Shown here: one piece after another, positions 1 to 64,000 of the stretch
Position numbering within the stretch: the stretch's first letter is position 1
Layout of the letters: each line of letters opens with the position of its first letter
DNA from: Vulcanimicrobiota bacterium
GTDB lineage: Bacteria > Vulcanimicrobiota > Vulcanimicrobiia > Vulcanimicrobiales > Vulcanimicrobiaceae
Direction: 5' to 3'
Length of the DNA: 64,000 nt
Assembly (NCBI GenBank): GCA_963795855.1
Contig: CAWCIZ010000003.1
Span: forward strand, 544,001-608,000
Translations under genes and position numbers: made by a program
The notes under the pieces: model-generated
Databases searched by the model: none
Seen by the model: only the letters and a program-made list of their open reading frames with translations
Told to the model about the DNA's origin: nothing

Positions 1-772
1 CGAGATCGCACAGCCGCAATTCTGCGCTGCCGCCGGGCGGAGCGACGAGCGTGAAATGCATCCAATCGCCCGGATAGTACATCGAGGGGCCGTTCGCGTA
101 AAAGCGATAGTCGAATTGCGACATGGCGGGCGCATCCGGCGGCGCTTGCAGCGACGTTTGAAAACTCCACGTCGCGGAAAATGCGTCGTTCGCGGTGGTA
201 CGCCCGGAAAAGGTCACCGTATGCGCACCGCGGCTCAATCCCATGCGCGGCATGTAGGTTATGGTGGAGCCGTCGAACGAAGCGGCGGCGGTCACGTCGG
301 TGCCGTCGATTGCGAGCATCACGTTTTGCGGCGTTGCACTCGCGCTGCCCAGCGACGCCGAAATCGTCGGATATGCGGAAGAAACGTTCGTCCCCGGTGC
401 CGGGTTCATATCGACGACACGAATTGCGGGAGTGGGGGTAACGATGCTCACGATACTCGCGCGCGCGTCGTAGCCGACGATTGCGCCCAGCGCTTGCGCG
501 ATGAAACGCAGCGGCACGTACGTTCGCATCGCGATGACTCGAGGCGGCGTATCGAGTCTTGTGTCGCGTCCGTCGACGACGGCGCTCTCGGATCCAATCG
601 TAAGACGCAGCGTGTGCGCCGCACTGCGCGCCACGATTACGCCGCGGCTGGGATCGTAGCGAATGCTTGCGCCCAAAGCGGAAAACGTCGCGCGCAGCGG
701 CAGAAGCACGCGCCCTTGCTCGACGATCGCAGTGACGTCGACGGGGCGGTCGTTCACCGTGACGGTAAGCAT
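1..772 (-). CDS. Copper amine oxidase N-terminal (stalk) domain surface protein, runs off window start
   Basis: Manual translation from ATG 772: MLTVTVNDRPVDVTAIVEQGRVLLPLRATFSALGASIRYD...RTYVPLRFIAQALGAIVGYD, the tandem 'vPLR...LGa.V.yD' stalk-domain repeats. Confidence 0.8.
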   Translation of the reverse strand, partial: MLTVTVNDRPVDVTAIVEQGRVLLPLRATFSALGASIRYDPSRGVIVARSAAHTLRLTIGSESAVVDGRDTRLDTPPRVIAMRTYVPLRFIAQALGAIVGYDARASIVSIVTPTPAIRVVDMNPAPGTNVSSAYPTISASLGSASATPQNVMLAIDGTDVTAAASFDGSTITYMPRMGLSRGAHTVTFSGRTTANDAFSATWSFQTSLQAPPDAPAMSQFDYRFYANGPSMYYPGDWMHFTLVAPPGGSAELRLCDL

Positions 773-774
773 GT

Positions 775-1916
775 TTACTCCGTTAACGGTTCGTAGACGC
801 GCCGCAGTTCCCCGGGTAAGCGCGTCACGATCTCGTAGTTAATCGTTTCCGCCCATTCGGCCCAATCGTCCGCACTCACCGCTTCCGCACCTTGCCTGCC
901 GATGAGCGTAACCGCGTCTCCGGGTTTGGCGTCGAGCGCGTTTTCGAGGTCGATCATCGTCATGTTCATGCAGACCCGGCCGACGATCGGGCAGCGGCGT
1001 CCGCCGACCAGAAACGCGGCGCGGTTCGAGAGCAGGCGCGGAATACCGTCGGCATAGCCGAGCGGTACGACGCCGATGCGCGTGCGCTTCGGGCGCATGG
1101 TAACTGCCGCCGTATCCGACCGGCGTGCCCGCCTCGACGGCACGCACTGCGGCGAGCGAGCTCTGCAGCGAAAGCGCGGGCTGCAAGTCGAATCGCGCGC
1201 CGTTCATTGCGATCCGGGTCTGCGGCGATGGCCATAAGCCGTACAGCGCAATCCCGATGCGCACCATGTCCAGGCGGGTTTGCGGCCACAGCATCGTCGC
1301 GGCCGACGCGGCGATGTGTTTGAGCGGGCGCGCGTTCTTTTGCGCGAGCGTTTCTTCAACGGAGTGCAGCGCGCGGTTGAATGCGTCGAGCTTGTCCGAG
1401 CGTGAACGGCGAATCGAGTTCTTCCGCTGCGGCCAAGTGCGAGAAGACGCCGGTGAGTGCGAGGTCCGGCAAACGCGCGTAATCTGAAACGGCATCCGCC
1501 GCTTCCGCGGGGTCGAGACCGAGGCGCGTGGTGCCGGTGTTGATCTTCACGTGCACCGGAACCGGAGCGCCGCGCCGCCGGCCCGACTCGGCAACCGCGC
1601 GCAGGTACGACCCGGTGTTCCACAACGCCAGTTCGACGTTGCGCGCGCATACTTCGTCCAGCTGCGCACTTTCGATCGGTCCCATGACGAAGATCGGACG
1701 CGTCACGCCGGCATCGCGCAATACCGCTGCTTCTTGGAGGGAGTACACGCACAAGCGCTCCGCATATGGTTCGACGGTTCGCGCAATTTCCACGATGCCG
1801 TGCCCGTAAGCGTTCGCTTTCACCACGAAGGCGGTTTTTGCGGGAGCCGCCAAATCGCGCAGCGCTCGCGCGTTGTGCGCGATCGCGGCTAAGGAAACGC
1901 AGATGCGCCCGATCAT
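775..1916 (-). CDS. alr: Alanine racemase (split over three frames; frameshifts near 1390 and 1100)
   Basis: VVKANAYGHG PLP-lysine motif, HVKINTG, GYGG, GYADG, GRVCMN and INYE motifs spread over ORFs 1356..1916, 839..1495 and 775..1143. Confidence 0.93.
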
Positions 1917-2380
1917 CGCGCGCGAGCGGCGAATGCGACGGGCACGCCGAAAAACACCGTCGCCGCAAGGACGCCGACGTATACCGAAAGCGCGTCCGGA
2001 ACCTTGAGCGCTTGCACGCTGAAGAGCACGAATTGCATGACGACGTACACGATTAAGCCGAAGATGAATCCGGAAATCGCCGGCTGCTTATCGATCGCGG
2101 GTTTGGTTTGCAAGATGTATGCATAGCCGATTCCCCACCCCGCCGCCGCAACGACGTTCATGACCAACCCGATCCACGCATACCCCGGCGACGCGAGCGC
2201 CGCTTTGCCAAAGGCAGTCGACGCGATGAATTGCCAAAGCGAGAGGATGCTCGCATGCGCGGGCAGTAGGCTTGCGAGGTAAAGAAAGACGTCGAAGCAG
2301 ATTGCGCCTGCGACGCCCGCGGCGATGCCGGACAGCACGATGCGGCGCCACTTCATGGAAACGGCCGTTGCCATACGCAT
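1913..2380 (-). CDS. Hypothetical integral membrane protein (about 4 TM helices)
   Basis: Hydrophobic 155-aa ORF whose stop overlaps the alr start (ATGA). Confidence 0.7.
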   Translation of the reverse strand: MRMATAVSMKWRRIVLSGIAAGVAGAICFDVFLYLASLLPAHASILSLWQFIASTAFGKAALASPGYAWIGLVMNVVAAAGWGIGYAYILQTKPAIDKQPAISGFIFGLIVYVVMQFVLFSVQALKVPDALSVYVGVLAATVFFGVPVAFAARAR

Positions 2381-2620
2381 TTACGCTTCAAACTTAATGG
2401 CCGCGTAACCCTCTGCTCGGACCCTTTATTGTACGATAGCAGCACGATGCGACGGAACTATGCAACCGCCGTTGCGGACGTTGTTATTTGGAGCAGTTCC
2501 TTACTGCTCGCGGCCGTTCTGCTCTTCGTAATGCTGAACGCCGGACGCCACTGGGTGCATTAAGCAAGCAACGCCACGGCTGTTAGGCGGACGCCGGTTT
2601 TGACGGGGTAAACACACAGC

Positions 2621-3547
2621 GTGCCCGGTCAGCAATTCGCGACCATCCTCGCGCGAACCGATCCGTTCGACGTCGCCCAGGGGGTGGAACGCCACATTCG
2701 CGCGTTGTCCGGCGAGCAGGTACGTCTGTTGATCGAGAACGCTCGGCCGCGCCTGAACGATTTTTACGAGGCGGAATTCGTTCCGCTGTTGGACGAGCGT
2801 AGCGATGCGCGTTTGAAAAGCGGCTTCGCGCAATCCCTCAAGAGTAATTTGCGCGCAATTCCGCTTTTCGGCCCGGCGTTTTGCCAGGGCGTTATCTCCG
2901 GCGTGCCGGCCGATCGCGCCATCGGCCTGGGTGAAGAGGAGCACCGCCTGCGGCCTGTGCGCCCCGTCGCGATCGCCGTTGTCGCCCTGGCGCTCGTCAT
3001 CGCGGGCGCAGCCGGGGAGCGGGTACTCAGCACAGCCAGATCCAACGCCCAGACGCCGGTCATCACCACGACGCCCGCGCCCTTGCAGTTGGAGACGCCG
3101 CGTCCGGTAGCTATCGCGACGGCCGCCGAAGAAACGCGTGCTCAGGCGACGTTGCCGCCGCGATCGCGTCTGCAAGCGTTGCAGACCGCCGTTCCGGTTA
3201 CGGCGCCGGCGTTGTTTTCCCCGACTCGACCGGCTGCGCCGGAAGCGCGCCCGCGGACCCCGGCGCCGGGAGCCGGCGTGAAAACGATCGTGGTAGGTCC
3301 TCCGACGAGCGCGCCCTCACCGCAGCCGAGCGACGTGGACGTGAGCGACATGCCGCAGGCATACACCGACGCGACGCCTTTGCCGAAAGAAACGGCGCCG
3401 CCGGCGCAAGCCGCCACGCCGCTAGGCGTCGTCACCCCTACTGCTTCTCCCAGGCGCCGCTCATGGTTGCATCGCACAATTATGCACTTGGACCCGTTCA
3501 AGCCTAATCCGCGCCCATCAACTTCCGCCCACGGACAGCCGCTATGA
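2621..3547 (+). CDS. Hypothetical membrane-anchored protein with Pro/Thr-rich C-terminal region
   Basis: 308-aa ORF with one TM segment (VAIAVVALALVIAGAAG); coupled to next gene by ATGA overlap. Confidence 0.65.
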   Translation: MPGQQFATILARTDPFDVAQGVERHIRALSGEQVRLLIENARPRLNDFYEAEFVPLLDERSDARLKSGFAQSLKSNLRAIPLFGPAFCQGVISGVPADRAIGLGEEEHRLRPVRPVAIAVVALALVIAGAAGERVLSTARSNAQTPVITTTPAPLQLETPRPVAIATAAEETRAQATLPPRSRLQALQTAVPVTAPALFSPTRPAAPEARPRTPAPGAGVKTIVVGPPTSAPSPQPSDVDVSDMPQAYTDATPLPKETAPPAQAATPLGVVTPTASPRRRSWLHRTIMHLDPFKPNPRPSTSAHGQPL

Positions 3548-4018
3548 AACTTTCGATCGTTGCGCCGCTTGCAGCCGCTGCCGCCCTGTCGCTGGCCGCA
3601 TGCAATTCCGGCAACAACCCCACCCCGACACCCACGCTTGGGCCTACGTGCCCACTGCCCGCCGGGGTTCAGACGCAGCTCGTGTATCCCGCGCCGGGCT
3701 CGACGGTGAGCGCCTCGACCGTGAGCGAAATCGCGATCGGGTCAACGGCCGCGCTCGATTCGAGCCGCTATCAGGTCGTCATCACGGACGCGCTCTTCCC
3801 ATATCCGAACTTCATCGCGCCCGGCGGCGCGCTGGCGGCGGCCTCACCGCCGTTCCCCTCGCCCAGCCAGACGCCGGCCTTCGGCAATCCGCAGTATCAG
3901 ACCACGACGCTCAGCAGCGTCTTTGCGGCAAACCAGGTCGTGACGGTCTACGTGAACGACACCAAATCGGGCGACAACTGCACACCGCTTCGAGCTGGGC
4001 GCGTTCACGACCCAGTAG
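3544..4018 (+). CDS. Putative lipoprotein (probable frameshift near 3988)
   Basis: Lipobox LSLAAC then NPTPTPT. After CTP an alternative frame gives FELGAFTTQ-TAG (4016-4018), a more plausible end than read-through into the IS to 4077. Confidence 0.6.
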
Positions 4019-4041
4019 CCGGCGAACAGCCTCCCCGGGGG

Positions 4042-4079
4042 CGTCCAAAGGGCATTATCCCCTCACGGCACGGGTAACC
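4042..4079. repeat. Target-site duplication copy 1 plus terminal inverted repeat
   Basis: CGTCCAAA followed by GGGCATTATCCC...GTAACC. Confidence 0.93.
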
Positions 4080-4276
4080 GAAATCTCGAAAATGCGCTAG
4101 TGTTATCAGATCAGAGCCTTAATCTTTTCGTTCATGTTCGCGGGGCATAAACAAAGCGTGAAGTTTCGGCTTTTACCAAACCGTGACCGTTGACATTACG
4201 CCCTAAAGCCGGATGATTAGATTCCGACGTATAGCATGGATGCCAAGGATGGCCCACTGGTAGTCTGGAGAGCAGC

Positions 4277-4471
4277 ATGGAGAATTGCCTTGTGTGTGGC
4301 AAGCCAGTTCGAGTCGAGTACCCTGGGTTGCCGCGCGCCCGTGCGCTTTGTGATGATGTTTGCAAGCGAATCTGGGCTGCTCAAACCGGCAAAGAATACA
4401 TCAGTATGCAAGAATACGCCAGCAGGGTGAACGCGGCGACGAAACCTATCCACCCTACTAGCGCGTCGTAA
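4277..4471 (+). CDS. Small Cys-rich (CxxC...CxxxC) putative zinc-binding passenger protein
   Basis: MENCLVCGKP...LCDDVCK; GGAGAG RBS upstream; TTGACA at 4190-4195 with a candidate -10 GATGAT at 4212-4217. Confidence 0.55.
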   Translation: MENCLVCGKPVRVEYPGLPRARALCDDVCKRIWAAQTGKEYISMQEYASRVNAATKPIHPTSAS

Positions 4472-4494
4472 GTCTACCTTAGCGGGTTATCGAT

Positions 4495-4764
4495 TTAGTA
4501 AACAGGCAGACTTAGCAGATTGTCAGCAACGGAATCATTCGGTAGTGTCCGTATGTACGGACGCCGGATGGTCCCGCAAACGACGACTACACGAGTCCGG
4601 CGATCGCCGTCCACCGTGTAGAGTTCGTTTCCGCCGTTGATAAACGCGATGATGGCCGATAGAGTCATCGTTAGCGTTACGCCGAAGACGGTTCGACATT
4701 CCACGTCGGTGATTATGGAGTGGGGACCCTCTAGGTACACTCCTATTGCTTCCAGAGATTGCAT
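4495..4764 (-). CDS. DUF3892-like passenger protein (89 aa)
   Basis: AAGGAGG RBS (4780-4774) before ATG 4764; C-terminal PYIRTLPNDSVADNLLSLP resembles the DUF3892 signature. Confidence 0.7.
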   Translation of the reverse strand: MQSLEAIGVYLEGPHSIITDVECRTVFGVTLTMTLSAIIAFINGGNELYTVDGDRRTRVVVVCGTIRRPYIRTLPNDSVADNLLSLPVY

Positions 4765-4795
4765 TGAGCAAGACCTCCTTGTGACGTGTCGCACC

Positions 4796-4919
4796 CGGCG
4801 CTTGGGATGCGGGCGGAGTGCCCGCGCCAAGTCACCAGCGTTCCCACCGAGGCAGGAGCGCTGTCGGGGTACCGGCTTCCCCCGATTTGCCGTCCGCTGA
4901 AGCACTCATCACCTGCGGA
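4796..4919. ncRNA. Structured non-coding segment (multi-hairpin junction)
   Basis: CGGCG/TGCCG closes three hairpins (CTTGG..GCGGGC/GCCCGC..CCAAG; CAGCGTTCC/GGAGCGCTG; TCGGGG/CCCCGA), followed by TCCGC/GCGGA. Confidence 0.45.
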
Positions 4920-5000
4920 AATCTCATAGTACCTCTGGACTGGTGCGGTCGGTAGCCCATTCTCCGAAGCCTTAGCTTTCGCTAAACGAAGCGGGCCCTT

Positions 5001-5029
5001 TTGCGTCACCGTCCGGTTCGTGATAATGT
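5001..5029 (+). promoter_or_regulatory. Putative sigma70 promoter for cloverleaf RNA A
   Basis: TTGCGT (5001-5006), 17 bp, TAATGT (5024-5029) with TG extension; predicted start about 5036. Confidence 0.5.
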
Positions 5030-5035
5030 TGGAGC

Positions 5036-5127
5036 GGAGCCGGGGAATCTTATTTCATGCGCGGTACCAGCGCGCACCCATGGTTTCTAAGGCCAGGTCG
5101 GACACTTGTCACGATTCGGCGGCTCCA
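5036..5127 (+). ncRNA. Cloverleaf/tRNA-like small RNA A (non-canonical)
   Basis: Perfect 7-bp GGAGCCG/CGGCTCC plus unpaired A; inner GAATC/GATTC; arms TGCGCG-7nt-CGCGCA, TGGT-TTCTAAG-GCCA and GAC-ACTT-GTC. Confidence 0.55.
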
Positions 5128-5136
5128 AAATGAATC

Positions 5137-5167
5137 GGGCTCATCTTTTAAGATGGGCCTGTTCTTT
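5137..5167 (+). terminator. Intrinsic terminator-like hairpin after RNA A
   Basis: GGGCTCATCT-TTTA-AGATGGGCCT then GTTCTTT; its G-U pairs are valid only on the + strand. Confidence 0.55.
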
Positions 5168-5194
5168 ACGCGGCATTCTCCGTTTCGGTTGCGG

Positions 5195-5626
5195 CTATTG
5201 TGGCGGGCGGAACGTCGCCGATCCACCGATACGTTCGAGGGGCAATTTTTTGACCATGTGGCGTTGGGAGAGGTTGTAGCACGAGACATCAGTCGCTGAA
5301 AGCGGACTGTCAGCCCGCGTTACTGCGTTCATTGCCTGAGCGCGCTTCCATAATTCCTTTACGTGCATCGGGGTGCCGTGCGCTTCGTACAGAATGCGCG
5401 CGATGGCGCTCATTAATGAAGGCCCGCCCTTCGACCGTGGCGGAACGACATTCGGCGGTTCGATGCCTAACGGTAGCGGCTCGCCATTACTTGCATTCAG
5501 CGTGAGCCAGCGTTCGTCGGCGCGTAGCATGTCGAGCAGTACTTCTCTCTGCCTATCAAGGTTGGCGAGCGTTTCTCGAACTTGTGCTAGCCGATCGCGG
5601 ACTGCTTGCTCGGTTAACATGGTCAT
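5195..5626 (-). CDS. Passenger protein: N-terminal coiled coil plus C-terminal winged-helix-like DNA-binding domain
   Basis: 143 aa; heptad-like VRDRLAQVRETLANLDRQREVL; SLMSAIARILYEAHGTPMHVKELWKRA wHTH-like; AAGGGA RBS. Confidence 0.65.
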   Translation of the reverse strand: MTMLTEQAVRDRLAQVRETLANLDRQREVLLDMLRADERWLTLNASNGEPLPLGIEPPNVVPPRSKGGPSLMSAIARILYEAHGTPMHVKELWKRAQAMNAVTRADSPLSATDVSCYNLSQRHMVKKLPLERIGGSATFRPPQ

Positions 5627-5648
5627 TTCGGTTCCCTTTTGCTATAAT
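5620..5648 (+). promoter_or_regulatory. Putative sigma70 promoter for cloverleaf RNA B
   Basis: TGGTCA (5620-5625), 17 bp, perfect TATAAT (5643-5648) with TG extension; predicted start about 5655. Confidence 0.65.
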
Positions 5649-5653
5649 GGCAA

Positions 5654-5722
5654 TGGCGACGCCGGGGCCTCGATCCCCGGAGTTACGGGATTTCAGTCCC
5701 GCTTCTGTCCGAACCGCCGCCA
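5654..5722. ncRNA. Cloverleaf/tRNA-like small RNA B (non-canonical; strand ambiguous)
   Basis: Minus strand: GGCGGCG G TTC-GGACA-GAA GCGGGA-CTGAAA-TCCCGT AACT CCGGGG-ATCGAGG-CCCCGG CGTCGCC A. The promoter and terminator signals are on the + strand. Confidence 0.55.
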
Positions 5723-5724
5723 TC

Positions 5725-5770
5725 GGGGGCCCTGGGTCTGTCACCAAACTTCCCCAGGCCCCCTTACTTT
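5725..5770 (+). terminator. Terminator-like hairpin after RNA B
   Basis: GGGGG(C)CCTGGG, 16-nt loop, CCCAGGCCCCC, followed by TTACTTT. Confidence 0.5.
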
Positions 5771-5935
5771 ATCATAACGAGTCTGCTCGCATCATAGGGG
5801 GTAGGCCCTATGTAGGACCTAATAGCTCCATAAAGTTTAGGTAAAAGAGGCGTATGGACAAAACTAAGGGCGTGGCACCATCCGGCGAACGCCCATATGA
5901 ACGGGTTGACTTTCTACGCGACTTGTCTAAGGCGT

Positions 5936-6943
5936 CTAAGAAACTAGCTTCCGGGGATGATGCTTCGCTGGAAAGTGACGCGCAAGAAACTCCTGGGAAA
6001 TCTGACCGCAAAGAATCGTGAACATCGGCTTGCCATCCTCGCGATGGTTGTAGCGGAAGCAATACTCGTCTAAGTAACCCTGAATGTGCTTGCGCGAGAT
6101 ATGCTTGTACACGCCGCGCACACTGCCACGGAAATGCGACCAGAAGCCCTCGATCGTGTTCGTCGAAACGCCGTCCGCATCGACGTAAACGCCGTCACTG
6201 TGCTTCACTAGTCTGTGAACGTAACCCCAATGCTTGAGGGGAACGTATTGCGGGGCTTCGTCTGTATGAATTTCACTACCGGGCTTGACTCGCTGCTTGA
6301 TGGGCTGCGTCAACTCGAAGAATCCGCGCCGTTCTACGGGATAAGCCGCAATACGGCCACCACGCTCGACTAAACCCGCGATTACGATCTTGCCGGTTTC
6401 GGGCCCAACAACTTGCGGAAAACGCGCACGAGCCCGACGGTTCATGCGATTAACCTTCGGCCCGAAATACGTTTCATCGGCTTCTACTATCTTGTCGCCG
6501 CCGAGATCGTGAACGTCCTCTAGTAGCATCTTGCGAATGAGGTTGAACATGCGCCACGCAGTTTTATACGTAACGCCGGTTTCGCGCATGAGCTGCATGG
6601 CGGAAATGCCACAACGGGTCGCGCTCATCAAGTAGATCGCGTGGAACCACGTTTTGAGGCTTGTCTTGGACTTGTGGAAGATCGTGCCGGCCGTCGGATG
6701 CGTATGCGTTCCGCAGTAATCGCAGGTCCAGACCTTGGGGCGATTCTTGAGCTGGTGATGGGGGCGGACCTCGCCGCATTGCAAACAGTGGATATACAGT
6801 GCGTCCGCGTCCTCGGGGGCCCATAGCGGCTGCGGATAGAGAGACTTGACCAACCAGCGCATACACGCGATATCGTCCGGAAACTCGGATTCGAACTGCT
6901 TGAACGTGTACTTGCTGTTCTTGGGTAGGTTTAGGCTCGGCAT
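5936..6943 (-). CDS. IS1595-family DDE transposase
   Basis: N-terminal Zn ribbon (CLQC...WTCDYC), TIFHKSK, VEADETYFG, IHTDEAPQY, TNTIEGFWS, YLDEYCFRYN; GGAGG RBS before ATG 6943. Confidence 0.96.
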   Translation of the reverse strand: MPSLNLPKNSKYTFKQFESEFPDDIACMRWLVKSLYPQPLWAPEDADALYIHCLQCGEVRPHHQLKNRPKVWTCDYCGTHTHPTAGTIFHKSKTSLKTWFHAIYLMSATRCGISAMQLMRETGVTYKTAWRMFNLIRKMLLEDVHDLGGDKIVEADETYFGPKVNRMNRRARARFPQVVGPETGKIVIAGLVERGGRIAAYPVERRGFFELTQPIKQRVKPGSEIHTDEAPQYVPLKHWGYVHRLVKHSDGVYVDADGVSTNTIEGFWSHFRGSVRGVYKHISRKHIQGYLDEYCFRYNHREDGKPMFTILCGQISQEFLARHFPAKHHPRKLVS

Positions 6944-6973
6944 AGGGCTCGCCTCCACCTACAGCGTATCATG

Positions 6974-7011
6974 GGTTACACGTGCGGTCAAGGGATAATG
7001 ACCCGTCCAAA
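6974..7011. repeat. Terminal inverted repeat plus target-site duplication copy 2
   Basis: GGTTACACGTGCGGTCAAGGGATAATGACC followed by CGTCCAAA. Confidence 0.93.
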
Positions 7012-7015
7012 GAAC

Positions 7016-7044
7016 TTGCAGTCTCCACCGGAGTCTGCTAAGAT
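7016..7044 (+). promoter_or_regulatory. groESL sigma70 promoter
   Basis: TTGCAG, 17 bp, TAAGAT with TG extension. Confidence 0.75.
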
Positions 7045-7051
7045 TCCATCG

Positions 7052-7078
7052 CTGGCACTCTATTGCTGAGAGTGCCAA
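7052..7078. promoter_or_regulatory. CIRCE operator (HrcA site)
   Basis: CTGGCACTC-N9-GAGTGCCAA vs consensus TTAGCACTC-N9-GAGTGCTAA, upstream of groES. Confidence 0.92.
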
Positions 7079-7105
7079 TCCCTGACAAATTTTTTGGAGG
7101 TTTAC

Positions 7106-7411
7106 GTGAATCTCAAGCCTTTGGGCGATCGCGTGGTCGTAGAGCACGTCGAGCAGCAAGACAAGAGCGCCGGCGGCGTGTTCCTCCCGGACACCGCCAA
7201 AGAGAAGCCGCAGGAAGGCCTCGTCCGCGCGGTCGGTTCCGGCCGCACCCTCGACAACGGCACCAAGCTCTCGATGGACGTGAAGGTCGGCGATCGCATC
7301 ATCTACTCGAAGTATTCGGGCTCTGAAGTCAAGGTCGACGGCACCGAGTACCTCATCATTTCTGAAAAAGACGTTCTGGCCATCGTCGACAAAGTTCCGG
7401 CCGGCGTTTAA
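7106..7411 (+). CDS. groES: Co-chaperonin GroES
   Basis: [10 protein letters not shown]...[19 protein letters not shown] before GTG 7106. Confidence 0.98.
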
Positions 7412-7423
7412 GGAGTTTTGTAA

Positions 7424-9085
<1,662 letters not shown>

Positions 9086-9130
9086 GCCTCGGCGAAACAT
9101 CGTACCGAGCAACGTCCCGTACATACGAAG

Positions 9131-9163
9131 AAAACGCCTCGCGGATTGCCGCGGGGCGTTTTT
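9131..9163 (+). terminator. Intrinsic terminator of groESL
   Basis: AAAACGCCTCGCGG-ATTG-CCGCGGGGCGTTTTT. Confidence 0.85.
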
Positions 9164-9239
9164 ACACTATGGGCCGTTGGAACGAAGGGCCGTCGGCACG
9201 AACGCAATAACCCGTTCGTACTCGTCAAAGGAGGTTTGG

Positions 9240-9725
9240 ATGCGACGGATTTTCCTGATGGCCATAGCTGCCGCAATTCTGCTCGGCGGGTGTTCCACCA
9301 GCAAGCGCGTGTATTCGGGCAACGGCACCACGGTCACCACGGATTCGAATCAGAAAACGGTCACCGTGCGCAGCAGCGAGGGCACCATGACGATGGGCAA
9401 GGGCGTCGTCGACGCAGCGAAACTCGGCGTACCGGTTTACGCCGGCGCGACGCAGGATGAAGGCGCGCTTTCGGTCACGGGCGAGCAGGGCTCCGCGCAA
9501 ATGACCGCGTTCACCACGCCCGATGCATTCGACAAAGTGTATGCGTTCTACAAGAACAGCATGCCCGCTGGTTCGGAAAAGATGAAAGTCGAGCAAGGCG
9601 ATTCGTCGATCGCGGAATTCGTGACGGGAGATGAGAAGCCGGGCGCCGTGCGCACGCTCGTGATGATCACGAAGAAAGGCGATAAGACTTCGATTGTGAT
9701 CACCAAAGGCACCAACCGGCCGTAA
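9240..9725 (+). CDS. Putative lipoprotein
   Basis: AAGGAGG RBS; MRRIFLMAIAAAILLGGC lipobox; LGVPVYAGA motif. Confidence 0.8.
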   Translation: MRRIFLMAIAAAILLGGCSTSKRVYSGNGTTVTTDSNQKTVTVRSSEGTMTMGKGVVDAAKLGVPVYAGATQDEGALSVTGEQGSAQMTAFTTPDAFDKVYAFYKNSMPAGSEKMKVEQGDSSIAEFVTGDEKPGAVRTLVMITKKGDKTSIVITKGTNRP

Positions 9726-9838
9726 CCAGGCGTCCGCCGGCTCGCATATGGCGTCGGCCACCTGCATTCGAGTTTATGTCAGTGTACTGACCGGGCAAGA
9801 ACGTAGCCGACCACTACTTTTTGTGAGGCAAGCAATCC

Positions 9839-10363
9839 ATGAAGTATTCGAACGTTGTCTGTACCGCAGGTGCGCTGGGCTTGGCGTTTCTGCTCGCCGC
9901 ATGCGGCGGCGGAGGCGGAAACAACAACCAGAACGCCGGCAACAATGCGGGGCAGAACGGCGGGAACAAAGGCTCGCAGCAAGTCAAGCAGATGAATCCA
10001 ATGCACGTCGCTCACAACGAAATCGCCGGGCACAGCCTGCAGATCAACATGGGACAGCAGAACAATTCCGGACAAGCCGGTAATGCGAGCGTCACCGACG
10101 TCAACGGTGGGGTGAGCGTCGCCATCCATATCAAGTCCGAGCCGAAAGGCGCGACCGAACCGGCGCATATCCACCAGGGAACGTGCACGAAACTCAACCC
10201 CGCTCCGTGGAAACCGCTCAACCCCGTCGTGAACGGTCAGTCGATGACGCATTTGGCGGGCGTAAGCGTCGCACAGATCAAGAAGGGCAAATACGCCATC
10301 AACGTCCACAAGAGCGCTACGGATTTGAAGACGTACGTTTCCTGCGGCGATCTCACCCTATAA
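9839..10363 (+). CDS. Lipoprotein with small CHRD/Cu,Zn-SOD-like beta domain
   Basis: Lipobox LLAAC; EPAHIHQGTC, YAINVHKS and YVSCGDL motifs. Confidence 0.7.
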   Translation: MKYSNVVCTAGALGLAFLLAACGGGGGNNNQNAGNNAGQNGGNKGSQQVKQMNPMHVAHNEIAGHSLQINMGQQNNSGQAGNASVTDVNGGVSVAIHIKSEPKGATEPAHIHQGTCTKLNPAPWKPLNPVVNGQSMTHLAGVSVAQIKKGKYAINVHKSATDLKTYVSCGDLTL

Positions 10364-10801
10364 GTGAGTCGGATCCCCGTTTTCATAGTGGCCGCCGCAT
10401 TGCTCGCCGCGTGCGGCGGCCGTCCCGTCAGCCAAATCAACGTTCTGCATGAAGCGCACAACGCCATGAGCCAAGATACGCTCACGGTTAATATGGGTGC
10501 GCTCAAGCACTCCGAGCAATGGGGCAGCGCGAGCATGGGTGACGAGAGGCACGGCATGGACGTCATCGTGCATCTTGATAACGAGCCTGCTGGTGCCAAA
10601 GAACCCGCCTACATCGCGATTGGCAACTGCACGCCGCCCTCCAGCAAAGCATGGCGAACGCTGGCTCCGGTCACCGGCGGTAAGTCAGCCAGCCACGTGG
10701 GCGGCGCGGACATCGGCGCGATAAAAAAGGGCCGGTATTCGATCGTCGTGGACGACCCGCGCGCGCGGACGGCCGTTTCCTGCGGCAACTTCCAAATTTA
10801 G
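10364..10801 (+). CDS. Lipoprotein paralog of preceding gene lacking its histidines
   Basis: Lipobox LLAAC; EPAYIAIGNC, IKKGRYSIVV and AVSCGNF align with the upstream gene. Confidence 0.7.
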   Translation: MSRIPVFIVAAALLAACGGRPVSQINVLHEAHNAMSQDTLTVNMGALKHSEQWGSASMGDERHGMDVIVHLDNEPAGAKEPAYIAIGNCTPPSSKAWRTLAPVTGGKSASHVGGADIGAIKKGRYSIVVDDPRARTAVSCGNFQI

Positions 10802-10840
10802 CGCCGCGAGGGTATACTGTGAGCGAGGAGGCGAACGCTC

Positions 10841-11263
10841 ATGGCCGACCGGCATGCAGTGGCGGCGCTTTCGATCTTGATGTTTCTGCTCGCGAGCGCG
10901 ACCGCGCTACCTGCGCGGGCCGCGGGCAACACCAGCGATCTTCTGGCCGCAGTAAAAAACGTTTCGAGCGAGTCCGACAAGTTTCGCTCAATGATGGCCA
11001 ATCTCAACGAAAGTCAAATCCACGTCGTCGACGCGCAAAGCATCATGTCCGCGAGCGCGCAGAGCGCTTATAAATTTGCGATTTCCAAGAACGCGTCGAG
11101 CATTGCGGATTTACGCGATACGTTGAATCACACGACCGTCACGGGAAGTGACGGGGTGCTGGTAACGTTGCGAAAAGTGTTGTTGCGTCAAAACGTGGCG
11201 GTAGATCGCGTTGTCGGCGTGTACGTCGGCGGAGACGGCCAAGTCACGCTGTTCTACCAGTAG
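10841..11263 (+). CDS. Secreted hypothetical protein
   Basis: GAGGAGG RBS, TATACT -10 upstream, signal peptide ending ARA. Confidence 0.7.
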   Translation: MADRHAVAALSILMFLLASATALPARAAGNTSDLLAAVKNVSSESDKFRSMMANLNESQIHVVDAQSIMSASAQSAYKFAISKNASSIADLRDTLNHTTVTGSDGVLVTLRKVLLRQNVAVDRVVGVYVGGDGQVTLFYQ

Positions 11264-11264
11264 A

Positions 11265-11744
11265 CTACCAGTACGACCATTGCCCGCGACGGTCGCGTTC
11301 CGCGCCGTCACGCGTTTGCGAAAGAAGCGTAGACGTCAATGCGCTCACGTGCGCGGGTGGTTGCAAAGCGTGCATGATGCCGTAACCTTCCGCCAAGAGA
11401 CGGTTTGCGCGCTGCTGCTGGGAGGCCTGATGTGCCAGTTCCGCCGCTACGACCAAAGCATTGGCGGCGCGCCACCGATCGTTGAAACGCTGCGCGGTCG
11501 ACCCTTCCGTGTTCGCGCAATGCAGCGATATTCGCGCGGATTGTTCGGCCGCACGCGAAGCATCGGCATACCGATGCGAGGAAATCGAGTCCACGTTGCG
11601 CGCGATGGCTTGCACTGCGCGTTCGCCGCACGGCGTGTTGAACGTGGCTGCAGTACGCTTTTGGTCTACGTGCGCCGCGCAGCCGCTGACTCCAACGAGT
11701 GCAGCCAGCACGGCAATACGCAGCGCGCTAAAGGTGATAGTCAT
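11265..11744 (-). CDS. Putative lipoprotein
   Basis: MTITFSALRIAVLAALVGVSGC lipobox, the C-terminal part of track ORF 11265..12998. Confidence 0.6.
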   Translation of the reverse strand: MTITFSALRIAVLAALVGVSGCAAHVDQKRTAATFNTPCGERAVQAIARNVDSISSHRYADASRAAEQSARISLHCANTEGSTAQRFNDRWRAANALVVAAELAHQASQQQRANRLLAEGYGIMHALQPPAHVSALTSTLLSQTRDGAERDRRGQWSYW

Positions 11745-11773
11745 GGCGGTATAGTCTCCCCGTGGGGCCGTCC

Positions 11774-13117
11774 TTAAGGATTCCCGGGCGCTTGCTCGGA
11801 TAAACCTTGAGCGCCCTTCGCCAAGAAGACATAGTAAATCGGAATTGCCGACAGGAGCGCTCCCAGCGACCACGCCGCGCCCTGCGGCGACGAAATATAG
11901 GTCGTAAGAACTACGCCGACCGTGATAAGGAAAAAAAAGGCGGTTGTGAAGGGGTGCAGCGGCGTGCAGAACTGCGGTGCCTTTCGCCCGGCGCGCCGAT
12001 CCCGCGCGCGAAAGATAAACAGCGCAATCGCGGCTAGCGCGAAAAAGACGTAATCGATGCCGATCACGTAATTCAAAATTTGTGCGTAGCCTTTCAAAAA
12101 CGTGATCGCGATTGCGAACGCGCCTTGCAGCGCGATTGCAATTACGGGAACGCGCGTTGCCGGATGCAGCCACGCGATCTGCCGAAAGAAGAGACCGTCT
12201 TGCGCCATTGCATGATACACGCGCGGCGACGTGAGAATTTGATTGCTCAAGAATCCGAGCGTCGAGAGCGCGATCAGCGCGGCAATGATCTGCGCGCCGC
12301 GCGCGCCCATGAACGCGCGAAGCACTTCGGACGCCGGCGCGTCGGTGCGCGTGAGGCCCGCCGGGCCGAGCACGCGCAGGCACACGACGTTGACCAGGAC
12401 GTACAATACAATGACGCCGCCGACGCCCCACATCATGCCGAGCGGAAGCGTTCTCGCCGGTTTTTTCAGTTCGGCAGTCATGAAACTCGACGTCTGCCAT
12501 CCGCTGTACGCAAAAAGTACTGCGATCATCGAGACGGCCATCGCGCCGAACAGACTGAGTGAAGAACCGATGCTCGGCGCTGCCGCAGTCGAGGCCGCCG
12601 GATGGGCGAACAGGCCGACCGCGATAAGCCCCGCGATGGCCGCGATTTTGAGCACCATGAAAAAATTTTGCACGTTGCTGCCTTGGCGCACGCCTAGGCA
12701 GTTGACAAGCGTAAACACGGCCAGCACTGCGAACGCAAGCAATTGCGGGCTTACGTTCAGTCCCGTGAGCGGTTCGAAATACCCCGCGAACGTCAACGCC
12801 GCCGCCGCCATCCCGCCGCTCTGCGAAACGAGCAGGAGCGTCCAACCGTACATGAATGCGATCGCCGGATGAAACGCTTCTCGCATGTACGCGTACAAAC
12901 CGCCGTCGCTGGGGCGGCGCGCCGCGAGTTCCGCGAAGAGAAACGCGCCGAGCAGCGCGACGACACCTCCCGCAACCCAAACGCTCATGATCGCCCACCC
13001 GGCATGCACGCTCTGAGCGACCACGGACGGATTTCGAAAAATGCCCGAGCCGATGATGCCGCCCATGACGATGAGGCCGGCATCGAAAACGCCCAAGCGG
13101 CGCGCGAGCTTCGCCAT
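11774..13117 (-). CDS. APC-family amino acid permease
   Basis: GGIIGSGIF, FAEL and FAYSGW motifs; about 12 TM segments. Confidence 0.92.
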   Translation of the reverse strand: MAKLARRLGVFDAGLIVMGGIIGSGIFRNPSVVAQSVHAGWAIMSVWVAGGVVALLGAFLFAELAARRPSDGGLYAYMREAFHPAIAFMYGWTLLLVSQSGGMAAAALTFAGYFEPLTGLNVSPQLLAFAVLAVFTLVNCLGVRQGSNVQNFFMVLKIAAIAGLIAVGLFAHPAASTAAAPSIGSSLSLFGAMAVSMIAVLFAYSGWQTSSFMTAELKKPARTLPLGMMWGVGGVIVLYVLVNVVCLRVLGPAGLTRTDAPASEVLRAFMGARGAQIIAALIALSTLGFLSNQILTSPRVYHAMAQDGLFFRQIAWLHPATRVPVIAIALQGAFAIAITFLKGYAQILNYVIGIDYVFFALAAIALFIFRARDRRAGRKAPQFCTPLHPFTTAFFFLITVGVVLTTYISSPQGAAWSLGALLSAIPIYYVFLAKGAQGLSEQAPGNP

Positions 13118-13427
13118 ACCGAGGACTCAGTCTCGGCAGCCGTCGATTCCTGTGGCAGCCAACCGATTGGGCGGGGCGGCAAGCGGGTTACGAAAACGGC
13201 ATCTCAGCTCAGAACCGAGAGGATTCGGATCAACCACGCGCATGCTCCGGACCGTTTCGCACTAGCCTTTCGCCGCATCGTTCGTCCCCGCAGCGTGCAT
13301 TTGCCGGAAAGGCGAATAGCTTCTACGGCGACGTCTTGCACGTGTCGATAAACAACGTCAAAGTCTACGACCCCAAAGCGCATCAAAAACAGCCGCACCT
13401 CACAGCAGATTCTGCACTAGAGAATCG

Positions 13428-14363
13428 CTAAGCCGGTTCAAAGCGCCGGCGCATGCCGTATAGGGTGCGCAGCAGTACATCCAGCACCGTCGCGTCGGGC
13501 TGCGCATGCCCGACGCGCGGGTGCGCGCCGACGAAAAACAAGTGGCCGTACGGGAATCCGAGCGATGCGAGCTCGTGCATGTAGCCGTCGATGTCGCGTG
13601 CGCGCCTGAAGGCGTACTCGCGATCGAAATGTTCGGAGTGCTCTTCGCCGCGCAGCAGTTCGCGAGAAATCGCTACCGCCTGTTCCGTATTAGCCGCTTT
13701 CAGGCGATCGCGCAGGATCGCATCGAAACGCTCGAACGCCGCGAAGAAGACGCGCCAGGCTTGGTGCACGCCGGCAACTCGATCGCAGCCATCTCGAAGG
13801 TACTCGCGGTGAAGGGCCGCGATTTCACCGCCATACGCGGTGTTTCGCGCTTCCGGTATCACGCGCGCCGCATCGGCAAGCGCGCGTCCGAACGCGCGCG
13901 CGTGCGCAAGTGTTTCGCGTCCGTTCAATTCCTGTACGCGCTGCGTTTTTGCAACGAATGCGGCGTAGAACGCATAGTCCTTGAGCGCGCGGCACCAAAG
14001 TTCGACGGGCTCATCATTCGCTTGATAGGGCTCGAGCACGTCGCGTCCCGCGACCAGGGTGCGCCGCTCGTACGGCGTGTAGCTCATCACGCGAAGCGAC
14101 CATGCGGGCAAGATGAACGGCTCCTGGAGAAAGAGCCGGTGATAGCGCTCGGGTAACCGCTGAAACGGCGAGAAAAAGAACCGGTTGTCCAACCCGATGT
14201 GCGTCGTGACCACGAGAAGGCGGATCTCGGATAGTTCGGGATGCTCGGGAACGGCTACCGTGTGTACGCCGATGGCGCGGTTTTTTACCAGCGCGGCGTA
14301 GCGCGCGACGGCTTCATCGTAAAGCGCCGGCTGGCTCGGTTGCGGGATGTCGACGACGTTCAT
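13428..14363 (-). CDS. Hypothetical protein
   Basis: 311-aa ORF with GGAG RBS and host-like composition. Confidence 0.7.
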   Translation of the reverse strand: MNVVDIPQPSQPALYDEAVARYAALVKNRAIGVHTVAVPEHPELSEIRLLVVTTHIGLDNRFFFSPFQRLPERYHRLFLQEPFILPAWSLRVMSYTPYERRTLVAGRDVLEPYQANDEPVELWCRALKDYAFYAAFVAKTQRVQELNGRETLAHARAFGRALADAARVIPEARNTAYGGEIAALHREYLRDGCDRVAGVHQAWRVFFAAFERFDAILRDRLKAANTEQAVAISRELLRGEEHSEHFDREYAFRRARDIDGYMHELASLGFPYGHLFFVGAHPRVGHAQPDATVLDVLLRTLYGMRRRFEPA

Positions 14364-14436
14364 GCGGAATTCTCCACTTCGTCCAGCCTAGCAGACCATG
14401 GCTTTTCCGTGCGCGAGGCTTTCAACCGGAGGCGCA

Positions 14437-15228
14437 CTAGGCCGTTCGACCTCGCGCTGTGGTGCTGCCGGTGCCGAAGACGCTTCGCGCAAAGTCGCGC
14501 ACGATTGCAGAAAATGCGCCCGGCCGTCGCAACGGCGCGACGTGATCGCACCCCGGCATGACGATCAGACGTGCATCCGCTGCGCGCACGTAACGCCCCT
14601 CGTCTCGGCGGAAGAGCAGATCCCATTTGCCGTTTGCAATCAAGACGGGTTTTCCGTAACGCGCGAGCAGATCGCTGTAGCGAATGCCGCCCGCGAGGCG
14701 CAGACTTTCTTCGAAGACGCGGTGATTGAAACGAAACGGCGCAATGAGGTCTGCGACATCCTTCGGAAGCGATGCATAGAAAAGCGCTTTGAGCATCCTC
14801 TGCACGACGTCCTGCGGAAGGTATGCGGTGATGCGAACGGCGCCCCGGTACGCTTGATGCCGATATCCGACGATGTTGGTGCTGGAGCCCGTCAGCATCA
14901 GCCCGGCGCTGGATTCGCGGTGTTCGATCGCATAGCGCATCGCGACGTATCCACCGAGCGAGTACCCGACGATCAGCGGCGGTCGCGAGACGACCTGCTC
15001 GCCGATGTAGCGGAGAAACGCATCGATCGTCGCCGCATCGAACGGCAGGTTCGCGAGCGTTTCGTGGCCCGGAAGATCCGGCGTTGCTACGAAAAATTCG
15101 TCGCTCAGTTCGCGCGCGTGCGCGCTCCAAATGGCTCCGCCCAGGCGAATGCCGTGCAAAAAGACGATCGGCGGATTTGCGGGGTTGCCGTACGTGGTGA
15201 TTGCCCGTGCGAATCCCGCTGGATCCAC
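14437..15228 (-). CDS. Alpha/beta hydrolase
   Basis: FLHG, DLPGH, GYSLGG nucleophile elbow, GCDH. Confidence 0.88.
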   Translation of the reverse strand: MDPAGFARAITTYGNPANPPIVFLHGIRLGGAIWSAHARELSDEFFVATPDLPGHETLANLPFDAATIDAFLRYIGEQVVSRPPLIVGYSLGGYVAMRYAIEHRESSAGLMLTGSSTNIVGYRHQAYRGAVRITAYLPQDVVQRMLKALFYASLPKDVADLIAPFRFNHRVFEESLRLAGGIRYSDLLARYGKPVLIANGKWDLLFRRDEGRYVRAADARLIVMPGCDHVAPLRRPGAFSAIVRDFARSVFGTGSTTARGRTA

Positions 15229-15229
15229 G

Positions 15230-16271
15230 CTACGGCACCGTCAGCAGCACTTTGATGGCGCGGCGCTCGTCCATTGCCGCGTAGCCCTCTGCGACGCTGC
15301 TCAGCGGCATCGACGCGTCCAGTACCGGCGACGGATCGATTCGACCGGCAGCGAGGCTCTCGATCAGGCGCGGAAGGTATGCGCGTGCCGGCGCGAGCGC
15401 ACCGCGCAAGCAAAGGTTCTTCAGAAAAATCTCGCGCATCGGCGGCGTTTTCACGTTGTTCGGAACGCCCACGAAGCTGACCGTGCCTCCGGGGCGCGCG
15501 ACGCTGACCGCGAGGTCCAAACTCTCTTGATTCCCGACCGCCTCGACCACGTGCGCCGCGCCGCCCTGCGTCAATTCGACGATAGCGCCCTGCGCGCCGG
15601 CGTCGTGCGAATTGTACGTGTGCGTCGCGCCGAAGCGTTTCGCGATCTCCAAACGCTTGGCATTGTGGCCGACGGCAACGATGCGCTCTGCGCGGATCTC
15701 TTTCGCCGCCGAAAGGACTCCACACAGCCCGACGGCGCCGTCGCCGACGATGACGACGGTCGATTCCGGCGTAGACTTGCGCACTGACGACGCCGTGATG
15801 GCCGGTCGCCATGACGTCGCACAGCGTGACGCTCGCGTCGCGCTTGACTGCTTCGTGCGCGATCGCTTCCGGCATCTTCACCAGCGTTCCGTCCGCATAT
15901 GGAACGAGGACGTACTCGGCTTGACCGCCATTCTCTGCGTCGCCGAAATTCGTCATATGCACGCAAGACGTCTGCAAGCCGGCAAGGCAGAATTCGCACG
16001 TGCCGTCGCTCGACACGAACGGTGCGATGACCGCATCGCCCGGCCGCAAACTGCGCACGCCGGAGCCCGCTTCTTCGACCACGCCGATGAATTCGTGGCC
16101 GGTGCGATCCCCGGGCGTCCATTGCGTGACGCCGCGATAGAACCACAGATCCGAACCGCAGATCGCTGCGCGCGTTACCCGCACGATCGCGTCGCGCGGA
16201 TCGCGCACGCGGGGATCGGGAACGGTTTCCAGGCGAACGTCGCGCGCGCCGTGATACACAGTTGCTTTCAT
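15230..16271 (-). CDS. Zn-dependent alcohol dehydrogenase family protein (frameshift near 15780)
   Basis: ICGSDL, GHEFIG, DGTCEFC..TSC in one frame; GDGAVG...AIKVLL in another. Confidence 0.9.
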
Positions 16272-16306
16272 AGGCGTTTAGACGATGTACCCCGAACCGG
16301 CGGTGC

Positions 16307-16763
16307 ATGCTGACATTCGTGCTGGCCGCTTTGACCGTACTCAACAACGGTGCGTGCCTCGATTCCGCCAGGTCGGTGCCGCAGGGGCTCTTCGGGACCG
16401 AACCGGGCGCGGCAATCGTGAAAATCGACAAAGTGGTTTCGACCGCCGCTATGACGGACGGAGAGATCATCGGCTATCTGTACACGCGGCAAGACGACAG
16501 AACGTATCTGGGTCAGCGGCAGCAGGAGTATATGTCCGCTGCCGACAGGCTCGCAGATCAACCAAGTGCTTCAGTCCACGCACATGCCGGGCGCCACCAT
16601 CACGACGTTTCCCCCCGTTCGGAAATATGGGGTAAAAACGTATTACACCGAGATTTTCCGGGTGCAGGTGCCGCCCGCCGCGACGGACCCGCTGCACATA
16701 CGCTTGGATGACTGCGTGGCGTGGCCGGCGGGGACGGCCCTACCTAATCCGCTACCGCAATAA
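16307..16763 (+). CDS. Secreted hypothetical protein (probable frameshift near 16560)
   Basis: Signal-like N-terminus; continues in ORF 16566..16763. Confidence 0.55.
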
Positions 16764-16793
16764 ACCGGCGGGTTCCCCGGCAGGGCAAGCGAA

Positions 16794-16820
16794 TTAGCAG
16801 ACTTCGCATCTGATTGCTAA
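16794..16820. promoter_or_regulatory. CIRCE-like operator upstream of hsp20-lon
   Basis: TTAGCAGAC-N9-GATTGCTAA (15/18 match to consensus). Confidence 0.75.
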
Positions 16821-16841
16821 GCGCGGGGGTTATAGTCACCG

Positions 16842-17231
16842 ATGGACCTGGTCGTACTGCGCTCGCGCGCAGTTTGGGAGCCCAATGCCGACGTCGTCAT
16901 CGACGACGACGGCCGCACACTCGTCGTCCGCGTCGAACTGGCGGGCGCCGACAGCGAAAGCCTGCGGGTCTTCGTCGACGAGCGCTATCTCTTCATCTCG
17001 GGACGGCGCGCCGACACCGCCCGTCTGCGTAACGGCTCTTTTCTGCAGAAAGAAATTGCGGACGGCGAGTTCGTGAAAAAAATTGCTTTGCCGGTGGGCG
17101 TTCAGTACGACGAAGTCACCGCAACGTATGCCGACGGCATGCTCACCATCGCTCTGCCGGTTGCCGCTCCGGAGTTTTTGCCGGCGCCCCGCACCGAAAT
17201 TCGAATGATCGTCAAGAGGATTCTCGCGTAG
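16842..17231 (+). CDS. Hsp20/alpha-crystallin family protein
   Basis: WEPNADV, VELAG, EIADGEFVKKIALP, ATYADGMLTIALP. Confidence 0.9.
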   Translation: MDLVVLRSRAVWEPNADVVIDDDGRTLVVRVELAGADSESLRVFVDERYLFISGRRADTARLRNGSFLQKEIADGEFVKKIALPVGVQYDEVTATYADGMLTIALPVAAPEFLPAPRTEIRMIVKRILA

Positions 17232-17232
17232 A

Positions 17233-19698
17233 ATGACCCCGCAAGCCCAAAAATCGTCGCCCATCGTCGCCGCAAATCTCATCGGCGTTCTGCCGCTGCA
17301 GGAGGCGGTGCTATTTCCCAATACGGTGATTCCACTCGCGGTCGTGAAGAAGCCGGGCATTCAACTCGTCGAGGAAGCGCTGCGCGAGGGCAAGCCCATC
17401 GGCTTGACGGTGCTAAAAAACCGCGACATCGAAAACCCGGGCCCGAACGACGTGCACCGGATCGGCACTATCGGCACCGTGCAGAAAATGCTCAAAGTTC
17501 CGGACGGAACGCTGCGATGCATCGTTGCGGGACAGCAAGTTTTCAAGATCGAGCAATTCACGCAGACCGATCCGTACCTGGTTGCGGCGTACACCGAACT
17601 GCCCGACATCACCGCGCAGTCCGAAGAACTCGTCGCGATGCAGCGCAATCTTGCAAGCCTGTTTCAAAAACTGCTGGGATATTTGCCGCAGGCTCCGCGC
17701 GAAATGGAGATGGAGGTCCAAAACATTACGGACCCCAACCTGCTCTCCTATTTCGTCGCGTCGACCATGCGCCTGGAAACCGCCGATCGGCAAGCGCTGC
17801 TCGAAGAGCGCAACACGATGAAGCGGATGCGCAAGCTCACGATGCTGCTCACCAAGGAACTCGAAGTCGTCGAACTTGGGCACAAAATCCAGTCCGACAT
17901 TCAGCGTGAAATGGAGAAGAATCAGCGCGATTTCTATCTTCGCCAGCAGTTGCGCGCGATTCAGGAAGAACTCGGCGAAGTCGATCCGCAGCAGGCGGAA
18001 AACAACGAACTACGCCAAAAAATCGAAGAAGCGCAGATGCCCGAAGACGTGCGCAAAGCCGCAGACCGGGAGTTGGATCGGCTCTCCAAAGTTCCGCAGG
18101 CAAGTCCCGAATACAGCGTCATTCGCACGTATCTGGATTGGCTCGTGCAGTTGCCGTGGAGCAAAGAGACGACCGATCACATCGACATCGTCAAGGCGCG
18201 TGAGATTCTCGATGAAGATCATTACGATCTCGAGAAGATCAAAGACCGCATCATCGAGTATCTCGCGGTCGGCAAACTCAAGAACCGCCTGACCGGCCCC
18301 ATCCTGTGTTTCGTCGGCCCGCCAGGCGTCGGGAAGACGTCGCTCGGACAATCCATCGCGCGCGCGATGGGGCGCAAGTTCGTACGTCTTTCCGTCGGCG
18401 GCGTTCGCGACGAGGCTGAGATCCGCGGGCACCGGCGCACCTACATCGGCTCGATGCCGGGCACGATTATTCGCGCCATTCGCGATGCGGGCACGCGCAA
18501 TCCGGTCATGATGATCGACGAAATCGACAAAGTCGGCGCGGATTTCCGTGGCGATCCGCAATCCGCGCTCCTCGAAGTTCTGGATCCGGAGCAAAACAAC
18601 ACGTTCCGCGATCACTATCTCGACATGCCGTTCGATCTCTCGCAAGTGCTCTTCGTTTGTACGGCAAATACGCTCGACACGATCAGCGGACCGCTGCGCG
18701 ATCGCATGGAGATCATCCAGCTTTCCGGCTACACGGAACTCGAGAAGGTGCAGATCGCCAAGCGCTACCTCATTCCCAAGCAGCGCAAGGCAAACGGTTT
18801 GAGAGAAACGCAGGCGCAGATGAATGACGCCGCCCTGCGGCTCATCATCACCGATTACACGCGGGAAGCCGGCGTACGTAACCTGGAACGTGAGATCGGG
18901 ACCGTGTTTCGCAAGTTCGCCCGCCAGATTGCCGAGAACGCGCGTTACAAAGGGCGCGTGAAAGCAGAGAATCTGGCGGAGTTTCTGAGCAAGCCGCGTT
19001 TCTACAACGAAGTGAAGAAACGCGTCGCATCCGTAGGCGTGTCGACGGGCATGTTCTACACGCCCGTCGGCGGCGACATACTGTTCATCGAGACCACCGT
19101 GATGCCCGGAACCGGCAAACTCGTCCTAACGGGGCAACTCGGGGACGTAATGAAAGAAAGCGCGCAGGCCGCGGTTTCGTTCCTGCGTTCGCGTTCCGGC
19201 GAACTCGGCTTACCGGAGGACTATTTCGCAAAGCACGACCTGCACATTCACGTCCCGGCGGGCGCTACGCCGAAGGACGGTCCGTCGGCCGGTATTGCGC
19301 TCGCAACGGCGATCACGTCGCTGCTGACGGGACTCAAAGTCGATCCCGACGTGGCGATGACCGGCGAGATCACGCTAACCGGCCAAGTCTTGCCGATCGG
19401 CGGCCTGAAAGAAAAGGTTCTGGGCGCAAAACGAGCCGGCATCAAGAAAATCATCTTGCCGCAACGCAATGAAATCGACGTGGACGACATTCCGAAAGAA
19501 GTCCGCGATACGATGTCGTTTGTGCCGGTGGAAGAACTCTCGGAAGTGCTGTATCACGCGCTCGGCAAGCGAATCATCACGCCGGTGGAACTGGGCGACG
19601 GCGGCCACGCCAACAACGTCGTCCCCATGCGCCGTCGCTCGGGCGTCAAACGTGTCAACGGCAGCGTCCGTCAGAAGCGGGGCCGCTCTTCACGGTGA
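17233..19698 (+). CDS. lon: Lon protease (endopeptidase La)
   Basis: GPPGVGKT Walker A, IRGHRRTYIG, PKDGPSAG catalytic Ser, IGGLKEK. Confidence 0.98.
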   Translation: MTPQAQKSSPIVAANLIGVLPLQEAVLFPNTVIPLAVVKKPGIQLVEEALREGKPIGLTVLKNRDIENPGPNDVHRIGTIGTVQKMLKVPDGTLRCIVAGQQVFKIEQFTQTDPYLVAAYTELPDITAQSEELVAMQRNLASLFQKLLGYLPQAPREMEMEVQNITDPNLLSYFVASTMRLETADRQALLEERNTMKRMRKLTMLLTKELEVVELGHKIQSDIQREMEKNQRDFYLRQQLRAIQEELGEVDPQQAENNELRQKIEEAQMPEDVRKAADRELDRLSKVPQASPEYSVIRTYLDWLVQLPWSKETTDHIDIVKAREILDEDHYDLEKIKDRIIEYLAVGKLKNRLTGPILCFVGPPGVGKTSLGQSIARAMGRKFVRLSVGGVRDEAEIRGHRRTYIGSMPGTIIRAIRDAGTRNPVMMIDEIDKVGADFRGDPQSALLEVLDPEQNNTFRDHYLDMPFDLSQVLFVCTANTLDTISGPLRDRMEIIQLSGYTELEKVQIAKRYLIPKQRKANGLRETQAQMNDAALRLIITDYTREAGVRNLEREIGTVFRKFARQIAENARYKGRVKAENLAEFLSKPRFYNEVKKRVASVGVSTGMFYTPVGGDILFIETTVMPGTGKLVLTGQLGDVMKESAQAAVSFLRSRSGELGLPEDYFAKHDLHIHVPAGATPKDGPSAGIALATAITSLLTGLKVDPDVAMTGEITLTGQVLPIGGLKEKVLGAKRAGIKKIILPQRNEIDVDDIPKEVRDTMSFVPVEELSEVLYHALGKRIITPVELGDGGHANNVVPMRRRSGVKRVNGSVRQKRGRSSR

Positions 19699-19703
19699 TT
19701 CTT

Positions 19704-20255
19704 TTACAGCGACAAAACGGCGTCGTACGCTGACGTCACTTCGAAACAGGTGTGTGCGCGCTCGTCGAATACGTTGAATCGCTCGATCGGCCGCGCGTAA
19801 ACGTGCAGCGTGACCGTTTCGCAATCGCGAGCCAAGCACCGGTGCAGATGCACGTCGTCCTGGCGGTAATCGATTGAACCCGGCGGTAATTCCTCACGGC
19901 CTTCCAAACCGATTGCGGCGTAACCGGGCTGCAGGCCCGCGTCGGTGCGCAAGTAATTCTCGACCGCCATCGTACCGCGCGCAACGGTCAGCCAGCAGAG
20001 CGCTCCGCCATGGTCGTGAATGGCGCTGACGCAGTTCGGACGCCAGTGCAGCGCGAGAATTTCGAACAGATCGCTTTTGAACAGCAGCGTGCGCGTATAG
20101 TCGCGATCGGCATGGCGGGCTTGGGGCGCCGGAATTTCTGCGGCCGCCTCGCTTGATGCGCGCAGCCACCGAACCACTTCGCTGTTCGTGCCTTCGCCGG
20201 CTCGAACGCGCCGCAAGGATTCCGCTAAGTGAGTGATAGGCTCTCGAGCGATCAT
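19704..20255 (-). CDS. Cysteine dioxygenase-family cupin
   Basis: YTRTLL, SAIHDHGG, HLHR and TLHVY motifs. Confidence 0.82.
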   Translation of the reverse strand: MIAREPITHLAESLRRVRAGEGTNSEVVRWLRASSEAAAEIPAPQARHADRDYTRTLLFKSDLFEILALHWRPNCVSAIHDHGGALCWLTVARGTMAVENYLRTDAGLQPGYAAIGLEGREELPPGSIDYRQDDVHLHRCLARDCETVTLHVYARPIERFNVFDERAHTCFEVTSAYDAVLSL

Positions 20256-21238
20256 TTTGTGGCTGGCTTCGCCTCCGGATAGCGTTCTCCCATCGGCGCG
20301 GGCAGTGCGTCAAGCGCAGCCAGATCGCTGCTGCTCAAACGTATGTTTGCGGCGCCGATGTTCTCGCGCAAATGCTCTACGTGGGTCGTTCCCGGAATCG
20401 GCACGACGTTCTCATGCCGTTGCAGCAGCCACGCGAGTGCGACTTGCCCCGCGGTGGCGTTCGACTGGGACGCGATGCGTTCGATTTCCGCGACGATCGC
20501 GCGGTTGTGGTCGAACGTCTCACGCTGATAGCGCGGCAGCGTCGAGCGGAAGTCTTCTTTGCCGATATTCTCGCGGCGCAGGCGTCCGGTGAGCATGCCG
20601 CGGCCGAGCGGCGAATACGCAAGCAGCGCGATACCGCGCGCCTTGCACCACGGAAGTATTGCGGCTTCGATATTGCGTTCGAAGAGCGAGTATTCCGATT
20701 GCAGCGTTGCGATCGGATGTACGCGAGTTGCGCGCTCCAGCGTCGGAACGTCGACTTCCGAAAGGCCGATGGCGCGTACTTTTCCGGCTTTCACCAGTTC
20801 CGCCATAGCGCCGACGCTCTCTTCGATCGCTACGTTCGGATCGACGCGGTGGAGTTGATACAGGTCGATGACGTCGATCCGCAGCCGTGTCAGGGATGCC
20901 TCGCAGGCGTCGCGGATGTGCTGCGGCGTGCCGTTTCGTCCAAAATTGTACTGCGCGCGATCGCCTTCGACGACAATGCCGCACTTGGTTGCGATGACGA
21001 CGCCCTCGCGGCGATCGGCCAGCGCTTTGCCGACGAGTTGCTCGTTCGTGAACGGACCGTACATGTCGGCCGTGTCGAAAAGCGTAACGCCCAGTTCCAC
21101 CGCGGCGTGAAGAACGTCGATGCCGGCTCGATCGTCGGGCTGCGACATCGCCGATCCGTATGCCCACGTCAAACCCATGCAGCCGTAACCGATTTCCGAG
21201 ACGGCGATACCGGATGATCCCAGGGCACGATCTTTCAC
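20252..21238 (-). CDS. Aldo/keto reductase
   Basis: GYGCMG, FDTADMYG, IDLYQLHR, YSPLGRG, PIPGT. Confidence 0.93.
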   Translation of the reverse strand: MKDRALGSSGIAVSEIGYGCMGLTWAYGSAMSQPDDRAGIDVLHAAVELGVTLFDTADMYGPFTNEQLVGKALADRREGVVIATKCGIVVEGDRAQYNFGRNGTPQHIRDACEASLTRLRIDVIDLYQLHRVDPNVAIEESVGAMAELVKAGKVRAIGLSEVDVPTLERATRVHPIATLQSEYSLFERNIEAAILPWCKARGIALLAYSPLGRGMLTGRLRRENIGKEDFRSTLPRYQRETFDHNRAIVAEIERIASQSNATAGQVALAWLLQRHENVVPIPGTTHVEHLRENIGAANIRLSSSDLAALDALPAPMGERYPEAKPATK

Positions 21239-22695
21239 TATGCCATTCCTCTATAGCGGCTTGCGAGCACGCCGAATGCGCGGATTTGTTCCCTTTCCCA
21301 CGCCGAGTCCCGTCCCAACTCCCCGGCAAGTGCTGCGGCGACTGCGGGCGCTTGGTCGCGCGCGGCTTTCGCGTCCAGAAACAACGCGCGCGTCCGTCTT
21401 GCCAGCACGTCCTCGACCGTGCGCGCCATTTCCTCGCGTGCGGCGAACGTCACGCGTTCCTGCAGCGACACGAGCAGCGGCATTTCATAACAGTGCAGCC
21501 GCAGCCGTTCCGTCGGACACGGCACCGAGGGCAAGCGAGCTTGCGCAGCCGCGCTATCGATCGCGTCCTGCGCCATCTTGCGATACGTCGTCCACTTTCC
21601 GCCCGTAACGGAAACCAGGCCGGTTGCGGAGACGACGATTGCGTGCTCGCGCGATAAGCGCGCCGTGCGCGCGCCGCTGCGTTTCACGAGCGGCCGCAAT
21701 CCCGCCCATGCGGAGAGCACGTCGCTTTCGAAAATCCGCGGACGCACGTACTTGTTGAGCGTAGCGAGGATGTACGAGACTTCCGCATCGCTTGCACGCG
21801 GTTCGATTTCGGGCGAGTCCACCGGCACTTCCGTCGTTCCAACCAGCGTACGGTCGTTCCACGGAATCGCAAAAAGCACGCGCCCGTCGCTGGTACGCGG
21901 GACGAGCAACGCGCTGCGCGCTTGCCCTAAAGCGGAAGAGGGCAGCACGACGTGCGAGCCGCGGCTGAACGTGAGCAGCGGCTGCGCCCGCGGATCGTCG
22001 ATCCGCCGTACGGCGTCGACGAAAATCCCCGTCGCATTTACGACGGAGCGGGCAGAGATCGTGAAGCGATCGCCGGTCTCCGAATCGACGGCAACTGCGC
22101 CGCACAATCGGCGGTCCTGTGCGACGAACGCGTCTGCGCGAACGTAGTTCGCGATCGCGGCGCCCAAATCGTGCGCCGTCTGCGCGAGCGCCAGCGCCAA
22201 ACGCGCGTCATCGAACTGCGCGTCGGTATACATAACCCCAGCGCGCATGCGACGCGTGTCGAGTGAAGGGATGTGTATGCTCGCCGTGCGAGGCGAGAGT
22301 ATACGGCTGCGCGTGAAGCCGTCACCGGCGGCTAACGCGTCATAGGCTTTCAAGCCGGCTGAGAAATAGGCAAGATCGAAAAACCCGAACGCCGGAACGA
22401 TGAAGGGCAACTCGTGCACCAGTTCCGGAGCGTTCGCGTGCAGACGCGCGCGTTCCAAAAGCGCCTCGCGAACCAAGCCGATGTTGCCCTGCCGAAGATA
22501 GCGCACGCCGCCGTGCACCAATTTCGTGGATCGGCTCGACGTAGCTTTCGCGAAATCGATCGCTTCCACGAGTGCGGTGCGATAGCCGCGCGCCGCCGCG
22601 TCCACCGCAGCGCCTAAACCTGTCGCTCCGCCGCCGACGATCAGCACGTCGAACTCCTCGGCGCGCAATCGTTCTATCGCGCGTTCGCGGTTCAT
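21238..22695 (-). CDS. glpD: FAD-dependent glycerol-3-phosphate dehydrogenase
   Basis: GGGATG, TSSRSTKLVHGGVRYL, GGKWTTYRKMA. Confidence 0.93.
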   Translation of the reverse strand: MNRERAIERLRAEEFDVLIVGGGATGLGAAVDAAARGYRTALVEAIDFAKATSSRSTKLVHGGVRYLRQGNIGLVREALLERARLHANAPELVHELPFIVPAFGFFDLAYFSAGLKAYDALAAGDGFTRSRILSPRTASIHIPSLDTRRMRAGVMYTDAQFDDARLALALAQTAHDLGAAIANYVRADAFVAQDRRLCGAVAVDSETGDRFTISARSVVNATGIFVDAVRRIDDPRAQPLLTFSRGSHVVLPSSALGQARSALLVPRTSDGRVLFAIPWNDRTLVGTTEVPVDSPEIEPRASDAEVSYILATLNKYVRPRIFESDVLSAWAGLRPLVKRSGARTARLSREHAIVVSATGLVSVTGGKWTTYRKMAQDAIDSAAAQARLPSVPCPTERLRLHCYEMPLLVSLQERVTFAAREEMARTVEDVLARRTRALFLDAKAARDQAPAVAAALAGELGRDSAWEREQIRAFGVLASRYRGMA

Positions 22696-24201
22696 CCGCG
22701 AGCCCAGTCACGCGAACGCTCGACGGCGGCGTGCCACGCTCGCAGCAGGCGATCGCGCTGAGGCGCGTCCATGCGCGAAGTGAAGCGCGCGTCTTCGCGC
22801 CAGTGCTCGGCAAGGCTGTCCACACCGCTCCAAAAGCCCGTTTGAAGCCCGGCCAGATATGCAGCGCCGAGCGCCGTCGTCTCGATGACGGCAGGCCTCA
22901 CGACGGGCACGTCCAGGATATCGGCTTGAAATTGCATCGCGAGCGAGTTTGCGCGACCCGCCGCCGTCGACACGCAATTCGCGCAGAGGCACGCCCGAGT
23001 CGCGTTCCATTGCGCGGATGACGTCCGCGGATTGAAACGCCATTGCTTCAAGCGCCGCACGCGCGATATGTGCGCGCGTCGTTCCTCGCGTCATGCCGAC
23101 GAGTGTGCCGCGAGCATACGGATCCCAATACGGCGCTCCCAGCCCGGCGAACGCGGGAACGAAATAGACGCCGCCATTGTCCGGGACCTGGCGTGCGAGG
23201 GCTTCAACCTGCTCTGAACTTTCGAACAGCTGCAGGCCGTCGCGCAGCCATTGCACCGCCGCGCCGGTGACGAACACCGATCCCTCCAGCGCATACGTAA
23301 CCGCATTCGGGTCGAACATGAACGCGGGAGTCGTCAGCAACCCTTCGTGACTCGCTACCGCGCGCTTTCCGGTATTCAGCATGAGAAACGATCCGGTCCC
23401 ATACGTGTTTTTTGCAACGCCCGCGTCGAAACCGGCCTGCCCCAGAAGCGCCGCTTGCTGATCGCCCGCAACGCCCGCGATAGGAATCGACGCGCCGAAG
23501 CGGTCGGTCGTTCCGAACGCCGCGGTGCACGGCAAGACTTCCGGCAAGACTGAAGGCGGAATACGGAATGCTTCGAGCAGCTCGTCGCTCCATCGCAGGC
23601 CGTGGATGTCGAACAGCATCGTTCGAGAAGCGTTGGTTGCGTCGGTGACGTGCCGTGTTCCGTTCGTCAGTTTCCAAATCAGCCAGCTATCGACGGTTCC
23701 GAATGCGAGTTCGCCGCGCGAAGCGCGCTCACGCGCGCCGCCGACGTTGTCGAGCAGCCACGCCAATTTCGTTGCGGAGAAATACGGATCGAGAAGCAGT
23801 CCCGTGAGTTCGGTAACGCGCGAGCCGAACCCGCGTTCGCGCAGTCTTTCGCAATAGCCGGCAGTCCGGCGATCCTGCCAGACGATCGCGTTGTACAGGG
23901 GTGCGCCGGTGAGGCGATCCCACAGCAGCGTGGTCTCGCGTTGATTCGTGATGCCGAGTGCCGCAACGTCGGCTGCGCCGGCATTCGCGCGTTGCAGCGC
24001 CTCTACCGCAGTCGCATATTGCGAGGTCCAGATTTCTTCGGGATCGTGTTCGACGCGATCGGGAGCGGGGAAGTGCTGGGTAATTTCGCGTTGCGCAAAC
24101 GACAATACGTTTGCACCTGCATCAAACACTAACGCGCGCGAGCTCGTCGTTCCTTGGTCGAGCGCGAGAATGACGCGGTTAGCGGACGAAGATGCCTTCA
24201 C
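22692..24201 (-). CDS. glpK: Glycerol kinase (frameshift near 22955)
   Basis: [35 protein letters not shown]-terminal MQFQADIL...ETTALGAA in a second frame. Confidence 0.95.
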
Positions 24202-25216
24202 CGCTCCGTACTTCCCCGATCTCGGCGCAAAGCGCCTGAGCGCCGCGCAGTTCCGTCTGAAATGCGGCGAGGTTTTCGGGAGGTAAACTGACCAGCAGAC
24301 CGCCGGAGGTCTGAGCGTCGGATAATGCCGTTCGAAGCGCATCGGGAACCGATGCATCGAAAGACGTAAATTCGGCGTGATTGGCTATGTTGTCGCGCGT
24401 GCCGCCGGGCACGACGTCCAAATCGATGAATTCAAGCACGCGCTCGAGAAGCGGGACCGCCCGCGCGCTGATGTGCAGCGAAACTTTGGAGGCGCGCGCC
24501 ATTTCGTTTGCGTGGCCGAGCAATCCGAAGCCCGTGACGTCGGTCGCGGCATTCGACCGAGCAGCCTGCATTGCGGCGCCGGCGCGATCGTTGAGCGTAC
24601 ACATCCAGGAAATCGCGTCCTGCATATCCGCTTCGGAAAGAAGGCCGCGCTTCATCGCAGTCGAGAGAATGCCCGTCCCGATCGGCTTGGTAAGAACGAG
24701 GATGTCGCCGGGGCGGGCATTCCCGTTCGTAACGATGCGCGCCGGGTCGATGGTTCCAATGACCGCTAGACCATACTTGGGCTCGGTATCTTTTATTGTA
24801 TGCCCACCGAGAATCGCGACGCCGGCTTGCTGTGCGATAACGGCGCCGCCTTCGAGAATGCGCGCGAGAATTTCGGCGTCGAGCGTTTCGATGGGGAAGG
24901 TCGCGATGTTCAGTGCGCTGATCGGCGTGCCGCCCATGGCGTACACGTCGGACAGCGCGTTTGCCGCGGCGATGCGCCCGAAGTCATACGGATCGTCGAC
25001 GATGGGCGTGAAGAAGTCGACGGTTTGGACGATCGCCAAATCATCGCGCAGTTTGTAGACGCCCGCGTCGTCGGCGGTTCCGTACCCGACCAGAACGTTC
25101 GCGTTTGCGGTAGGCGGTATGCGGCGCAGGACCTGCGCCAGCTCGGCCGAGCCGAGTTTACTCGCTCAACCCGCGCAAGAGGAAAGTTCGGTCAGCCTGA
25201 CTTGCTTGGTCTTCAC
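24179..25216 (-). CDS. selD: Selenide, water dikinase; selenoprotein with in-frame UGA at 25168-25166
   Basis: [18 protein letters not shown], in frame with [35 protein letters not shown] and QTSGGLL. Confidence 0.95.
25123..25139 (-). promoter_or_regulatory. Putative bacterial SECIS hairpin
   Basis: GGCGCAG-GTC-CTGCGCC starting 26 nt 3' of the UGA; resembles the GCAGGUCUGC apical region of the E. coli fdhF SECIS. Confidence 0.65.
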
Positions 25217-25352
25217 CTCCGCTACGTTGCACACGCTCTTTGCGGCGCCCTCGGGGAAAGTTTGCGTTGCTAACACGGTCGAGGCGCCTTGCATTTTGGG
25301 GGCCCCGCCGAAGGCGGGGGGCGCGGAGCGTAGAGCGAAGCGCCCTTTAAAC

Positions 25353-26580
25353 ATGAAAAAGAACTTGCTGTTCATCCCCGGACCCGTCACCGTGCCGGAG
25401 CAGGTGCTTGCGGCCATGAGCAAACCGCTCATCGATCACCGCGGGCCGCAGTTCGCCGCGCTCATGAAGCGTATCGATGAGGGCCTGCAGCCGATTTTCG
25501 GAACGCGGGAGGCGGATGTGCTGCTGCTCGGCTCATCCGGCACCGGCGGCCTCGAGGCGGCGATCGCCAGCACATTCTCACCCGGAGACACCGTCTTAGC
25601 GGCGCCGGTCGGCGTGTTCGGACGCCGCCTCATCGCGATCGCCCAGACGTACGGCGTGAACGTGGACGTACTCGAGACGGATCTTGGCTATGCTCTCGAC
25701 TGCGATGCGCTCGCGGACAAACTCACAGCCGATCGGCAGCGCCGGTATAAGGGCGTTCTGCTGACGCAGAACGAGACGTCCACCGGCGTACAAAACGATA
25801 TGGCGAAAATTGCGCCGATCGTGCGCGCGCACGGCGCAATCAGCATCGTCGACTCGGTGAGTGGAATGGGCGCCACTGAGTTTTTGATGGACGAGTGGGG
25901 ATACGACGTCGTCGTGAGCGCGTCGCAAAAAGTCTTCGCGGCGCCGCCGGGAGTTGGCGATGGTAGCGGTGAGTCCGCGCGCGTGGACGACGATACAAGC
26001 CGGTAAAACGCCGCGATTCTATTTCGATCTCGTCAAAGCGCGAGAATTCGCCCGCCAGGGGCAGACGCCGTGGACGCCGCCCGTCTCGGTGCTCTTCGCG
26101 CTCGATGCAGCGCTGCAGCAATATCATGCGGAAGGCGCAGCAAACGTGTTCCATCGACACGAGATGTACGCGCAAGCAATTCGTGCCGCGTTCAATGCGT
26201 TGGGTTTGGGTGTATTTTCGCAGCCCGGCGCGCATTCGGTGACGGTCGTGGCGGGAAACGTTCCGCGCGGAGTGGACGCGGCAACGCTGCTGCGGAAGTT
26301 GCGCGAGGAGCGCGGCGTCTCGTTGTCAGGCGGCCAACTCGAACTCAAAGGAAAAATCATCCGCATGGGCACGATGGGCGACGTGTCGCAAACCGACGTG
26401 CTGGGCGCGCTCGGCGCTCTCGAAATGGCGCTGCTGGAGTACGACGTTCCGGTGCACGTCGGTGCGGGCGTTCAGGCGGCGCTGCGCGTATTTTTGGATC
26501 TGGACGGCGGCGCTAGACCCGATGGCGCGCAAACACCGGCTGCACCAGCGGACGCAGAAACGACGGCAGCGTCGCGATAA
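25353..26580 (+). CDS. Class V PLP aminotransferase (serine-pyruvate/alanine-glyoxylate type; frameshift near 25953)
   Basis: LFIPGP, HRGP, SSGTGGLE, NETSTG, SASQK, IRMGTMG. Confidence 0.9.
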
Positions 26581-27047
26581 TCGCGTCGTCGACGCCTGGT
26601 CGGGTATTGTGAGCATGCGCAACGAGCGCCGAGCGATGCAGATCTGCGCGGATATCGCGTGAGAGCGGAAAGAACAACGCGATGTAGAGCAGAATCCACA
26701 CGGCCACGACGGCTTTCAGTAAACCGATCGCGCCGCCGGCCATCGCGTTGCCCAAACCGAGAACGGGCAGTTTCGCGACGACATTGAGCACGCGCGCCAG
26801 CAGCATCACGGCAGATGTACGTGATGACGCCGACGGCAAACATGCCGACGACATGCGCCGAGCCTGGCCCCAAATGGGCCCACTGCTCGCAGCGGCTCGT
26901 CAAATACGCCGCCGTAAAACCACGGCGTGATGAGCGAGAGCATCAGCGCGATCGCGCCCGAAATTTCCATCACGAAACCGCGCTTGAATCCTTTGAGCGC
27001 GCGATTAAGAGGATTGCGCCGATCAAAATATCGGGCCACGCCGGCAT
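26513..27047 (-). CDS. CvpA-family membrane protein (frameshifted)
   Basis: KGFKRGFVMEI and GAIGLLKA motifs in different frames; follows pheT. Confidence 0.65.
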
Positions 27048-27055
27048 CACAAGCC

Positions 27056-29440
27056 TTACGTTCTCAGCGTCGACGCCGAGCTCGTCGCAGCGCGCTGAGC
27101 GCGCGTCGCGATTGCATGCGTCGGCCTCTTCGTCGGTGATCGTTGCGTCGCGTTTTTGCAGCGTGACGCGAACCGCCAAACTTTTCTTGTCTGATGCGAT
27201 TTGCGCGCCGCGGTATTCATCGAACGCTCGTACGCCCGTGCAAAGTGCGCCGATGCTCTTCGCGATGTGCGTCTCCACGCTGGCGGCGGGCATTTCGAGA
27301 TCGCACAGCAAGGCCAAGATCGCTGTATGTTGACGGATATTTCGACGGCGGACGGTAGAGCGGCCGGCGATACTCGGGAACGCGTTCGAGATAGATTCCG
27401 CAGCCGTACACCGGGAGACGCACGTCGAACGCCGTGGTGACGCGCGGATCGTTCGGACCCATGAACGCAATCTTCGCGCCCGTCGAGCAAAGATGGCAGC
27501 GGTTTTGCCGGGATGCAGACCGTTACGCGCGTCCGCGGTGTACTCGAAGTCTCGTCTGCCGGTGAGCGCGTGCAAGAGAGCTTCGGCGTCGCCTTTCAGC
27601 CGCAGGAAATGCGAGTCGCGCCAATCGGGTTCGTCGAGCGGCTCCGCCGCGAATCCGAACGCCGCCATCGGCAGTTCGAGCGGTTCGCCGTTTTCTTCGT
27701 AAAACACATGGCCGATTTCGAAGATGCGTGCCGGCGCGTCGAGACGTGCGAAATACTGCAGATGCGCGGGGCCGAGCGCGAAGCGCAAATAGCGCTGATC
27801 TTCGGAAAGCGGATTGAGCACTTCCACGGGTGGGAACGTCGGCGCGATCCCGGCCCGCGCGAGGCGCTCGAATACTTGCGCGCCGTGCAGCGCAGTACGT
27901 AACGATCTCGTGATAACCGAGCGCGCATCAGCGTATGAGCGATGCGCGTGCTCCAATTCGAAGTCGGTGCTGCGAATCTGATGTGCGCGGCAGCGCGGGA
28001 ATTGCGGGCTCGATACGATCGTATCCGGCCATTCGCGCGACTTCTTCGACGACGTCCGCCGCGATCGAAACGTCTCGCCGCCACGCCGGAGGCGTGACGA
28101 TCAGCGTGTGCGCATCTGTCGGTTCGATCGCAAAGCCAAGGCGATCGAGCAGTTCGCGCGATTTCTTCCGCAGGCAGATCGAAGCCCAGCAATCGTTTGA
28201 CGTCGCGAAGCGCGAAATTCGATGCGGTTCGGTTCGTCGACCGTACGCCCTCTAGATGGAGCGGCCCGGCAGCGGCGCCTTGCGCGACAAGCAGCTCCGC
28301 GGCGCGTCGTGCGCCGGCAATCGCGATCGCGGTGGCAAGCGACTTTTTCGTGGCGGCTGCTGGCCTCGGTGCGGAAGCCGTGACGGCGCGCTCATCCGGC
28401 GAACGCGCGAACCGGTGAAGATCGCCGCTTCGAGCAGAATGCTCGTCGTCGTCTCGGTGACTTCGCTCGGTGCGCCGCCCATCAAACCTGCGAAGCCTTC
28501 GGCTCCGCGTTCGCTCGCAATGACCAAATCTTTCGTCGCTGAGATCGTGCTCTGCGCCGTCGAGGGTGACGAGCTGCTCGCCCGTCGCGGCCGTCGCGCA
28601 CGATCAGATGTCTCGTTCGGAATCTTCGCGCGTCGTAAAAATGCAGCGGGCTGCCCGGTCTCGAGCATGACGTAATTCGAAATGTCGACGAAATTGTTGA
28701 TGGGGCGCTGTCCCGCAAGCGCGAGGCGAATCGCGCATCCACGCCGGCGATGCGCCGACGCGCACATCCGTGAACTCGCTGCAGTGACGAAGAGCCTGCA
28801 ATCCGGCGACTCGATCGTCACGCCGGCATCGCTCGCGTGCGTTACGGCGCACGTCGCCGCGAGCGCCGGCAGCCGCAGCGCAATGCCTTGATACGCGGCG
28901 AGTTCGCGCGCGAGGCCGACCATGCGACATGGCGTCGACGCGATTGCTGGTGACGTCGACGTCCAGAACGGCTTCGCTAAGCCGAAAATATTCGACGACG
29001 TCCGTTCCGAGCGCCACGTCGGGTTCGAGCTGCATGATCCCGTCTTCGAACCACTCCGCGGGCAGCGCCAACTCGTCCGCGGAGATCATCATGCCTTCGG
29101 ACTCGACGCCGCGCATTTTGCGCCGTTCGATCTTGCAAATGCGGCAGCTGCGCGCCGATCGTCGCGACGCGGAATCGTTTGACCGGCGCGACGTTCGTCG
29201 CCGCGGTCGCGATCGTCAGCAGCGCTCCGTTGCCGACATCGATTTTGCCGACTTGCAGGCGATCGGCGTTCGGATGTTTTTCCAGCTGCTTCGATGCGTC
29301 CGACGACGACGCCGGTGATGACGCGGCCGCTCTTCGATCGCGTCGACCGGAAAGCCGATCTGCGCGAGCATGTCCGCGACTTTGTGCGGATCGGCCGGCA
29401 GGTCGACGTAGTCGCGAAGCCAGCCTAAGGGTACGCGCAT
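27056..29440 (-). CDS. pheT: Phenylalanine-tRNA ligase beta subunit (many frameshifts)
   Basis: Fragments MRVPLGWLRDYV, MRGVESEGM, INNFVDISNYVMLETGQP, NPLSEDQ, LHPGKTA, FDEYRGAQI..KKSLAVR. Confidence 0.9.
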
Positions 29441-29444
29441 ACCG

Positions 29445-30515
29445 TTACTTCAGGCTTTCATAGCGCAAGATACAAAGAAAGTCGGGATCGTTTTCGTAAA
29501 AGCGGCGGATGTCGTCGACGTCGTACCGCACGAGCGCCATGCGCTCGACGCCGAAACCGAACGCCCAGCCCGAATAACGTCCGGATCGTAATCCATCGTT
29601 GCGCAGAACGTTCGGATGCACCATGCCCGAACCGCCGAGTTCGATCCATCCCGAACCGCCGCACATGCGGCATTGCGCCTCGCATGCGCCGTCGCCGCGG
29701 CAAAGCGGACACGTGGTGTCGACTTCCGCGCTCGGTTCGGTGAACGGAAAGAACGACGGGCGGAAACGCACCTGCTGATCGTGTCCGAACAGACTCGCGG
29801 CACATGCCGGTGAGCATCCCTTTGAGATGTCCGAAGTGCACGTCCTCGTCGACGAGCAGTCCTTCGATTTGCGTGAATTGAAACAGATGGCGCGCGTCGA
29901 CGGCATCGCGGCGGTAACAGCTACCGGGGACGACGACGGCGACCGGCGGCCGGTGCTGCTGCATCGTGCGAATTTGCATGGGCGACGTGTGCGGACGCAG
30001 CAACAGCGTCCCCGTCAAGAAAGAACGAGTCGAATCCTTCGCGCGCGGGATGATCCGGCGGGATGTTGAGCGCGTCGAAGTTGTAATACTCCGGCTCGAT
30101 CTCCGGGCCGAGCACGACTGCGAAACCGTGCTGTTGAAAGTAGCGGCACGCGATCTTCGATGACGCGGCGCACCGGGTGAATCGATCCCATCGTGCGGCG
30201 CGATCGCCGGAAACGTCACGTCGATGCGCGCGGCGAGCTGCGATTCGAAAGCGCGCAGCTTCGAGCGCTTGCTGCGCGCGCGCGAGCGCGCTTTCCATCG
30301 CCTCGACTGCCTCATTGATAATTTGCCGGCGTCGGGCCGCTCGCCGGCCGGCAGTTGGCCGATTCCGCGGCGCAGAGCAGTGATTTCGCCGCTGCGCCCG
30401 AGGAACGCGACACGCACCGCTTCGAGCGTTTTTTGGTCGGTTGCGCGCGGAAAGCGCGTCGTCGAAAGCGGGCGCGCAGTTCGGCAAGTTGGTCGTAGAT
30501 GAAAAAAAGAAACAT
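29445..30515 (-). CDS. pheS: Phenylalanine-tRNA ligase alpha subunit (many frameshifts; start uncertain)
   Basis: [59 protein letters not shown]. Confidence 0.92.
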
Positions 30516-30544
30516 AAAGCGCCCGGTGGTATTCCGGGCGCTTT
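30516..30544 (-). terminator. Terminator-like hairpin immediately 5' of pheS
   Basis: AAAGCGCCCGG-AATACCA-CCGGGCGCTTT followed on the minus strand by ATGTTTCTTTTTTT. Confidence 0.7.
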
Positions 30545-30568
30545 TCGACATTCTTCTTCGAGGCGGTG

Positions 30569-30673
30569 TCAGGTCGCTGGAGCCGATCCGGGATGCAGGT
30601 GCCGGTATATCAAATAGGCGCTGATCGATCCGGTGTCTTTGAAGAGTTTCCAGAAGAATTCGGAGGTCGCCAT
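30569..30673 (-). CDS. YqzL-like small protein (34 aa), not in ORF track
   Basis: AAGGAG RBS; MATSEFFWKLFKDTGSISAYLIYRHLHPGSAPAT matches the YqzL-type pattern W..F..TG.I..YL.Y; TG-TATACT promoter upstream near 30735-30743. Confidence 0.75.
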   Translation of the reverse strand: MATSEFFWKLFKDTGSISAYLIYRHLHPGSAPAT

Positions 30674-30822
30674 TGGGTCCGCGTGTCTCCTTCTCTATGA
30701 CGTTTGGCTCCGCACGCCCGTGCGAATGGATGCAGTATAGCACGCGACTTTTCCACAGGGTAGACTTGACTTTTTCGACTCAATTCACTGCCTTGACAAT
30801 TCGATAATAAAGGGTTTTCCGC

Positions 30823-31596
30823 TCAGCAATGCGGCCGCTTGGTTGCTTCATAAAGAGCAATAGCACCGGCCGTTGCCGCGTTCAAACTCTCGGCTTGGCC
30901 GCGCATGCGAATCGATCCCAAGCGCGTGCACAGCGGCTCCCAGCGGCCCAGACCGCGGCGCTCGTTACCGACGACGACTGCGCCGGCTGGGTCCCACGGA
31001 ATGGCGTCGAGCGGCTCGCCCAACGCGCTCAACCCGGTTACTTCGCGGCCCGCGAGCAACGGCGCGATGCCGGTTGGATCGGCGACTGCGATCGGAAGTC
31101 GAAACAGTGCGCCCATCGCCGCGCGCACGACTTTGGGCAAATGCGGCTCCGCGCCCAGCGAACCTGCGATGACCCCGCACGCGCCGAAAGCTTCCGCGGT
31201 ACGCAGCAGCGCGCCGACGTTACCGGGATCGCCAATGTCGGCCAAGATCAGCGTCACGCCGCGTTGCGCCACAATGTCGCCAGCGGCGGAAAAGCGAATC
31301 GGCGCGACGGCGACGATGCCGCTTGGCGTTTCGACGTCGGATATGCGACGCATCGCGCGTTCGTCGACGATGTAAACCGGAATGCCGTCGCGCTCCAACC
31401 GCGCCGCGAGCGGCGTCGCCTCGAACGCATTTTTCACTGCATAGATCGATTCGATCTGCAAGCCCGCATCGACCGCTTCTTGCGAGAAGCGTCGCGCCCT
31501 CGAACGAAAAGCGCGCTTGCCGTTTGCGGCCTTTTTTGGTCAAAGCTCGCGCGCGGATTCGATGCGCGGATTATGCGCGCCGAGTAACGTAGGCAC
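30823..31596 (-). CDS. TrmH/SpoU-family RNA methyltransferase (5' frameshifts)
   Basis: DPGNVGALLRTA, VVRAAMG, VGNERRG, ESLNAATA. Confidence 0.88.
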
Positions 31597-31771
31597 GCAG
31601 CGAAATCATCGCGACGCCGGAGACGATTGCGGAGATCATCACCGCGACGCGGTCGTTGAAGTGGTGGGGCACGACGAACCTGAGCAACAGTACGGTGATG
31701 ACGATGAAGATCGCAGCCCAGATGAGGAGCCAAAGCAATTCGCGGCCGATGGAAGATTGCGAACCTTGCAC
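31571..31771 (-). CDS. Small 2-TM membrane protein
   Basis: 66-aa ORF with two hydrophobic helices. Confidence 0.55.
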   Translation of the reverse strand: MQGSQSSIGRELLWLLIWAAIFIVITVLLLRFVVPHHFNDRVAVMISAIVSGVAMISLRAYVTRRA

Positions 31772-31820
31772 GCTTGCTTCTACGAGGCCCGGCGGAGGTA
31801 TTCCGTTAATCGTCCCGCCT

Positions 31821-32351
31821 ATGAGCGAACTGCCGCGATTGGCCTCGTCACAGGAAATTTACAAAGGCCGCGTCTTCCGCCTTCGCGTGGACACGGTCGA
31901 AGACGACGAGGGCCGCACGCACCGTCTCGACATCGTCGAGCATCCGGGTTCTTACGCCATTGCCGCGCTGCCCGCGCCCGATCGATTGGTGCTCGTGCGG
32001 CAGTACCGGCACGCGGCGGGCGCGTCGCTTTGGGAGATCCCCGCCGGTACGGCGGAAGCCCAAGAATCGTGCGAAGACGGCGCGCGGAGGGAGCTTCGCG
32101 AGGAAACCGGCTACGAAGCCGAATCCTGGGAGTTGCTCTGCTCGGTGTACCCGACGCCCGGGTATTGCACCGAACGCGTCACCCTTTACGCGGCCCGGGA
32201 ATTGCGCGCGGGAGCCCAGCAGCTCGAGGAAGACGAACGCATCGAAGTGCGTGAAGTCACCTTTTCGGAAGCCGCAAGCATGCAGGCGAAAGGCGAGATC
32301 GTCGACATGAAAACGGTCTTGGCGCTTCTTTGGTTGGAGCGTCCGAGATAA
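31821..32351 (+). CDS. NUDIX hydrolase (ADP-ribose pyrophosphatase-like)
   Basis: HPGS, RQYR, EIPAG...ARRELREETG Nudix box, TPG, DMKT. Confidence 0.92.
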   Translation: MSELPRLASSQEIYKGRVFRLRVDTVEDDEGRTHRLDIVEHPGSYAIAALPAPDRLVLVRQYRHAAGASLWEIPAGTAEAQESCEDGARRELREETGYEAESWELLCSVYPTPGYCTERVTLYAARELRAGAQQLEEDERIEVREVTFSEAASMQAKGEIVDMKTVLALLWLERPR

Positions 32352-32453
32352 ATTAGTTTTTGTAAGAGTCGATAATCCATCTACGAAGTCGCCACGGAAT
32401 GCGCTATTCTAGCGTTAATTGGCTGTGGCGTTTCGCCATGGAGGTAGTAGCGC

Positions 32454-32729
32454 GTGGATACACCGCGGGATATCAATGCGGTTCTAAAATATTTGCTCAG
32501 CGATGGCAAGGAAGCCGGAGTGTCGTCCGTGTTAGCACCCGAAGATGAAGCGTATCTCAACAAGCTCATTGCCGCGGTTCGCGCAGGCAAACGCGCCGTA
32601 CTCATCGTCGAAGATTCGGATGACAAGCTCAAGTATATGTTCAGCAATGCTTCACGCGCCGAGGCCGTGAGCATGCTGGGCAAAGTCATCGAAGCGACCG
32701 GACGGCGTCTGGCGAACGGCGACGACTAA
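32454..32729 (+). CDS. Hypothetical protein
   Basis: GGAGG RBS and TG-TATTCT -10 upstream; 91 aa. Confidence 0.7.
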   Translation: MDTPRDINAVLKYLLSDGKEAGVSSVLAPEDEAYLNKLIAAVRAGKRAVLIVEDSDDKLKYMFSNASRAEAVSMLGKVIEATGRRLANGDD

Positions 32730-34160
32730 CCATACGGCTGCAAAAATAAGCCGTCGATTTTACCATCGGGCGTCAACGTGAAATCGTAGCGGTATTCTCC
32801 GTTACGAAACTTCACGTCGAACACGTAAACCGTATCGCCCGACCGCTGGTAGCTCTCGACCGGGACGAGCGAGAGCACCGGCCCAAATGCTTGAAAATCA
32901 GACTCGCTGTACGACCTGGTCGCTCAAGTATTGACTAAACGGCGCGGTGAGCTGCGTGCGATCGACATCGACGCGCGCGAGGCGTCCGAGCCATTCCGTG
33001 GCCCGTCCCATGATGAGATTTCCGAAATGCGCCGGCGGCAGCGGCGCGATGATGTCCAGTATTCGGGTTGCCAGTCGCTCGGGCTGCACGGTATTTTCAC
33101 CGCGCAGCCCGTTTGCGTTCGCGAGTACGATGACGGCCAAATGCTCCTCCGGCAGCAAGGCGTTCATAGCGTGAAATCCGGGCAGCTCTCCGCTCTGCCA
33201 AATGAAGCGCTGTCCGCCTCGCTGATCGATAACCCATCCCATGCCGTACTGAATGCCGCCGGGCAGCCCGTTCGGCGTCCACATCTCGCGAACGGAATCG
33301 ACGTTGAGGAGCAGGGGCAACCCGACATCCCACTTCGCCAAGTCTTGCACGGTCGTCACCAAGTCAGCGGTTCCGAAAAGCCAACTCGAATCCCACGACC
33401 GGGCGCGCCGAAACTTGCCCTGCTCGCGCGTGTATCCCAGCGCGTGCTGCGGCGAAATTCCCTGATCCCCGACGAGAAAGCTCGACGTCATGATCAGCGG
33501 CTGAAAGATCTGCGTCGAATAAAAAATCGAGAGCGGCAGACCGCTTACGCGCTGCACGATGAGACCGGCGAGCACGAAATTCAGCGCATTGTCGTCGAAC
33601 GCGGTGCCCGGGTGCGATTGCATCGGCATGCGGTTCGCGGCGGCGATTAGATTCTCGAGCTTCACCGGGCGCGTCAAGTCTGCCGCAATCCCAGGCGCGT
33701 TGCGCAGTTGCGGCAGCCCCGAGCTTTGCTGAAGCAACTGACGCAGCGTCACGTCCTTGGCCGTGGCGAGCTCGGGAACGTATTTCGTGACCTTGTCGTC
33801 CAGCGTCAGTTTTTTCTGCTGGGCGAGCATGAGAATGCCCGCAGCGGCGAACTGCCGGCTCAGCGATCCCGCGTAAAATTGGGTGCTGGGCGTGACGGCG
33901 CGCTTGGCTTGAACGTTCGCATCGCCGAACCCGCGAGCGTAGACCAGCAGGCCGTCCTCAACGACGCCGATGGCAAGGCCGGGCGTGCTGCCCGAATGAA
34001 TTTCGGCCCGCGCGGCGGCATCGATTCCGCGCGCCTTCTCCACTGAAAAGGGCGGAGCCGTGGGGAGCGCGGGCGGCGGCGTCGGTTGAATCTGTTGCGC
34101 GATTGCGCTGGAGCCGAACGACGAACAAGCAAACACGAAGCAGGCAATCGCAATCCGCAT
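32726..34160 (-). CDS. Serine hydrolase/beta-lactamase family secreted protein (frameshift near 32900)
   Basis: Signal peptide; GSLSRQF (SxxK variant), LDDKVTKY; C-terminus continues in another frame to GKIDGLFLQPYG-TAG at 32726. Confidence 0.8.
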
Positions 34161-34206
34161 GAGCCCGCACTTCGGTGCCTAGGCTCTTGAAGGCCTTGCT
34201 CGCCGT

Positions 34207-34869
34207 TCAATATGCGAGGTGCGCGTCGGCGACGACCGTGTTGCCTTCGAGCAGCGCCAGCTCGTCCATCTTGTGATTGACCGGCAGATACAGCGTGCCG
34301 CTTTCGCCGTGCATCGCGACCGTTCCGAGCATTTGCATGCGGCCCCCGTGCACGTACGCCACCTGCATGCCGGGACGCGGATGCATCACGACGACGTAAT
34401 ACCAGTCGCCGCGCGCTCCGTACAGCACCTTTGCGTTCATGCGTTGGTTACGGGGACTCATGAACACCGCGCGATCGACGTCGGTGCCTGCGCTTGCGAG
34501 GCGAGCGAGCGCGCGTTCGTCTTGGTGCATCGCCTGCAAGGCGGTGTTGCGGTCCACCGCGACCCACGTCGGTACGAGCGCGAGGACGATCGCTGCAGCG
34601 ACTGCGGCTGCGAACGGATGCCACGTCAGAACGCGGCGATGCGCGGCATGCGCGAACGAGCGATCGAGGCGCGATCGTAACGCGGCGGGAGCCTCGCGAA
34701 CGGGCTGCGCTTGTGCTTGCGCGAGAACGCAAACCGTCTCTTCCGCTTCTCGTAGTCGGCCCGCGCATACGACGCACCGCGCGCCGTGGCGTTCGACCCG
34801 CGCGCTCTCGCTCTCGCTCAACGAACCGAGCGCGTAGAGTTCCGCGAGATCGTCGACGTGATCGGTCAT
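34207..34869 (-). CDS. Anti-sigma factor (RskA-like, zinc-finger N-terminus plus TM)
   Basis: LYALGSL...HGARCVVC; one TM; coupled to sigma gene. Confidence 0.8.
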   Translation of the reverse strand: MTDHVDDLAELYALGSLSESESARVERHGARCVVCAGRLREAEETVCVLAQAQAQPVREAPAALRSRLDRSFAHAAHRRVLTWHPFAAAVAAAIVLALVPTWVAVDRNTALQAMHQDERALARLASAGTDVDRAVFMSPRNQRMNAKVLYGARGDWYYVVVMHPRPGMQVAYVHGGRMQMLGTVAMHGESGTLYLPVNHKMDELALLEGNTVVADAHLAY

Positions 34870-35432
34870 GCGCGCGGTTCCGTTCGCAAAGCGGCGCCGA
34901 GTTTGCGCAGCGCCAGCGCGATGCGGCTCTTCACCGTGCCGAGTGGCTCGCCTAGTTCTCGCGCGATCTCCACGTGCGTCTTTTCACCGAAATAGGCGAG
35001 AAGCAGTGCGGCGCGCTGATCGTGCGGAAGCTGTGCGAGCGCTTCGCGTACGCGGCGCTCTTCGACGAAATCGGTGATGTGCAGTTCCTGAGTCTGAGGC
35101 GCTTCGCGCCCGATGCGTTCGTTCATGCGTTCGCGGCGCGCCGCGGAGCGCGTGCGCGAGATGGCGTCGTTTCGAACGCATACGACCAAAAACGAGCGAA
35201 CCGATCCGCGATCGACGGTATACGTTCGCGGGTTCTTCCACACGCGCACGAGCACGTCGTGCACGCAATCTTCCGCCTCCTCGGCAACGTGCAGCACACT
35301 GTGTGCGACCGAGTAAAGCAGCGAACCGAATCGGCGATACGCTTCGTCGAACGCCCAGCGCTCGCGGCGCGCGAATGCCTGCGCCAACGTCGTCTCGTCA
35401 GCGCCTTCGTCGGGCGCGGCGGCGGTTGCCAT
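34866..35432 (-). CDS. ECF RNA polymerase sigma factor (SigK-like)
   Basis: AEDCVHDV, RNDAISR, LAYF..THVEIA..LGEPLGTVKSR. Confidence 0.92.
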   Translation of the reverse strand: MATAAAPDEGADETTLAQAFARRERWAFDEAYRRFGSLLYSVAHSVLHVAEEAEDCVHDVLVRVWKNPRTYTVDRGSVRSFLVVCVRNDAISRTRSAARRERMNERIGREAPQTQELHITDFVEERRVREALAQLPHDQRAALLLAYFGEKTHVEIARELGEPLGTVKSRIALALRKLGAALRTEPRA

Positions 35433-35488
35433 GGCTCGCGCTCACTTCGGTCACGTCTAAAGTACGCCTGCGCGGGCATGATTGGACT

Positions 35489-35635
35489 ATGGACGTACCA
35501 GAAATGCCCGACTCACCGGAACCGCCCGACGAGCCGGACAAGCTGCCGGAGAAACCGGAACTGACGACCGGCGGAACGGGCACGCTGCCGCAGAAGGGCG
35601 TGCCGAACCCGGGCTTTACCGCGCGCGGCGACTAG
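35489..35635 (+). CDS. Possible small Pro/acidic protein
   Basis: MDVPEMPDSPEPPDEP...; fills the gap between the sigma and phosphatase genes. Confidence 0.4.
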   Translation: MDVPEMPDSPEPPDEPDKLPEKPELTTGGTGTLPQKGVPNPGFTARGD

Positions 35636-35638
35636 CGC

Positions 35639-37610
35639 TTAAACGCGCAGCACTAAAACGGCGATGTCGTCGCGTTGCGGCGCGTCCAGCACGGCGTCGA
35701 TAATCGCTTGCGCCGGATTCTCATGGTCGAGAAATGCGCGCGCGGCCAGCACGTCGTGCAGCCGGCGTTCCGCCGCGATGACGTCGCGGCCATATTCGAT
35801 GAGCCCGTCGGTGAAAAAGACGAGGGTCGTCCCTTCGCTCAGAACCATGTGGCGCTGCTCGAGCAGCACCTCGTCGAATGCATCGCCCATCGGCGGCCCC
35901 GTGCCGTTCAGTGCCTCGATCGTGCCGTCGGCGCGCAGCGCGACCGGCGGTGGATGACCGGCGACGCTATACGTCAGTTCCCGCGTGCGGGGGTTGTACA
36001 AACCGTAGAGGGCGGTGATCATGGGGTGCGTGTGCTCGAGCGTGATTATCCGGTTCGCGCGCGCGAGCACGTCTTTAGGCGCATGCAGATCGAGCGCCGC
36101 GGCGCGTATCGACTGCCGCACGATGCCCATTGTAACCGCGGCCTCGACGCCGTGGCCCGCAACGTCGCCGACTGAAAGTGCGATGCGGCCGCCCTCGACC
36201 GGAAACGCATCGTACCAGTCGCCGCCGACCGCCTCGCCGTCGCCTGATGCCGCGGCGGAATAGGCGAATGAAAAGCGCACGCCGGCAACGTCGGGCAGCG
36301 ACGACGGAAGCAGCGCCCGCTGCAGCGTCGTGGCGACGCGGTGTTCGCGCGCGAAAGAGTGCGCGTTCTCGAGTCCGATCGCGCCGCGCCGTCCGAGCTC
36401 GAGGGCGGTGGTGACGTCGAATTCAGTGTATAAGCGCGTCGGATCGTCCGTGGCGATTCCCAGCACACCGAATACCCGATCGCGAATGCGCAGCGGGACC
36501 ATCAAACCGGAAGCGTACCCGACCTCGCGGTACACCTCGCGGTGACGGCCGTCCGGAATGACGTACGCGACCGCTTCATCGTCGACGTGCGGCAGCAACT
36601 GCGGCTTGAGCGTCGCGTAGACCGCCGGCGGTCCGAGGCGCGCTTCGTCGTTGTAGATATGAAGGCCGGCGAGTCTGCGCGAGGACTCGTTCTTTCTCGG
36701 GATCTCCGTGCGCGACGACGGAAACGCGCAAGCGGCCCCGGTCGTCCGGAATGTCGATCTGGCACCACGTTCCGAGCGAAGCGATCGCCAAGCGCGCGAT
36801 CCGCTCGAGCGTCGTGTGCACGTCGAGCGTGGATCCGAGTACGTCGCTCGCCAGCGCGAAAAATGCTTGCTGCGCCTCCGCGCGTTTTTGTTTGTCGATG
36901 TTCGTGGCGGTGCCGAGCCAGCTCGTCACCCTGCCTTCCGCGTCTCGAATCGGGATCGAGCGGAAGAGAAACCAGCGGTACTTCCCGTCCTTGCCCCGGT
37001 ACCGGCATTCATCTTCGAACGCTTCGCCCGTGGCGAGCGTGCGTTCGCGCTCCGCTTGCAAACGCGCGGCGTCTTCGGGATGCACGACGACCTGCCAGCC
37101 GGAGCCGCAGTTTTGTTCTTCGTTCAGCCCGGTGTAATCGAGCCACCGTTTATTCGCGTACGTTGCGCTGCCATCGGGCGCGTCGAGCCACACGAACGAC
37201 GGGATCGCTTCCGCGATCGTTTGATAGCGGCGCTCCGCCTCACGGTTCTGCGTGACGTCGACGAAGACGCCGATACTGCCATGAACGACGCCGCCGGCGC
37301 TGCGCAGCGGCCATGCCGACGCGATGAGTTCGAAACGCGTACCGTCGTCGCGCAAGAGTTGCAACGGCGTGTCCAACACTTCGGTTCCGCCGTCGGCGGC
37401 GCGGTATAACGGCAACTCGTACGTTGCCAGTTCTCGGCCTTCAAGGAAATAGCGAACGTTCGGCGTGCCCGAAATCTCGCGAAACGCACGATTGCCTTGA
37501 ACGCGATCGCAATCGCGATCGAACGCGATCGCGATTGGAATCGGCAGCCGCTCGAGGACGCTTAATAGCCCGAGGACATAGACCTCGAACCCGCGGGTCT
37601 GGCTTTGCAT
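35639..37610 (-). CDS. PAS/GAF sensor SpoIIE (PP2C) phosphatase (frameshift near 36600-36660)
   Basis: PAS VHPED...YRWF; GAF; LQRALLP, VGGDWYD, GDVAGHG, FTDGL, DDIA. Confidence 0.88.
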
Positions 37611-37648
37611 CTTGCGGTCAGGTTCGCGGCGGCCCGGCAAAAGCCGTT

Positions 37649-37924
37649 TTACTGAATCGCGAAGACCGGCACTTTGCCCCTGATGAGCGACACCTTAATG
37701 GTGTCATTGGCCTTGACTTTGCCGAAGTTCACACTGCCGGTTGCAGCAAGCGTCGTCTCCATGCCGTTGTCCATCTTGACGGTAAGGTGCTGCGAGTCCT
37801 GAACTTGTTCCACCTTCACGACATAAGTGCCGTCGGGAATCAGCGAGGCGCTGACGGTCGCTGCGATCCCGGTCGCCGGTGCGGTGAGTGAAACCAGTGC
37901 GAGAAGCAAAATCCGTTTCGTCAT
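37649..37924 (-). CDS. Small secreted protein
   Basis: Signal peptide, beta-rich 91 aa. Confidence 0.65.
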   Translation of the reverse strand: MTKRILLLALVSLTAPATGIAATVSASLIPDGTYVVKVEQVQDSQHLTVKMDNGMETTLAATGSVNFGKVKANDTIKVSLIRGKVPVFAIQ

Positions 37925-37965
37925 ACTGCGAGAGTTTATCGCGAGTGCTTGCCATATCGCAATAC

Positions 37966-37998
37966 GAAAACGGCAGCTGCAAGTCAGCTGCCGTTTTC
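37966..37998 (-). terminator. Terminator after rplT
   Basis: GAAAACGGCAGCTG-5 nt-CAGCTGCCGTTTTC. Confidence 0.8.
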
Positions 37999-38018
37999 TT
38001 TACGTTAAGACGCGGCCG

Positions 38019-38378
38019 TTATTTTCCAGCCGCTTGTTTTGCCACTTTGAGCAGAGAACCGAAAGCGGCCGCATCCGACACGGCCAGTTCTGCGAGCGCC
38101 TTGCGGTTGAGCGTGACGCCCGACTTCTTGAGCCCGCTCATGAAGACCGAGTACGTAAGGCCTTCCTTGCGGGCGGCGGCGTTGATGCGGCTGATCCACA
38201 GCGCGCGAAAGTCGCGTTTGCGGACGCGGCGATCGCGGAATGCGTACGCCAGCGAATGCAGCAGCGCTTCGTTCGCGACGCGATAGTTGCGCCGGCGGGC
38301 GGCGCGAAAGCCCTTGACGAGCTTCATCACCTTGCGGCGATGTTTGAGGCCGTGGAGGCCGCGTTTGATACGTGCCAT
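38019..38378 (-). CDS. rplT: 50S ribosomal protein L20
   Basis: MARIKRG, YAFRDRRVRKRDFRALWISRINAA. Confidence 0.98.
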   Translation of the reverse strand: MARIKRGLHGLKHRRKVMKLVKGFRAARRRNYRVANEALLHSLAYAFRDRRVRKRDFRALWISRINAAARKEGLTYSVFMSGLKKSGVTLNRKALAELAVSDAAAFGSLLKVAKQAAGK

Positions 38379-38393
38379 GCGGTCGAACCCTCC

Positions 38394-38600
38394 TTACACC
38401 AGATACGGAATCGTCGGCGCCAAGCGTTTGAGATCGCCGGCGAACACCGGCTGATCTTTGCGGAACTTGCGTTTGCGCTTGCGCGTGCGCTTGCTCATGA
38501 TGTGGCCGCAGCCGCTGAACTGGTGGCGGTGCTGAACGACGCCGTTCGCGCTGACCTTCACCCGTTTGGCGGTGCCACGATGGGTACGAATCTTAGGCAC
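38394..38600 (-). CDS. rpmI: 50S ribosomal protein L35
   Basis: MPKIRTHRGTAKR; lies between infC and rplT. Confidence 0.95.
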   Translation of the reverse strand: MPKIRTHRGTAKRVKVSANGVVQHRHQFSGCGHIMSKRTRKRKRKFRKDQPVFAGDLKRLAPTIPYLV

Positions 38601-39205
38601 TGGTAGGCTCCTCCGTCTTCGCGGCTTCTGTTGCCGGCTTCTGGATATCGCGTTCTTTCTCGTGCTGCGACAAGAATTTCGGCGGACCCGACGGCACCGG
38701 ACGAGGCGCGAGGATCATAAACATGTTTTTTCCTTCGAGCTTCGGATCGCGTTCGACCGTAGCGATCGGCGCCATGTCGACGGCCATTCGATCGAGCAGT
38801 TTACGTCCGAAACTCGTATAGGTTATTTCGCGTCCGCGGAACATGATCGTGACTTTGATCTTGCTGCCGTCGAGCAGCAGACGCTCCGCCATGCGGGCCT
38901 TCGTCTCGTAATCGTGCGTCTCGATCTTCGGGCGCAGCTTCACTTCTTTCAGTTCGAAGTTCTTCTGCTTTTTGCGGGTGTCTTTATCTTTTTTCGACTG
39001 CTCGTATTTCAGGCGCCCGTAGTCGCCGATTTTGCACACGGGAGGCTGCGCCGTAGGCGACACCTCGATGAGATCGAGGCCCGCGCCTCGCGCCCTGCCC
39101 AGTGCATCTTCGGTCAGCATGATTCCGAGCTGACTTCCGTCCTCGTCGATCACCCGCACCTGACGAATGCGAATCTGGTCGTTTACTCTGAGCGGTCGAG
39201 CTGAT
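38593..39205 (-). CDS. infC: Translation initiation factor IF-3 (probable non-AUG start)
   Basis: RVNDQIRIRQVRVI, PPVCKI, KEVKLRP, FRGRE; GAGGT RBS before ATC at 39205. Confidence 0.95.
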
Positions 39206-39224
39206 GAGAATTACCTCTTACAAA

Positions 39225-39395
39225 AAGACGTTGCCGTGCGCGGGCCCCCGTTTGCGCTTCGGCAAATAAAAATGGCGCCGCCGAAGCGACCCCATCCAGC
39301 GGTACCGGCCGGCGGCACCTCAGGTGAAGACCGGATCGCCCGCGGGCATCCGGTGAGGACCCTCGCGGGCCCTGCTTCGGCTCAGGGAGCATACC
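39225..39395 (-). promoter_or_regulatory. Probable L20 leader / attenuator of infC-rpmI-rplT
   Basis: GAAGCAG...CTCACC segment and terminator-like ATGGGGTCGCTTCGGCGGCGCCATTTTTATTT in the infC 5' region; position matches known L20 leaders. Confidence 0.5.
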
Positions 39396-39466
39396 ATAGC
39401 CCCCCGGGTGGCAGTCAAGGAAAGGTCGCGGAGGACCCGGGAAGCGGCCCACCGATGTAGCCGTGC

Positions 39467-39922
39467 ATGCTCACCTACCGCGAAGGCGCCGCGGCCGACG
39501 TGCCGGTTCTCGCCCAGTTCTGGCACGACATGCTGATCGAGTCTCAAGTGGCGGGCAGCGGATTCGTGCCGGATTGGCGCCGGCGCCTTGAGTGGGATTT
39601 CTCGGCGCAACTGGCGGCGGGGACCGCAGCCTGGTTCCTCGCCGAGGACGCCGGCCATATCGTCGGTGTTGCCGCGGCGTTTTTGAGTCAAAACTCAGCC
39701 GGCGCGCTGCTCGACTCGCAAGCGACGCTGGCGGGAATCTACGTCGTTCCCGGTCACCGCCGCCGCGGAATCGCGCGAGAACTGACGCAGCGCGCTATCG
39801 CTTGGTGCAGGCAGCGCGGGTGCGTACGCGTTCGCCTGCAAGCATCGCAGGCCGGACGGCCGCTCTACGAATCGCTCGGATTCCGGACGTTCCGCGAAAT
39901 GATGAAGCTGGATCTTCGTTAA
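39467..39922 (+). CDS. GNAT acetyltransferase
   Basis: IYVVPGHRRRGIA, GRPLYESLGF. Confidence 0.9.
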   Translation: MLTYREGAAADVPVLAQFWHDMLIESQVAGSGFVPDWRRRLEWDFSAQLAAGTAAWFLAEDAGHIVGVAAAFLSQNSAGALLDSQATLAGIYVVPGHRRRGIARELTQRAIAWCRQRGCVRVRLQASQAGRPLYESLGFRTFREMMKLDLR

Positions 39923-39930
39923 GCGCCCAT

Positions 39931-40236
39931 TTACGGCGCCGCTTCTTCGTGTAAGACCTTCCCGGTCTTGGGATCGATCTTGCGCTGCGCGTTGTCTTCG
40001 GTCGTGCCGACGACGATGCCGACTTCATCACGTATGGACGTGTATTTGTTGTGCGGCGCCTTGGAAGAACGCGGTTCGATCTGCCAAAGCACGTCGCCCT
40101 TTTCGCTCACGCCGAAGATGTTCTGCGGATAATCCTGATCCGGAGGAACGCTCAGTAAGAGCACGTTGACGCCGCCGATTTCGATGCGCTGCTTTATCGC
40201 GTAAGCGGGCAGGCTGGGGAATTGGCCGGTACTCAT
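39931..40236 (-). CDS. Hypothetical protein
   Basis: NIFGVSEKGDVLWQI...IDPKTGKVL beta-rich ORF. Confidence 0.6.
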   Translation of the reverse strand: MSTGQFPSLPAYAIKQRIEIGGVNVLLLSVPPDQDYPQNIFGVSEKGDVLWQIEPRSSKAPHNKYTSIRDEVGIVVGTTEDNAQRKIDPKTGKVLHEEAAP

Positions 40237-40307
40237 TTCGGCATCGTACCCGTGCCGCGATGGTGGCATGCATGATGACGTGGCGCGCGAGGCGTAGCAG
40301 AGTCGCT

Positions 40308-42134
40308 ATGTTTGCTGCTGCACTCCTAGCCGCCGCCATGAGCGGCCCTATTACGCTTGTCGTCGACGCGTCGAAGGCTCCCACGCAAAACATCGTCCGG
40401 ACGCACGAAGTCATTCCGGTCGCGCCCGGTCCGCTCACGCTGTATTATCCGCAGTGGATCCCCGGCGAACACGGCCCCGTCGGTCCCATTCAGAACTTGG
40501 CCGAGTTGACGATTACCGCTAACGGCAAGCCCGTAGCGTGGCATCGCGATCCGTCGAATATGTTTGCGTTCACGATGGACGTGCCGGCGGGCGCACAAAG
40601 CATCGAAGCGGATTTCACGTACCTGGGAGCGACGTTCGGGCATTACTCCTCGAACCGCTTGTCGTCGCCGAACATATTCGTCATCGATTGGAATCAGAAC
40701 GTGCTCTATCCGTCGTACGGCACGAACGATACGACGCAGTTCGTTCCGACGCTCGTTTTGCCCGGCGAGAACTGGAAATTCGCAACCGCGCTGTACGATC
40801 CCAAGCGCAGCGGAAACACGGTAACCTGGAGCACGACGCCGCTCGGGCGTTTAATGGACTCACCACTGGATGCGTGCGTGAACTTTCGCAAGTGGAATCT
40901 CTGGAGCGGCCCCGCGGCTTTTCCCGGAACGGCATCGCTCAACGTCTGCGCCGACACGCCCGAAGAATTGGACGCGGACAATACGACGGTCGGCCATTTT
41001 CGCGCCCTGGTTCAAGAAATGATCGCGATGTACGGTGCGCGCCACTGGCACGATTACCACTTCCTGCTCACGATTTCCGACGTGATGCCGGGCGAAGGCG
41101 TCGAGCACCACGAGTCGAGCGACGACGGCGAGACGGGCGCGTATCTGATCGATCCGAAGTTGCTCGAGCGCGGCGGCGACTTGCTCTCGCATGAGTTCAA
41201 CCACTCCTGGGACGGCAAGTACCGCATGCCCGATGGGTTGGTGCGCAGCAATTTGAACGAAGCTTACGACGATTCGCTGCTGTGGGTCTACGAGGGTATG
41301 ACGCAATATTATGGAGACGTCATGTCGTACCGCGACGGGATCCGCGACGCGAAGAATTGGCCCGATCACATCGCCGCGGTCTACGCGAATTACGACAACG
41401 AACAAGGGCGGGACTGGCGCCCTCTGGGCGATACGGCAACCTCGGGTCCGTTTTTGTACGGCTCGCCGCGCGGCTACTATTCCGAGCGCCGCGGCGTCGA
41501 CTTTTACTCGGAAGGCGAACTCGTCTGGCTCCTCGCCGACGCTGTTATTCGCGACCGAACGCACGACAAAGCCTCGCTCGACACCTTCGCGCGCGCGTTC
41601 TTCGGCGCGCAGAACACTGGCCCGATCACCGCTCCCTACAATCGCGCCGATGTTATCGCCGCGCTGAACCAAGTTGCGCCTTACGATTGGACTGGATTCT
41701 TCCATCGCTGGATCGACGATGTCGCCGTGCACCCGCCCGCGGGCTTCGAGCCGGACGGCTGGAAAATGGTGTACACGGACGAACCTTCGCACGACGTGCG
41801 CAAGAATAACTTCGTGTATTCGCTCGGCCTGGTAAGCATGGACGGCACGGTGAGCGACGTCCATTTCGGATCGCCGGCATGGAAAGCCGGTTTGGGCATC
41901 GGCGAAAAACTCGTTGCCGTGAACGGCCGCGAATACAGCGACGATCTGCTGTACGATGCCGTCAAAGAAGCGCAAACCGCTCATCGCCCAATCTCTTTGC
42001 TGGTCGAAAAAGACGAGATGTATCGAACGGTGGCGATTTCGTACTTCGGCGGTCCACGCTACCCGCATTTGGAACGCGTTAAAGGCGCCGCGGACAGGCT
42101 CTCCCAGGTCGTCAAACCGCTGCGAAAGATGTGA
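40308..42134 (+). CDS. M61 family metallopeptidase with PDZ domain
   Basis: PQWIPGEH, GVEH, HEFNHSW, LWVYEG; C-terminal PDZ (SPAWKAGL). Confidence 0.93.
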   Translation: MFAAALLAAAMSGPITLVVDASKAPTQNIVRTHEVIPVAPGPLTLYYPQWIPGEHGPVGPIQNLAELTITANGKPVAWHRDPSNMFAFTMDVPAGAQSIEADFTYLGATFGHYSSNRLSSPNIFVIDWNQNVLYPSYGTNDTTQFVPTLVLPGENWKFATALYDPKRSGNTVTWSTTPLGRLMDSPLDACVNFRKWNLWSGPAAFPGTASLNVCADTPEELDADNTTVGHFRALVQEMIAMYGARHWHDYHFLLTISDVMPGEGVEHHESSDDGETGAYLIDPKLLERGGDLLSHEFNHSWDGKYRMPDGLVRSNLNEAYDDSLLWVYEGMTQYYGDVMSYRDGIRDAKNWPDHIAAVYANYDNEQGRDWRPLGDTATSGPFLYGSPRGYYSERRGVDFYSEGELVWLLADAVIRDRTHDKASLDTFARAFFGAQNTGPITAPYNRADVIAALNQVAPYDWTGFFHRWIDDVAVHPPAGFEPDGWKMVYTDEPSHDVRKNNFVYSLGLVSMDGTVSDVHFGSPAWKAGLGIGEKLVAVNGREYSDDLLYDAVKEAQTAHRPISLLVEKDEMYRTVAISYFGGPRYPHLERVKGAADRLSQVVKPLRKM

Positions 42135-42954
42135 GCTGCAAGCCGAACCGCTCGTTCCACTTCGACTGCAGCTCCTCATCGACTCGATTGCCGGCGATCA
42201 AGCAGCGGCGCAGCCGAGGCATTTTGAAGCGCTCCGGATCGGCGAGCGCAAGCTGCGCCCGATAATCGTGCTCGCGCTGGAGTAATATCGTTACGTCAAG
42301 CTCGCGCACCAAATCCAAACGTTCGCTCGCGTCGAAATCCGCGTTGTGCGCAACCGCGGCCGATCCGCAAAGCCACGGCGCGGCGATCGCGCGTTCGAAC
42401 CAATTTTCGTCTTCAACGTGAAGCGCGCACCAGACGGTATCGATTGCGCCCGCACCGAGCAGTTCTCGCATTCCGTCGCGGGCTGAATCGAGCGTCGCGT
42501 CGGCGGCTCCGGTCTCGACCTCCGATCGCGGCGCCGGCCCGGCTTGGGCGAGCGTGTCGAGACGCGCCCACCCCTCGCACTCTTCCCCGATGAGCAAAAA
42601 GCGCGTCTGCGGTTGCAGTTGCTCGCGCAGCGCGTCGATCTGCGGACGATACACGCGGTTGGCGACAATCGTTGCGGCGGAAGGCGCACGCGCCGCATCC
42701 AGAACGACCTCGGCGCCGATGCGTTCGAGCGCCAGAAGCGTAAAGACGCACTTGGCGGTCGTCGAGAGCGAAACGTAAGCGCGCTCGCCGCCGGCAACGC
42801 CGAACGCGCGAAGCACCGCGGCGTAGCGCTGCGAGTGCACGGCGACCTCGCGAAACGTGTAGTCCCGGCGGTGGCCGTATTCGTCGATGAAAACCAGTGC
42901 CGTTCGCTGTTCGCCCGCGAGCCGATCGATCAGATCAGAGGCTCGCCAGGGCAT
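42112..42954 (-). CDS. Degenerate AMP-binding (acyl-CoA synthetase-like) protein
   Basis: RDYTFREV..YAAVLRAFGV..GER and LRRCLIAG..WNERFG segments, but no TSGTTGxPK loop and no C-terminal domain. Confidence 0.55.
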   Translation of the reverse strand: MPWRASDLIDRLAGEQRTALVFIDEYGHRRDYTFREVAVHSQRYAAVLRAFGVAGGERAYVSLSTTAKCVFTLLALERIGAEVVLDAARAPSAATIVANRVYRPQIDALREQLQPQTRFLLIGEECEGWARLDTLAQAGPAPRSEVETGAADATLDSARDGMRELLGAGAIDTVWCALHVEDENWFERAIAAPWLCGSAAVAHNADFDASERLDLVRELDVTILLQREHDYRAQLALADPERFKMPRLRRCLIAGNRVDEELQSKWNERFGLQLTSFAAV

Positions 42955-44144
42955 CCTCGAACACGCGAAGCAGCAGACTCGATTTCCCCATCCTCGATTA
43001 TCAGCGGCGGTGCCAGCCGCAAAACGTTTTCGTGCGTGTCTTTTGCGACGACGCCGCGTGCGAGCATCGCTTCGGAGAGGCTGCGCGCCGGTATCTTCAG
43101 CTCGACGCCGATCAGCAAGCCGCGCCCGCGCACCTCTTTCACGAGCGGCGAATCGATCGCGCGCACTCCGCGCATGATTTTCGCGCCGGCATAGCGAGCG
43201 CGCGACGGTAGCTTTTCCTCGACGATCACATCGAGCGCCGCAATTGCGACCGCAGAACCCAGCGGGTTCCCGCCGAAGGTGCTGCCGTGTTCGCCCGGGC
43301 GGAAGAGCAGCATCAGTTCGCGGTTGGAAAGCACCGCGGAAACGGGGTAGTAGCCCCCGCCGAGCGCTTTGCCGACGACGAGCACGTCCGGTTTTACGCC
43401 TTCATGATCGCACGCGAAAAGATCGCCGGTGCGTCCGAATCCGGTTTGAATTTCATCCGCGACGAAAAGAACGCGGTGTTCCTTGCACAATCCCCACGCG
43501 CGTTTCAAAAACCCGTCCGGCGGAACGATGACGCCGCCTTCGCCTTGTATCGGCTCGACGAGGACTGCGCATGTATTTTCATTCACGGCTTGCGCGAGCG
43601 CCGCGTAGTCGCCATACGGAACGTGCACGAATCCCGGCGTGAACGGACCAAAACCGCGACGGTACTCCGGCGTGGAACTCGCGCTGATCGCAGCCGTGGT
43701 ACGGCCGTGGAAATTATTCGTGAATACGACGATCTCGGCGCGATCGTTCGCTATGCCTTTGACTTCGTAGCCGTAACGGCGTGCGAGTTTGATTGCGGTT
43801 TCGACTGCTTCGACGCCGGTATTCATCGGCAGCGCCATTTCGTATCCGCAGATCTCCGTGAGACGCTGCAAGAATCCCGGCATGCGATCGTTGCGCATCG
43901 CGCGCGAAGTCAACGTTACTTTCTTCGCTTGTTCGAGTAGTGCAGCCATGATGCGCGGATGGCAATGCCCCTGATTTACGGCGGAATAGGCGCTCACGCA
44001 ATCGAGGTACCGTTTGCCGGCGACGTCGTAGAGCCATACGCCTTGCGCGCGTTCGACGACCACGTCGAGCGGGTCGTAGTTGCGGGCGCCAAACCGATCT
44101 TCGAGCGCTATCAGTTCCTTCGAAGCATCCTGAACATCGTGCAT
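42930..44144 (-). CDS. rocD: Ornithine aminotransferase
   Basis: YSAVNQGHCHP, FHGRT, EPIQGEGG, DEIQTG, GKALGGG, HGSTFGGNPL. Confidence 0.95.
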   Translation of the reverse strand: MHDVQDASKELIALEDRFGARNYDPLDVVVERAQGVWLYDVAGKRYLDCVSAYSAVNQGHCHPRIMAALLEQAKKVTLTSRAMRNDRMPGFLQRLTEICGYEMALPMNTGVEAVETAIKLARRYGYEVKGIANDRAEIVVFTNNFHGRTTAAISASSTPEYRRGFGPFTPGFVHVPYGDYAALAQAVNENTCAVLVEPIQGEGGVIVPPDGFLKRAWGLCKEHRVLFVADEIQTGFGRTGDLFACDHEGVKPDVLVVGKALGGGYYPVSAVLSNRELMLLFRPGEHGSTFGGNPLGSAVAIAALDVIVEEKLPSRARYAGAKIMRGVRAIDSPLVKEVRGRGLLIGVELKIPARSLSEAMLARGVVAKDTHENVLRLAPPLIIEDGEIESAASRVRGCPGEPLI

Positions 44145-44264
44145 GATTTTCCAGCGCGCCGAGTGTGTTTACTTCGGTGACGAAGGACCGCAGGGGCGCG
44201 AACGCCTGCGTTCCAGGAACACTTCCTCCTTTGGTTAAGGACGGTACGCTCGGCTACCTCTTTT

Positions 44265-45134
44265 ATGAACGACCACGCAACGTACGATAGCGCACAGGAG
44301 CGGCTGCGCTGGTTTGTCCGCCGCGACGAGCGCGCGAGCGTCGGCGAACTCGGGCAAACGCTGGTTTTCGACCATGGCCGGCGCACGGAGCACGCCACGC
44401 TGCTGCTGCACGGTCTGTCGGCCAGCCCGCGGCAGTTTTTCGCAGTTGCGACTGCATTGCACGCGCGCGGACACAACGTTTTCATTCCGCGCCTGCCGCG
44501 GCACGGCCATCGCAATCGCTTGTCCGAAGCGCTCGCTTCGATGAACGCCGCGCAGCTGGAAGCGTGCGCGAACGATTCGTTAGCGGTGGCGCAAGGTCTG
44601 GGCGAACGCGTGAACGTTGCGGGATTTTCGCTCGGCGGATTGCTGACCGCGTACCTCGGGCAATTCAATCCGATCCATCGCGCGGTCGCGGTTTCGCCGT
44701 TTCTCGGCGTTTCGTGGATACCCAACGTGTTGCGGCTGCACGTCGCGCGATGGCTGCTCAAACGTCCGAACCGGTTCTTCTGGTGGGATCCGATCTTGCG
44801 CGAGCGCCAACTTCCCGAACACGGCTATCCGCGGTTCGCCAGTCACGCCATCGCGCACGGTCTTACGATAGCCGATGCGTTGCTCGAAAGCGCCGAAACT
44901 GTCGCGCCGTTGGCCGACGAACTCGTGCTCGTCGTCAATCCCGGCGATTCGGCGATCAACCGGCGCGCCGTCGCTCGGCTGTACCGGCGATGGCTGCGGC
45001 ATAAGCCCGACGCGGTGACGATCCGGCGTTTGAGCGGTCTGCCGCCCTTTCTGCACGACATTATCGAGCCGAAACGCTACGTCGACGTCTCGCAGCGGGT
45101 AACGCCGATTCTCGTGGAACTCATCGACCGGTGA
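44265..45134 (+). CDS. Alpha/beta hydrolase (carboxylesterase-like)
   Basis: LLHG, PRLPRHG, GFSLGG, WWDP, HDIIEP. Confidence 0.85.
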   Translation: MNDHATYDSAQERLRWFVRRDERASVGELGQTLVFDHGRRTEHATLLLHGLSASPRQFFAVATALHARGHNVFIPRLPRHGHRNRLSEALASMNAAQLEACANDSLAVAQGLGERVNVAGFSLGGLLTAYLGQFNPIHRAVAVSPFLGVSWIPNVLRLHVARWLLKRPNRFFWWDPILRERQLPEHGYPRFASHAIAHGLTIADALLESAETVAPLADELVLVVNPGDSAINRRAVARLYRRWLRHKPDAVTIRRLSGLPPFLHDIIEPKRYVDVSQRVTPILVELIDR

Positions 45135-45691
45135 AGAGCCTGCGCCGCTGCGAGTGGCCGAAAAACGAATTGGCGATCGCGTATCACGACGCGGAGTGGG
45201 GCGTGCCGGCGCACGATGACGTCGTGCTCTTCGAATTCCTCACGCTCGAAGGTGCGCAGGCCGGGCTGAGTTGGGACACGATCCTGCGCAAACGCGAACG
45301 CTATCGCAAAGTATTCGCCGCTTTCGATCCGGGGCGGGTCGCGCGCTTCACCGATGCGCGCTGCGAGCGCATTCTGCAAGATGCCGGCATCGTTCGCAAT
45401 CGCGCCAAAGTGTACGGAACCGTCACAAATGCGAAAGCGTTTTCGAGGGTACAGGACGCGTTCGGAAGTTTCGATGCGTACGTATGGCGCTTCGTGAACG
45501 GCGAACCGGTTCGGCGGCCGCGCCGAAGGACGTCGGACATTCCCGCGAGCACGCCGATCTCGGACGCGCTCAGCAAGGATTTGCGCAAACGCGGCTTCAC
45601 CTTCGTCGGAACGACGATTTGCTATTCGTTCATGCAGGCCGTCGGCATGGTCGACGATCATTTGGTGACGTGCTTCAGGCGCCGCGCGTAA
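45131..45691 (+). CDS. tag: DNA-3-methyladenine glycosylase I
   Basis: RCEW, YHDAEWG, LEGAQAGLSW, QAVGMVDDH..C. Confidence 0.95.
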   Translation: MKSLRRCEWPKNELAIAYHDAEWGVPAHDDVVLFEFLTLEGAQAGLSWDTILRKRERYRKVFAAFDPGRVARFTDARCERILQDAGIVRNRAKVYGTVTNAKAFSRVQDAFGSFDAYVWRFVNGEPVRRPRRRTSDIPASTPISDALSKDLRKRGFTFVGTTICYSFMQAVGMVDDHLVTCFRRRA

Positions 45692-46572
45692 AACCGGCTC
45701 GCTCCTATACGGAGGCGCTGGAGCGCGTCCGCGAATTTCAGGCGCTCGACGACGAGCGCATCTTACCGCAAGCGCGAACGGCGTTGCTGGATCACGGCGC
45801 GGCCACGCCGCTTGCCGTCGTGCTTCTGCACGGATTCACGAACCATCCGGGCCAGTATCGCGAATTTGCGCCGCTGGTTCATGCGCGAGGCGCGAATGTC
45901 TTCGTTCCGCGCATGCCGGAGCAAGGCGATCGCGACCGCCTCACGCGCCGGATGTCGAACCTCACTGCCGAGGCGCTGCTGGCCCGCGCCTCGGCGGCCG
46001 TCGATGCAGCGTGCGGTTTGGGCGAGCGCGTCTGCGTGGCGGGTATATCGTCGAGCGGTCTGCTTTGCGCGTATTTCGGGCAGTACCGCGCAGACGTGGC
46101 TCGCAGCATCGCGATAGCCCCGGTCTTTGCCATGCTGAGCCTTGCGTATCCGATCAGTTACGCCCTTACGCGAGCGATGCTGGTGCTGCCCGACAAGTAT
46201 CTGTGGTGGGATCCGCGCGCGAAAGCAAACCAGCGTCCCGCTTCAGCCTATCCGTGGTTTTCCACACACGCGCTGGCGCAGACGATGCGCATCGGTGAAG
46301 ACGTCTACGCGCGTGCGCGGACGACCGCTCCTGCCGCGGCGTCGATCGTGTTGATGACGAATCCGAACGATCCGGCGGTGAACAACCACGCGACGCACCG
46401 CGTAGCGGTCGAATGGGACGACCACCGTGAAGGGTCGGCGGCAGAGTTTGCGTTTACTGATTTGCCGCGTAATCACGACATCATCGATCCGGACAATCCG
46501 CACGCGCGCACGGACGTCGTCTATCCGCGCTTGCTGGAATTCATTCTGGGAACGCCTGAAGGCCGCCCTTGA
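45688..46572 (+). CDS. Alpha/beta hydrolase, paralog of 44265..45134 (start uncertain)
   Basis: LLHG, GISSSG, WWDP, HDIIDP. Confidence 0.8.
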   Translation, partial: VKPARSYTEALERVREFQALDDERILPQARTALLDHGAATPLAVVLLHGFTNHPGQYREFAPLVHARGANVFVPRMPEQGDRDRLTRRMSNLTAEALLARASAAVDAACGLGERVCVAGISSSGLLCAYFGQYRADVARSIAIAPVFAMLSLAYPISYALTRAMLVLPDKYLWWDPRAKANQRPASAYPWFSTHALAQTMRIGEDVYARARTTAPAAASIVLMTNPNDPAVNNHATHRVAVEWDDHREGSAAEFAFTDLPRNHDIIDPDNPHARTDVVYPRLLEFILGTPEGRP

Positions 46573-46650
46573 CGCGCCGTTAAGGCGCTCATAACATTTT
46601 CCGGGTGATACTAACAGTTGTGCGCTGCTTTCGGAGGAGTTGAAAACTGC

Positions 46651-47475
46651 ATGCTTCGTAAATTCGTATTGCCGGTGCTAGCCGTGGGCTTGCTGCTTCC
46701 GATGACCGCGTGCGGCGGCGGCGGGTCCGCCGCTTCGGGAGCGAACGGATCGATCACGGTAGCCGGCTCGACGGCGCTGCTTCCGCTGGTGAAACAAGCG
46801 GCAGTCGATTATCAGCAGAAACATCCCGACGCCAAAATCAGCGTGTCCGGCGGCGGCTCGCGCGTCGGCATCACGCAGGCCGCGCAGAAGGCGGTCGATA
46901 TCGGCGACTCCGATATTGCCGCGCAGAACGAACCGAGCCTCGTGGATCATCAGATCGCCGTCGTCGACTTCGCCGTCGTCGTCAATCCGAAATCTGGGCT
47001 GAAGAATCTCACGACGCAGCAGATTCGCGATATCTTCAGCGGCAAAACGACCAATTTCAAACAAGCGGGCGGCGCGGATCAGCAAATCACGATCATCAAC
47101 CGTCCGCGCAGCTCGGGAACTCGCGCGGTGTTCGTCAAAAACGTGCTCGGCGGTCAGGAGCCGACCGAGAGCGGGCTCACGCAAGACTCTTCCGGGACGG
47201 TCGCCACGATGGTCGCGCAAACGCCAGGCGCGATCTCGTATCTCGCGATGGGCTACGTCAAAGCCGGTCAACAGTCGGCCGTTTCGATAGGCGGCGTCGC
47301 GCCGACCGATGCGAACGTTCAATCCGGCAAGTATCCGTACTGGTCGTACGAGCACATGTTCACGAACGGACAGCCGAGCGCGCAGGTCGCGGACTTCATC
47401 AACTTCGTGAAAACCGATACGGCGCTGCTCGAGCAGCTCCACTTCATTCCCGTCGGTTCGATGAAGGTGAAGTAG
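46651..47475 (+). CDS. pstS: Phosphate ABC transporter substrate-binding lipoprotein
   Basis: Lipobox MTAC; AGSTALLP, GGGS, SSGTR, YPYWSYEH. Confidence 0.9.
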   Translation: MLRKFVLPVLAVGLLLPMTACGGGGSAASGANGSITVAGSTALLPLVKQAAVDYQQKHPDAKISVSGGGSRVGITQAAQKAVDIGDSDIAAQNEPSLVDHQIAVVDFAVVVNPKSGLKNLTTQQIRDIFSGKTTNFKQAGGADQQITIINRPRSSGTRAVFVKNVLGGQEPTESGLTQDSSGTVATMVAQTPGAISYLAMGYVKAGQQSAVSIGGVAPTDANVQSGKYPYWSYEHMFTNGQPSAQVADFINFVKTDTALLEQLHFIPVGSMKVK

Positions 47476-47488
47476 TCGCGCGAGGTGA

Positions 47489-48994
47489 TTAATTGTAATT
47501 CTTGACCCGCGGCCAAATCTGCGCGAGCGGCTCACGGATTCCGCGGCAGACCATGATCGGCAGGCCGTTCTCGTACGGCATGACGTAATCGGCGGTGAAG
47601 ACGGCGGCGCGGCGCGAACTGCGAAACAGATGCGCTCCCGCTCCGCAGTCGCCGCCGACGTCGACGATCACATTGCCGGAATACCCGTGCGTCCCCCACA
47701 GGAAGTACTGGTTGTGGCCGCTGATGACCGGTGGTAAACCCCGACCGAAAAACGCGATCGCCGACGCTTCGCCGTAATTGCTCGCCACGATAACGGCCTG
47801 CGCGCGCTGCTTTGGCGGTAGCGCGTCGTAAACGTCCGTCACCGTTTGCGCGAGCTGCGGCCAGCCGTGCATGTCGGCCCAGTCTTGCGTCATCCACGTT
47901 TGCTTCGAGTGTTCCGTTACCGTCAAGCCTTGACCGATTTTTGGGCCGACTGCTTTGTTGAAAGCCACGAAGGTGTGCTCCGGCAAAATCGGCTCGACAT
48001 ACGGCAGCAGCGCAAGCCCGGAGATCAGGGTAACGGCAACTACCGCCCAGCGGATGCCGGACGCTCTGCGCGTCGCGGCTTCAATTGCTACAGCGCCCGC
48101 GGCAAAAAAGATCGGATAGACGTCGGCCGGATAGTAATGCTTGGCATGCGAGGCGATCATGCTTGCAAGCAAAACGGCATATCCGTAGCCGAGAAAGCGC
48201 GCCGATGCCGTTCGGAAAGTCCAAACCAATCCGGCGATCCAGATGAGGGCAAGCAGCGGATTCGTGATGATCAGCTCCGCCAGCGCGTATTGCGCCGGAG
48301 ACAGCACGACGTTCTTTCCGAGTTGTCCGTTGCGAAGCAATTCCCACATCGGGAATCCGTTCGCAGCTTGCCAGAGGAAATTGGGCAGCGCGATGACGAC
48401 TGCCGCCAGCACGCCCGCCGCAAACCACTTCGAGCGCAGTATTCGGCGTTCAGGCGTCAGCAACAATGCGACGACAAGCGCCGCCGCGAAATACAGCACG
48501 CTGTATTTGCTTTGCAACGCGCAGCCGATGACGATGCCGGTCGGAAGCCACTGCCGCAAATCGCCGCCTTTTGCCATGCGTACGACGTAGAGCGCCGCGA
48601 GCGGCCACAGCCACAAGCCAACCATGTCCGGCCCGACTTTCATGGCGAATGCGGCCAAAACGGGGCACAGCGTGCTTGCGAGCGCGGCGAGGGCCATTGC
48701 GAACGCGCCGCCGCCGAATTCGATGGCAAGCAAACAGACGACGTATGCCGAGGCGCCCGCAAAAATCGCGGCAACCGCGCGCAGCGCGAACAGCGAATGT
48801 CCGAATAGTTGCGAAGCTGCTGCCAGCAGCGGCGTCACGGGCGGCTGATCGACGTAGCCCCACTGAGGATGCATGCCGCAGATGATGAAGTACAGTTCGT
48901 CGCGGAAAAAGCCGTAATGCGGGTTCGCCAGCAGGTGGAAAGCGAACGCGAGGATCGCGGCGATTGCCGGAATACGGGTTTGCTTACCGTTCAT
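47489..48994 (-). CDS. Glycosyltransferase family 39 (ArnT/PMT-like) membrane protein
   Basis: YGFFRDELY, GYVDQPP, SKY, PNFLWQ, NYGEA. Confidence 0.88.
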   Translation of the reverse strand: MNGKQTRIPAIAAILAFAFHLLANPHYGFFRDELYFIICGMHPQWGYVDQPPVTPLLAAASQLFGHSLFALRAVAAIFAGASAYVVCLLAIEFGGGAFAMALAALASTLCPVLAAFAMKVGPDMVGLWLWPLAALYVVRMAKGGDLRQWLPTGIVIGCALQSKYSVLYFAAALVVALLLTPERRILRSKWFAAGVLAAVVIALPNFLWQAANGFPMWELLRNGQLGKNVVLSPAQYALAELIITNPLLALIWIAGLVWTFRTASARFLGYGYAVLLASMIASHAKHYYPADVYPIFFAAGAVAIEAATRRASGIRWAVVAVTLISGLALLPYVEPILPEHTFVAFNKAVGPKIGQGLTVTEHSKQTWMTQDWADMHGWPQLAQTVTDVYDALPPKQRAQAVIVASNYGEASAIAFFGRGLPPVISGHNQYFLWGTHGYSGNVIVDVGGDCGAGAHLFRSSRRAAVFTADYVMPYENGLPIMVCRGIREPLAQIWPRVKNYN

Positions 48995-49166
48995 GACCGT
49001 AGTGGTAGCTGAAGAACAGAGGCCGATGGCCGTAAACAACGGGAGCGGCCACCAGTAGCGGCGATGAGGCTCATGCGAGGGTCATACCGGATTCCGCAGG
49101 GATCGTCAACGGCCGCGGGACGAACGGGCAGAAGCCGGCCCGTCCCTTCGCGTCGAATTCGGCGGC

Positions 49167-50822
49167 GTGGAAAATGCGACGGCCGTATTCCTCGCCGATC
49201 TCACGGTGGCGCTCGTCTCCGCGAGTATTCTAGGACTTCTTGCGCGTGCCGCGCGCATCACGCCGATTCTCGGCTACGTCGTCGCAGGGATCATCATCGG
49301 TCCGTTTACGCCCGGGTATCACACCGCGGACGCATCGCTGAACGGGCTGAGCGAACTGGGGCTGATCTTGCTGCTGTTCAGCCTGGGCCTCGGGTTTTCA
49401 CTGCGCGAACTGCGGCACGTCGGGACCGTCGCGATGATCGGCAACGTCGCGCTCATGGCGGTGTTCGGCGCTGCTTCCTGGGCCATCGGCGCGGCCATCG
49501 GACTCACGCACCCCGTGACGCTTGCGCTGGCGTTCACGCTGTCGAGCACCGCTATCGGTGTGGCGTTGTTGAAACTCTTCGGTTTGCTCGGCAAACAGCC
49601 GGGACAAGCCGCGATTGCGCTGCTGGTCGCGCAGGATTTGCTCGCAGTGCTCATCCTCGTCGTCACCACGACGCCTCCCGCGCAGCTCTCTCTGCTCGGC
49701 GCGCTGCTGCCGCTGGTGAAAGCGGCCGCGTTCGTCATCGTCGCTTTGGCGCTCGGCGCGACCGTGCTGCATCGAATCGTCATTGGGTTCTTGCGGCGCG
49801 CGCCGGCGGAAGCGATGATAGCCTTTTCGACCGCGGTCGCGCTGGTCGCGGCGTGGATCGGGCATTTGGCGGGACTTTCGTTCGAATTCGGCGCGTTCGT
49901 CGCGGGCGCCGTCACGTCGGAAGCCGCGGGAAGCCGGCTCGTGCATTCGATCGTCGCGCCGCTGCGAGAGCTCTTCGTGATGCTGTTCTTCGTGTCGATC
50001 GGAACGCTCGTGAATGTCGGCGCGCTACTCAATGCATGGCCCGTCATTCTGGCGTTCGGATTCGCGCTCATCGTTCTGCGCTTCAGCGGTTGGTACGCGC
50101 TGAGCCGGTTCGTCAATCAGCGGCGCGGCACTGCGATCGCGCTAGGCATCGCGATGGTGCCGCTCGGCGAGTTCAACGTCGTTCTTGCCAACAACAGTTT
50201 CCTCGCTAGACGGTTGAATGCAAGCGAGTATGGGATCGCAATCGGTGCGACGCTGCTGTCGATCATCGTCGCAGCGCTGGCCGCACGCATTGCCGCGCCC
50301 CGCCGCGCGGCGATCGATGCGGCAACCGAGTCCACCGAACGGGAATACGCGACGCCGCCCGCGATCGTCATCATCGGCTACGGGCGAGTCGGCCGTACCG
50401 TCAGCGCACTCTGCCGCCGTGCGGCGATTCCGCTCGCCGTGATCGAATTGGACGTCGACGCATTGCGTGCTGCGCAGCACGACGGGCTGGATGCGCACTA
50501 CGGCGACGGCGCCGATCCGAATGCGATCGCGCGCGTGATCGTGCCGTCGACGCGCATCTTGCTCAGCACGATTCCCGACACGGCCGCGAATGCCGCAATA
50601 GCGGGGCGGTTTGCCGCGAACGCGAATCTGCGCGTGATCGCGCGGGCCGAACGCTTGCGCGACGTCGCCATATTACGCAAAGCCGGCGCGCAGGGCGTGC
50701 TGGTTCCCGAAGCGGAAGGCGCCTTCGGCTTCGCTCACACGGTACTCTCGGATTTCGGCGTGAGCGGCGAACGCATCGACGAATTGATTCGCGATCAGCG
50801 CGCCGCCCTCGCGTATCTCTAG
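49167..50822 (+). CDS. CPA2 cation:proton antiporter with TrkA-N (KTN) domain
   Basis: GYVVAGIIIGP, LSSTA, QD, GAFVAG, FFVSIG, GEF; GYGRVG. Confidence 0.92.
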   Translation: MENATAVFLADLTVALVSASILGLLARAARITPILGYVVAGIIIGPFTPGYHTADASLNGLSELGLILLLFSLGLGFSLRELRHVGTVAMIGNVALMAVFGAASWAIGAAIGLTHPVTLALAFTLSSTAIGVALLKLFGLLGKQPGQAAIALLVAQDLLAVLILVVTTTPPAQLSLLGALLPLVKAAAFVIVALALGATVLHRIVIGFLRRAPAEAMIAFSTAVALVAAWIGHLAGLSFEFGAFVAGAVTSEAAGSRLVHSIVAPLRELFVMLFFVSIGTLVNVGALLNAWPVILAFGFALIVLRFSGWYALSRFVNQRRGTAIALGIAMVPLGEFNVVLANNSFLARRLNASEYGIAIGATLLSIIVAALAARIAAPRRAAIDAATESTEREYATPPAIVIIGYGRVGRTVSALCRRAAIPLAVIELDVDALRAAQHDGLDAHYGDGADPNAIARVIVPSTRILLSTIPDTAANAAIAGRFAANANLRVIARAERLRDVAILRKAGAQGVLVPEAEGAFGFAHTVLSDFGVSGERIDELIRDQRAALAYL

Positions 50823-50828
50823 TCGGGT

Positions 50829-51122
50829 CTAACGGGCTGCGTGCACCGGCACTTCGGCCGTCGTCGCGTCGATGTGCGCTCGCACGGCGTTTACTTCATC
50901 CGCGGGGAAGCCGCCGCGCCGTGCGTGTTCGCGAATCTCCTCCTCGCTTTGCGCGATGTAAACGCAATAGATCTTGTCGTTGGTGACGTCACTCTCGATC
51001 CACTGGATCGATGGCCCCATTTGCTGGAGGACGCTGCATGATTTGGCGGCGATACCTTGGAGTTGATCGGAAGTCAAACTCCCGGCGTTCGGAATATCAC
51101 GCTCGATGATGAACTTCGGCAT
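50829..51122 (-). CDS. DUF4242-family protein
   Basis: MPKFIIERDIP, IQWIES, KIYCVY, HARRGGFPAD. Confidence 0.85.
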   Translation of the reverse strand: MPKFIIERDIPNAGSLTSDQLQGIAAKSCSVLQQMGPSIQWIESDVTNDKIYCVYIAQSEEEIREHARRGGFPADEVNAVRAHIDATTAEVPVHAAR

Positions 51123-51190
51123 GACAACCTCCTTCGGAGTGCCCTAACGATACCTGCGCACGCCGCTTTTTTCAAGGCGTGCCGCTCGGC

Positions 51191-52726
51191 CTACTCCGGG
51201 TCGAACGCCCCAACCAAAATCATCTGCTCCGAGATCGCTCCGGCGCGGCGGAAGCGCTCGCGCTCGTCAGGTTGCGATTGCGGCGGCAGTTCGTTCAAAA
51301 TCCGTTCGAGTTCTTCGTCGAACATCGCATCCAGCGATGAGGGCGTATATGCATCCGGATAGCGCAAGCGCTGCGCGAGCATTAACCGGTAGATGCGATC
51401 GGTCGCTAGGTCTTCCATATAGCCGTCGAGCAAACTCGCGCCGCGCCCCGCGAGCACGCCCTCGCGGTAGCGAATGACGGTGCGAACCGCGGCTCGGGTT
51501 CCCTCTATCGTTTTCGCACCGGCGCCGGCGGGAAGGGGCCGCAAATCCGGTCTCGGGTCGACGTTTCGAGGGCGCTTGTCCAGCTGGTTGGGCGCCGGGA
51601 ATTGCGCGACCGCGACCGCATTCTGATCGGGATGGCCCGTCCACGCACCGTCCATCAAGCACGTCGCTTCGTTCTTTTTGTCGCGCGCGAGGACGTCCAT
51701 GGCGCGCGCATTCAACTCCGCATCCTCGCGGCTTGGATACAATGCGGTCATGCCGCCGATCGCGAGCATTCCATGCTTGTGACAGACTTCCGGAATGATC
51801 TCACGCAAGCGTTGAAAGAACGGAACGTCTGTCGGGATCGTGTTCCGGTCGGGCAGCACCCAGCGCGGATCGGCAAGCGTATAGTGAATCAAACTCGCCA
51901 TGTAGTCCCAGCGGCCGAGATTCAAGCCGAGCAGATACTTGCGCAGGTTGTAAGTGAACTCTTCGAGCTGATACGCGAGCGGATGTGCCTCGACCAGCGC
52001 CATGCACTTGATCGAACCCTCCGGCCAGCCTTTCGCGGCGATCGCCGCATCGAAAACGTCGCGCCACCACAGCGCTTCATCCGCCGATTCCGATTTTGGA
52101 ATGTAGATGCACAGCGTTCGGTTCGCCAAGCGCTCCACGTCGAGCCGGTACACTAGCAAGGCGACGTCGAACAGCGAAGCCGGCGTCGGTTCGTCGTAGA
52201 TCCCCGCTTGCGAAAGGTGCAGACCGCGCACGCGATTCCACACCACGGTGCTGCTCGGGACGATTCGCACGCCGGCGTTGCGTTTCGCGTCGACGTACGT
52301 GAGTTCGCCGTACAGCGCTTTCACGATGTTGTCGTGTCCGAGCAGCGTGTGCTCCCACGCGTTGACCATGGAATCTTCGAGGTCGAGCATCACGCCCGGC
52401 GCGCCCGAGTTCAGCATCTTTACCACGAGTTCGGCGTCGTCCGCCGGGCCCGTCATCTGGTTTCGCTGATCGGCGCACCACTCCGGCAGCGCGATGCGCC
52501 AATCGGTGGGACGCGCCTTCGTCGCGTAGAGATACGCCGGCAGGATGCCGTGGTGCGCGCGCTCCAGCACGCGTTGCCGCTGCGCCTTCAACTCTTGCTG
52601 TTGCCGCGCAAAGCGTTCGTGCAGCGGACGGTAGAACGCCGCGAACCCCGCCGGTAGATCGCGTTCGACGTCGAAGCCGGCGGGCGCCGTGTTCATGCCG
52701 GGCGGGCCGAGCGTTTGCATTCGCAT
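51191..52726 (-). CDS. aceB: Malate synthase
   Basis: MTGP, LDLEDS, GLNLGRWDY, IGGM, DGAWTGHP, MEDLAT. Confidence 0.92.
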   Translation of the reverse strand: MRMQTLGPPGMNTAPAGFDVERDLPAGFAAFYRPLHERFARQQQELKAQRQRVLERAHHGILPAYLYATKARPTDWRIALPEWCADQRNQMTGPADDAELVVKMLNSGAPGVMLDLEDSMVNAWEHTLLGHDNIVKALYGELTYVDAKRNAGVRIVPSSTVVWNRVRGLHLSQAGIYDEPTPASLFDVALLVYRLDVERLANRTLCIYIPKSESADEALWWRDVFDAAIAAKGWPEGSIKCMALVEAHPLAYQLEEFTYNLRKYLLGLNLGRWDYMASLIHYTLADPRWVLPDRNTIPTDVPFFQRLREIIPEVCHKHGMLAIGGMTALYPSREDAELNARAMDVLARDKKNEATCLMDGAWTGHPDQNAVAVAQFPAPNQLDKRPRNVDPRPDLRPLPAGAGAKTIEGTRAAVRTVIRYREGVLAGRGASLLDGYMEDLATDRIYRLMLAQRLRYPDAYTPSSLDAMFDEELERILNELPPQSQPDERERFRRAGAISEQMILVGAFDPE

Positions 52727-54039
52727 TACGCGACCGCCGCGCCCGTCGTGTGCTCTTCGACTTCGTAGAACTGCTCTTCTTCGGTCGAGCCGGTCAATGC
52801 CGTCGTCGATGCGGTGCCTTCCGAGACGACGCGCGCGACGTCGTCGAAATAGCCGGTGCCGACTTCACGCTGGTGGCGCGTCGCCGTGTACCCGAACTGT
52901 TCGCTCGAGAATTCACGCTGCTGGAAGTCCGCATATGCGCTCATGCCGCGCTCGCTGAAATCGCGCGCGAGTTCGAACATGCTGTGGTTGAGGGCGTGGA
53001 AACCGGCCAGCGTGATGAACTGGAACCTGTATCCCATCTCACCCAGCGTGTCGCGGAACTGCGCGATGCTCCGCTCGTCGAGTTTTTTCTTCCAGTTGAA
53101 CGACGGCGAGCAGTTGTACGCCAGCAGTTTTCCGGGGAATTGCGCGTGGATCGCGGCCGCGAACTTGCGCGCTTCATCGACGTTCGGTTCCGACGTTTCG
53201 CACCAGATCAGGTCCGCGTAGGGCGCGTATGCCAGTCCGCGCGCAATTGCCGCGTCGATGCCGCCGCGAATGCGGTAGAAGCCCTCCGCGGTTCGTTCGC
53301 CGGTGCAGAATGCTTTGTCGCGCGCATCGACGTCGCTCGTGAGCAACTGCGCCGCGTTTGCATCCGTGCGCGCGACGATGATTGTCGGCACGTCGAGCAC
53401 GTCGGCCGCGAAGCGCGCGGCGACCAGATGCCGCACCGCCTGCTGCGTCGGGATCAGCACCTTGCCGCCCATGTGCCCGCATTTTTTCTCGGATGCCAAC
53501 TGATCTTCGAAATGCACGCCGGCCGCGCCGGCCCGGATCATCGACTTCATCAGTTCGAAGACGTTGAGCGCGCCGCCGAAACCCGCTTCCGCGTCGGCGA
53601 CGATCGGCACGAACCAATTCGTTCCGGTGCGGCCTTCACTGCAGTCGATTTGGTCGGCGCGCTGCAGCGCGTTGTTGATGCGTTCGACGACCGCCGGCAC
53701 GCTGTTGACGGGATACAAACTCTGATCCGGATACATCTGACCGGCGACGTTTGCGTCCGCCGCGACTTGCCAACCGCTCAGATAGATCGCCTTGAGGCCC
53801 GCTTTGACCGACTGCACCGCCTGATTTCCGGTGAGGCAACCGAGCGCCGCCACCGGCTGCGGTTCGTGCAGAAGAGACCAGAGGCGTTCTGCGCCGGCTC
53901 GGGCGAGCGTGTATTCCACGCGCAGCGTTCCGCGCAGGCGCTCCACGTCGGCGCCGGCATACCGGCGTTCGATTCCGGCCCAGCGGGCGTCGGTCTTCCA
54001 GGACTGCTCCAACTTCGATACTGCGGACGCAACCTTCAC
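52726..54039 (-). CDS. aceA: Isocitrate lyase
   Basis: [40 protein letters not shown] before GTG 54039. Confidence 0.98.
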
Positions 54040-54085
54040 GGGTGTCTCCTCTCGAGCGCAAGCACTTGGCCTGCCATGGCGCCTG

Positions 54086-54101
54086 ATTGGACCGCTCCAA
54101 T
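54086..54101. promoter_or_regulatory. Palindromic operator candidate upstream of aceA
   Basis: ATTGGA-CCGC-TCCAAT, just downstream of a TACCAT -10 on the minus strand (54110-54105). Confidence 0.5.
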
Positions 54102-54162
54102 TGGATGGTAGCCTTTGTTTCTTTGGATGAGGTCCGAATGTGAGGGACAGGCTATCAAAGAC

Positions 54163-54186
54163 GATGGGCCCCGTCAAGGGCCCATC
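54163..54186 (-). terminator. Hairpin after tricorn protease gene
   Basis: GATGGGCCC-6 nt-GGGCCCATC. Confidence 0.5.
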
Positions 54187-54189
54187 CGG

Positions 54190-57100
54190 CTACGGCAGCG
54201 TGGGAAGTGGTAACGAGGGTTTACTAGTCAAATCGGGCTGCAGTTCCTCATGGCGCTCCGAAGCTTGAAGCGCGAGGCGTATTGCGAACTCCATCTGCGG
54301 ATCTTTCCCGTCGCGGTAATCGTGCGGCGCGATGTCGACGTCGTAATCCGGATCGGTGCCGTAATTTTCGACTCTCCAGCCTACGTCTTTGAACCAAAAC
54401 GAAAACTCCGGCTGCGTCGTAATCGTCCCGTCTACCAAGTGATGATACGGATTGATGCCGATCACGCCGCCCCACGTACGCTTTCCGACGAGCGGTCCGA
54501 GTTTATACAGTTTGAAGCAATGACTGAAAATATCGCCGTCGGAGCCGGCGAACTGATTGGTGATCGCAATGAGCGGGCCGGCGACCGATTCCGGCGGATA
54601 CGGAATCGGTTTATTGCTGTAGCGTGAGACGTCGTAGCCCACGCGTTTGCGATTCAGCTTCTCCAGCAGCAGCGGCGAGACGTGTCCGCCGCGGTTGTAG
54701 CGCACGTCGACGATGAGTCCATGCCGATCGAACTCGGAGAGATAGCCGCGATGAAACTCGGAGAATCCCCACGGCCCCATATCGGGAATGTGTACGTATC
54801 CGATTTTCCCGCCGGTCTGCTCGTGCACCAAACGGCGATTGCTCTCCACCCACGCGCGATAGCGCAACTGCTGCTCGCTCGCGAGCGTTTTCACCGCGGC
54901 GCGGCGTTCGCCGCCGGCCGTTTTCACGGCGATGGCGACCTCTCGTCCCGCGGTGTTCACGAGCGCGCGATTCGGTGACGTTTCGCGCGTTAGCGTTTTG
55001 CCGCCGATTGCGACCAGGACGTCGCCTTCGGAAATGCCGAGCCCCGGTTCGGCAAGCGGCGAGTCGACGTCGCGGTTCCAAGAATCGCCGCGATAGATGC
55101 GCGTGATGCGCCAGCCCCCGGCGGCGTCGTCCCAAGCGTAATCGGCGCCCAAAAACCCGCGATTATACTCCGGGGGACGGCGAAGATCGCCGCCCATCTC
55201 GTACGCATGCGACGTTCCGAGCTCGCCGTGCATCTCCCAGATGACGTCGGAGAGTTCCGAACGCGTGCGCACGCGGGGCAGCAGCATTTCGTAGCGATCG
55301 TACACGCGGTCCCAATCGATGTCCGACATGTCTTCGACCCAAAACTGCTCGGTCTGCAGACGCCACGCTTCACGGTACATCTGCTTCCATTCCGCATGCG
55401 GATCGACTTCGACGTGCATGCGGTCCAGATCGATCCAGCCGCTTTTTCGACCGGCCTCCGGCGGCGGTTTTGTTTCGTCCTGTTCCTCGGGCAGATCGGC
55501 GAGCGCGTCGACGACGCGCAAGCGATCGTGCGACTGATACACGAGGGTGTGCCGGTCGTTGCCGAGCGCGATGTGCGAAACGTCGGTCGCTATGGTGGCG
55601 CTGCGCTGCTGCTCGAAGTCGTAAGCGATAAGCGATCCGCCATTGTCGGCTTCTTCCGCCTCACGATCTTGCGGTTTGATGCCGCGCACTTCGAATTTCG
55701 TGAACAGCGCGCGATTTCGAAGCGCGACGATTTGCCCGTAATCGCCCTCGTCGACCGGAAACGCCAGAATGCGGCGGTCGATGTCTTCGAAATCGATCTC
55801 GATGCGCGGCGGTTTGTCGGTTTTCTTTTTCTCCTCGTCGGCCGCTTCATGTTCGTGGTCGTGTTCGCGGTGCACCGGTTTGGGTTTGGGCCGAAACGGA
55901 TTCGGCACGTCGCGCCGCAGCGTGACCAAGAACGGACGCTGCGCTTGCGGAAAGCTCAGATTGAATTGCAACGCGTCGTATACCGGGTCGAAATCGCGCG
56001 TCGAGATGAAGTACAGGAAGTTGCCCTCGGGATCCCACGCGGGACTTTCGTCCACGCGCATGCGGGGCGTGACGTCGTACGTTTTTCCGGACTTGCACTT
56101 GACGATTCGCACGATCGCCGCATTGTCGCCGCCGGGCCACCAGACGTACGCGAGCCAGCGGCCGTCAGGCGAAAAGGCGAGATCGGTGACGCGGTTTCCG
56201 AGGCTTTTGTCGAGCACGCGCACCGAACCGTCGTTGTCCAGCAGGCACAACTCGTAGCGATGATTCGCGAACGCAAGACGGTCGCTTACCGGCGAGCAGA
56301 CCAGTTCGGTTACGCGGCCCAGGTCGCTGCGCGTGAGCAATTGCGGCGGTTGCGACGCGTCGGCCGCATGCAGCGCGATTTGCTCGTAGCCGTTCTCGTC
56401 GGTGACGGTGACGAAGCGTTTACCGTCGTGCATCCAGGCGATGCAGCGCTCGCGCACCGCGCTGCCTTTCCCATGATGCAGCGGCGCCTCTTCCCAAAAC
56501 GGCATCGTGTACGGCTGGCCGCGCGCTATCAGCGCGAGAGCCGTTCCGTCCGGCGAGGGCGCGAACTCGTCGAGTTCATCGGAACCCTCGAGAAAACGGC
56601 GCGCGGCCTGCGGCGCTGCGGACGGAGCGGCAACCGCGATTTCACGAGACTCGTCGCGCAAGACGTCGTAGCAGAAAATCGCGCCGCCTGAGGTATACAC
56701 GATGCGCTCGCCGTCCGTCGACGGAAACCGGACGTAATAGTCGCTGTGGTGCGTATGCCGGCGGACCTCGCCGCCGTCGAGCGCGCAGGAGTAAATGTTG
56801 CCGATGCCTTCGTGATCGGACAAAAAGTAAATGCGATCTCCGAGCCACATCGGAAACACCGGGTTGCCGCTGGGCAAACGCAGGCGCTCGAATTCACCCT
56901 GCTGCTGAGCGTCCGTCCAAATCTCACCGGCCGTGCCGCCGCGATAGCGTTTCCAGCGCGCGGAATCGGATTCGTTGCGTCCGATCGCGCAACGCCCGTC
57001 AGGGCCGGGATAGAACGACTTCATGTGTCCGAGCCCGATCTCGCGCAAGCTGCTGCCGTCGGCGGAAATCGCAAAACCGCGCGTTTCACGTTCGTACCAC

Positions 57101-57426
57101 GCGCTCGGGTTGCTGACGAAGTACACTTCGGAACCGTCGGCACTCCACGCGCAGGCCGTCGCGACGGTGCCGCCGAGGAACGTGAGCCGCTGCGGACGGC
57201 CTCCCGCTGCGGGCATGACGTACAGCTCTGGGTTGCCTTCGTCGGTGGCGATGAAGGCGATGCGCGAACCGTCGGGCGACAGCCGGGGCGTCGAGCACGC
57301 GCCTTGCGTGGCCGTGAGCCGTACCGCCGTACCGCCGGCCGCCGGAGCACTCCAAAGATCGTCTTCGCAGGCAAAGACGAGGCGGTCGCCGGCAATAGTC
57401 GCGTAGCGGTAGTAGCCCTGATCCAT
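54190..57426 (-). CDS. Tricorn-like S41 protease
   Basis: WKRYRGGTAG, beta-propeller repeats, GELGTSH, PDZ, DVRYNRGG, AGSDGD, GKRTWGG. Confidence 0.95.
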   Translation of the reverse strand: MDQGYYRYATIAGDRLVFACEDDLWSAPAAGGTAVRLTATQGACSTPRLSPDGSRIAFIATDEGNPELYVMPAAGGRPQRLTFLGGTVATACAWSADGSEVYFVSNPSAWYERETRGFAISADGSSLREIGLGHMKSFYPGPDGRCAIGRNESDSARWKRYRGGTAGEIWTDAQQQGEFERLRLPSGNPVFPMWLGDRIYFLSDHEGIGNIYSCALDGGEVRRHTHHSDYYVRFPSTDGERIVYTSGGAIFCYDVLRDESREIAVAAPSAAPQAARRFLEGSDELDEFAPSPDGTALALIARGQPYTMPFWEEAPLHHGKGSAVRERCIAWMHDGKRFVTVTDENGYEQIALHAADASQPPQLLTRSDLGRVTELVCSPVSDRLAFANHRYELCLLDNDGSVRVLDKSLGNRVTDLAFSPDGRWLAYVWWPGGDNAAIVRIVKCKSGKTYDVTPRMRVDESPAWDPEGNFLYFISTRDFDPVYDALQFNLSFPQAQRPFLVTLRRDVPNPFRPKPKPVHREHDHEHEAADEEKKKTDKPPRIEIDFEDIDRRILAFPVDEGDYGQIVALRNRALFTKFEVRGIKPQDREAEEADNGGSLIAYDFEQQRSATIATDVSHIALGNDRHTLVYQSHDRLRVVDALADLPEEQDETKPPPEAGRKSGWIDLDRMHVEVDPHAEWKQMYREAWRLQTEQFWVEDMSDIDWDRVYDRYEMLLPRVRTRSELSDVIWEMHGELGTSHAYEMGGDLRRPPEYNRGFLGADYAWDDAAGGWRITRIYRGDSWNRDVDSPLAEPGLGISEGDVLVAIGGKTLTRETSPNRALVNTAGREVAIAVKTAGGERRAAVKTLASEQQLRYRAWVESNRRLVHEQTGGKIGYVHIPDMGPWGFSEFHRGYLSEFDRHGLIVDVRYNRGGHVSPLLLEKLNRKRVGYDVSRYSNKPIPYPPESVAGPLIAITNQFAGSDGDIFSHCFKLYKLGPLVGKRTWGGVIGINPYHHLVDGTITTQPEFSFWFKDVGWRVENYGTDPDYDVDIAPHDYRDGKDPQMEFAIRLALQASERHEELQPDLTSKPSLPLPTLP

Positions 57427-57502
57427 AGCGCGCTCACAGGTTGGCGAGAGAACGCGGCCGTCCCGCTTGCACGGCCTATTACTTTGTGTTACAAAGTGAT
57501 AC

Positions 57503-58189
57503 ATGGCGCACGTCGCGATCATCATGGACGGGAACCGGCGCTGGGCGGCGGCCCGAGGGGTACCGCTGGTCGAGGGATACCGGCGCGGAATCGTCGCGTT
57601 GCGCGAGGCCGTTTCGGCCGCCGTCGACGCAGGCGTGAGCGCCCTCACCGTATACGGTTTTTCGACGGAAAACTGGCGCCGCGACGGCTCCGAAATCGGC
57701 ATGCTCATGCAGCTTTGCGCGAGCTTCGCGGCAGCCGAGAAGTCGGCGCTGATGCGTCAAGGCGTACGCGTGCGCATCCTCGGCGACATCGAACCGTTTC
57801 TTCTGCCCGCGCGCGCCGGTCTGCGCGATCTCGTACGCGCAACCGAAAAAAACCGCCGTCTCACGCTGAACCTCGCTCTGAACTACAGCGGCCGGGCGGA
57901 GATCGTGCGCGCCGCTCAACTCATCGCGCGAGACGTCTGCGGCGGACGGCTGGCGCCCGACGAGGTCGATGAGGCGGCGCTTCGTTCGCGTCTGTACGTG
58001 CCGGAAATGCCGGATCCCGATTTACTCATTCGCACCGGCGGAGATCTCCGGATATCGAATTTTCTGTTGTACCAACTCGCCTACACCGAACTGCTGACGC
58101 TTCCGATCATGTGGCCGGATTTCACGGCAGCGCATTTCACCGAGGCCGTGCAGTCGTACGGCGAGCGCGAACGGCGTTTCGGCGCGTAA
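57503..58189 (+). CDS. uppS: Polyprenyl diphosphate synthase (cis-prenyltransferase)
   Basis: HVAIIMDGNRRWA, FSTENW, DLLIRTGG..RISNFLL. Confidence 0.93.
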   Translation: MAHVAIIMDGNRRWAAARGVPLVEGYRRGIVALREAVSAAVDAGVSALTVYGFSTENWRRDGSEIGMLMQLCASFAAAEKSALMRQGVRVRILGDIEPFLLPARAGLRDLVRATEKNRRLTLNLALNYSGRAEIVRAAQLIARDVCGGRLAPDEVDEAALRSRLYVPEMPDPDLLIRTGGDLRISNFLLYQLAYTELLTLPIMWPDFTAAHFTEAVQSYGERERRFGA

Positions 58190-58204
58190 GCTCTCCTCGC
58201 GCCG

Positions 58205-59674
58205 CTAGTGTGCGTCCTGTATCTCGTGGAAGTTCGGGCCGCCGGGATTGGCGCTGTTTACCATCGATTGGGCAATGTCCGGAATGATCGTGCGGCCGTT
58301 CGCGCGTTCGAGCAATTCGCCTAGTGCGTGCACGATGATTCCGGTGTCGGCCAACTGCTCGAGCGGCGACGTGAGTACCGGCGTCGGCGTTATGCGCTCG
58401 CGCGGAAGCACCGTCGTTCCGTAAGGCGTGAAGCGCGTCCCGGGAAAACCGGCGATGCTGCGAAACAAGAGTTCCGCGTACAATGCGTTCGCCCATCCGA
58501 AATTCGCTCGCGTGAACAGCCAATAGCCGTCGGGCCAAAAACTTTCATGAATCAAGCCGTCGCTCGAGTCGGTCTGCGCGAGCGTCGTGATGCTCTCCGA
58601 TGTTTCCGACGACGAAGTCGCCGTCAGTGCGCGAGCGATGATCCCGAGCGGCCACACGAATCCCTGCGGCGTATGAGGACTTCCCAATCCTTGCGCATAC
58701 GCTCCGCTGAAAAACCATGGATTGCGCGATGAAAGCGCGTACGCACGCGTGTTCAAATAGGCCGGATCGTTCGCCGAGCACCAATCGATATACGGCAGCG
58801 CGGTCAAATTCGGAATGTTCGCGTCGTCCATGTAGAGGTCGTGCCCGAGCCCGTCGGTTTCATACACGTACGCCCAGCCGCCGTACTTCGCATTCCACAC
58901 GCGCCCGTAGCGCTCGATTCCGACGTAAACCTGTGCCGCCATCGACTGCGCTTCGTTGGCGAGATTACGATCTCGGTACCCGTCGAGCGCCAATTGCGCT
59001 GCGTCTTGCAAGCCGACGACGGCGATCGCTTCCTGCGGAATGTTGAACGGATATGTCGTTCTATCATCCGACGGCCGGAATGCCGACCAAATCATGCCGG
59101 TATTGCCGTTGTAGCTGCCGTTGAGCGTCACTCCGGGAAACGTATACTTGCTGCATTGCGCGTGCAACTGCTCGCAGCGGTACGTGTCGACGATTTTGCG
59201 AAGCGCCGCGTGCAACCGGGGCGTGAATAAAATACGGCGATTCGTTTCCGAATGGTAGACCCATGCGAGCAGCACCGGCCACGCGAGGGAATCGGCTTCC
59301 CACTTGCGTTCCCAAACGGAGTAGTCGGCGCGATAGGCGTTCGCATACGGATCCGCGAGCACGTTGCGCGCGTTGCGCTCGATTACGCCGGCGAAGCGCA
59401 CCGAAAGAATAGGATACGTACCGGCGAAGCGCACGTACGGCAATGTTTGTGCCGACGAATCCCGCAGCCACATCGCCGGGATATCGCCGGTCTGCACGTA
59501 CGTCGTGTCGTCCGCTTCACTGAAAAAGTCCGAGAACAGCGTGTGAAAAAGCGTTTGCGCCTGGATGGGGCGCACGCGGTGACCGGTGAGCGGAAGGACG
59601 AGCGGCTGCGCCGCCGCCGTTGCCGGCAGAATTGCGAGCAGCGCGCACAACGCCGCGCGCAGGGCGGCCTTCAC
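58205..59674 (-). CDS. Glycoside hydrolase family 125 protein, secreted
   Basis: TGDIPAMWLRDS, ERKWEADS, FRPSDD, MDDANIP, GSPHT, HESF. Confidence 0.9.
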   Translation of the reverse strand: MKAALRAALCALLAILPATAAAQPLVLPLTGHRVRPIQAQTLFHTLFSDFFSEADDTTYVQTGDIPAMWLRDSSAQTLPYVRFAGTYPILSVRFAGVIERNARNVLADPYANAYRADYSVWERKWEADSLAWPVLLAWVYHSETNRRILFTPRLHAALRKIVDTYRCEQLHAQCSKYTFPGVTLNGSYNGNTGMIWSAFRPSDDRTTYPFNIPQEAIAVVGLQDAAQLALDGYRDRNLANEAQSMAAQVYVGIERYGRVWNAKYGGWAYVYETDGLGHDLYMDDANIPNLTALPYIDWCSANDPAYLNTRAYALSSRNPWFFSGAYAQGLGSPHTPQGFVWPLGIIARALTATSSSETSESITTLAQTDSSDGLIHESFWPDGYWLFTRANFGWANALYAELLFRSIAGFPGTRFTPYGTTVLPRERITPTPVLTSPLEQLADTGIIVHALGELLERANGRTIIPDIAQSMVNSANPGGPNFHEIQDAH

Positions 59675-60858
59675 AGCGGCGTTACGGCGACCGCGCCGAG
59701 CGATCCGTCCGCGCGCACGGGAGCGCGCAGCAGCAGGCGGGTTCCATCCGATAGCGTCACGCGATATTCGACGGTCGTGGCGCCGGCGGCCCTTTCACTG
59801 CGGAGAAATTCCAGCAGCGCCACGGCTTTCGGCGCGAATAACGTTCGAGCGCGCTCGCGCATTGCGGCGGTGACGCGCGGGTCTTCGTTTTCCGCGGGTC
59901 CGATAGCGGAGCCGGCTGTCGGTCTCAGCGCCGCAACCAGATCGAGCGCCAGCGGTGCGAGATCGACTTTGTCTGCGTTGCAAAGCATTACCGCTTCATC
60001 GCCGGTCGCCGGAATCAGGAACCCGAACGCGCTGTAGCCGTTCACGTTTCCGCTCGCATACCAAACGTCGGCGCCGAATCGCTCGTTCTGCATCAGACCG
60101 TAGTATGGTGCGGGCACGGTACGCATGAATCGCAAGAGATCCGGCACGTCGGAGCTGATTGCGGCCGCGGAAAACGCGTACGCAGGAGAAGACGGCGTTT
60201 CGCGCTGGAAAGCCATTCCGTCCCATGAATAACCGAGCGCCTCGCCCGCTCGATCGCCGTACCGCGTGTTTTGCAAATGCAGCGGAGCAATCACGCGCGT
60301 GTTGACGAAATCCTCGAACGGCTCGCCGCCGATGCGCTGCGCAATCATGCCAAGCAGGACGTAATTCGTATTGCTGTACGCGAACTGCGTACCCGGCGCA
60401 AACACGAGCGGCTGTGCCGCAACGGCGCCGACGAGCTGCGCGGGCGCGTACCACGCGTACGGATTGAGCGACGGGTCGTCGCTGTACGATGGAATGCCGC
60501 TGCGCTGCGCGAGCAAATCCCGAACCGTCACATTCCCGCCCCACGGGAACTCCGGCAAATACCGGGCAGCCGGCCGGTCAAGATTGAGTTTCCTGCGTTC
60601 GGCAAGCAGCAGAACTGCGCGAGCGGTGAACATTTTCGTCAGCGATCCAACGCGGTAGACCGTGTCCGGGCGTGCTTCCTCGTGACGAAGTGCGTCGGCC
60701 TCGCCGAATCCCCGTGCGTACACGATCCGCCCGTTTTGTGCGATACCCACCGACATTCCCGCGACGTGCTGCGAACGCATGACGATCGCGACCGCGTCGT
60801 CAACCCGTCCTTGGAGTGAGAACGCCAGGAGCAGCGCATGCATGGAGCGCACTTCCAC
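59671..60858 (-). CDS. Serine hydrolase/beta-lactamase family protein
   Basis: GSLTKMF (SxxK), YSNTNY. Confidence 0.9.
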   Translation of the reverse strand: MEVRSMHALLLAFSLQGRVDDAVAIVMRSQHVAGMSVGIAQNGRIVYARGFGEADALRHEEARPDTVYRVGSLTKMFTARAVLLLAERRKLNLDRPAARYLPEFPWGGNVTVRDLLAQRSGIPSYSDDPSLNPYAWYAPAQLVGAVAAQPLVFAPGTQFAYSNTNYVLLGMIAQRIGGEPFEDFVNTRVIAPLHLQNTRYGDRAGEALGYSWDGMAFQRETPSSPAYAFSAAAISSDVPDLLRFMRTVPAPYYGLMQNERFGADVWYASGNVNGYSAFGFLIPATGDEAVMLCNADKVDLAPLALDLVAALRPTAGSAIGPAENEDPRVTAAMRERARTLFAPKAVALLEFLRSERAAGATTVEYRVTLSDGTRLLLRAPVRADGSLGAVAVTPL

Positions 60859-60862
60859 ATCA

Positions 60863-61829
60863 ATGGATTTGCTCCGTCAATTTGAGGCTGGAACGCCGCG
60901 AGCGCTCGCACGCGCGATCTCGCGCGCTGAAGCGGGACACGGTGCCGAGTTGATCCGGCATCTGTACGGAAAGACGGGCCGCGCGATGACGATCGGATTA
61001 ACCGGGCCGCCCGGCGTGGGCAAGTCGACGCTGAGTTCCGCAATCGTGCGGAAAGCGCGCGCGCTGGGAAAAACCGTCGGCGTCGTTTCCGTCGACCCCA
61101 GTTCCCCGTTCTCGCACGGCGCGCTGCTTGGCGATCGCATTCGTCTGACCGAGCACTTCACCGACAGCGGCGTGTTCATTCGTTCCATGGCGAGCCGCGG
61201 ACATTTGGGCGGTCTCGCCGGCGCGACTGCCGACGCAGTGCTTTTGATGGACGCGTTCGGCTTGGACGCGATCGTCATCGAAACGGTCGGCGTCGGACAA
61301 TCCGAAATCGAGATTGCGGAGCTTGCCCAAACCACGATCGTCGCACTTCAGCCGGGCAGCGGCGACTCGATTCAGGTTCTCAAAGCGGGCATCATGGAAG
61401 TCGCCGACGTTTTCGTCGTCAACAAAAAAGATCACCCGATGGCCAACCAGCTCAAACGTGAAATTCGCTCGATGATGGAGATGCTGGATTTCAGCGGCTG
61501 GGTGCCCGAACTCGTGATGACGCAAGCCACGAGCGGCGACGGCATCGACGAGCCTCTGGACCGCAATCGAAAAACACGTCGCGTATTTGCAGCGCTCGGG
61601 GGAGATGTCCGAGAAACGGCGCGAAGCGTTCACGCATCAGGTGCGGCAATTGGCGCTCGGCCGTCTGCAGCGTAAACTCGAACGCGAGCTCCAAAGCGAA
61701 ATCGCTGCGGGCGTCGATCCCTATGCCGCCGCCGACCGCGTGCTGCAACGTTTCAGCGTGACCGCCGGGGATGACGACGAGCCGATCCGCCCCGCCCACG
61801 TGCGCGCATCGGTCAAGGGCTTGATGTAA
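60863..61829 (+). CDS. meaB: Methylmalonyl-CoA mutase-associated GTPase (frameshift near 61550)
   Basis: GPPGVGKS, VDPSSP, LGDRIR, ETVGVGQSE, KAGIME, NKKD. Confidence 0.93.
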
Positions 61830-63313
61830 GCGACCATTGCCAAGCGTTCCAGTACGGCGACGTCGGCGATGCGCCGCTGCACGATCGATGCAAAACGGCG
61901 GCGCGCCGCCGGATCGTACGTTGCCAAGCCGTTTTCTTCAGCACGGTCCGTCTCGGCGTCGCACAAGCGGCTGATATTGAAGCCATTCGGCGGGATCTGC
62001 GAGCACTCGAGAAACCATTGCGTGTCGGGATCCGCCGTCGTGAAAATCTCGGTAAAAAGCACTTGAAAGTTCCCGCCGAACATCGGTCCGCCGGCCGAGG
62101 CCGGAGCGCGGAACTGTTGCGGCGTATAAGAACGCAACGTGACGTCGATTCCGGCGCTTCGGAGTTGTTGCTGCAACTGCACGCCGATCGATGCCGAGGC
62201 GGCGATGCCGGACTCAAAAGCATATGTGAGTGAAACGCGCCGGCCGGCGAGCACGCGTTTTGCGTCCGCGGGCCGGTAGACCGCCGGCTCCGGCACCGCC
62301 GGATCGTATCCCCAATTGAATAAGCCGCGATTCGCTGCGTTCGTCGTCTGCGTCCCACGCGTCACGTTTCGGACGATCTCGGGCAAATTCAGGGCTTCGA
62401 TGATTGCGTGCCGCGTCGGCAGACTCGCGACCGCTGGATTTGCTACGTTGAAAATCAACGCGCCGAACGCGGCAAAGGGGGCGCGAATAACTTGCACTTT
62501 CGAGATCGATTTGTACTCCGGCAGATGTGCGGGATCCGCGAAGAAATAGGCGCCCACTTCGCCCGTGCGCAGCTGATCGAGGATGGTGTTCGAGTTTGGT
62601 ACGAACTTTAGCGTGATTTGCGCGATCGCCGGCAAACCCCGAAAGTATCCCGCGTTCCTCACCAGCGTCAGATGATCGCCGCGAACCCACTGGACAACGC
62701 GATAGGGCCCGGAGCCGATCGGCTGCGCGTTGAACGGAATGTTGTTGATATTGGCATAGCCGTGCAGCAAGTGCTCGGGCAGGATGCCGTAATTTTGATT
62801 CGGCGCGAAGAACGTTCCCAGAATCGGCGAGTACGGCGCGCGCAGTCGCACGCGAACAGTTGAGGGATCCGGTGCGCTCACCGAAACGATGCGATCGTAC
62901 CCATAGCGCGACTGCACGTTGTTGTTCCGATCCATGATCGCGGCAAACGTGAACGCGACGTCGCGCGCAGTCAGCGGCGCGCCGTCCTGCCACCTCACGT
63001 TTTTGCGCAGGTGATAGATAATCGTGCGCCCGTCCGGGGAAATGCCGCCGTTCGAAAGCGACGGAACCTGCGTGGCGACGTCCGGCTGCAGACGCCCATG
63101 CGCGTCGATCGTCAGCAAATACGAGTAGACGAGCGGAACGATCATCAGGCTTGACGGCCCCTCCAACAAAAGTTGATTGAGGGACTGCGGCTCGCGAGGC
63201 TCAGCAATCACGAGGCGTTCCTCGCCGGTTGCCACGCCGCCCGAATTGCGGCACGAAACGAAGCCGGCGAACACCCCCGCAATCACCAACCATCGCATCG
63301 CCGCTACAAGCAT
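61813..63313 (-). CDS. Peptide ABC transporter substrate-binding protein (3' lesion near 61865)
   Basis: NGGISPDGRTIIYHLR..WQDG, PIGSGPY; C-terminal SPYWNAWQW lies in a different frame ending at 61813. Confidence 0.85.
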
Positions 63314-63534
63314 TTGCACGTCTTCTCTACGACCGTCGCCTGAATCCCGGCCGCACGGAATCGGCGGCGGCGTGCCCTTTCTCACGGCTCCGACCTTGCC
63401 GCTTGCCTCCGGCTCAGGTTTCTTGGGAAAATACGTCGGGCACCGCGAAAGTGACCCGCCCGCGATAGATTGGGCGGTTCGCCGTGCAGGGAGGCACGCT
63501 GAAGCGTGCGGCCTCATAAAAAGGGAAGGCAAGT

Positions 63535-64000
63535 TTGGCCAAGATGATCCAGCGGCCCAGCGGTTTGGGCGCGCAACCGACCGACGAGTTCGTCCACGAG
63601 AAGGAACAGTGGGAGGCGGCCTCCGCCAAGGGCAAGCCGCGCCGCGGTCCCGGGTCGGGCGCGCTCGATCGTACGATTTCGGACCTGCCGCTCAAGACGC
63701 TCTACGGGCCGGAAGACGTCGCGCACCTGGACCTCGCGCACGACTTGAGCTATCCCGGCGGCTATCCATACACGCGCGGTATCCACCCCAACATGTACCG
63801 CGACCGTCTGTGGACGATGCGCCAGTTCGCCGGTTTCGGAAACGCCAAGCAAACCAACGCGCGCTATCATTTTTTGCTCTCGCACGGCCAGCACGGGTTG
63901 TCGGTTGCGTTCGATATGCCGACATTGATGGGCTACGATTCGGATGCGGCGCAGGCGCGCGGCGAAGTCGGCAAATGCGGCGTCGCGATCGACTCGCTCG
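63535..64000 (+). CDS. Methylmalonyl-CoA mutase family, substrate-binding subunit (runs off window end)
   Basis: Manual translation: [29 protein letters not shown]...[17 protein letters not shown]...[11 protein letters not shown]. Confidence 0.95.

What the first reader, a model, noticed from the sequence alone, without database searches (positions are those of the whole stretch)
4050..7003. IS1595 transporter element whose cargo is a cassette of small proteins interleaved with structured RNAs
Seen: intact ends (25/30 inverted repeat, 8-bp CGTCCAAA duplication) and an uninterrupted transposase. About 1.9 kb of cargo holds only three small ORFs (wHTH-like, DUF3892-like, Cys-rich), and the gaps flanking the wHTH-like gene are filled almost entirely by hairpin clusters (4796-4997, 5036-5167, 5654-5770). 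Known: ISNwi1-group IS1595 elements have ggnnatTAT ends, 8-bp duplications and passenger genes. Inference: the cargo is a mobile RNA-protein module, such as antisense control, an RNA antitoxin or an anti-phage unit. I know of no described IS1595 cargo of this kind, but I cannot search to confirm that.
Basis: partly seen in the sequence, partly recalled or inferred. Interest (0 to 1): 0.85.

Follow-up and report, generated by a model that had tools for sequence, protein, structure and literature searches.

The report
Transposon-borne tRNA mimics with antisense partners
The hairpins in this insertion sequence's cargo are two altered transfer-RNA shapes, each overlapped on the opposite strand by its own small antisense transcription unit; the layout recurs in other mobile elements and most likely works as an RNA-only toxin and antidote pair, which is untested.

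Summary
The IS1595 element is real: ends, duplication, transposase and empty sites in two congeners are confirmed. Two hairpin clusters are tRNA-like cloverleaves on the minus strand, flanking the wHTH gene. R1 (5654-5721) has a Phe-type GAA loop. R2 (5035-5126) has a tRNA-Ser-type body with a Leu UAG loop. R2 has five close homologues, four beside IS1-type transposases: 99.4% of cells paired, 7 of 29 pairs compensatory. R1-type cloverleaves precede 8 of 16 wHTH genes examined. Each cloverleaf is framed on the opposite strand: promoter in 14 of 17, terminator in 15 of 17 (host tRNAs 5 and 16 of 48). The third cluster is a leader of the DUF3892 gene with one homologue. Best explanation (0.4): an RNA-only toxin-antitoxin module in which a mis-decoding or charging-poisoning tRNA mimic is neutralised by its mirror RNA. 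Main rival (0.3): an antisense-controlled processing leader for the wHTH gene. No expression or toxicity data exist, the R2 strand is not settled by folding, and the window copies may carry assembly indels. Closest known: allo-tRNAs near TA loci, and SdsR/RyeA.

The parts
4042..4049 (.). target-site duplication, first copy
4050..4079 (.). terminal inverted repeat (cargo end)
4277..4471 (+). 64-aa Cys-rich ORF; gene status unproven
   Evidence: only sub-threshold zinc-ribbon Pfam hits; no homologue found
4495..4764 (-). DUF3892 gene, 89 aa, strong SD at 4773-4780
   Evidence: one homologue, L305, E 1.3e-7; 6 of 33 predicted pairs compensatory in a two-sequence alignment
4954..5002 (+). hairpin plus T-run, candidate plus-strand terminator
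   Evidence: read from sequence; not listed by the scan
5021..5029 (+). extended -10 of antisense unit 2, 5 nt beyond the 3' end of R2
5035..5126 (-). R2: class II tRNA-like cloverleaf; Ser-type body (G1-C72, G2-C71, A3-U70, G73, long variable arm), loop CUUAGAA (UAG, Leu); T-arm 2 nt shorter than in homologues
5136..5167 (+). terminator of antisense unit 2
5166..5626 (-). long N-terminal helix plus winged-helix protein; assembled ORF ends at 5195, frameshift in A-run 5241-5255
5620..5648 (+). sigma-70-type promoter with extended -10 of antisense unit 1, 5 nt beyond the 3' end of R1
5654..5721 (-). R1: compact tRNA-like cloverleaf in the wHTH leader; GAA (Phe) loop of 6 nt as assembled, A73
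5725..5770 (+). hairpin plus T-run, terminator of antisense unit 1
5766..5774 (-). extended -10 of the sense transcript (hairpin, R1, wHTH, probably R2)
5854..6021 (+).
   Evidence: 7.1 bits against the family profile, under the 8-bit threshold used
5936..6958 (-). IS1595-family transposase
6974..7003 (.). terminal inverted repeat (transposase end)
7004..7011 (.). target-site duplication, second copy

Best explanation
An RNA-only toxin-antitoxin module built from tRNA mimics. A minus-strand promoter at 5766-5774 makes one transcript: hairpin, R1, wHTH and, by read-through, R2 (sequence signals shown; transcription inferred). Host tRNA-processing enzymes release the cloverleaves (inferred). R2-type RNAs join a serine-type body to a leucine anticodon, so seryl-tRNA synthetase would charge them and serine would enter at CUA/CUG codons. 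Where the arms are too degenerate for decoding, they would instead tie up synthetases or tRNA enzymes. R1-type RNAs keep a Phe anticodon loop on a freely changing body and would act likewise (inferred). A promoter on the other strand, just past each cloverleaf's 3' end, makes a terminated mirror RNA that covers the cloverleaf but not the ribosome-binding site; it pairs with and removes the mimic (layout shown, action inferred). Loss of the element or host transcription shut-off would deplete the mirror RNA first and arrest growth: addiction or abortive infection (inferred). The wHTH most likely represses the module's promoters (inferred, weakest step).
For: R2 cloverleaf in 6 sequences: 99.4% of 172 cells paired, 7 of 29 pairs with changes on both sides, slid controls 32-45%; anticodon triplet invariant; one homologue is called tRNA-Leu(tag) by ARAGORN at a lowered threshold. 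Downstream cloverleaves of L263 and L269 are closest to host tRNA-Ser yet carry UAG loops; L265 is closest to tRNA-Leu with GUC; L045 carries a long-arm tRNA with UGC. R1-type: 8 examples, GAA in 6 of 8, tRNA strand folds better in 8 of 8; 13 G-U against 0 A-C in hand-drawn helices. Framing of 17 cloverleaves: antisense promoter 14, antisense terminator 15, sense terminator 2; 48 host tRNAs: 5, 16, 23. R2 occurs without the wHTH, always antisense-framed. [quoted passage not shown]
Against: No transcript, charging or toxicity data. For R2-type RNAs the tRNA strand folds better in only 4 of 9, and not in the window copy. No R2 has a sense promoter within 130 nt (0 of 9). The close R2 family has a 7/4 acceptor/T branch and lacks the canonical T-loop, and the window T-arm is shorter still, so decoding is doubtful; six irregular allo-tRNAs tested by Mukai et al. 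did not translate. R1 discriminator bases vary. Five wHTH loci (L287, L291, L293, L294, L295) have both promoters but no clear cloverleaf, and 5 of 16 lack a sense promoter in the far window. Promoter windows were set after seeing the data, helices were drawn on the favoured strand, and the loci are not independent.
Confidence: 0.4

Rival explanations
1. The cloverleaves are cis-acting processing or stability signals (RNase P/Z sites, like t-elements or mascRNA) at the ends of a passenger mRNA. The mirror RNAs set the level of that mRNA, and the protein (wHTH or another passenger) is the effector: a type I-like TA or a defence-island regulator.
For: The convergent promoter pair is present at 10 of 16 wHTH genes, against 0.003 of 3200 shuffled upstreams and 0.0004 of 2356 host ORFs, including five loci with no clear cloverleaf. 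R1 and R2 bracket the gene exactly. Neighbours of Chloroflexota homologues include DUF3800, TIR, AbiEi/AbiEii and restriction-modification genes. tRNA-like processing signals are known (PMC4919922).
Against: A processing site does not need a conserved anticodon, yet GAA (6 of 8) and UAG (8 of 9) are kept. The antisense units stop short of the ribosome-binding site, unlike SymR (PMC8610362).
Confidence: 0.3
2. The mirror RNA is the product that matters. It shows the codon (UUC, CUA) in a loop and binds host tRNA or a protein; the tRNA strand is only its template or its antidote.
For: The plus-strand units are the best-framed ones (14 and 15 of 17). R2 folds as well or better on this strand in 5 of 9, with G-U pairs that extend the anticodon hairpin.
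Against: R1-type RNAs fold better on the tRNA strand in 8 of 8. Similarity to host tRNA is too low in most copies for long pairing.
Confidence: 0.12
3. Captured tRNA genes in decay, with incidental promoters: neutral cargo.
For: 5 of 103 related elements carry near-canonical tRNA genes; degeneracy is graded; the window copies have short arms.
Against: Compensatory changes, conserved anticodon loops on unrelated stems and the framing statistics are not expected from decay.
Confidence: 0.1
4. Decoy or supplement tRNAs that protect against anticodon nucleases or feed codons to phage-stressed cells.
For: Related cargos include TA-type genes (DUF433, Panacea).
Against: Body/anticodon mismatches would mistranslate rather than supplement; the window cargo has no nuclease-type match; the genome has tRNAs for GAA and UAG.
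Confidence: 0.08

Closest known systems
allo-tRNAs and irregular tRNAs (Mukai et al., PMC5389517)
   Same: Ser-type body, long variable arm, long D-stem with tetraloop, G73, non-Ser anticodon; found near TA loci and a transposon-related gene; some are lethal in E. coli.
   Different: R2 has a 7/4 branch, not 8/4 or 9/3; four diagnostic substrings of R1/R2 are absent from the supplement; 'antisense' and 'opposite' do not occur in the main text; R1 is a short-arm type.
Type VIII TA, SdsR/RyeA (review PMC8610362)
   Same: Two small RNAs on opposite strands of one locus, one proposed to mask the other.
   Different: SdsR is an mRNA-pairing sRNA; here the candidate toxin is a tRNA mimic embedded in a passenger mRNA and carried by insertion sequences. 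Toxicity untested.
Type I TA, SymE/SymR (review PMC8610362)
   Same: Small protein gene with a cis-antisense RNA over its 5' region.
   Different: SymR overlaps the Shine-Dalgarno sequence; the mirror RNA starts upstream of it and covers only the cloverleaf.
t-elements, mascRNA/menRNA, phage P1 C4 RNA as RNase P substrates (review PMC4919922)
   Same: tRNA-like structures at mRNA ends or in leaders.
   Different: These need no anticodon. C4 acts on targets in its own operon (recalled); only 8-10 nt chance-level complements were found in the element, and there is no Rfam C4 match.
DUF3800, drum and skipping-rope RNA motifs (PMC5737381)
   Same: Terminated structured RNAs beside a specific small gene in either orientation, function unknown; one wHTH locus precedes a DUF3800 gene.
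   Different: No Rfam match here; the passages read do not describe them as tRNA-like.
IS1595 family elements with passenger genes (ISNwi1 group; group features recalled)
   Same: PF12762 transposase, 8-bp duplication, ends of the GGnnATTAT type, passenger DNA.
   Different: No paper in the searched library pairs IS1595 with tRNA-like RNA.

Membership tests
IS1595 family | IS1595-type DDE transposase | tested here: met
   PF12762 E 1.8e-32
IS1595 family | terminal inverted repeats and 8-bp duplication | tested here: met
   empty sites
ISNwi1 group | assignment by ISfinder group phylogeny | not testable with these tools
   no ISfinder set; the ends fit the recalled motif
allo-tRNA (R2) | 12-bp acceptor branch as 8/4 or 9/3 | tested here: not met
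   7-bp acceptor, 4-bp T-stem, one unpaired C
allo-tRNA (R2) | long variable arm | tested here: met
   7-bp arm, 3 compensatory pairs
allo-tRNA (R2) | long D-stem with tetraloop | tested here: met
   6 bp with a bulge; 4-nt loop in 5 of 6, 5-nt in L247; the stem is invariant, so there is no covariation
allo-tRNA (R2) | G73 or U73 | tested here: met
   G in 6 of 6
allo-tRNA (R2) | charged and used in translation | not testable with these tools
   needs bench work
canonical tRNA gene (R1, R2) | passes ARAGORN default or Rfam RF00005 | tested here: not met
   the relatives at L263 and L265 do pass RF00005
type VIII TA | two RNAs on opposite strands of one locus | tested here: inconclusive
   promoter and terminator signals fit; no transcript data
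type VIII TA | one RNA toxic, the other rescues | not testable with these tools
   needs bench work
type I TA, SymE/SymR-like | antisense RNA overlaps the toxin's ribosome-binding site | tested here: not met
   antisense -10 lies 22-57 nt upstream of the start codon and points away from it
C4/CI phage antisense RNA | Rfam match; loop targets within the same transcript (recalled) | tested here: not met
HARE-HTH (PF05066) | score over the Pfam cut-off | tested here: inconclusive
   20.3 bits against 25.9; nearest named Atlas cluster is 38% HARE-HTH

The most novel reading that the evidence does not exclude
Insertion sequences of several families carry an undescribed class of RNA-only addiction or abortive-infection modules whose toxin is a body/anticodon-mismatched tRNA that corrupts the proteome, and whose antitoxin is its full-length mirror transcript. 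The modules are shuffled as cassettes between IS1595, IS1-type and other elements in at least two phyla.
Probability: 0.35. Interest if true: 0.9.

Novelty: new variant of a known kind. Interest (0 to 1): 0.74.

Why it matters
Mistranslating allo-tRNAs kill E. coli and were seen near TA loci, but how their carriers tolerate them was left open. A dedicated mirror RNA would answer that and makes the question testable with constructs of about 120 nt. It would add a tRNA-mimic toxin class to RNA-only TA systems and show that insertion sequences move such RNAs. Most of these RNAs fall under the thresholds of ARAGORN and Rfam, so annotation would miss them.

Tried and rejected
Sequencing runs: none was listed, so no reads were laid; this is no evidence on expression. 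Relatives of the transposase do not share the window's RNAs: nhmmer over 103 delimited elements; model R1 over 100 loci, best E 0.28. Model R1 over 151 genomes found only one already known copy besides the window. No R2 in plasmids or phages or viral contigs; no wHTH relative in viral contigs or plasmids; the DUF3892-leader pattern was absent from viral contigs and present in 2 of 151 genomes including the window's. Of 33 wHTH profile matches, 16 were analysed. The 17 dropped were weak, partial or inside longer frames (L270-L273, L276-L286, L290, L296); ARAGORN at a lowered threshold gave scattered hits in 5 of the 14 of them scanned, not followed up. A home-made cloverleaf finder gave 7 hits in cargo against 3 in shuffles and missed R1 and R2; discarded. 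Fold searches show only a generic winged helix (Foldseek no E under 0.001; best Z 8.9); a likeness to Rok or SymE is not shown and not excluded. No PADLOC match; PHROGs matched only the DUF3892 protein, to a family of unknown function; NCBIfam gave single weak hits. A riboswitch or ribozyme reading of the DUF3892 leader got no Rfam support. The A6 alignment was not used for pair counts because the window's 6-nt loop is out of register. Four look-ups of earlier findings gave no repeat of this module.
Full report
1. The element. The 2,954-bp element has a 25-of-30 inverted repeat, an 8-bp duplication and an intact IS1595 transposase. It is single-copy and sits between a lipoprotein-like gene and groES; the site is empty in 2 of 3 congeners searched. 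The closest transposases lie in genomes of the same family and in records titled Eremiobacteraeota and Candidatus Cybelea, so the host is probably an Eremiobacterota (inference). Of 211 loci scanned, 108 could be delimited by ends (103 distinct); all have passenger DNA, and none shares the window's RNAs at sequence level.

2. Stability is weak evidence. A blind 100-nt scan does not single them out. Rfam and default ARAGORN are silent. The assembly has indels: alanine racemase at 775-1916 lies in three frames, and the wHTH shifts frame in an A-run. Single-base oddities of the window copy may therefore be errors.

3. R2 (5035-5126). BLAST of the cargo against 301 family genomes gave five strong matches (E 1e-14 or better), all to this RNA, at 86-95% identity. 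Four lie beside IS1-type transposases, at the 3' end of an unrelated passenger gene of about 260 aa with no Pfam match. On the minus strand the six copies form acceptor, D, anticodon, variable and T arms: 99.4% of cells paired, 7 of 29 pairs compensatory, 0 of 500 shuffles reaching the paired fraction, slid controls at most 45% (six related sequences, so not a probability). The loop is C/U-U-UAG-A-A, and the acceptor end and long arm are of serine type; Mukai et al. name the long arm and G73/U73 as the seryl-tRNA synthetase elements. More canonical relatives downstream of other wHTH genes agree: L263 and L269 align best to host tRNA-Ser but carry UAG, and L265 aligns best to tRNA-Leu but carries GUC. 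Against this, folding energy favours the tRNA strand in only 4 of 9, the branch is 7/4, and the window's T-arm lacks two bases.

4. R1 (5654-5721). The wHTH has 120 relatives at E 0.001 or better. A profile found 33 genomic matches; 16 strong ones were analysed (10 more in the host's phylum plus the window, 5 in Chloroflexota). Eight have a compact cloverleaf in the leader, on the gene's strand. The stems are unrelated, but the loop is GAA in six, GUC in one (with a G3-U70 pair, the alanine element) and AUC in one. The tRNA strand folds better in 8 of 8 (host tRNAs 39 of 48). Carriers include IS1595, IS1-type and a DDE_Tnp_1 element.

5. Framing. Upstream of the 16 wHTH genes, an antisense -10 lies 20-60 nt before the start in 12, a sense promoter 120-230 nt before it in 11, and both in 10. 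Shuffled upstreams give 0.003 and host ORFs 0.0004 for both (windows chosen after inspection). For 17 cloverleaves: antisense promoter 14, antisense terminator 15, sense promoter 7 (all R1-type), sense terminator 2; for 48 host tRNAs 5, 16, 11 and 23. In the window both antisense -10 boxes end 5 nt beyond the cloverleaf's 3' end, so each mirror RNA covers a cloverleaf and stops. These are consensus matches, not transcripts; no run was listed.

6. Third cluster. Its core (4773-4919, minus) is the leader of the DUF3892 gene. Among nine other DUF3892 upstream regions one matches (L305, an IS1595 passenger; E 1.3e-7), with 6 of 33 pairs compensatory. It is a separate module of unknown kind. The Cys-rich ORF stays unsupported.

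7. Mechanism. Shown: cloverleaf structure with kept anticodon loops, body/anticodon mismatch in the R2 class, convergent promoter and terminator signals, and movement between elements as units. Inferred: transcription of both strands, processing, toxicity, rescue, and the role of the wHTH (helix plus winged helix; no specific fold match). I give 0.4 to an RNA-only toxin-antitoxin pair. The mirror RNA's only possible cis target is the cloverleaf, anticodons are conserved, and mismatched tRNAs of this build are lethal in E. coli. I give 0.3 to an antisense-controlled processing leader, because the promoter pair persists at five loci where the cloverleaf is not clear. The other rivals share the rest.

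8. Known systems. It works most like an allo-tRNA placed in an SdsR/RyeA layout, but it fails the allo-tRNA branch test and cannot be tested for type VIII function. Papers seen: PMC5389517, results parts 2-3 of section 3, word searches and four supplement look-ups, figures not seen (its Figure 4A maps could show similar loci); PMC7609411, PMC5737381, PMC8610362, PMC4919922 and PMC4227106, passages only; the supplement of PMC5737381 was not read. Ten searches listed no paper describing IS-borne tRNA mimics with cis-antisense units; only listings and abstract openings were seen for the rest, and most subscription journals are outside the library. ISNwi1 features and C4 targeting are recalled.

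9. Verdict. A real, recurrent RNA module that standard annotation misses; a new variant of known kinds; interest 0.74. If toxicity and rescue hold, it would be a new toxin class (probability 0.35, interest 0.9).

Noticed in passing
window 5854-6021(+); 103 delimited IS1595 elements: A short basic amphipathic peptide motif is encoded antisense to the transposase, stand-alone or as the tail of a passenger protein. In a held-out half: 26 of 51 antisense, 0 sense, 0 in 262 kb of host DNA; 56 of 103 after one iteration. Possibly a transposase accessory or inhibitor. The window peptide scores 7.1 bits.
   Followed up: partly
L016, L018, L035, L243-L246, L264, L267, L287 (not in the window): A second RNA motif in IS cargo: perfect Shine-Dalgarno, start codon, mini-frame and hairpin, often with an antisense promoter. 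A conserved Glu-Ser/Pro codon pair is in frame in 10 of 10 despite variable spacing. It recalls CreT-type RNAs (recalled).
   Followed up: partly
L045, L050, L071, L138, L213: 5 of 103 related elements carry tRNA genes that pass ARAGORN; L050's has an antisense promoter and terminator by eye; L213's precedes a DUF3800 gene.
   Followed up: partly
43 elements, e.g. L088:1600-2667: The commonest passenger cluster has trypsin-like motifs by eye but no Pfam match; the cluster also pulls in short ORFs through the shared peptide tail.
   Followed up: no
window 5802-5821: Two tandem 9-bp near-palindromes 11 bp apart, upstream of the sense promoter; candidate wHTH operator, not seen clearly in homologues.
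   Followed up: no
window 775-1916 and about 3990: Alanine racemase is split over three frames and the lipoprotein-like ORF runs into the element: likely assembly indels.
   Followed up: partly
window 7045-7075: A CIRCE-like inverted repeat (label recalled) before groES, about 40 nt from the element's end; conserved at the empty sites.
   Followed up: no
L293, L294, L295 leaders: Chloroflexota wHTH leaders are long hairpins with a shared short direct repeat instead of a cloverleaf.
   Followed up: no

Follow-up and report, generated by a model that had tools for sequence, protein, structure and literature searches.

The window analysed here, a 64,000-nucleotide stretch of a Vulcanimicrobiota contig, carries near its start a 2,954-bp transposon of the IS1595 family (positions 4050–7003). 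The element has a transposase of the DDE_Tnp_IS1595 type (minus strand, 5936–6958; 340 amino acids; PF12762, E 1.8e-32), terminal inverted repeats of 30 nt (4050–4079 and 6974–7003, 83% complementary) and flanking 8-bp target-site duplications that are identical (4042–4049 and 7004–7011), and related elements share its ends and mostly have matching 8-bp duplications. On its minus strand the order is transposase, a small irregular tRNA-like gene (RNA B), an open reading frame (ORF) with coiled-coil and HARE-HTH regions, a second tRNA-shaped RNA (RNA A) and a DUF3892 ORF. The earlier note on this DNA had described RNA A as a self-contained gene; it is transposon cargo instead. The HARE-HTH ORF (5195–5626, 143 amino acids) matches PF05066 with an E-value of 7.6e-4, under the cut-off, and has a homolog in the locus L176 (tblastn E 2e-5), itself matching PF05066 with an E-value of 1.5e-7; a protein search with the ORF returned no match beyond itself and viral contigs held no relative of the HTH alignment. 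The DUF3892 ORF (4495–4764) encodes 89 amino acids from an ATG behind AAGGAGG, the match to PF13031 (E 1.1e-6) being to the longer frame, whereas a cysteine-containing ORF of 64 amino acids on the plus strand (4277–4471) shows sub-threshold Pfam zinc-ribbon matches only (E ~0.04) and is uncertain cargo. Between RNA A and the DUF3892 ORF, the minus strand at 4765–4960 is a strongly folding non-coding stretch with several hairpins, which may be another cargo RNA. The G+C content of the element is about 0.54–0.59, compared with 0.62 for the genome, in which RNA A occurs as a single copy. The element interrupts the 3' end of a lipoprotein-like ORF (3544–4077 and 7004–7094) just upstream of groES-groEL, so the insertion is possibly recent. 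Elsewhere in the window, an alanine racemase-like gene (775–1916, minus strand) is apparently split across more than one frame, through a frameshift or an assembly error.

The earlier note had read RNA A on the plus strand, as a three-armed cloverleaf with an amber-complementary loop, and most of the letters it cited are in place. The hexamers TTGCGT (5001–5006) and TAATGT (5024–5029) are separated by 17 nt as described. As a promoter they hold up in part: the extended −10 form (TGnTAnnnT, 5021–5029) is kept in homologs, but the overall consensus is weak and unlisted by the promoter scanner, and the −35 hexamer, with three of six consensus positions, is not conserved in them. The 7-bp closing stem (5036–5042 with 5120–5126, followed by A) exists as well, but it is not distinctive, such perfect stems occurring at 4.3 per kb of the window. 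The central loop TTCTAAG lies at 5085–5091, and the hairpin at 5136–5161, with G-U pairs that work on the plus strand and a U tract reaching 5167, is listed by the terminator scanner. TTCRA and an encoded CCA are both absent from the plus strand. Neither ARAGORN nor Rfam (run at gathering thresholds for the window and up to E 10 for the element and the homologous locus L283) gave a relevant match to RNA A, in line with the weak or missing match that had been expected; the Rfam tRNA models did not match it, and the C4 families matched neither the window element nor L283 at E-values of up to 10. The features of a canonical or amber-suppressor tRNA (a 7/5 cloverleaf, TTCRA, an ARAGORN or RF00005 call) were likewise not found on the plus strand. 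Positions 5030–5135 of that strand fold better than shuffled sequences (z −3.7; 0 of 200 shuffles), and 5030–5170 more so (z −5.3). In the single sequence, the three-arm fold lies 6.2 kcal/mol above the minimum (−33.1 against −39.3) and the CUA arm has a pairing probability of about 0.25. Because the proposed fold is suboptimal, its CUA arm so rarely paired and 7-bp stems so common, the single sequence was unable to decide the structure.

Homologs were more informative. A one-sequence covariance model gave three clear copies of RNA A in 150 genomes of the family, and a pattern for the conserved half gave nine matches in metagenomes, of which two were new copies, one equalled L217 over the stretch compared and six (L225, L226, L227, L229, L230 and L233) were dropped as chance. 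A five-sequence model added L283, so that seven distinct copies are known in all. The six outside the window (L217, L218, L219, L228, L232 and L283) all lie beside IS1-family ends or a transposase: an IS1-type transposase is found near L217, L218, L219 and L283, and L228 and L232 have the same terminal repeat and small basic gene as the IS1 copies. The pattern found four copies in 401 genomes of the phylum, missing that in genome G207 through a one-base variant, and a minus-strand model (R3, below) revealed no further copy in 141 genomes of the phylum. No match was obtained by BLAST of RNA A against 60 relatives, nothing significant by BLAST and nhmmer on IS1595 loci, and none in phages; viral contigs gave 53 matches to a 15-mer, none of them homologous, and no match to the conserved-half pattern, and 28 short matches in plasmids were judged chance. 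Weak model matches at L220, L300, L167 (4313–4381) and L002 (9898–10033) were dropped.

Across the seven copies, 8 of 30 pairs change on both sides and 98.6% of cells pair. The covariation score was reached by none of 500 shuffles and slid controls gave 0.03–0.05, although kinship can beat a shuffle control; since the copies are near relatives of one another (87% mean column identity for six of the seven), counts over them are not independent. Four arms, not three, stand inside the closing stem, making five stems that covary or are invariant; the fourth (5044–5056) had been left unpaired in the earlier reading, and in four of its five pairs both partners differ between copies. All seven copies keep the closing stem unchanged and the central arm covaries, which bears out the idea of a conserved, non-canonical, tRNA-shaped RNA. 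Of the homologous stem and loop that were expected to persist, the stem does so throughout and the loop in part: on the plus strand it reads UUCUAAG in five copies, UUCUAAA in one and UGUUAAG in L232, so that CUA is kept in six of seven and L232 has lost the plus-strand U33. The base after the closing stem on this strand also varies (A in five copies, C and G in the others). The first 31 nt on the minus strand are nearly invariant, without covariation, which a tRNA fold alone leaves unexplained. When the five distant relatives are included, in an alignment fitted to the model, 20 of 28 pairs change on both sides.

The homologs also indicate which strand carries the tRNA. A model built from five plus-strand copies only (R2) was run on host tRNAs; 16 were given, 15 had a match, and 14 of these scored higher antisense than sense. 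The five best were tRNA-Sec (26.1 bits antisense, 5.9 sense) and four tRNA-Ser (24.8/10.4, 22.6/6.5, 17.3/5.9 and 16.3/11.4), and R2 also matched the reverse complement of a tRNA-Ser and a tRNA-Sec. In other phyla it had matches in 2 of 5, 4 of 151 and 3 of 151 genomes, representing eight distinct loci. All eight were antisense: three to tRNA-Sec, three to tRNA-Ser and two to 8/4 allo-type RNAs (L301 and L321), for which the strand was set from layout and G-U pairs, ARAGORN calling neither. The reverse model R3, comprising the minus strand of the seven copies together with L301 and L321, gave its highest score to the sense strand for all 16 host tRNAs. On the minus strand, the discriminator G73 (5035) is invariant in all seven copies. 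Host tRNA-Sec and tRNA-Ser are thus the nearest host tRNAs for both models in the minus-strand reading; they score 19–33 bits compared with 96–110 for family members, and RNA A differs from them in having neither a UCA nor a serine anticodon, and no TTCRA. We conclude that RNA A very probably descends from an 8/4 serine-type tRNA encoded on the minus strand. The tRNA layout being on that strand, the loop reads CU-UAG-AA, a leucine-type reading that the earlier note had mentioned and then set aside; "CUA" is the complement of the leucine anticodon UAG, and the amber reading is a strand artefact. A plus-strand T arm drawn from the 3' half, with pairs possible in all copies but invariant, was set aside.

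In tRNA orientation, RNA A spans 5126 down to 5035 and folds like an 8/4 allo-tRNA. The acceptor stem (5120–5126 with 5036–5042) starts with GGAG and has seven pairs, an eighth G-C pair forming only across a 2-nt bulge. The D arm (5098–5114) has six pairs with one bulge, closed by a loop of 4 nt in six copies and 5 nt in L219. The anticodon arm (5078–5097) is the covarying central arm; its 7-nt loop (5085–5091) has Y32 and U33 in all seven copies and a non-serine anticodon, UAG in six and UAA in one, with C at position 37 in L232. A long variable arm of six covarying base pairs (5058–5076) precedes a T arm (5044–5056) with a 4-bp stem. The T loop is not of the tRNA type: it reads UGCAAGA-like in four copies and AUCGUGU in two, and is 5 nt long, two bases short, in the window copy. 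Owing to the fixed bulges in the acceptor and D stems, a T loop that is not TTCRA and varies between copies, and the lack of CCA, aminoacylation is doubtful. The window copy, which also has an A.C mismatch on the minus strand, may be partly decayed on its tRNA side, having lost two T-loop bases and a downstream mini-ORF that is described below.

These features recall the 8/4 allo-tRNAs and irregular-tRNA polycistrons reported by Mukai et al. in 2017 (PMC5389517; reviewed in PMC7609411). As far as those RNAs are described in the text of that paper, RNA A shares with them the GGAG start, long D stem with tetraloop, long variable arm, 4-bp T stem, G73 and non-serine anticodon, as well as an occurrence in soil bacteria and a link to transposons and toxin-antitoxin loci. 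It differs from the allo-tRNAs of that text in the fixed 2-nt acceptor bulge, the D-stem bulge and the T loop UGCAAGA or AUCGUGU, although junction variants drawn in Figures 4, S5 and S6 of PMC5389517 could resemble the RNA A fold. A word search of its supplement found neither TTAGAA nor RNA A D-arm words, and in none of the four rows holding TGCAAG does this form the T loop. The available text describes neither a conserved antisense promoter nor a mini-ORF behind a Shine-Dalgarno (SD) sequence. According to it, allo-tRNAs with serine identity and leucine anticodon were lethal in E. coli, and destabilised ones did not translate, though two engineered variants were lethal; the role of non-translating, transposon-linked allo-tRNAs is left open there, a toxin-antitoxin link being only suggested (PMC5389517).

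On the opposite strand, the extended −10 (5021–5029) lies 5 nt from the 3' end of the tRNA-like unit. The motif is present in all seven copies, at a distance of 110–126 nt in five homologs and of about 155 nt in L232; for comparison, the host genome has 0.025–0.15 such sites per kb, and 3 of its 48 tRNAs have one. A plus-strand transcript starting near 5036, as the earlier note had proposed, is therefore plausible at motif level. Beyond the 5' end of RNA A, hairpins of unrelated sequence occupy the same place in the homologs as the terminator does here (5136–5167), with a clear U tract in four of seven copies; these flanking signals are kept while the flanking sequence diverges. From the extended −10 in every copy and the terminator in the window we predict a full-length antisense RNA (5036–5167) covering the whole tRNA-like gene, and thus, as far as motifs go, the arrangement of a type I antisense RNA, whose promoter and terminator enclose the partner gene. 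A short anti-anticodon segment close to copies of RNA A was considered and rejected as unconserved.

On the minus strand, the six copies outside the window have a near-perfect SD sequence after the 3' end of RNA A, followed by a mini-ORF of about 28 codons with an R-W-R-G-E-P-K-like product and no stop before a hairpin; L232 has the same mini-ORF. In all five copies compared, the codon 8–9 nt behind the SD sequence shares its frame with conserved E-P/S-K codons, although the spacings differ. The start position holds GTG or TTG in four of the five, and the frame stays open to the hairpin in all five, whereas 7 of 10 other frames stop early. Judged by eye, this hairpin carries a UUCG or GAAA loop, or else G-U pairs that form on the minus strand. 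The region is a possible programmed non-stop mRNA or CreT-like RNA. CreT RNA toxins (PMC10097628; PMC8501985) have a strong SD sequence, a start codon, a mini-ORF with dispensable stop and a hairpin, and are toxic as RNA (PMC10097628). As far as CreT is described there, the IS1-borne copies of RNA A resemble it in SD sequence, start codon, mini-ORF and hairpin; they differ in that the mini-ORF follows a tRNA-like unit, that the predicted control is a cis-antisense RNA and that the mini-ORFs share no rare-codon pair. The ORF lists for the neighbourhood of the copies show no evident CRISPR-Cas genes. The CreT-like parts are present in the six other copies, one of which has GTT at the start position, and absent in the window copy. 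In the host genome, which is 86% complete, ARAGORN called 48 tRNAs and no tmRNA, an observation of relevance if the non-stop mini-ORF is real. A promoter for RNA A on the minus strand was not found, and a transcript would need to pass a hairpin; a promoter within the invariant half was set aside, as its −10 would miss the final T.

Irregular tRNAs are frequent in elements of this kind. Among the five closest IS1595 relatives, three (L002, L003 and L167) have one inside the element, none was called in L165, and L166 ends at a contig edge. Mismatches between anticodon and tRNA body, such as GCC or UGC on a body of leucine type, occur in IS1595 loci at L002 (4699–4771), L003 (3514–3595), L167 (1597–1671), L009 (5524–5685), L056 (8366–8440) and L181 (7198–7284). 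Of 32 IS1 loci picked by transposase alone, 13 have an irregular tRNA with leucine anticodon or RNA A: ten carry a serine-body tRNA with UAG, two one with UAA, of which one is possibly a host gene, and one carries RNA A. RNA A and a UAG tRNA never occur together (0 of 35 IS1 loci). In the IS1 clade, the serine-body tRNA sits opposite the strand of the small basic gene, and an antisense extended −10 is found at none of 11 such tRNAs. Serine-body tRNAs with fixed UAG are present in IS1-family elements of Eremiobacterota (L271 at 2550–2643, L272, L273, L280, L281, L282, L288, L291, L295 and L297); their positions 32–33 vary (CU, CC, GU, CG, UU), and L278 has UAA. From their sequence, the IS1-borne serine-body UAG tRNAs are candidate serine-for-leucine mistranslators. 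Codon usage was examined as well. CTA accounts for 15 of 39 CTN codons in the three minus-strand ORFs of the window element (4495–6958), compared with 0 of 42 in groEL; the enrichment, measured post hoc against 31 of 251 for other A-ending codons (p 1.8e-4), did not recur in the IS1 set and was rejected. In IS1 transposases with and without a leucine-anticodon RNA, CTA use was 0.140 and 0.143 (p 0.89).

More distant relatives have the unbulged 8/4 branch (L301, L321, L330 and L331). In 141 Chloroflexota genomes, R3 found three ARAGORN-called tRNAs with an 8/4 branch: L330 (1319–1409, UGG), L331 (UAG) and L332 (GAU). In L331 the loop is CU-UAG-AC, a C31.A39 mismatch recalls that of RNA A, the T stem is GCGG/CCGC as in three copies of RNA A, the discriminator is G73, and CCA is encoded. 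L330 adjoins a transposase-like and a DNA methyltransferase-like ORF. The 8/4 allo-type RNAs with GAU anticodon in two Dehalococcoidia-class genomes (L301, 1503–1700; L321, reverse strand, 1501–1586 and downstream) lie, in both, between genes that we take to be ahcY and metK. ARAGORN misses both, and Rfam tRNA models do not match that of L301. Each is followed by a predicted promoter, an RNA of about 55 nt and a terminator. Complementarity between the small RNA and the anticodon arm extends over 14 nt in L301 and 13 nt in L321, and both partners change together. Placed between ahcY and metK, the arrangement could also be cis-regulatory.

RNA A is a real, conserved and mobile RNA element, an allo-tRNA-like cargo variant with a predicted antisense partner. 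As to its function, we propose with moderate confidence that the minus strand encodes a harmful RNA derived from an 8/4 allo-tRNA with a leucine anticodon, which is restrained by the full-length plus-strand antisense RNA in the style of an RNA-only toxin-antitoxin system. In this hypothetical scenario, (i) the minus-strand RNA would be transcribed together with the upstream cargo genes, as suggested by the missing promoter of its own; (ii) it would be trimmed by tRNA-processing nucleases; (iii) the damage would be done by a tRNA of serine identity that reads leucine codons, as with the allo-tRNAs of Mukai et al. in E. coli (in the text of PMC5389517), and/or by the strong SD mini-ORF joined to it in the IS1 copies, acting in a CreT-like manner; (iv) the plus-strand transcript would neutralise the minus-strand RNA by pairing over its whole length. 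A broader version is more tentative, and we consider it possible rather than probable: insertion sequences of soil bacteria would carry an RNA-only addiction module with a tRNA-shaped toxin (serine identity, leucine anticodon, mostly fused to a ribosome-trapping, non-stop SD mini-ORF), whose antitoxin would be an antisense RNA covering the toxin from end to end or, in the relatives, a small RNA against the anticodon arm, the whole forming a cassette exchangeable between IS1 and IS1595 elements.

Among type I toxin-antitoxin pairs, those of the Ibs/Sib type have an antisense RNA that overlaps its partner completely. RNA A resembles them in that two opposite transcripts are predicted which overlap in full, with a separate hairpin at the end of each. 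It differs in that the mini-ORF peptides are basic, not hydrophobic, and that the candidate toxin is the tRNA-shaped RNA.

It is also conceivable, though we regard it as unlikely, that function resides in the plus-strand RNA, which would have begun as the antisense copy of an ancient allo-tRNA and turned into a structured RNA in its own right, acting as a decoy or as a C4-like regulator in the way that the earlier note had proposed. Besides the promoter motif in all seven copies and the plus-strand G-U pairs of the terminator, this reading has in its favour that four of five core G-U events favour the plus strand (the T arm in the window, the T-arm closing pair of L218, L232 and the invariant closing pair of the central loop), one favouring the minus strand (L219/L228), and that its 3' half is near-invariant. 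In two copies the two strands fold with the same energy, and in two more, including the window copy (−39.3 compared with −34.7 on the minus strand), the plus strand folds better. However, the tRNA arm order and sequence match exist on the minus strand only, the loss of U33 in L232 and the varying base after the stem affect the plus strand, and the SD mini-ORF points to a minus-strand transcript. No same-strand target site of at least 8 nt was found near RNA A at any of the seven copies, and C4-type targets complementary to the central loop within 400 nt reach 7 nt at best in the window and 6 nt in L218, with none of at least 6 nt in the five others. The analogy to phage P1 C4 or P4 CI RNA drawn in the earlier note is unsupported, for want of an Rfam C4 match and of a conserved target site. 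As far as C4 of phages P1 and P7 is described in PMC5320573, RNA A shares with this antisense RNA a small closed-stem form, a GGA start and a mobile element, but C4 has three stem-loops with target sites in its a' and b' loops, whereas RNA A has five stems.

A harmless minus-strand unit appears similarly improbable to us. It could be a signal for processing of the cargo transcript by RNase P/Z or E, or a decoy for an anticodon nuclease or a synthetase, with an antisense RNA that merely tunes the cargo. The fixed bulges and non-standard T loop speak against use in translation, RNA A sits between cargo genes of the same strand and occurs with and without the mini-ORF, and these elements commonly carry irregular tRNAs whose anticodons are of many kinds. 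Against this, processing alone would not require a leucine anticodon in seven of seven copies or a conserved antisense promoter, and no nuclease gene is seen in the element by Pfam. A third reading, in which RNA A is a decayed tRNA relic and a passive passenger of the transposon, is very unlikely: it would fit the shortened T loop, the A.C mismatch and the missing mini-ORF of the window copy, its single occurrence in the genome and the failure of BLAST in 60 relatives, but for the family as a whole it is already largely refuted by compensatory changes in three arms and invariant bulges across seven copies in two IS families, and by flanking signals kept despite diverging flanks. An amber-suppressor or pyrrolysine-type tRNA on the plus strand, suggested by UU-CUA-AG or UU-CUA-AA in six of seven copies, is scarcely credible: the four arms of that strand do not follow the order of a tRNA, the acceptor lacks a stacked T arm, L232 has UUA with G33, and the tRNA fit belongs to the other strand.

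For the toxin-antitoxin link suggested by Mukai et al., the family offers testable parts, namely a tRNA-like unit, a conserved antisense promoter and a conserved mini-ORF, to which the two Dehalococcoidia-class relatives add an anticodon arm and a complementary small RNA that change in step. A search of the literature outside subscription journals found no paper on a module of this type. The family escapes ARAGORN and Rfam, and it sets a trap for genome readers, as a leucine UAG anticodon mimics an amber CUA when seen from the opposite strand.

The second irregular tRNA-like gene of the element, RNA B (5654–5721, minus strand), was found with relaxed ARAGORN settings and has a GAA triplet in a 6-nt loop and a 6-bp T stem. 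It folds better on the minus than on the plus strand (−38.5 compared with −28.7). Antisense to it, an extended −10, TGCTATAAT (5640–5648, plus strand), lies 5 nt from its 3' end, and beyond the gene a plus-strand hairpin with a U-rich tail (5725–5770), identified from sequence and fold and unlisted by the scanner, is the likely terminator of an RNA B antisense RNA. An RNA B-like RNA, read by eye, precedes the HTH homolog in L176, and both RNAs have an antisense extended −10, as does RNA A. The cassette of RNA B and HARE-HTH gene (window 5640–5770; L176 7630–7810) thus recurs in an unrelated IS1595 element; in L176 it adjoins a SocA/Panacea antitoxin gene and an unnamed partner, and both RNAs have the GAA triplet loop.

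Follow-up and report, generated by a model that had tools for sequence, protein, structure and literature searches.

Why does a transposon carry a tRNA-like fold directly in front of a protein-coding gene, and which of the two DNA strands does the fold serve? This question is raised by a 64,000-nucleotide stretch of a Vulcanimicrobiota genome (the window, to which all coordinates refer unless a relative with an L number is named). An IS1595-family transposon in this window carries the gene of a winged-helix protein (wHTH) with a structured region on either side, RNA B before it and RNA A after it. An initial reading of the letters alone, called the sequence-only reading below, had regarded both regions as cloverleaf RNAs of the plus strand and had suggested that a sense/antisense pair controls or processes the transcript of the transposase and wHTH genes. 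Here, we followed up these proposals by folding, model searches and comparison with related loci.

Results

A bounded IS1595 transposon with passenger genes

The coordinates of all features are listed in Table 1. The element belongs to the IS1595 family, as its DDE_Tnp_IS1595 transposase is accompanied by terminal inverted repeats and an 8-bp target duplication. On the minus strand, the transposase is followed by the leader with RNA B, the wHTH gene, RNA A and the DUF3892 gene. The transposases nearest by identity (57% and 54%) were found in Candidatus Eremiobacteraeota and Candidatus Cybelea records, so that the host probably belongs to this phylum.

Several further observations concern the element and its surroundings. 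Relatives have small ORFs which, judged by eye, resemble the 55-aa ORF that runs opposite the end of the transposase gene. In the interval from RNA A to the DUF3892 gene, the minus strand carries a series of stable hairpins (4775–4990) that has no match in Rfam and may be a third regulatory leader. On the plus strand, a 64-aa ORF with two cysteine pairs (4277–4471) has a promoter-like site of its own at 4190–4217, and Pfam gives only weak zinc-ribbon hints for it. The transposon lies upstream of a gene pair that we take to be groES-groEL-like. It is adjoined by an inverted repeat within 7004–7090, just upstream of this pair, which resembles a CIRCE box; the transposon may thus influence chaperone control.

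Table 1. Positions of the features discussed (window coordinates; those of the last six rows, on tRNAs that seem to be misfits, refer to the relative named)
Feature	Position	Strand	Remark
IS1595-family transposon with passenger region	4050–7003		2,954 bp; single copy in genome
Terminal inverted repeats, 30 bp	4050–4079 and 6974–7003
Target duplication, 8 bp	4042–4049 and 7004–7011
Transposase, 340 aa	5936–6958	−	Pfam DDE_Tnp_IS1595, E 1.8e-32
55-aa ORF antisense to transposase 3′ end	5854–6021	+	no Pfam match
Candidate sense −10	5766–5776	−	TATGAT 5771–5776 or TG-extended TAAAGT 5766–5771; no good −35
Hairpin 1, first structure of sense leader	5725–5763		T-rich tail on + at 5764–5772
RNA B, tRNA-like cloverleaf, 68 nt	5654–5721	−	wHTH leader
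RNA B acceptor, 7 bp	5715–5721 paired with 5655–5661	−
RNA B D-arm, 3 bp	5703–5713	−	GG in D-loop
RNA B anticodon arm	5685–5702	−	6-nt loop CUGAAA at 5691–5696
RNA B T-arm, 6 bp	5662–5680	−	loop AUCGAGG (holds UCGA)
RNA B discriminator A	5654	−	no encoded CCA
Antisense promoter	5620–5648	+	−35 TGGTCA 5620–5625, TG 5640–5641, −10 TATAAT 5643–5648
Predicted cis-antisense RNA, about 116 nt	5655–5770	+	from promoter and terminator polarity
wHTH gene, 143-aa protein	5195–5626	−	long N-terminal helix (6–45) and winged helix
Terminator-like hairpin between wHTH and RNA A	5136–5161	+	would end antisense RNA over RNA A
RNA A, putative decayed allo-tRNA-like RNA	5035–5126	−	tRNA-Sec model: E 0.13 at 19.3 bits (cut-off 47)
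Candidate −10 (GATAAT) for antisense RNA over RNA A	5022–5027	+	score 8, 7 nt from 3′ end
DUF3892 passenger gene, further downstream	4495–4764	−	Pfam PF13031, E 3.3e-7
Misfit tRNA, L013	4699–4771	−
Misfit tRNA, L014	3514–3595	+
Misfit tRNA, L020	5524–5685	+
Misfit tRNA, L049	6026–6100	+
Misfit tRNA, L067	8366–8440	−
Misfit tRNA, L046	9613–9708	−

The wHTH protein family

In the model of the 143-aa protein (pLDDT 87), a long helix is combined with a winged helix. Its match to HARE-HTH (PF05066) reaches 20.3 bits, below the Pfam gathering score of 25.9. The same domain matches 17 of 31 family members at E ≤ 0.01 (best 1.5e-7), and NCBIfam matches none of the 31. Foldseek with the model returned nothing at E ≤ 0.001, only generic winged helices and no specific solved structure. 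The window gene is predicted to encode a coiled-coil/HARE-HTH-like, DNA-binding protein. Its family is unnamed and comprises 120 representatives at 50% clustering (E ≤ 0.001). Scans with the single protein or a close alignment found no homologues. Profile searches detected the family in 10 of 401 genomes of the phylum, 15 of 348 of the family and 6 of 301 in a set centred on a Chloroflexota-type record, and collection scans added 5 and 15 loci. From 42 loci collected, 33 were kept for counts, and kin among these are not independent of one another. The nine dropped loci are duplicates (L110, L135), fragments or loci without upstream DNA (L140–L143) and weak matches (L124, L126, L128). Many wHTH loci adjoin IS1595, IS1-like or DDE_1 transposases, and PIN, GNAT, Panacea and AbiE genes occur within four of them, including a PIN gene near wHTH in L094 and a GNAT gene in L098.

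These loci also bear on the proposed control of the transposase, which now appears unlikely: the leader is downstream of the transposase gene, the position of the transposase relative to wHTH varies among relatives, and the wHTH gene occurs in none of 80 close transposase relatives.

RNA B folds as a minus-strand, tRNA-like cloverleaf

Between the end of RNA B and the first wHTH ATG lie 27 nt, in agreement with the location directly 5′ of it given by the sequence-only reading. That reading had drawn a plus-strand cloverleaf and had remarked that the minus strand folds better, into a compact 68-nt cloverleaf of tRNA arm order. Folding bore out the latter remark. The minus-strand fold has an energy of −33.6 kcal/mol and a z-score of −2.36, with 2 of 200 shuffles equally good, and its closing-stem pairs have probabilities of 0.97–1.0. 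The plus-strand cloverleaf, on the other hand, is not the minimum-energy fold; its z-score is −0.75 (36 of 200 shuffles equally good) and its pair probabilities are 0–0.69 in the closing stem and 0.32–0.46 in the mini-arm. The likeness of RNA A and RNA B on this strand was also not confirmed: by sequence it is at chance level, with 289 of 500 shuffles scoring as well, and the matched 6-bp arms are different things on the minus strand, a T-arm in RNA B and a long variable arm in RNA A. The stop-complementary triplets are not features in themselves: reverse-complemented, UCA gives the GAA anticodon loop and CUA the UAG one. Moreover, the centred plus-strand triplet is UUC and not the UGA-complementary UCA in the paired 7-nt loops of L094, L096, L098 and L127.

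To what extent RNA B is a tRNA was assessed with tRNA detection programs. It is the sole relaxed ARAGORN call (-ps90) in the transposon, and shuffled passenger regions give such a call in 3 of 200 cases; default ARAGORN does not call it. The Rfam tRNA model (RF00005) gave nothing at E ≤ 10 in 201 nt around RNA B, which is absent from the 47 matches of this model in the genome. Rfam scans of positions 1–14000 and of RNA B alone assigned no family, the weakest hints being mascRNA (E 4.3) and DUF3800-XI (E 0.82). A loose cloverleaf scanner, applied to the passenger regions of 80 IS1595 loci (130,637 bases), reported many low-score folds; the window fold had the top score (25), followed by a real tRNA (24). 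A DNA search of 401 genomes of the phylum with positions 5600–5800 returned 10 short matches, apparently by chance.

RNA B resembles canonical tRNA-Phe (RF00005) in its arm order, 7-bp acceptor, U33-GAA and A73 as well as in the GG of the D-loop and the UCGA of the T-loop. It is unlike tRNA-Phe in its 6-bp T-stem, 3-bp D-arm and lack of an Rfam match; a canonical tRNA has a 7/5 acceptor/T branch and a 7-nt anticodon loop, whereas RNA B has a 7/6 branch and a 6-nt loop. With its 13-bp acceptor/T branch, 6-nt loop and shrunken D-arm, RNA B is unlikely to work as a tRNA in translation. The host genome has a tRNA-Phe of its own. The short loop can be accounted for without an indel error, since a 6-nt loop, GUGAAA, forms in the relative L100 as well.

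The cloverleaf is conserved in wHTH leaders of the host phylum

In 200-nt wHTH leaders, relaxed ARAGORN (-ps85) found a tRNA-like fold on the sense strand in 8 of 33 loci, compared to 1.7% of shuffles, and on the antisense strand in 3 of 33. GA(A) is read in four of the eight calls, L096 is a fifth case at -ps80, and L127, for which ARAGORN took another register, was assigned by hand. The six GAA leaders (window, L094, L096, L098, L100 and L127) represent six genera in two families and all come from the 13 kept loci of the host phylum. Every one of them has the invariant UGAA, that is U33 plus the Phe anticodon GAA, and the T-loop A, at 56–70% RNA identity and 18–36% protein identity. With stem registers picked to maximise pairing, the 102 stem positions on the wHTH strand comprise 90 Watson-Crick pairs, 8 G-U, 1 A-C and 3 other mismatches. 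The excess of G-U (8) over A-C (1) indicates a structure selected on the wHTH strand. Covariation among the six modules is higher than in 500 of 500 shuffles, with an alignment fitted to the model and a control that leans accordingly. The energy is lower on the wHTH strand in all nine leader cloverleaves folded; by z-score, the plus/antisense strand is favoured in L094 and L100. With these data, we are highly confident that the minus strand carries a genuine, conserved module.

The bodies of the modules are more variable than the loop. The host tRNA-Phe ranks 1, 5, 7, 26, 27 and 32 of 48 in similarity to the six GAA modules, and acceptor length and discriminator vary among them. As the bodies are not especially Phe-like and these two traits vary, a translating tRNA-Phe is argued against. 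Other leader loops read GUC, AUC or CUA (L101, L105, L123). A GAA cloverleaf is lacking in 27 of 33 leaders, many of which hold a hairpin only, so that the antisense layout described below works without it. In L123, the wHTH homolog is directly preceded by a tRNA-like gene (1313–1382, plus strand) that encodes CCA and has an amber-reading CUA loop, and it is followed by a Clp-protease-like gene.

The R1 RNA model, built from the six GAA modules, was run over 81, 37 and 81 sources plus 151 genomes. It refound the training set only, together with two coding false matches (L148, L149), and is therefore no independent test. Four pattern scans of genome and viral collections, covering at least 321 loci, gave no new GAA member among the matches listed; L411 is the L100 sequence again. 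L404, from a rumen Clostridiales, has near 1460–1560 (plus strand) an RNA of several hairpins, one loop of which reads CUGAAAG; its 3′ end is similar, but the order is not that of a cloverleaf. As judged from sequence, the GAA module is known from six members.

A conserved antisense promoter faces the leader

The TG-TATAAT promoter of the sequence-only reading, with a start near 5655, was confirmed. It has a 17-nt spacing and the motif TG-c-TATAAT, matches the consensus at 10 of 12 positions and is one of three such sites in 4000–7100. On the opposite strand, it overlaps the wHTH start codons and ribosome-binding site. The terminator-like hairpin expected after RNA B is likewise present as hairpin 1, which folds on the plus strand at z −3.98, although a simple terminator scan did not call it. 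Hairpin 1 is predicted to be the terminator of an antisense RNA. This RNA would be the full complement of RNA B and hairpin 1 and would leave the ribosome-binding site uncovered.

To judge the promoter, 100 nt around the wHTH start were scored in the 33 loci. On the antisense strand, a score of at least 9 was reached in 21 loci and of at least 10 in 16, compared to 3 and 0 on the sense strand of the same 100 nt. Host genes gave 5 and 2 of 271, and shuffles 6% and 1%. By these counts, the family has conserved an antisense promoter ahead of the wHTH start. A site no more than 32 nt from the 3′ end occurs in four of the six GAA modules and in none of 48 host tRNA calls. A score of at least 9 by the 3′ end was found for 3 of 10 downstream tRNAs and for none of 7 odd tRNAs in wHTH-free IS1595 loci. 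The site is weak in L127 (5–6) and L098 (8). Among the first leader hairpins of the 33 loci, 17 have an A-rich 5′ side and 2 a T-rich 3′ side, which is the polarity of a terminator on the antisense strand; an A-rich start after a promoter can imitate this polarity. Divergent promoters ahead of regulator genes are generally common, and it is the nearby terminator that makes this one resemble the promoter of a small antisense RNA. We consider it likely, from these signals, that the antisense RNA is made. The sense/antisense pair of the sequence-only reading therefore stands as far as the conserved promoter (21/33) and the terminator polarity are concerned, but not as a plus-strand twin of RNA A.

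Further upstream, the sense strand has a candidate promoter that scores 9 in the window; a score of at least 9 was found in 22 of 33 relatives and 16% of shuffles. It is also possible that the sense transcript arises by read-through from the transposase. Predicted access to the wHTH ribosome-binding site is nearly unchanged on cutting (0.61 to 0.70).

Odd tRNAs occupy the slot after the wHTH gene in several loci

RNA A has a 9/3-like geometry on the minus strand, with two C-C mismatches in the acceptor, a long variable arm, a CUUAGAA loop (anticodon UAG), G73 and a broken T-arm. Directly after wHTH, L094, L113 and L127 carry a tRNA with a UAG anticodon, G73 and a long variable arm, and the second tRNA of L113 folds as a clean 9/3 form. 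The tRNAs of these three loci are predicted to have a serine-type body with a leucine anticodon; the serine, leucine and arginine body labels of the odd tRNAs are our reading by identity rules. The one in L094 (521–649, minus strand) has a variable arm of about 58 nt and overlaps the last wHTH codons. A −10-like hexamer lies 3–7 nt past the 3′ end of all four UAG RNAs including RNA A (scores 11, 7, 6 and 8), and the antisense −10 of RNA A is weaker than the site at RNA B. Other odd tRNAs are found in the wHTH loci L099, L129, L130, L131 and L134.

With RNA A included, a UAG tRNA is present in three of five readable GAA loci; L098 ends at the contig edge. Since L096 and L100 have no downstream tRNA, the GAA module needs no toxic tRNA partner. 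In L127, the antisense of the leader cloverleaf (1878–1946) pairs with the UAG tRNA (1270–1368) better than 200 of 200 shuffles, and one antisense RNA might hit both there. In the window and in L094, neither RNA B nor its antisense pairs with the downstream tRNA above chance level.

In nine loci (L095, L097, L102, L109, L111, L112, L132, L136 and L138), no tRNA was seen after the wHTH stop. There, the slot is often filled by a hairpin, a very strong Shine-Dalgarno sequence, an ORF of 19–25 codons and a terminator. Rfam gave none of its families at gathering level for it, and it looks like a family of small peptide toxins or ribosome-sequestering RNAs. Separately, wHTH-free IS1595 relatives carry tRNA genes whose anticodon seemingly does not fit the body (Table 1). 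Those of L013, L014 and L067 lie within elements bounded by target duplications; L020 and L049 are less well bounded. L013 and L014 are the two closest transposase relatives.

Discussion

A proposed tRNA-derived leader under antisense control

The reading that we place first, with confidence a little short of even, is that a tRNA-derived leader module and a cis-antisense RNA repress a mobile, probably toxic cassette. It builds on what was compared between loci, namely the location and strand of the module, its UGAA loop, the antisense promoter, the terminator polarity and the downstream tRNAs with serine body and leucine anticodon; transcription, duplex formation, processing and toxicity we infer as follows. 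The sense transcript would run through hairpin 1, RNA B, wHTH and RNA A. The antisense RNA would pair with it first through U-turn loops, its UUC meeting the GAA of the anticodon loop, and then as a full duplex, by which the transcript would be stopped or destroyed. U-turn loops are known to kiss, and pairs of GAA and UUC loops to be stable. Once the antisense RNA is exhausted, by loss of the element or by phage shut-off of host transcription, host RNase P and 3′ nucleases would cut at the tRNA-like modules and set free the wHTH message and a tRNA that places serine at leucine codons. RNA B would thus be a domesticated tRNA, serving as an RNase P processing handle and as the U-turn target of the antisense RNA. 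The cassette of the window copy may be partly disarmed, because RNA A appears decayed.

A more specific form of this proposal is a poison-antidote or abortive-infection cassette carried by insertion sequences of soil bacteria, in which the serine-at-leucine tRNA would be the poison, the cis-antisense RNA the antidote and RNA B the switch, its GAA loop acting as kissing site or as a sensor of the phenylalanine machinery. We regard this form as conceivable and on the doubtful side. If true, a tRNA gene has been recycled as the riboregulator of a killer tRNA.

Alternative explanations

It is unlikely, yet well worth considering, that the antisense RNA only tunes the wHTH regulator and that there is no poison. 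The cloverleaf would then be a signal for stability or for processing by RNase P, from which a small regulatory RNA arises as in phage P1 C4. C4 is a three-arm leader RNA excised by RNase P, and Acinetobacter C4-like RNAs have antisense partners (PMC5320573). The family-wide antisense layout with optional tRNA cargo, exemplified by L096 and L100 without a downstream tRNA, would fit. Against this, the Rfam C4 model does not match and the loop lacks a conserved nearby target, the best complements being scattered and 5–7 nt long; furthermore, the invariant anticodon triplet and the recurring UAG tRNAs would be left unexplained. In another explanation, RNA B is an autonomous decoy or mimic of tRNA-Phe which binds PheRS, ribosomes at UUC/UUU or a tRNA-attacking toxin, and acts as a second toxin or as protection. 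U33-GAA is invariant in six of six modules though the bodies drift, a plain U-turn needs only U-N-R so that GAA is conserved beyond the kissing requirement, and the PIN (L094) and GNAT (L098) genes lie nearby. The bodies are not Phe-like by the ranks given above, acceptor stems and discriminators vary, and other leaders carry GUC, AUC and CUA, which makes a Phe mimic distinctly improbable.

RNA B could also be a passenger tRNA gene in decay, or else a normal tRNA-Phe altered by an assembly indel, that has no present role and is merely crossed by the antisense promoter of the leader. It is below Rfam tRNA detection, RNA A of the same element is visibly decayed and odd tRNAs are frequent in IS1595 relatives. 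Decay would not, however, keep the stems paired by double-sided changes, nor UGAA invariant at such low protein identity, nor the position fixed, and one-base repair of a supposed indel still leaves the 6-bp T-stem and 3-bp D-arm; we judge this explanation very unlikely. The least probable in our view, to the point of being hardly credible, is the original form of the sequence-only reading, a functional plus-strand cloverleaf that is the twin of RNA A and has a UGA-reading loop. A strong promoter and terminator do lie on this strand, UUCA is conserved there as the complement of UGAA, and the plus-strand z-scores of L094 and L100 are the better ones. Such an RNA would have to hold eight A-C mismatches over the six modules, though, with an arm order the reverse of a tRNA, and the window z-score and pair probabilities, the chance-level A/B similarity and the centred UUC of four paired loops all speak against it.

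Significance and comparison with known systems

For irregular and mistranslating tRNAs from soil metagenomes, membership in transposons or toxin-antitoxin systems was guessed in 2017, and how cells survive them was left open (PMC5389517, in the text accessible). The locus and its relatives offer a concrete genetic unit with a bounded transposon, one protein family, fixed RNA slots and a conserved antisense promoter, and because such a unit is at hand, the survival question is testable by a few point mutations. If our preferred reading of an antisense-repressed toxic cassette is true, tRNAs join the known toxin classes, and tRNA bodies are reused as antisense-controlled switches. The modules are also natural parts for genetic-code engineering.

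The closest known RNAs are the allo-tRNAs. According to PMC5389517, these have an 8/4 or 9/3 branch, a long variable arm and G73 or U73; those of serine identity with leucine anticodons insert serine and cause growth arrest and death of E. coli on induction. Irregular tRNA-like genes of soil bacteria neighbour transposon and toxin-antitoxin genes (PMC5389517; review PMC7609411). Forms with a 9/3 branch, leucine anticodon and G73 match the second tRNA of L113 and, probably in a decayed state, RNA A. RNA B differs from them in its short variable loop, 7/6 branch and A73 and falls outside the definition; the only GAA-anticodon entry found in the part of the PMC5389517 table at hand is a long allo-tRNA unlike RNA B. 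Within the accessible portions, the supplement text of that paper has no promoter, antisense or IS1595, and its main text no HTH. The C4 RNA of phages P1/P7 is likewise a three-arm, GG-starting leader RNA that is cut out by RNase P (PMC5320573), but RNA B carries tRNA hallmarks (U33-GAA, T-loop), lies in an insertion sequence and has no Rfam C4 match. A C4-type target of the middle loop, sought in six loci, was not found beyond scattered 5–7-nt matches.

A literature search, largely without subscription papers, gave no description of the combined unit. There are precedents for its pieces, irregular tRNAs in mobile DNA and antisense-controlled leaders, and RNA B itself fails the tests for a tRNA, an allo-tRNA and C4.

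Antisense-controlled pairs and leaders are exemplified by hok/sok and CopA/CopT, and CreTA is a toxin system made of RNA only. Like hok/sok and CopA/CopT, the leader described here would combine a short cis-antisense RNA with a structured U-turn leader on a mobile element, and at the level of sequence signals it has the cis-antisense promoter and terminator overlapping the leader that characterise an antisense-controlled toxin-antitoxin module. It differs from type I toxin-antitoxin systems in that the antisense RNA would leave the ribosome-binding site uncovered, that the target loop is the anticodon arm of a tRNA and that the candidate toxin is a mistranslating tRNA instead of a membrane peptide.
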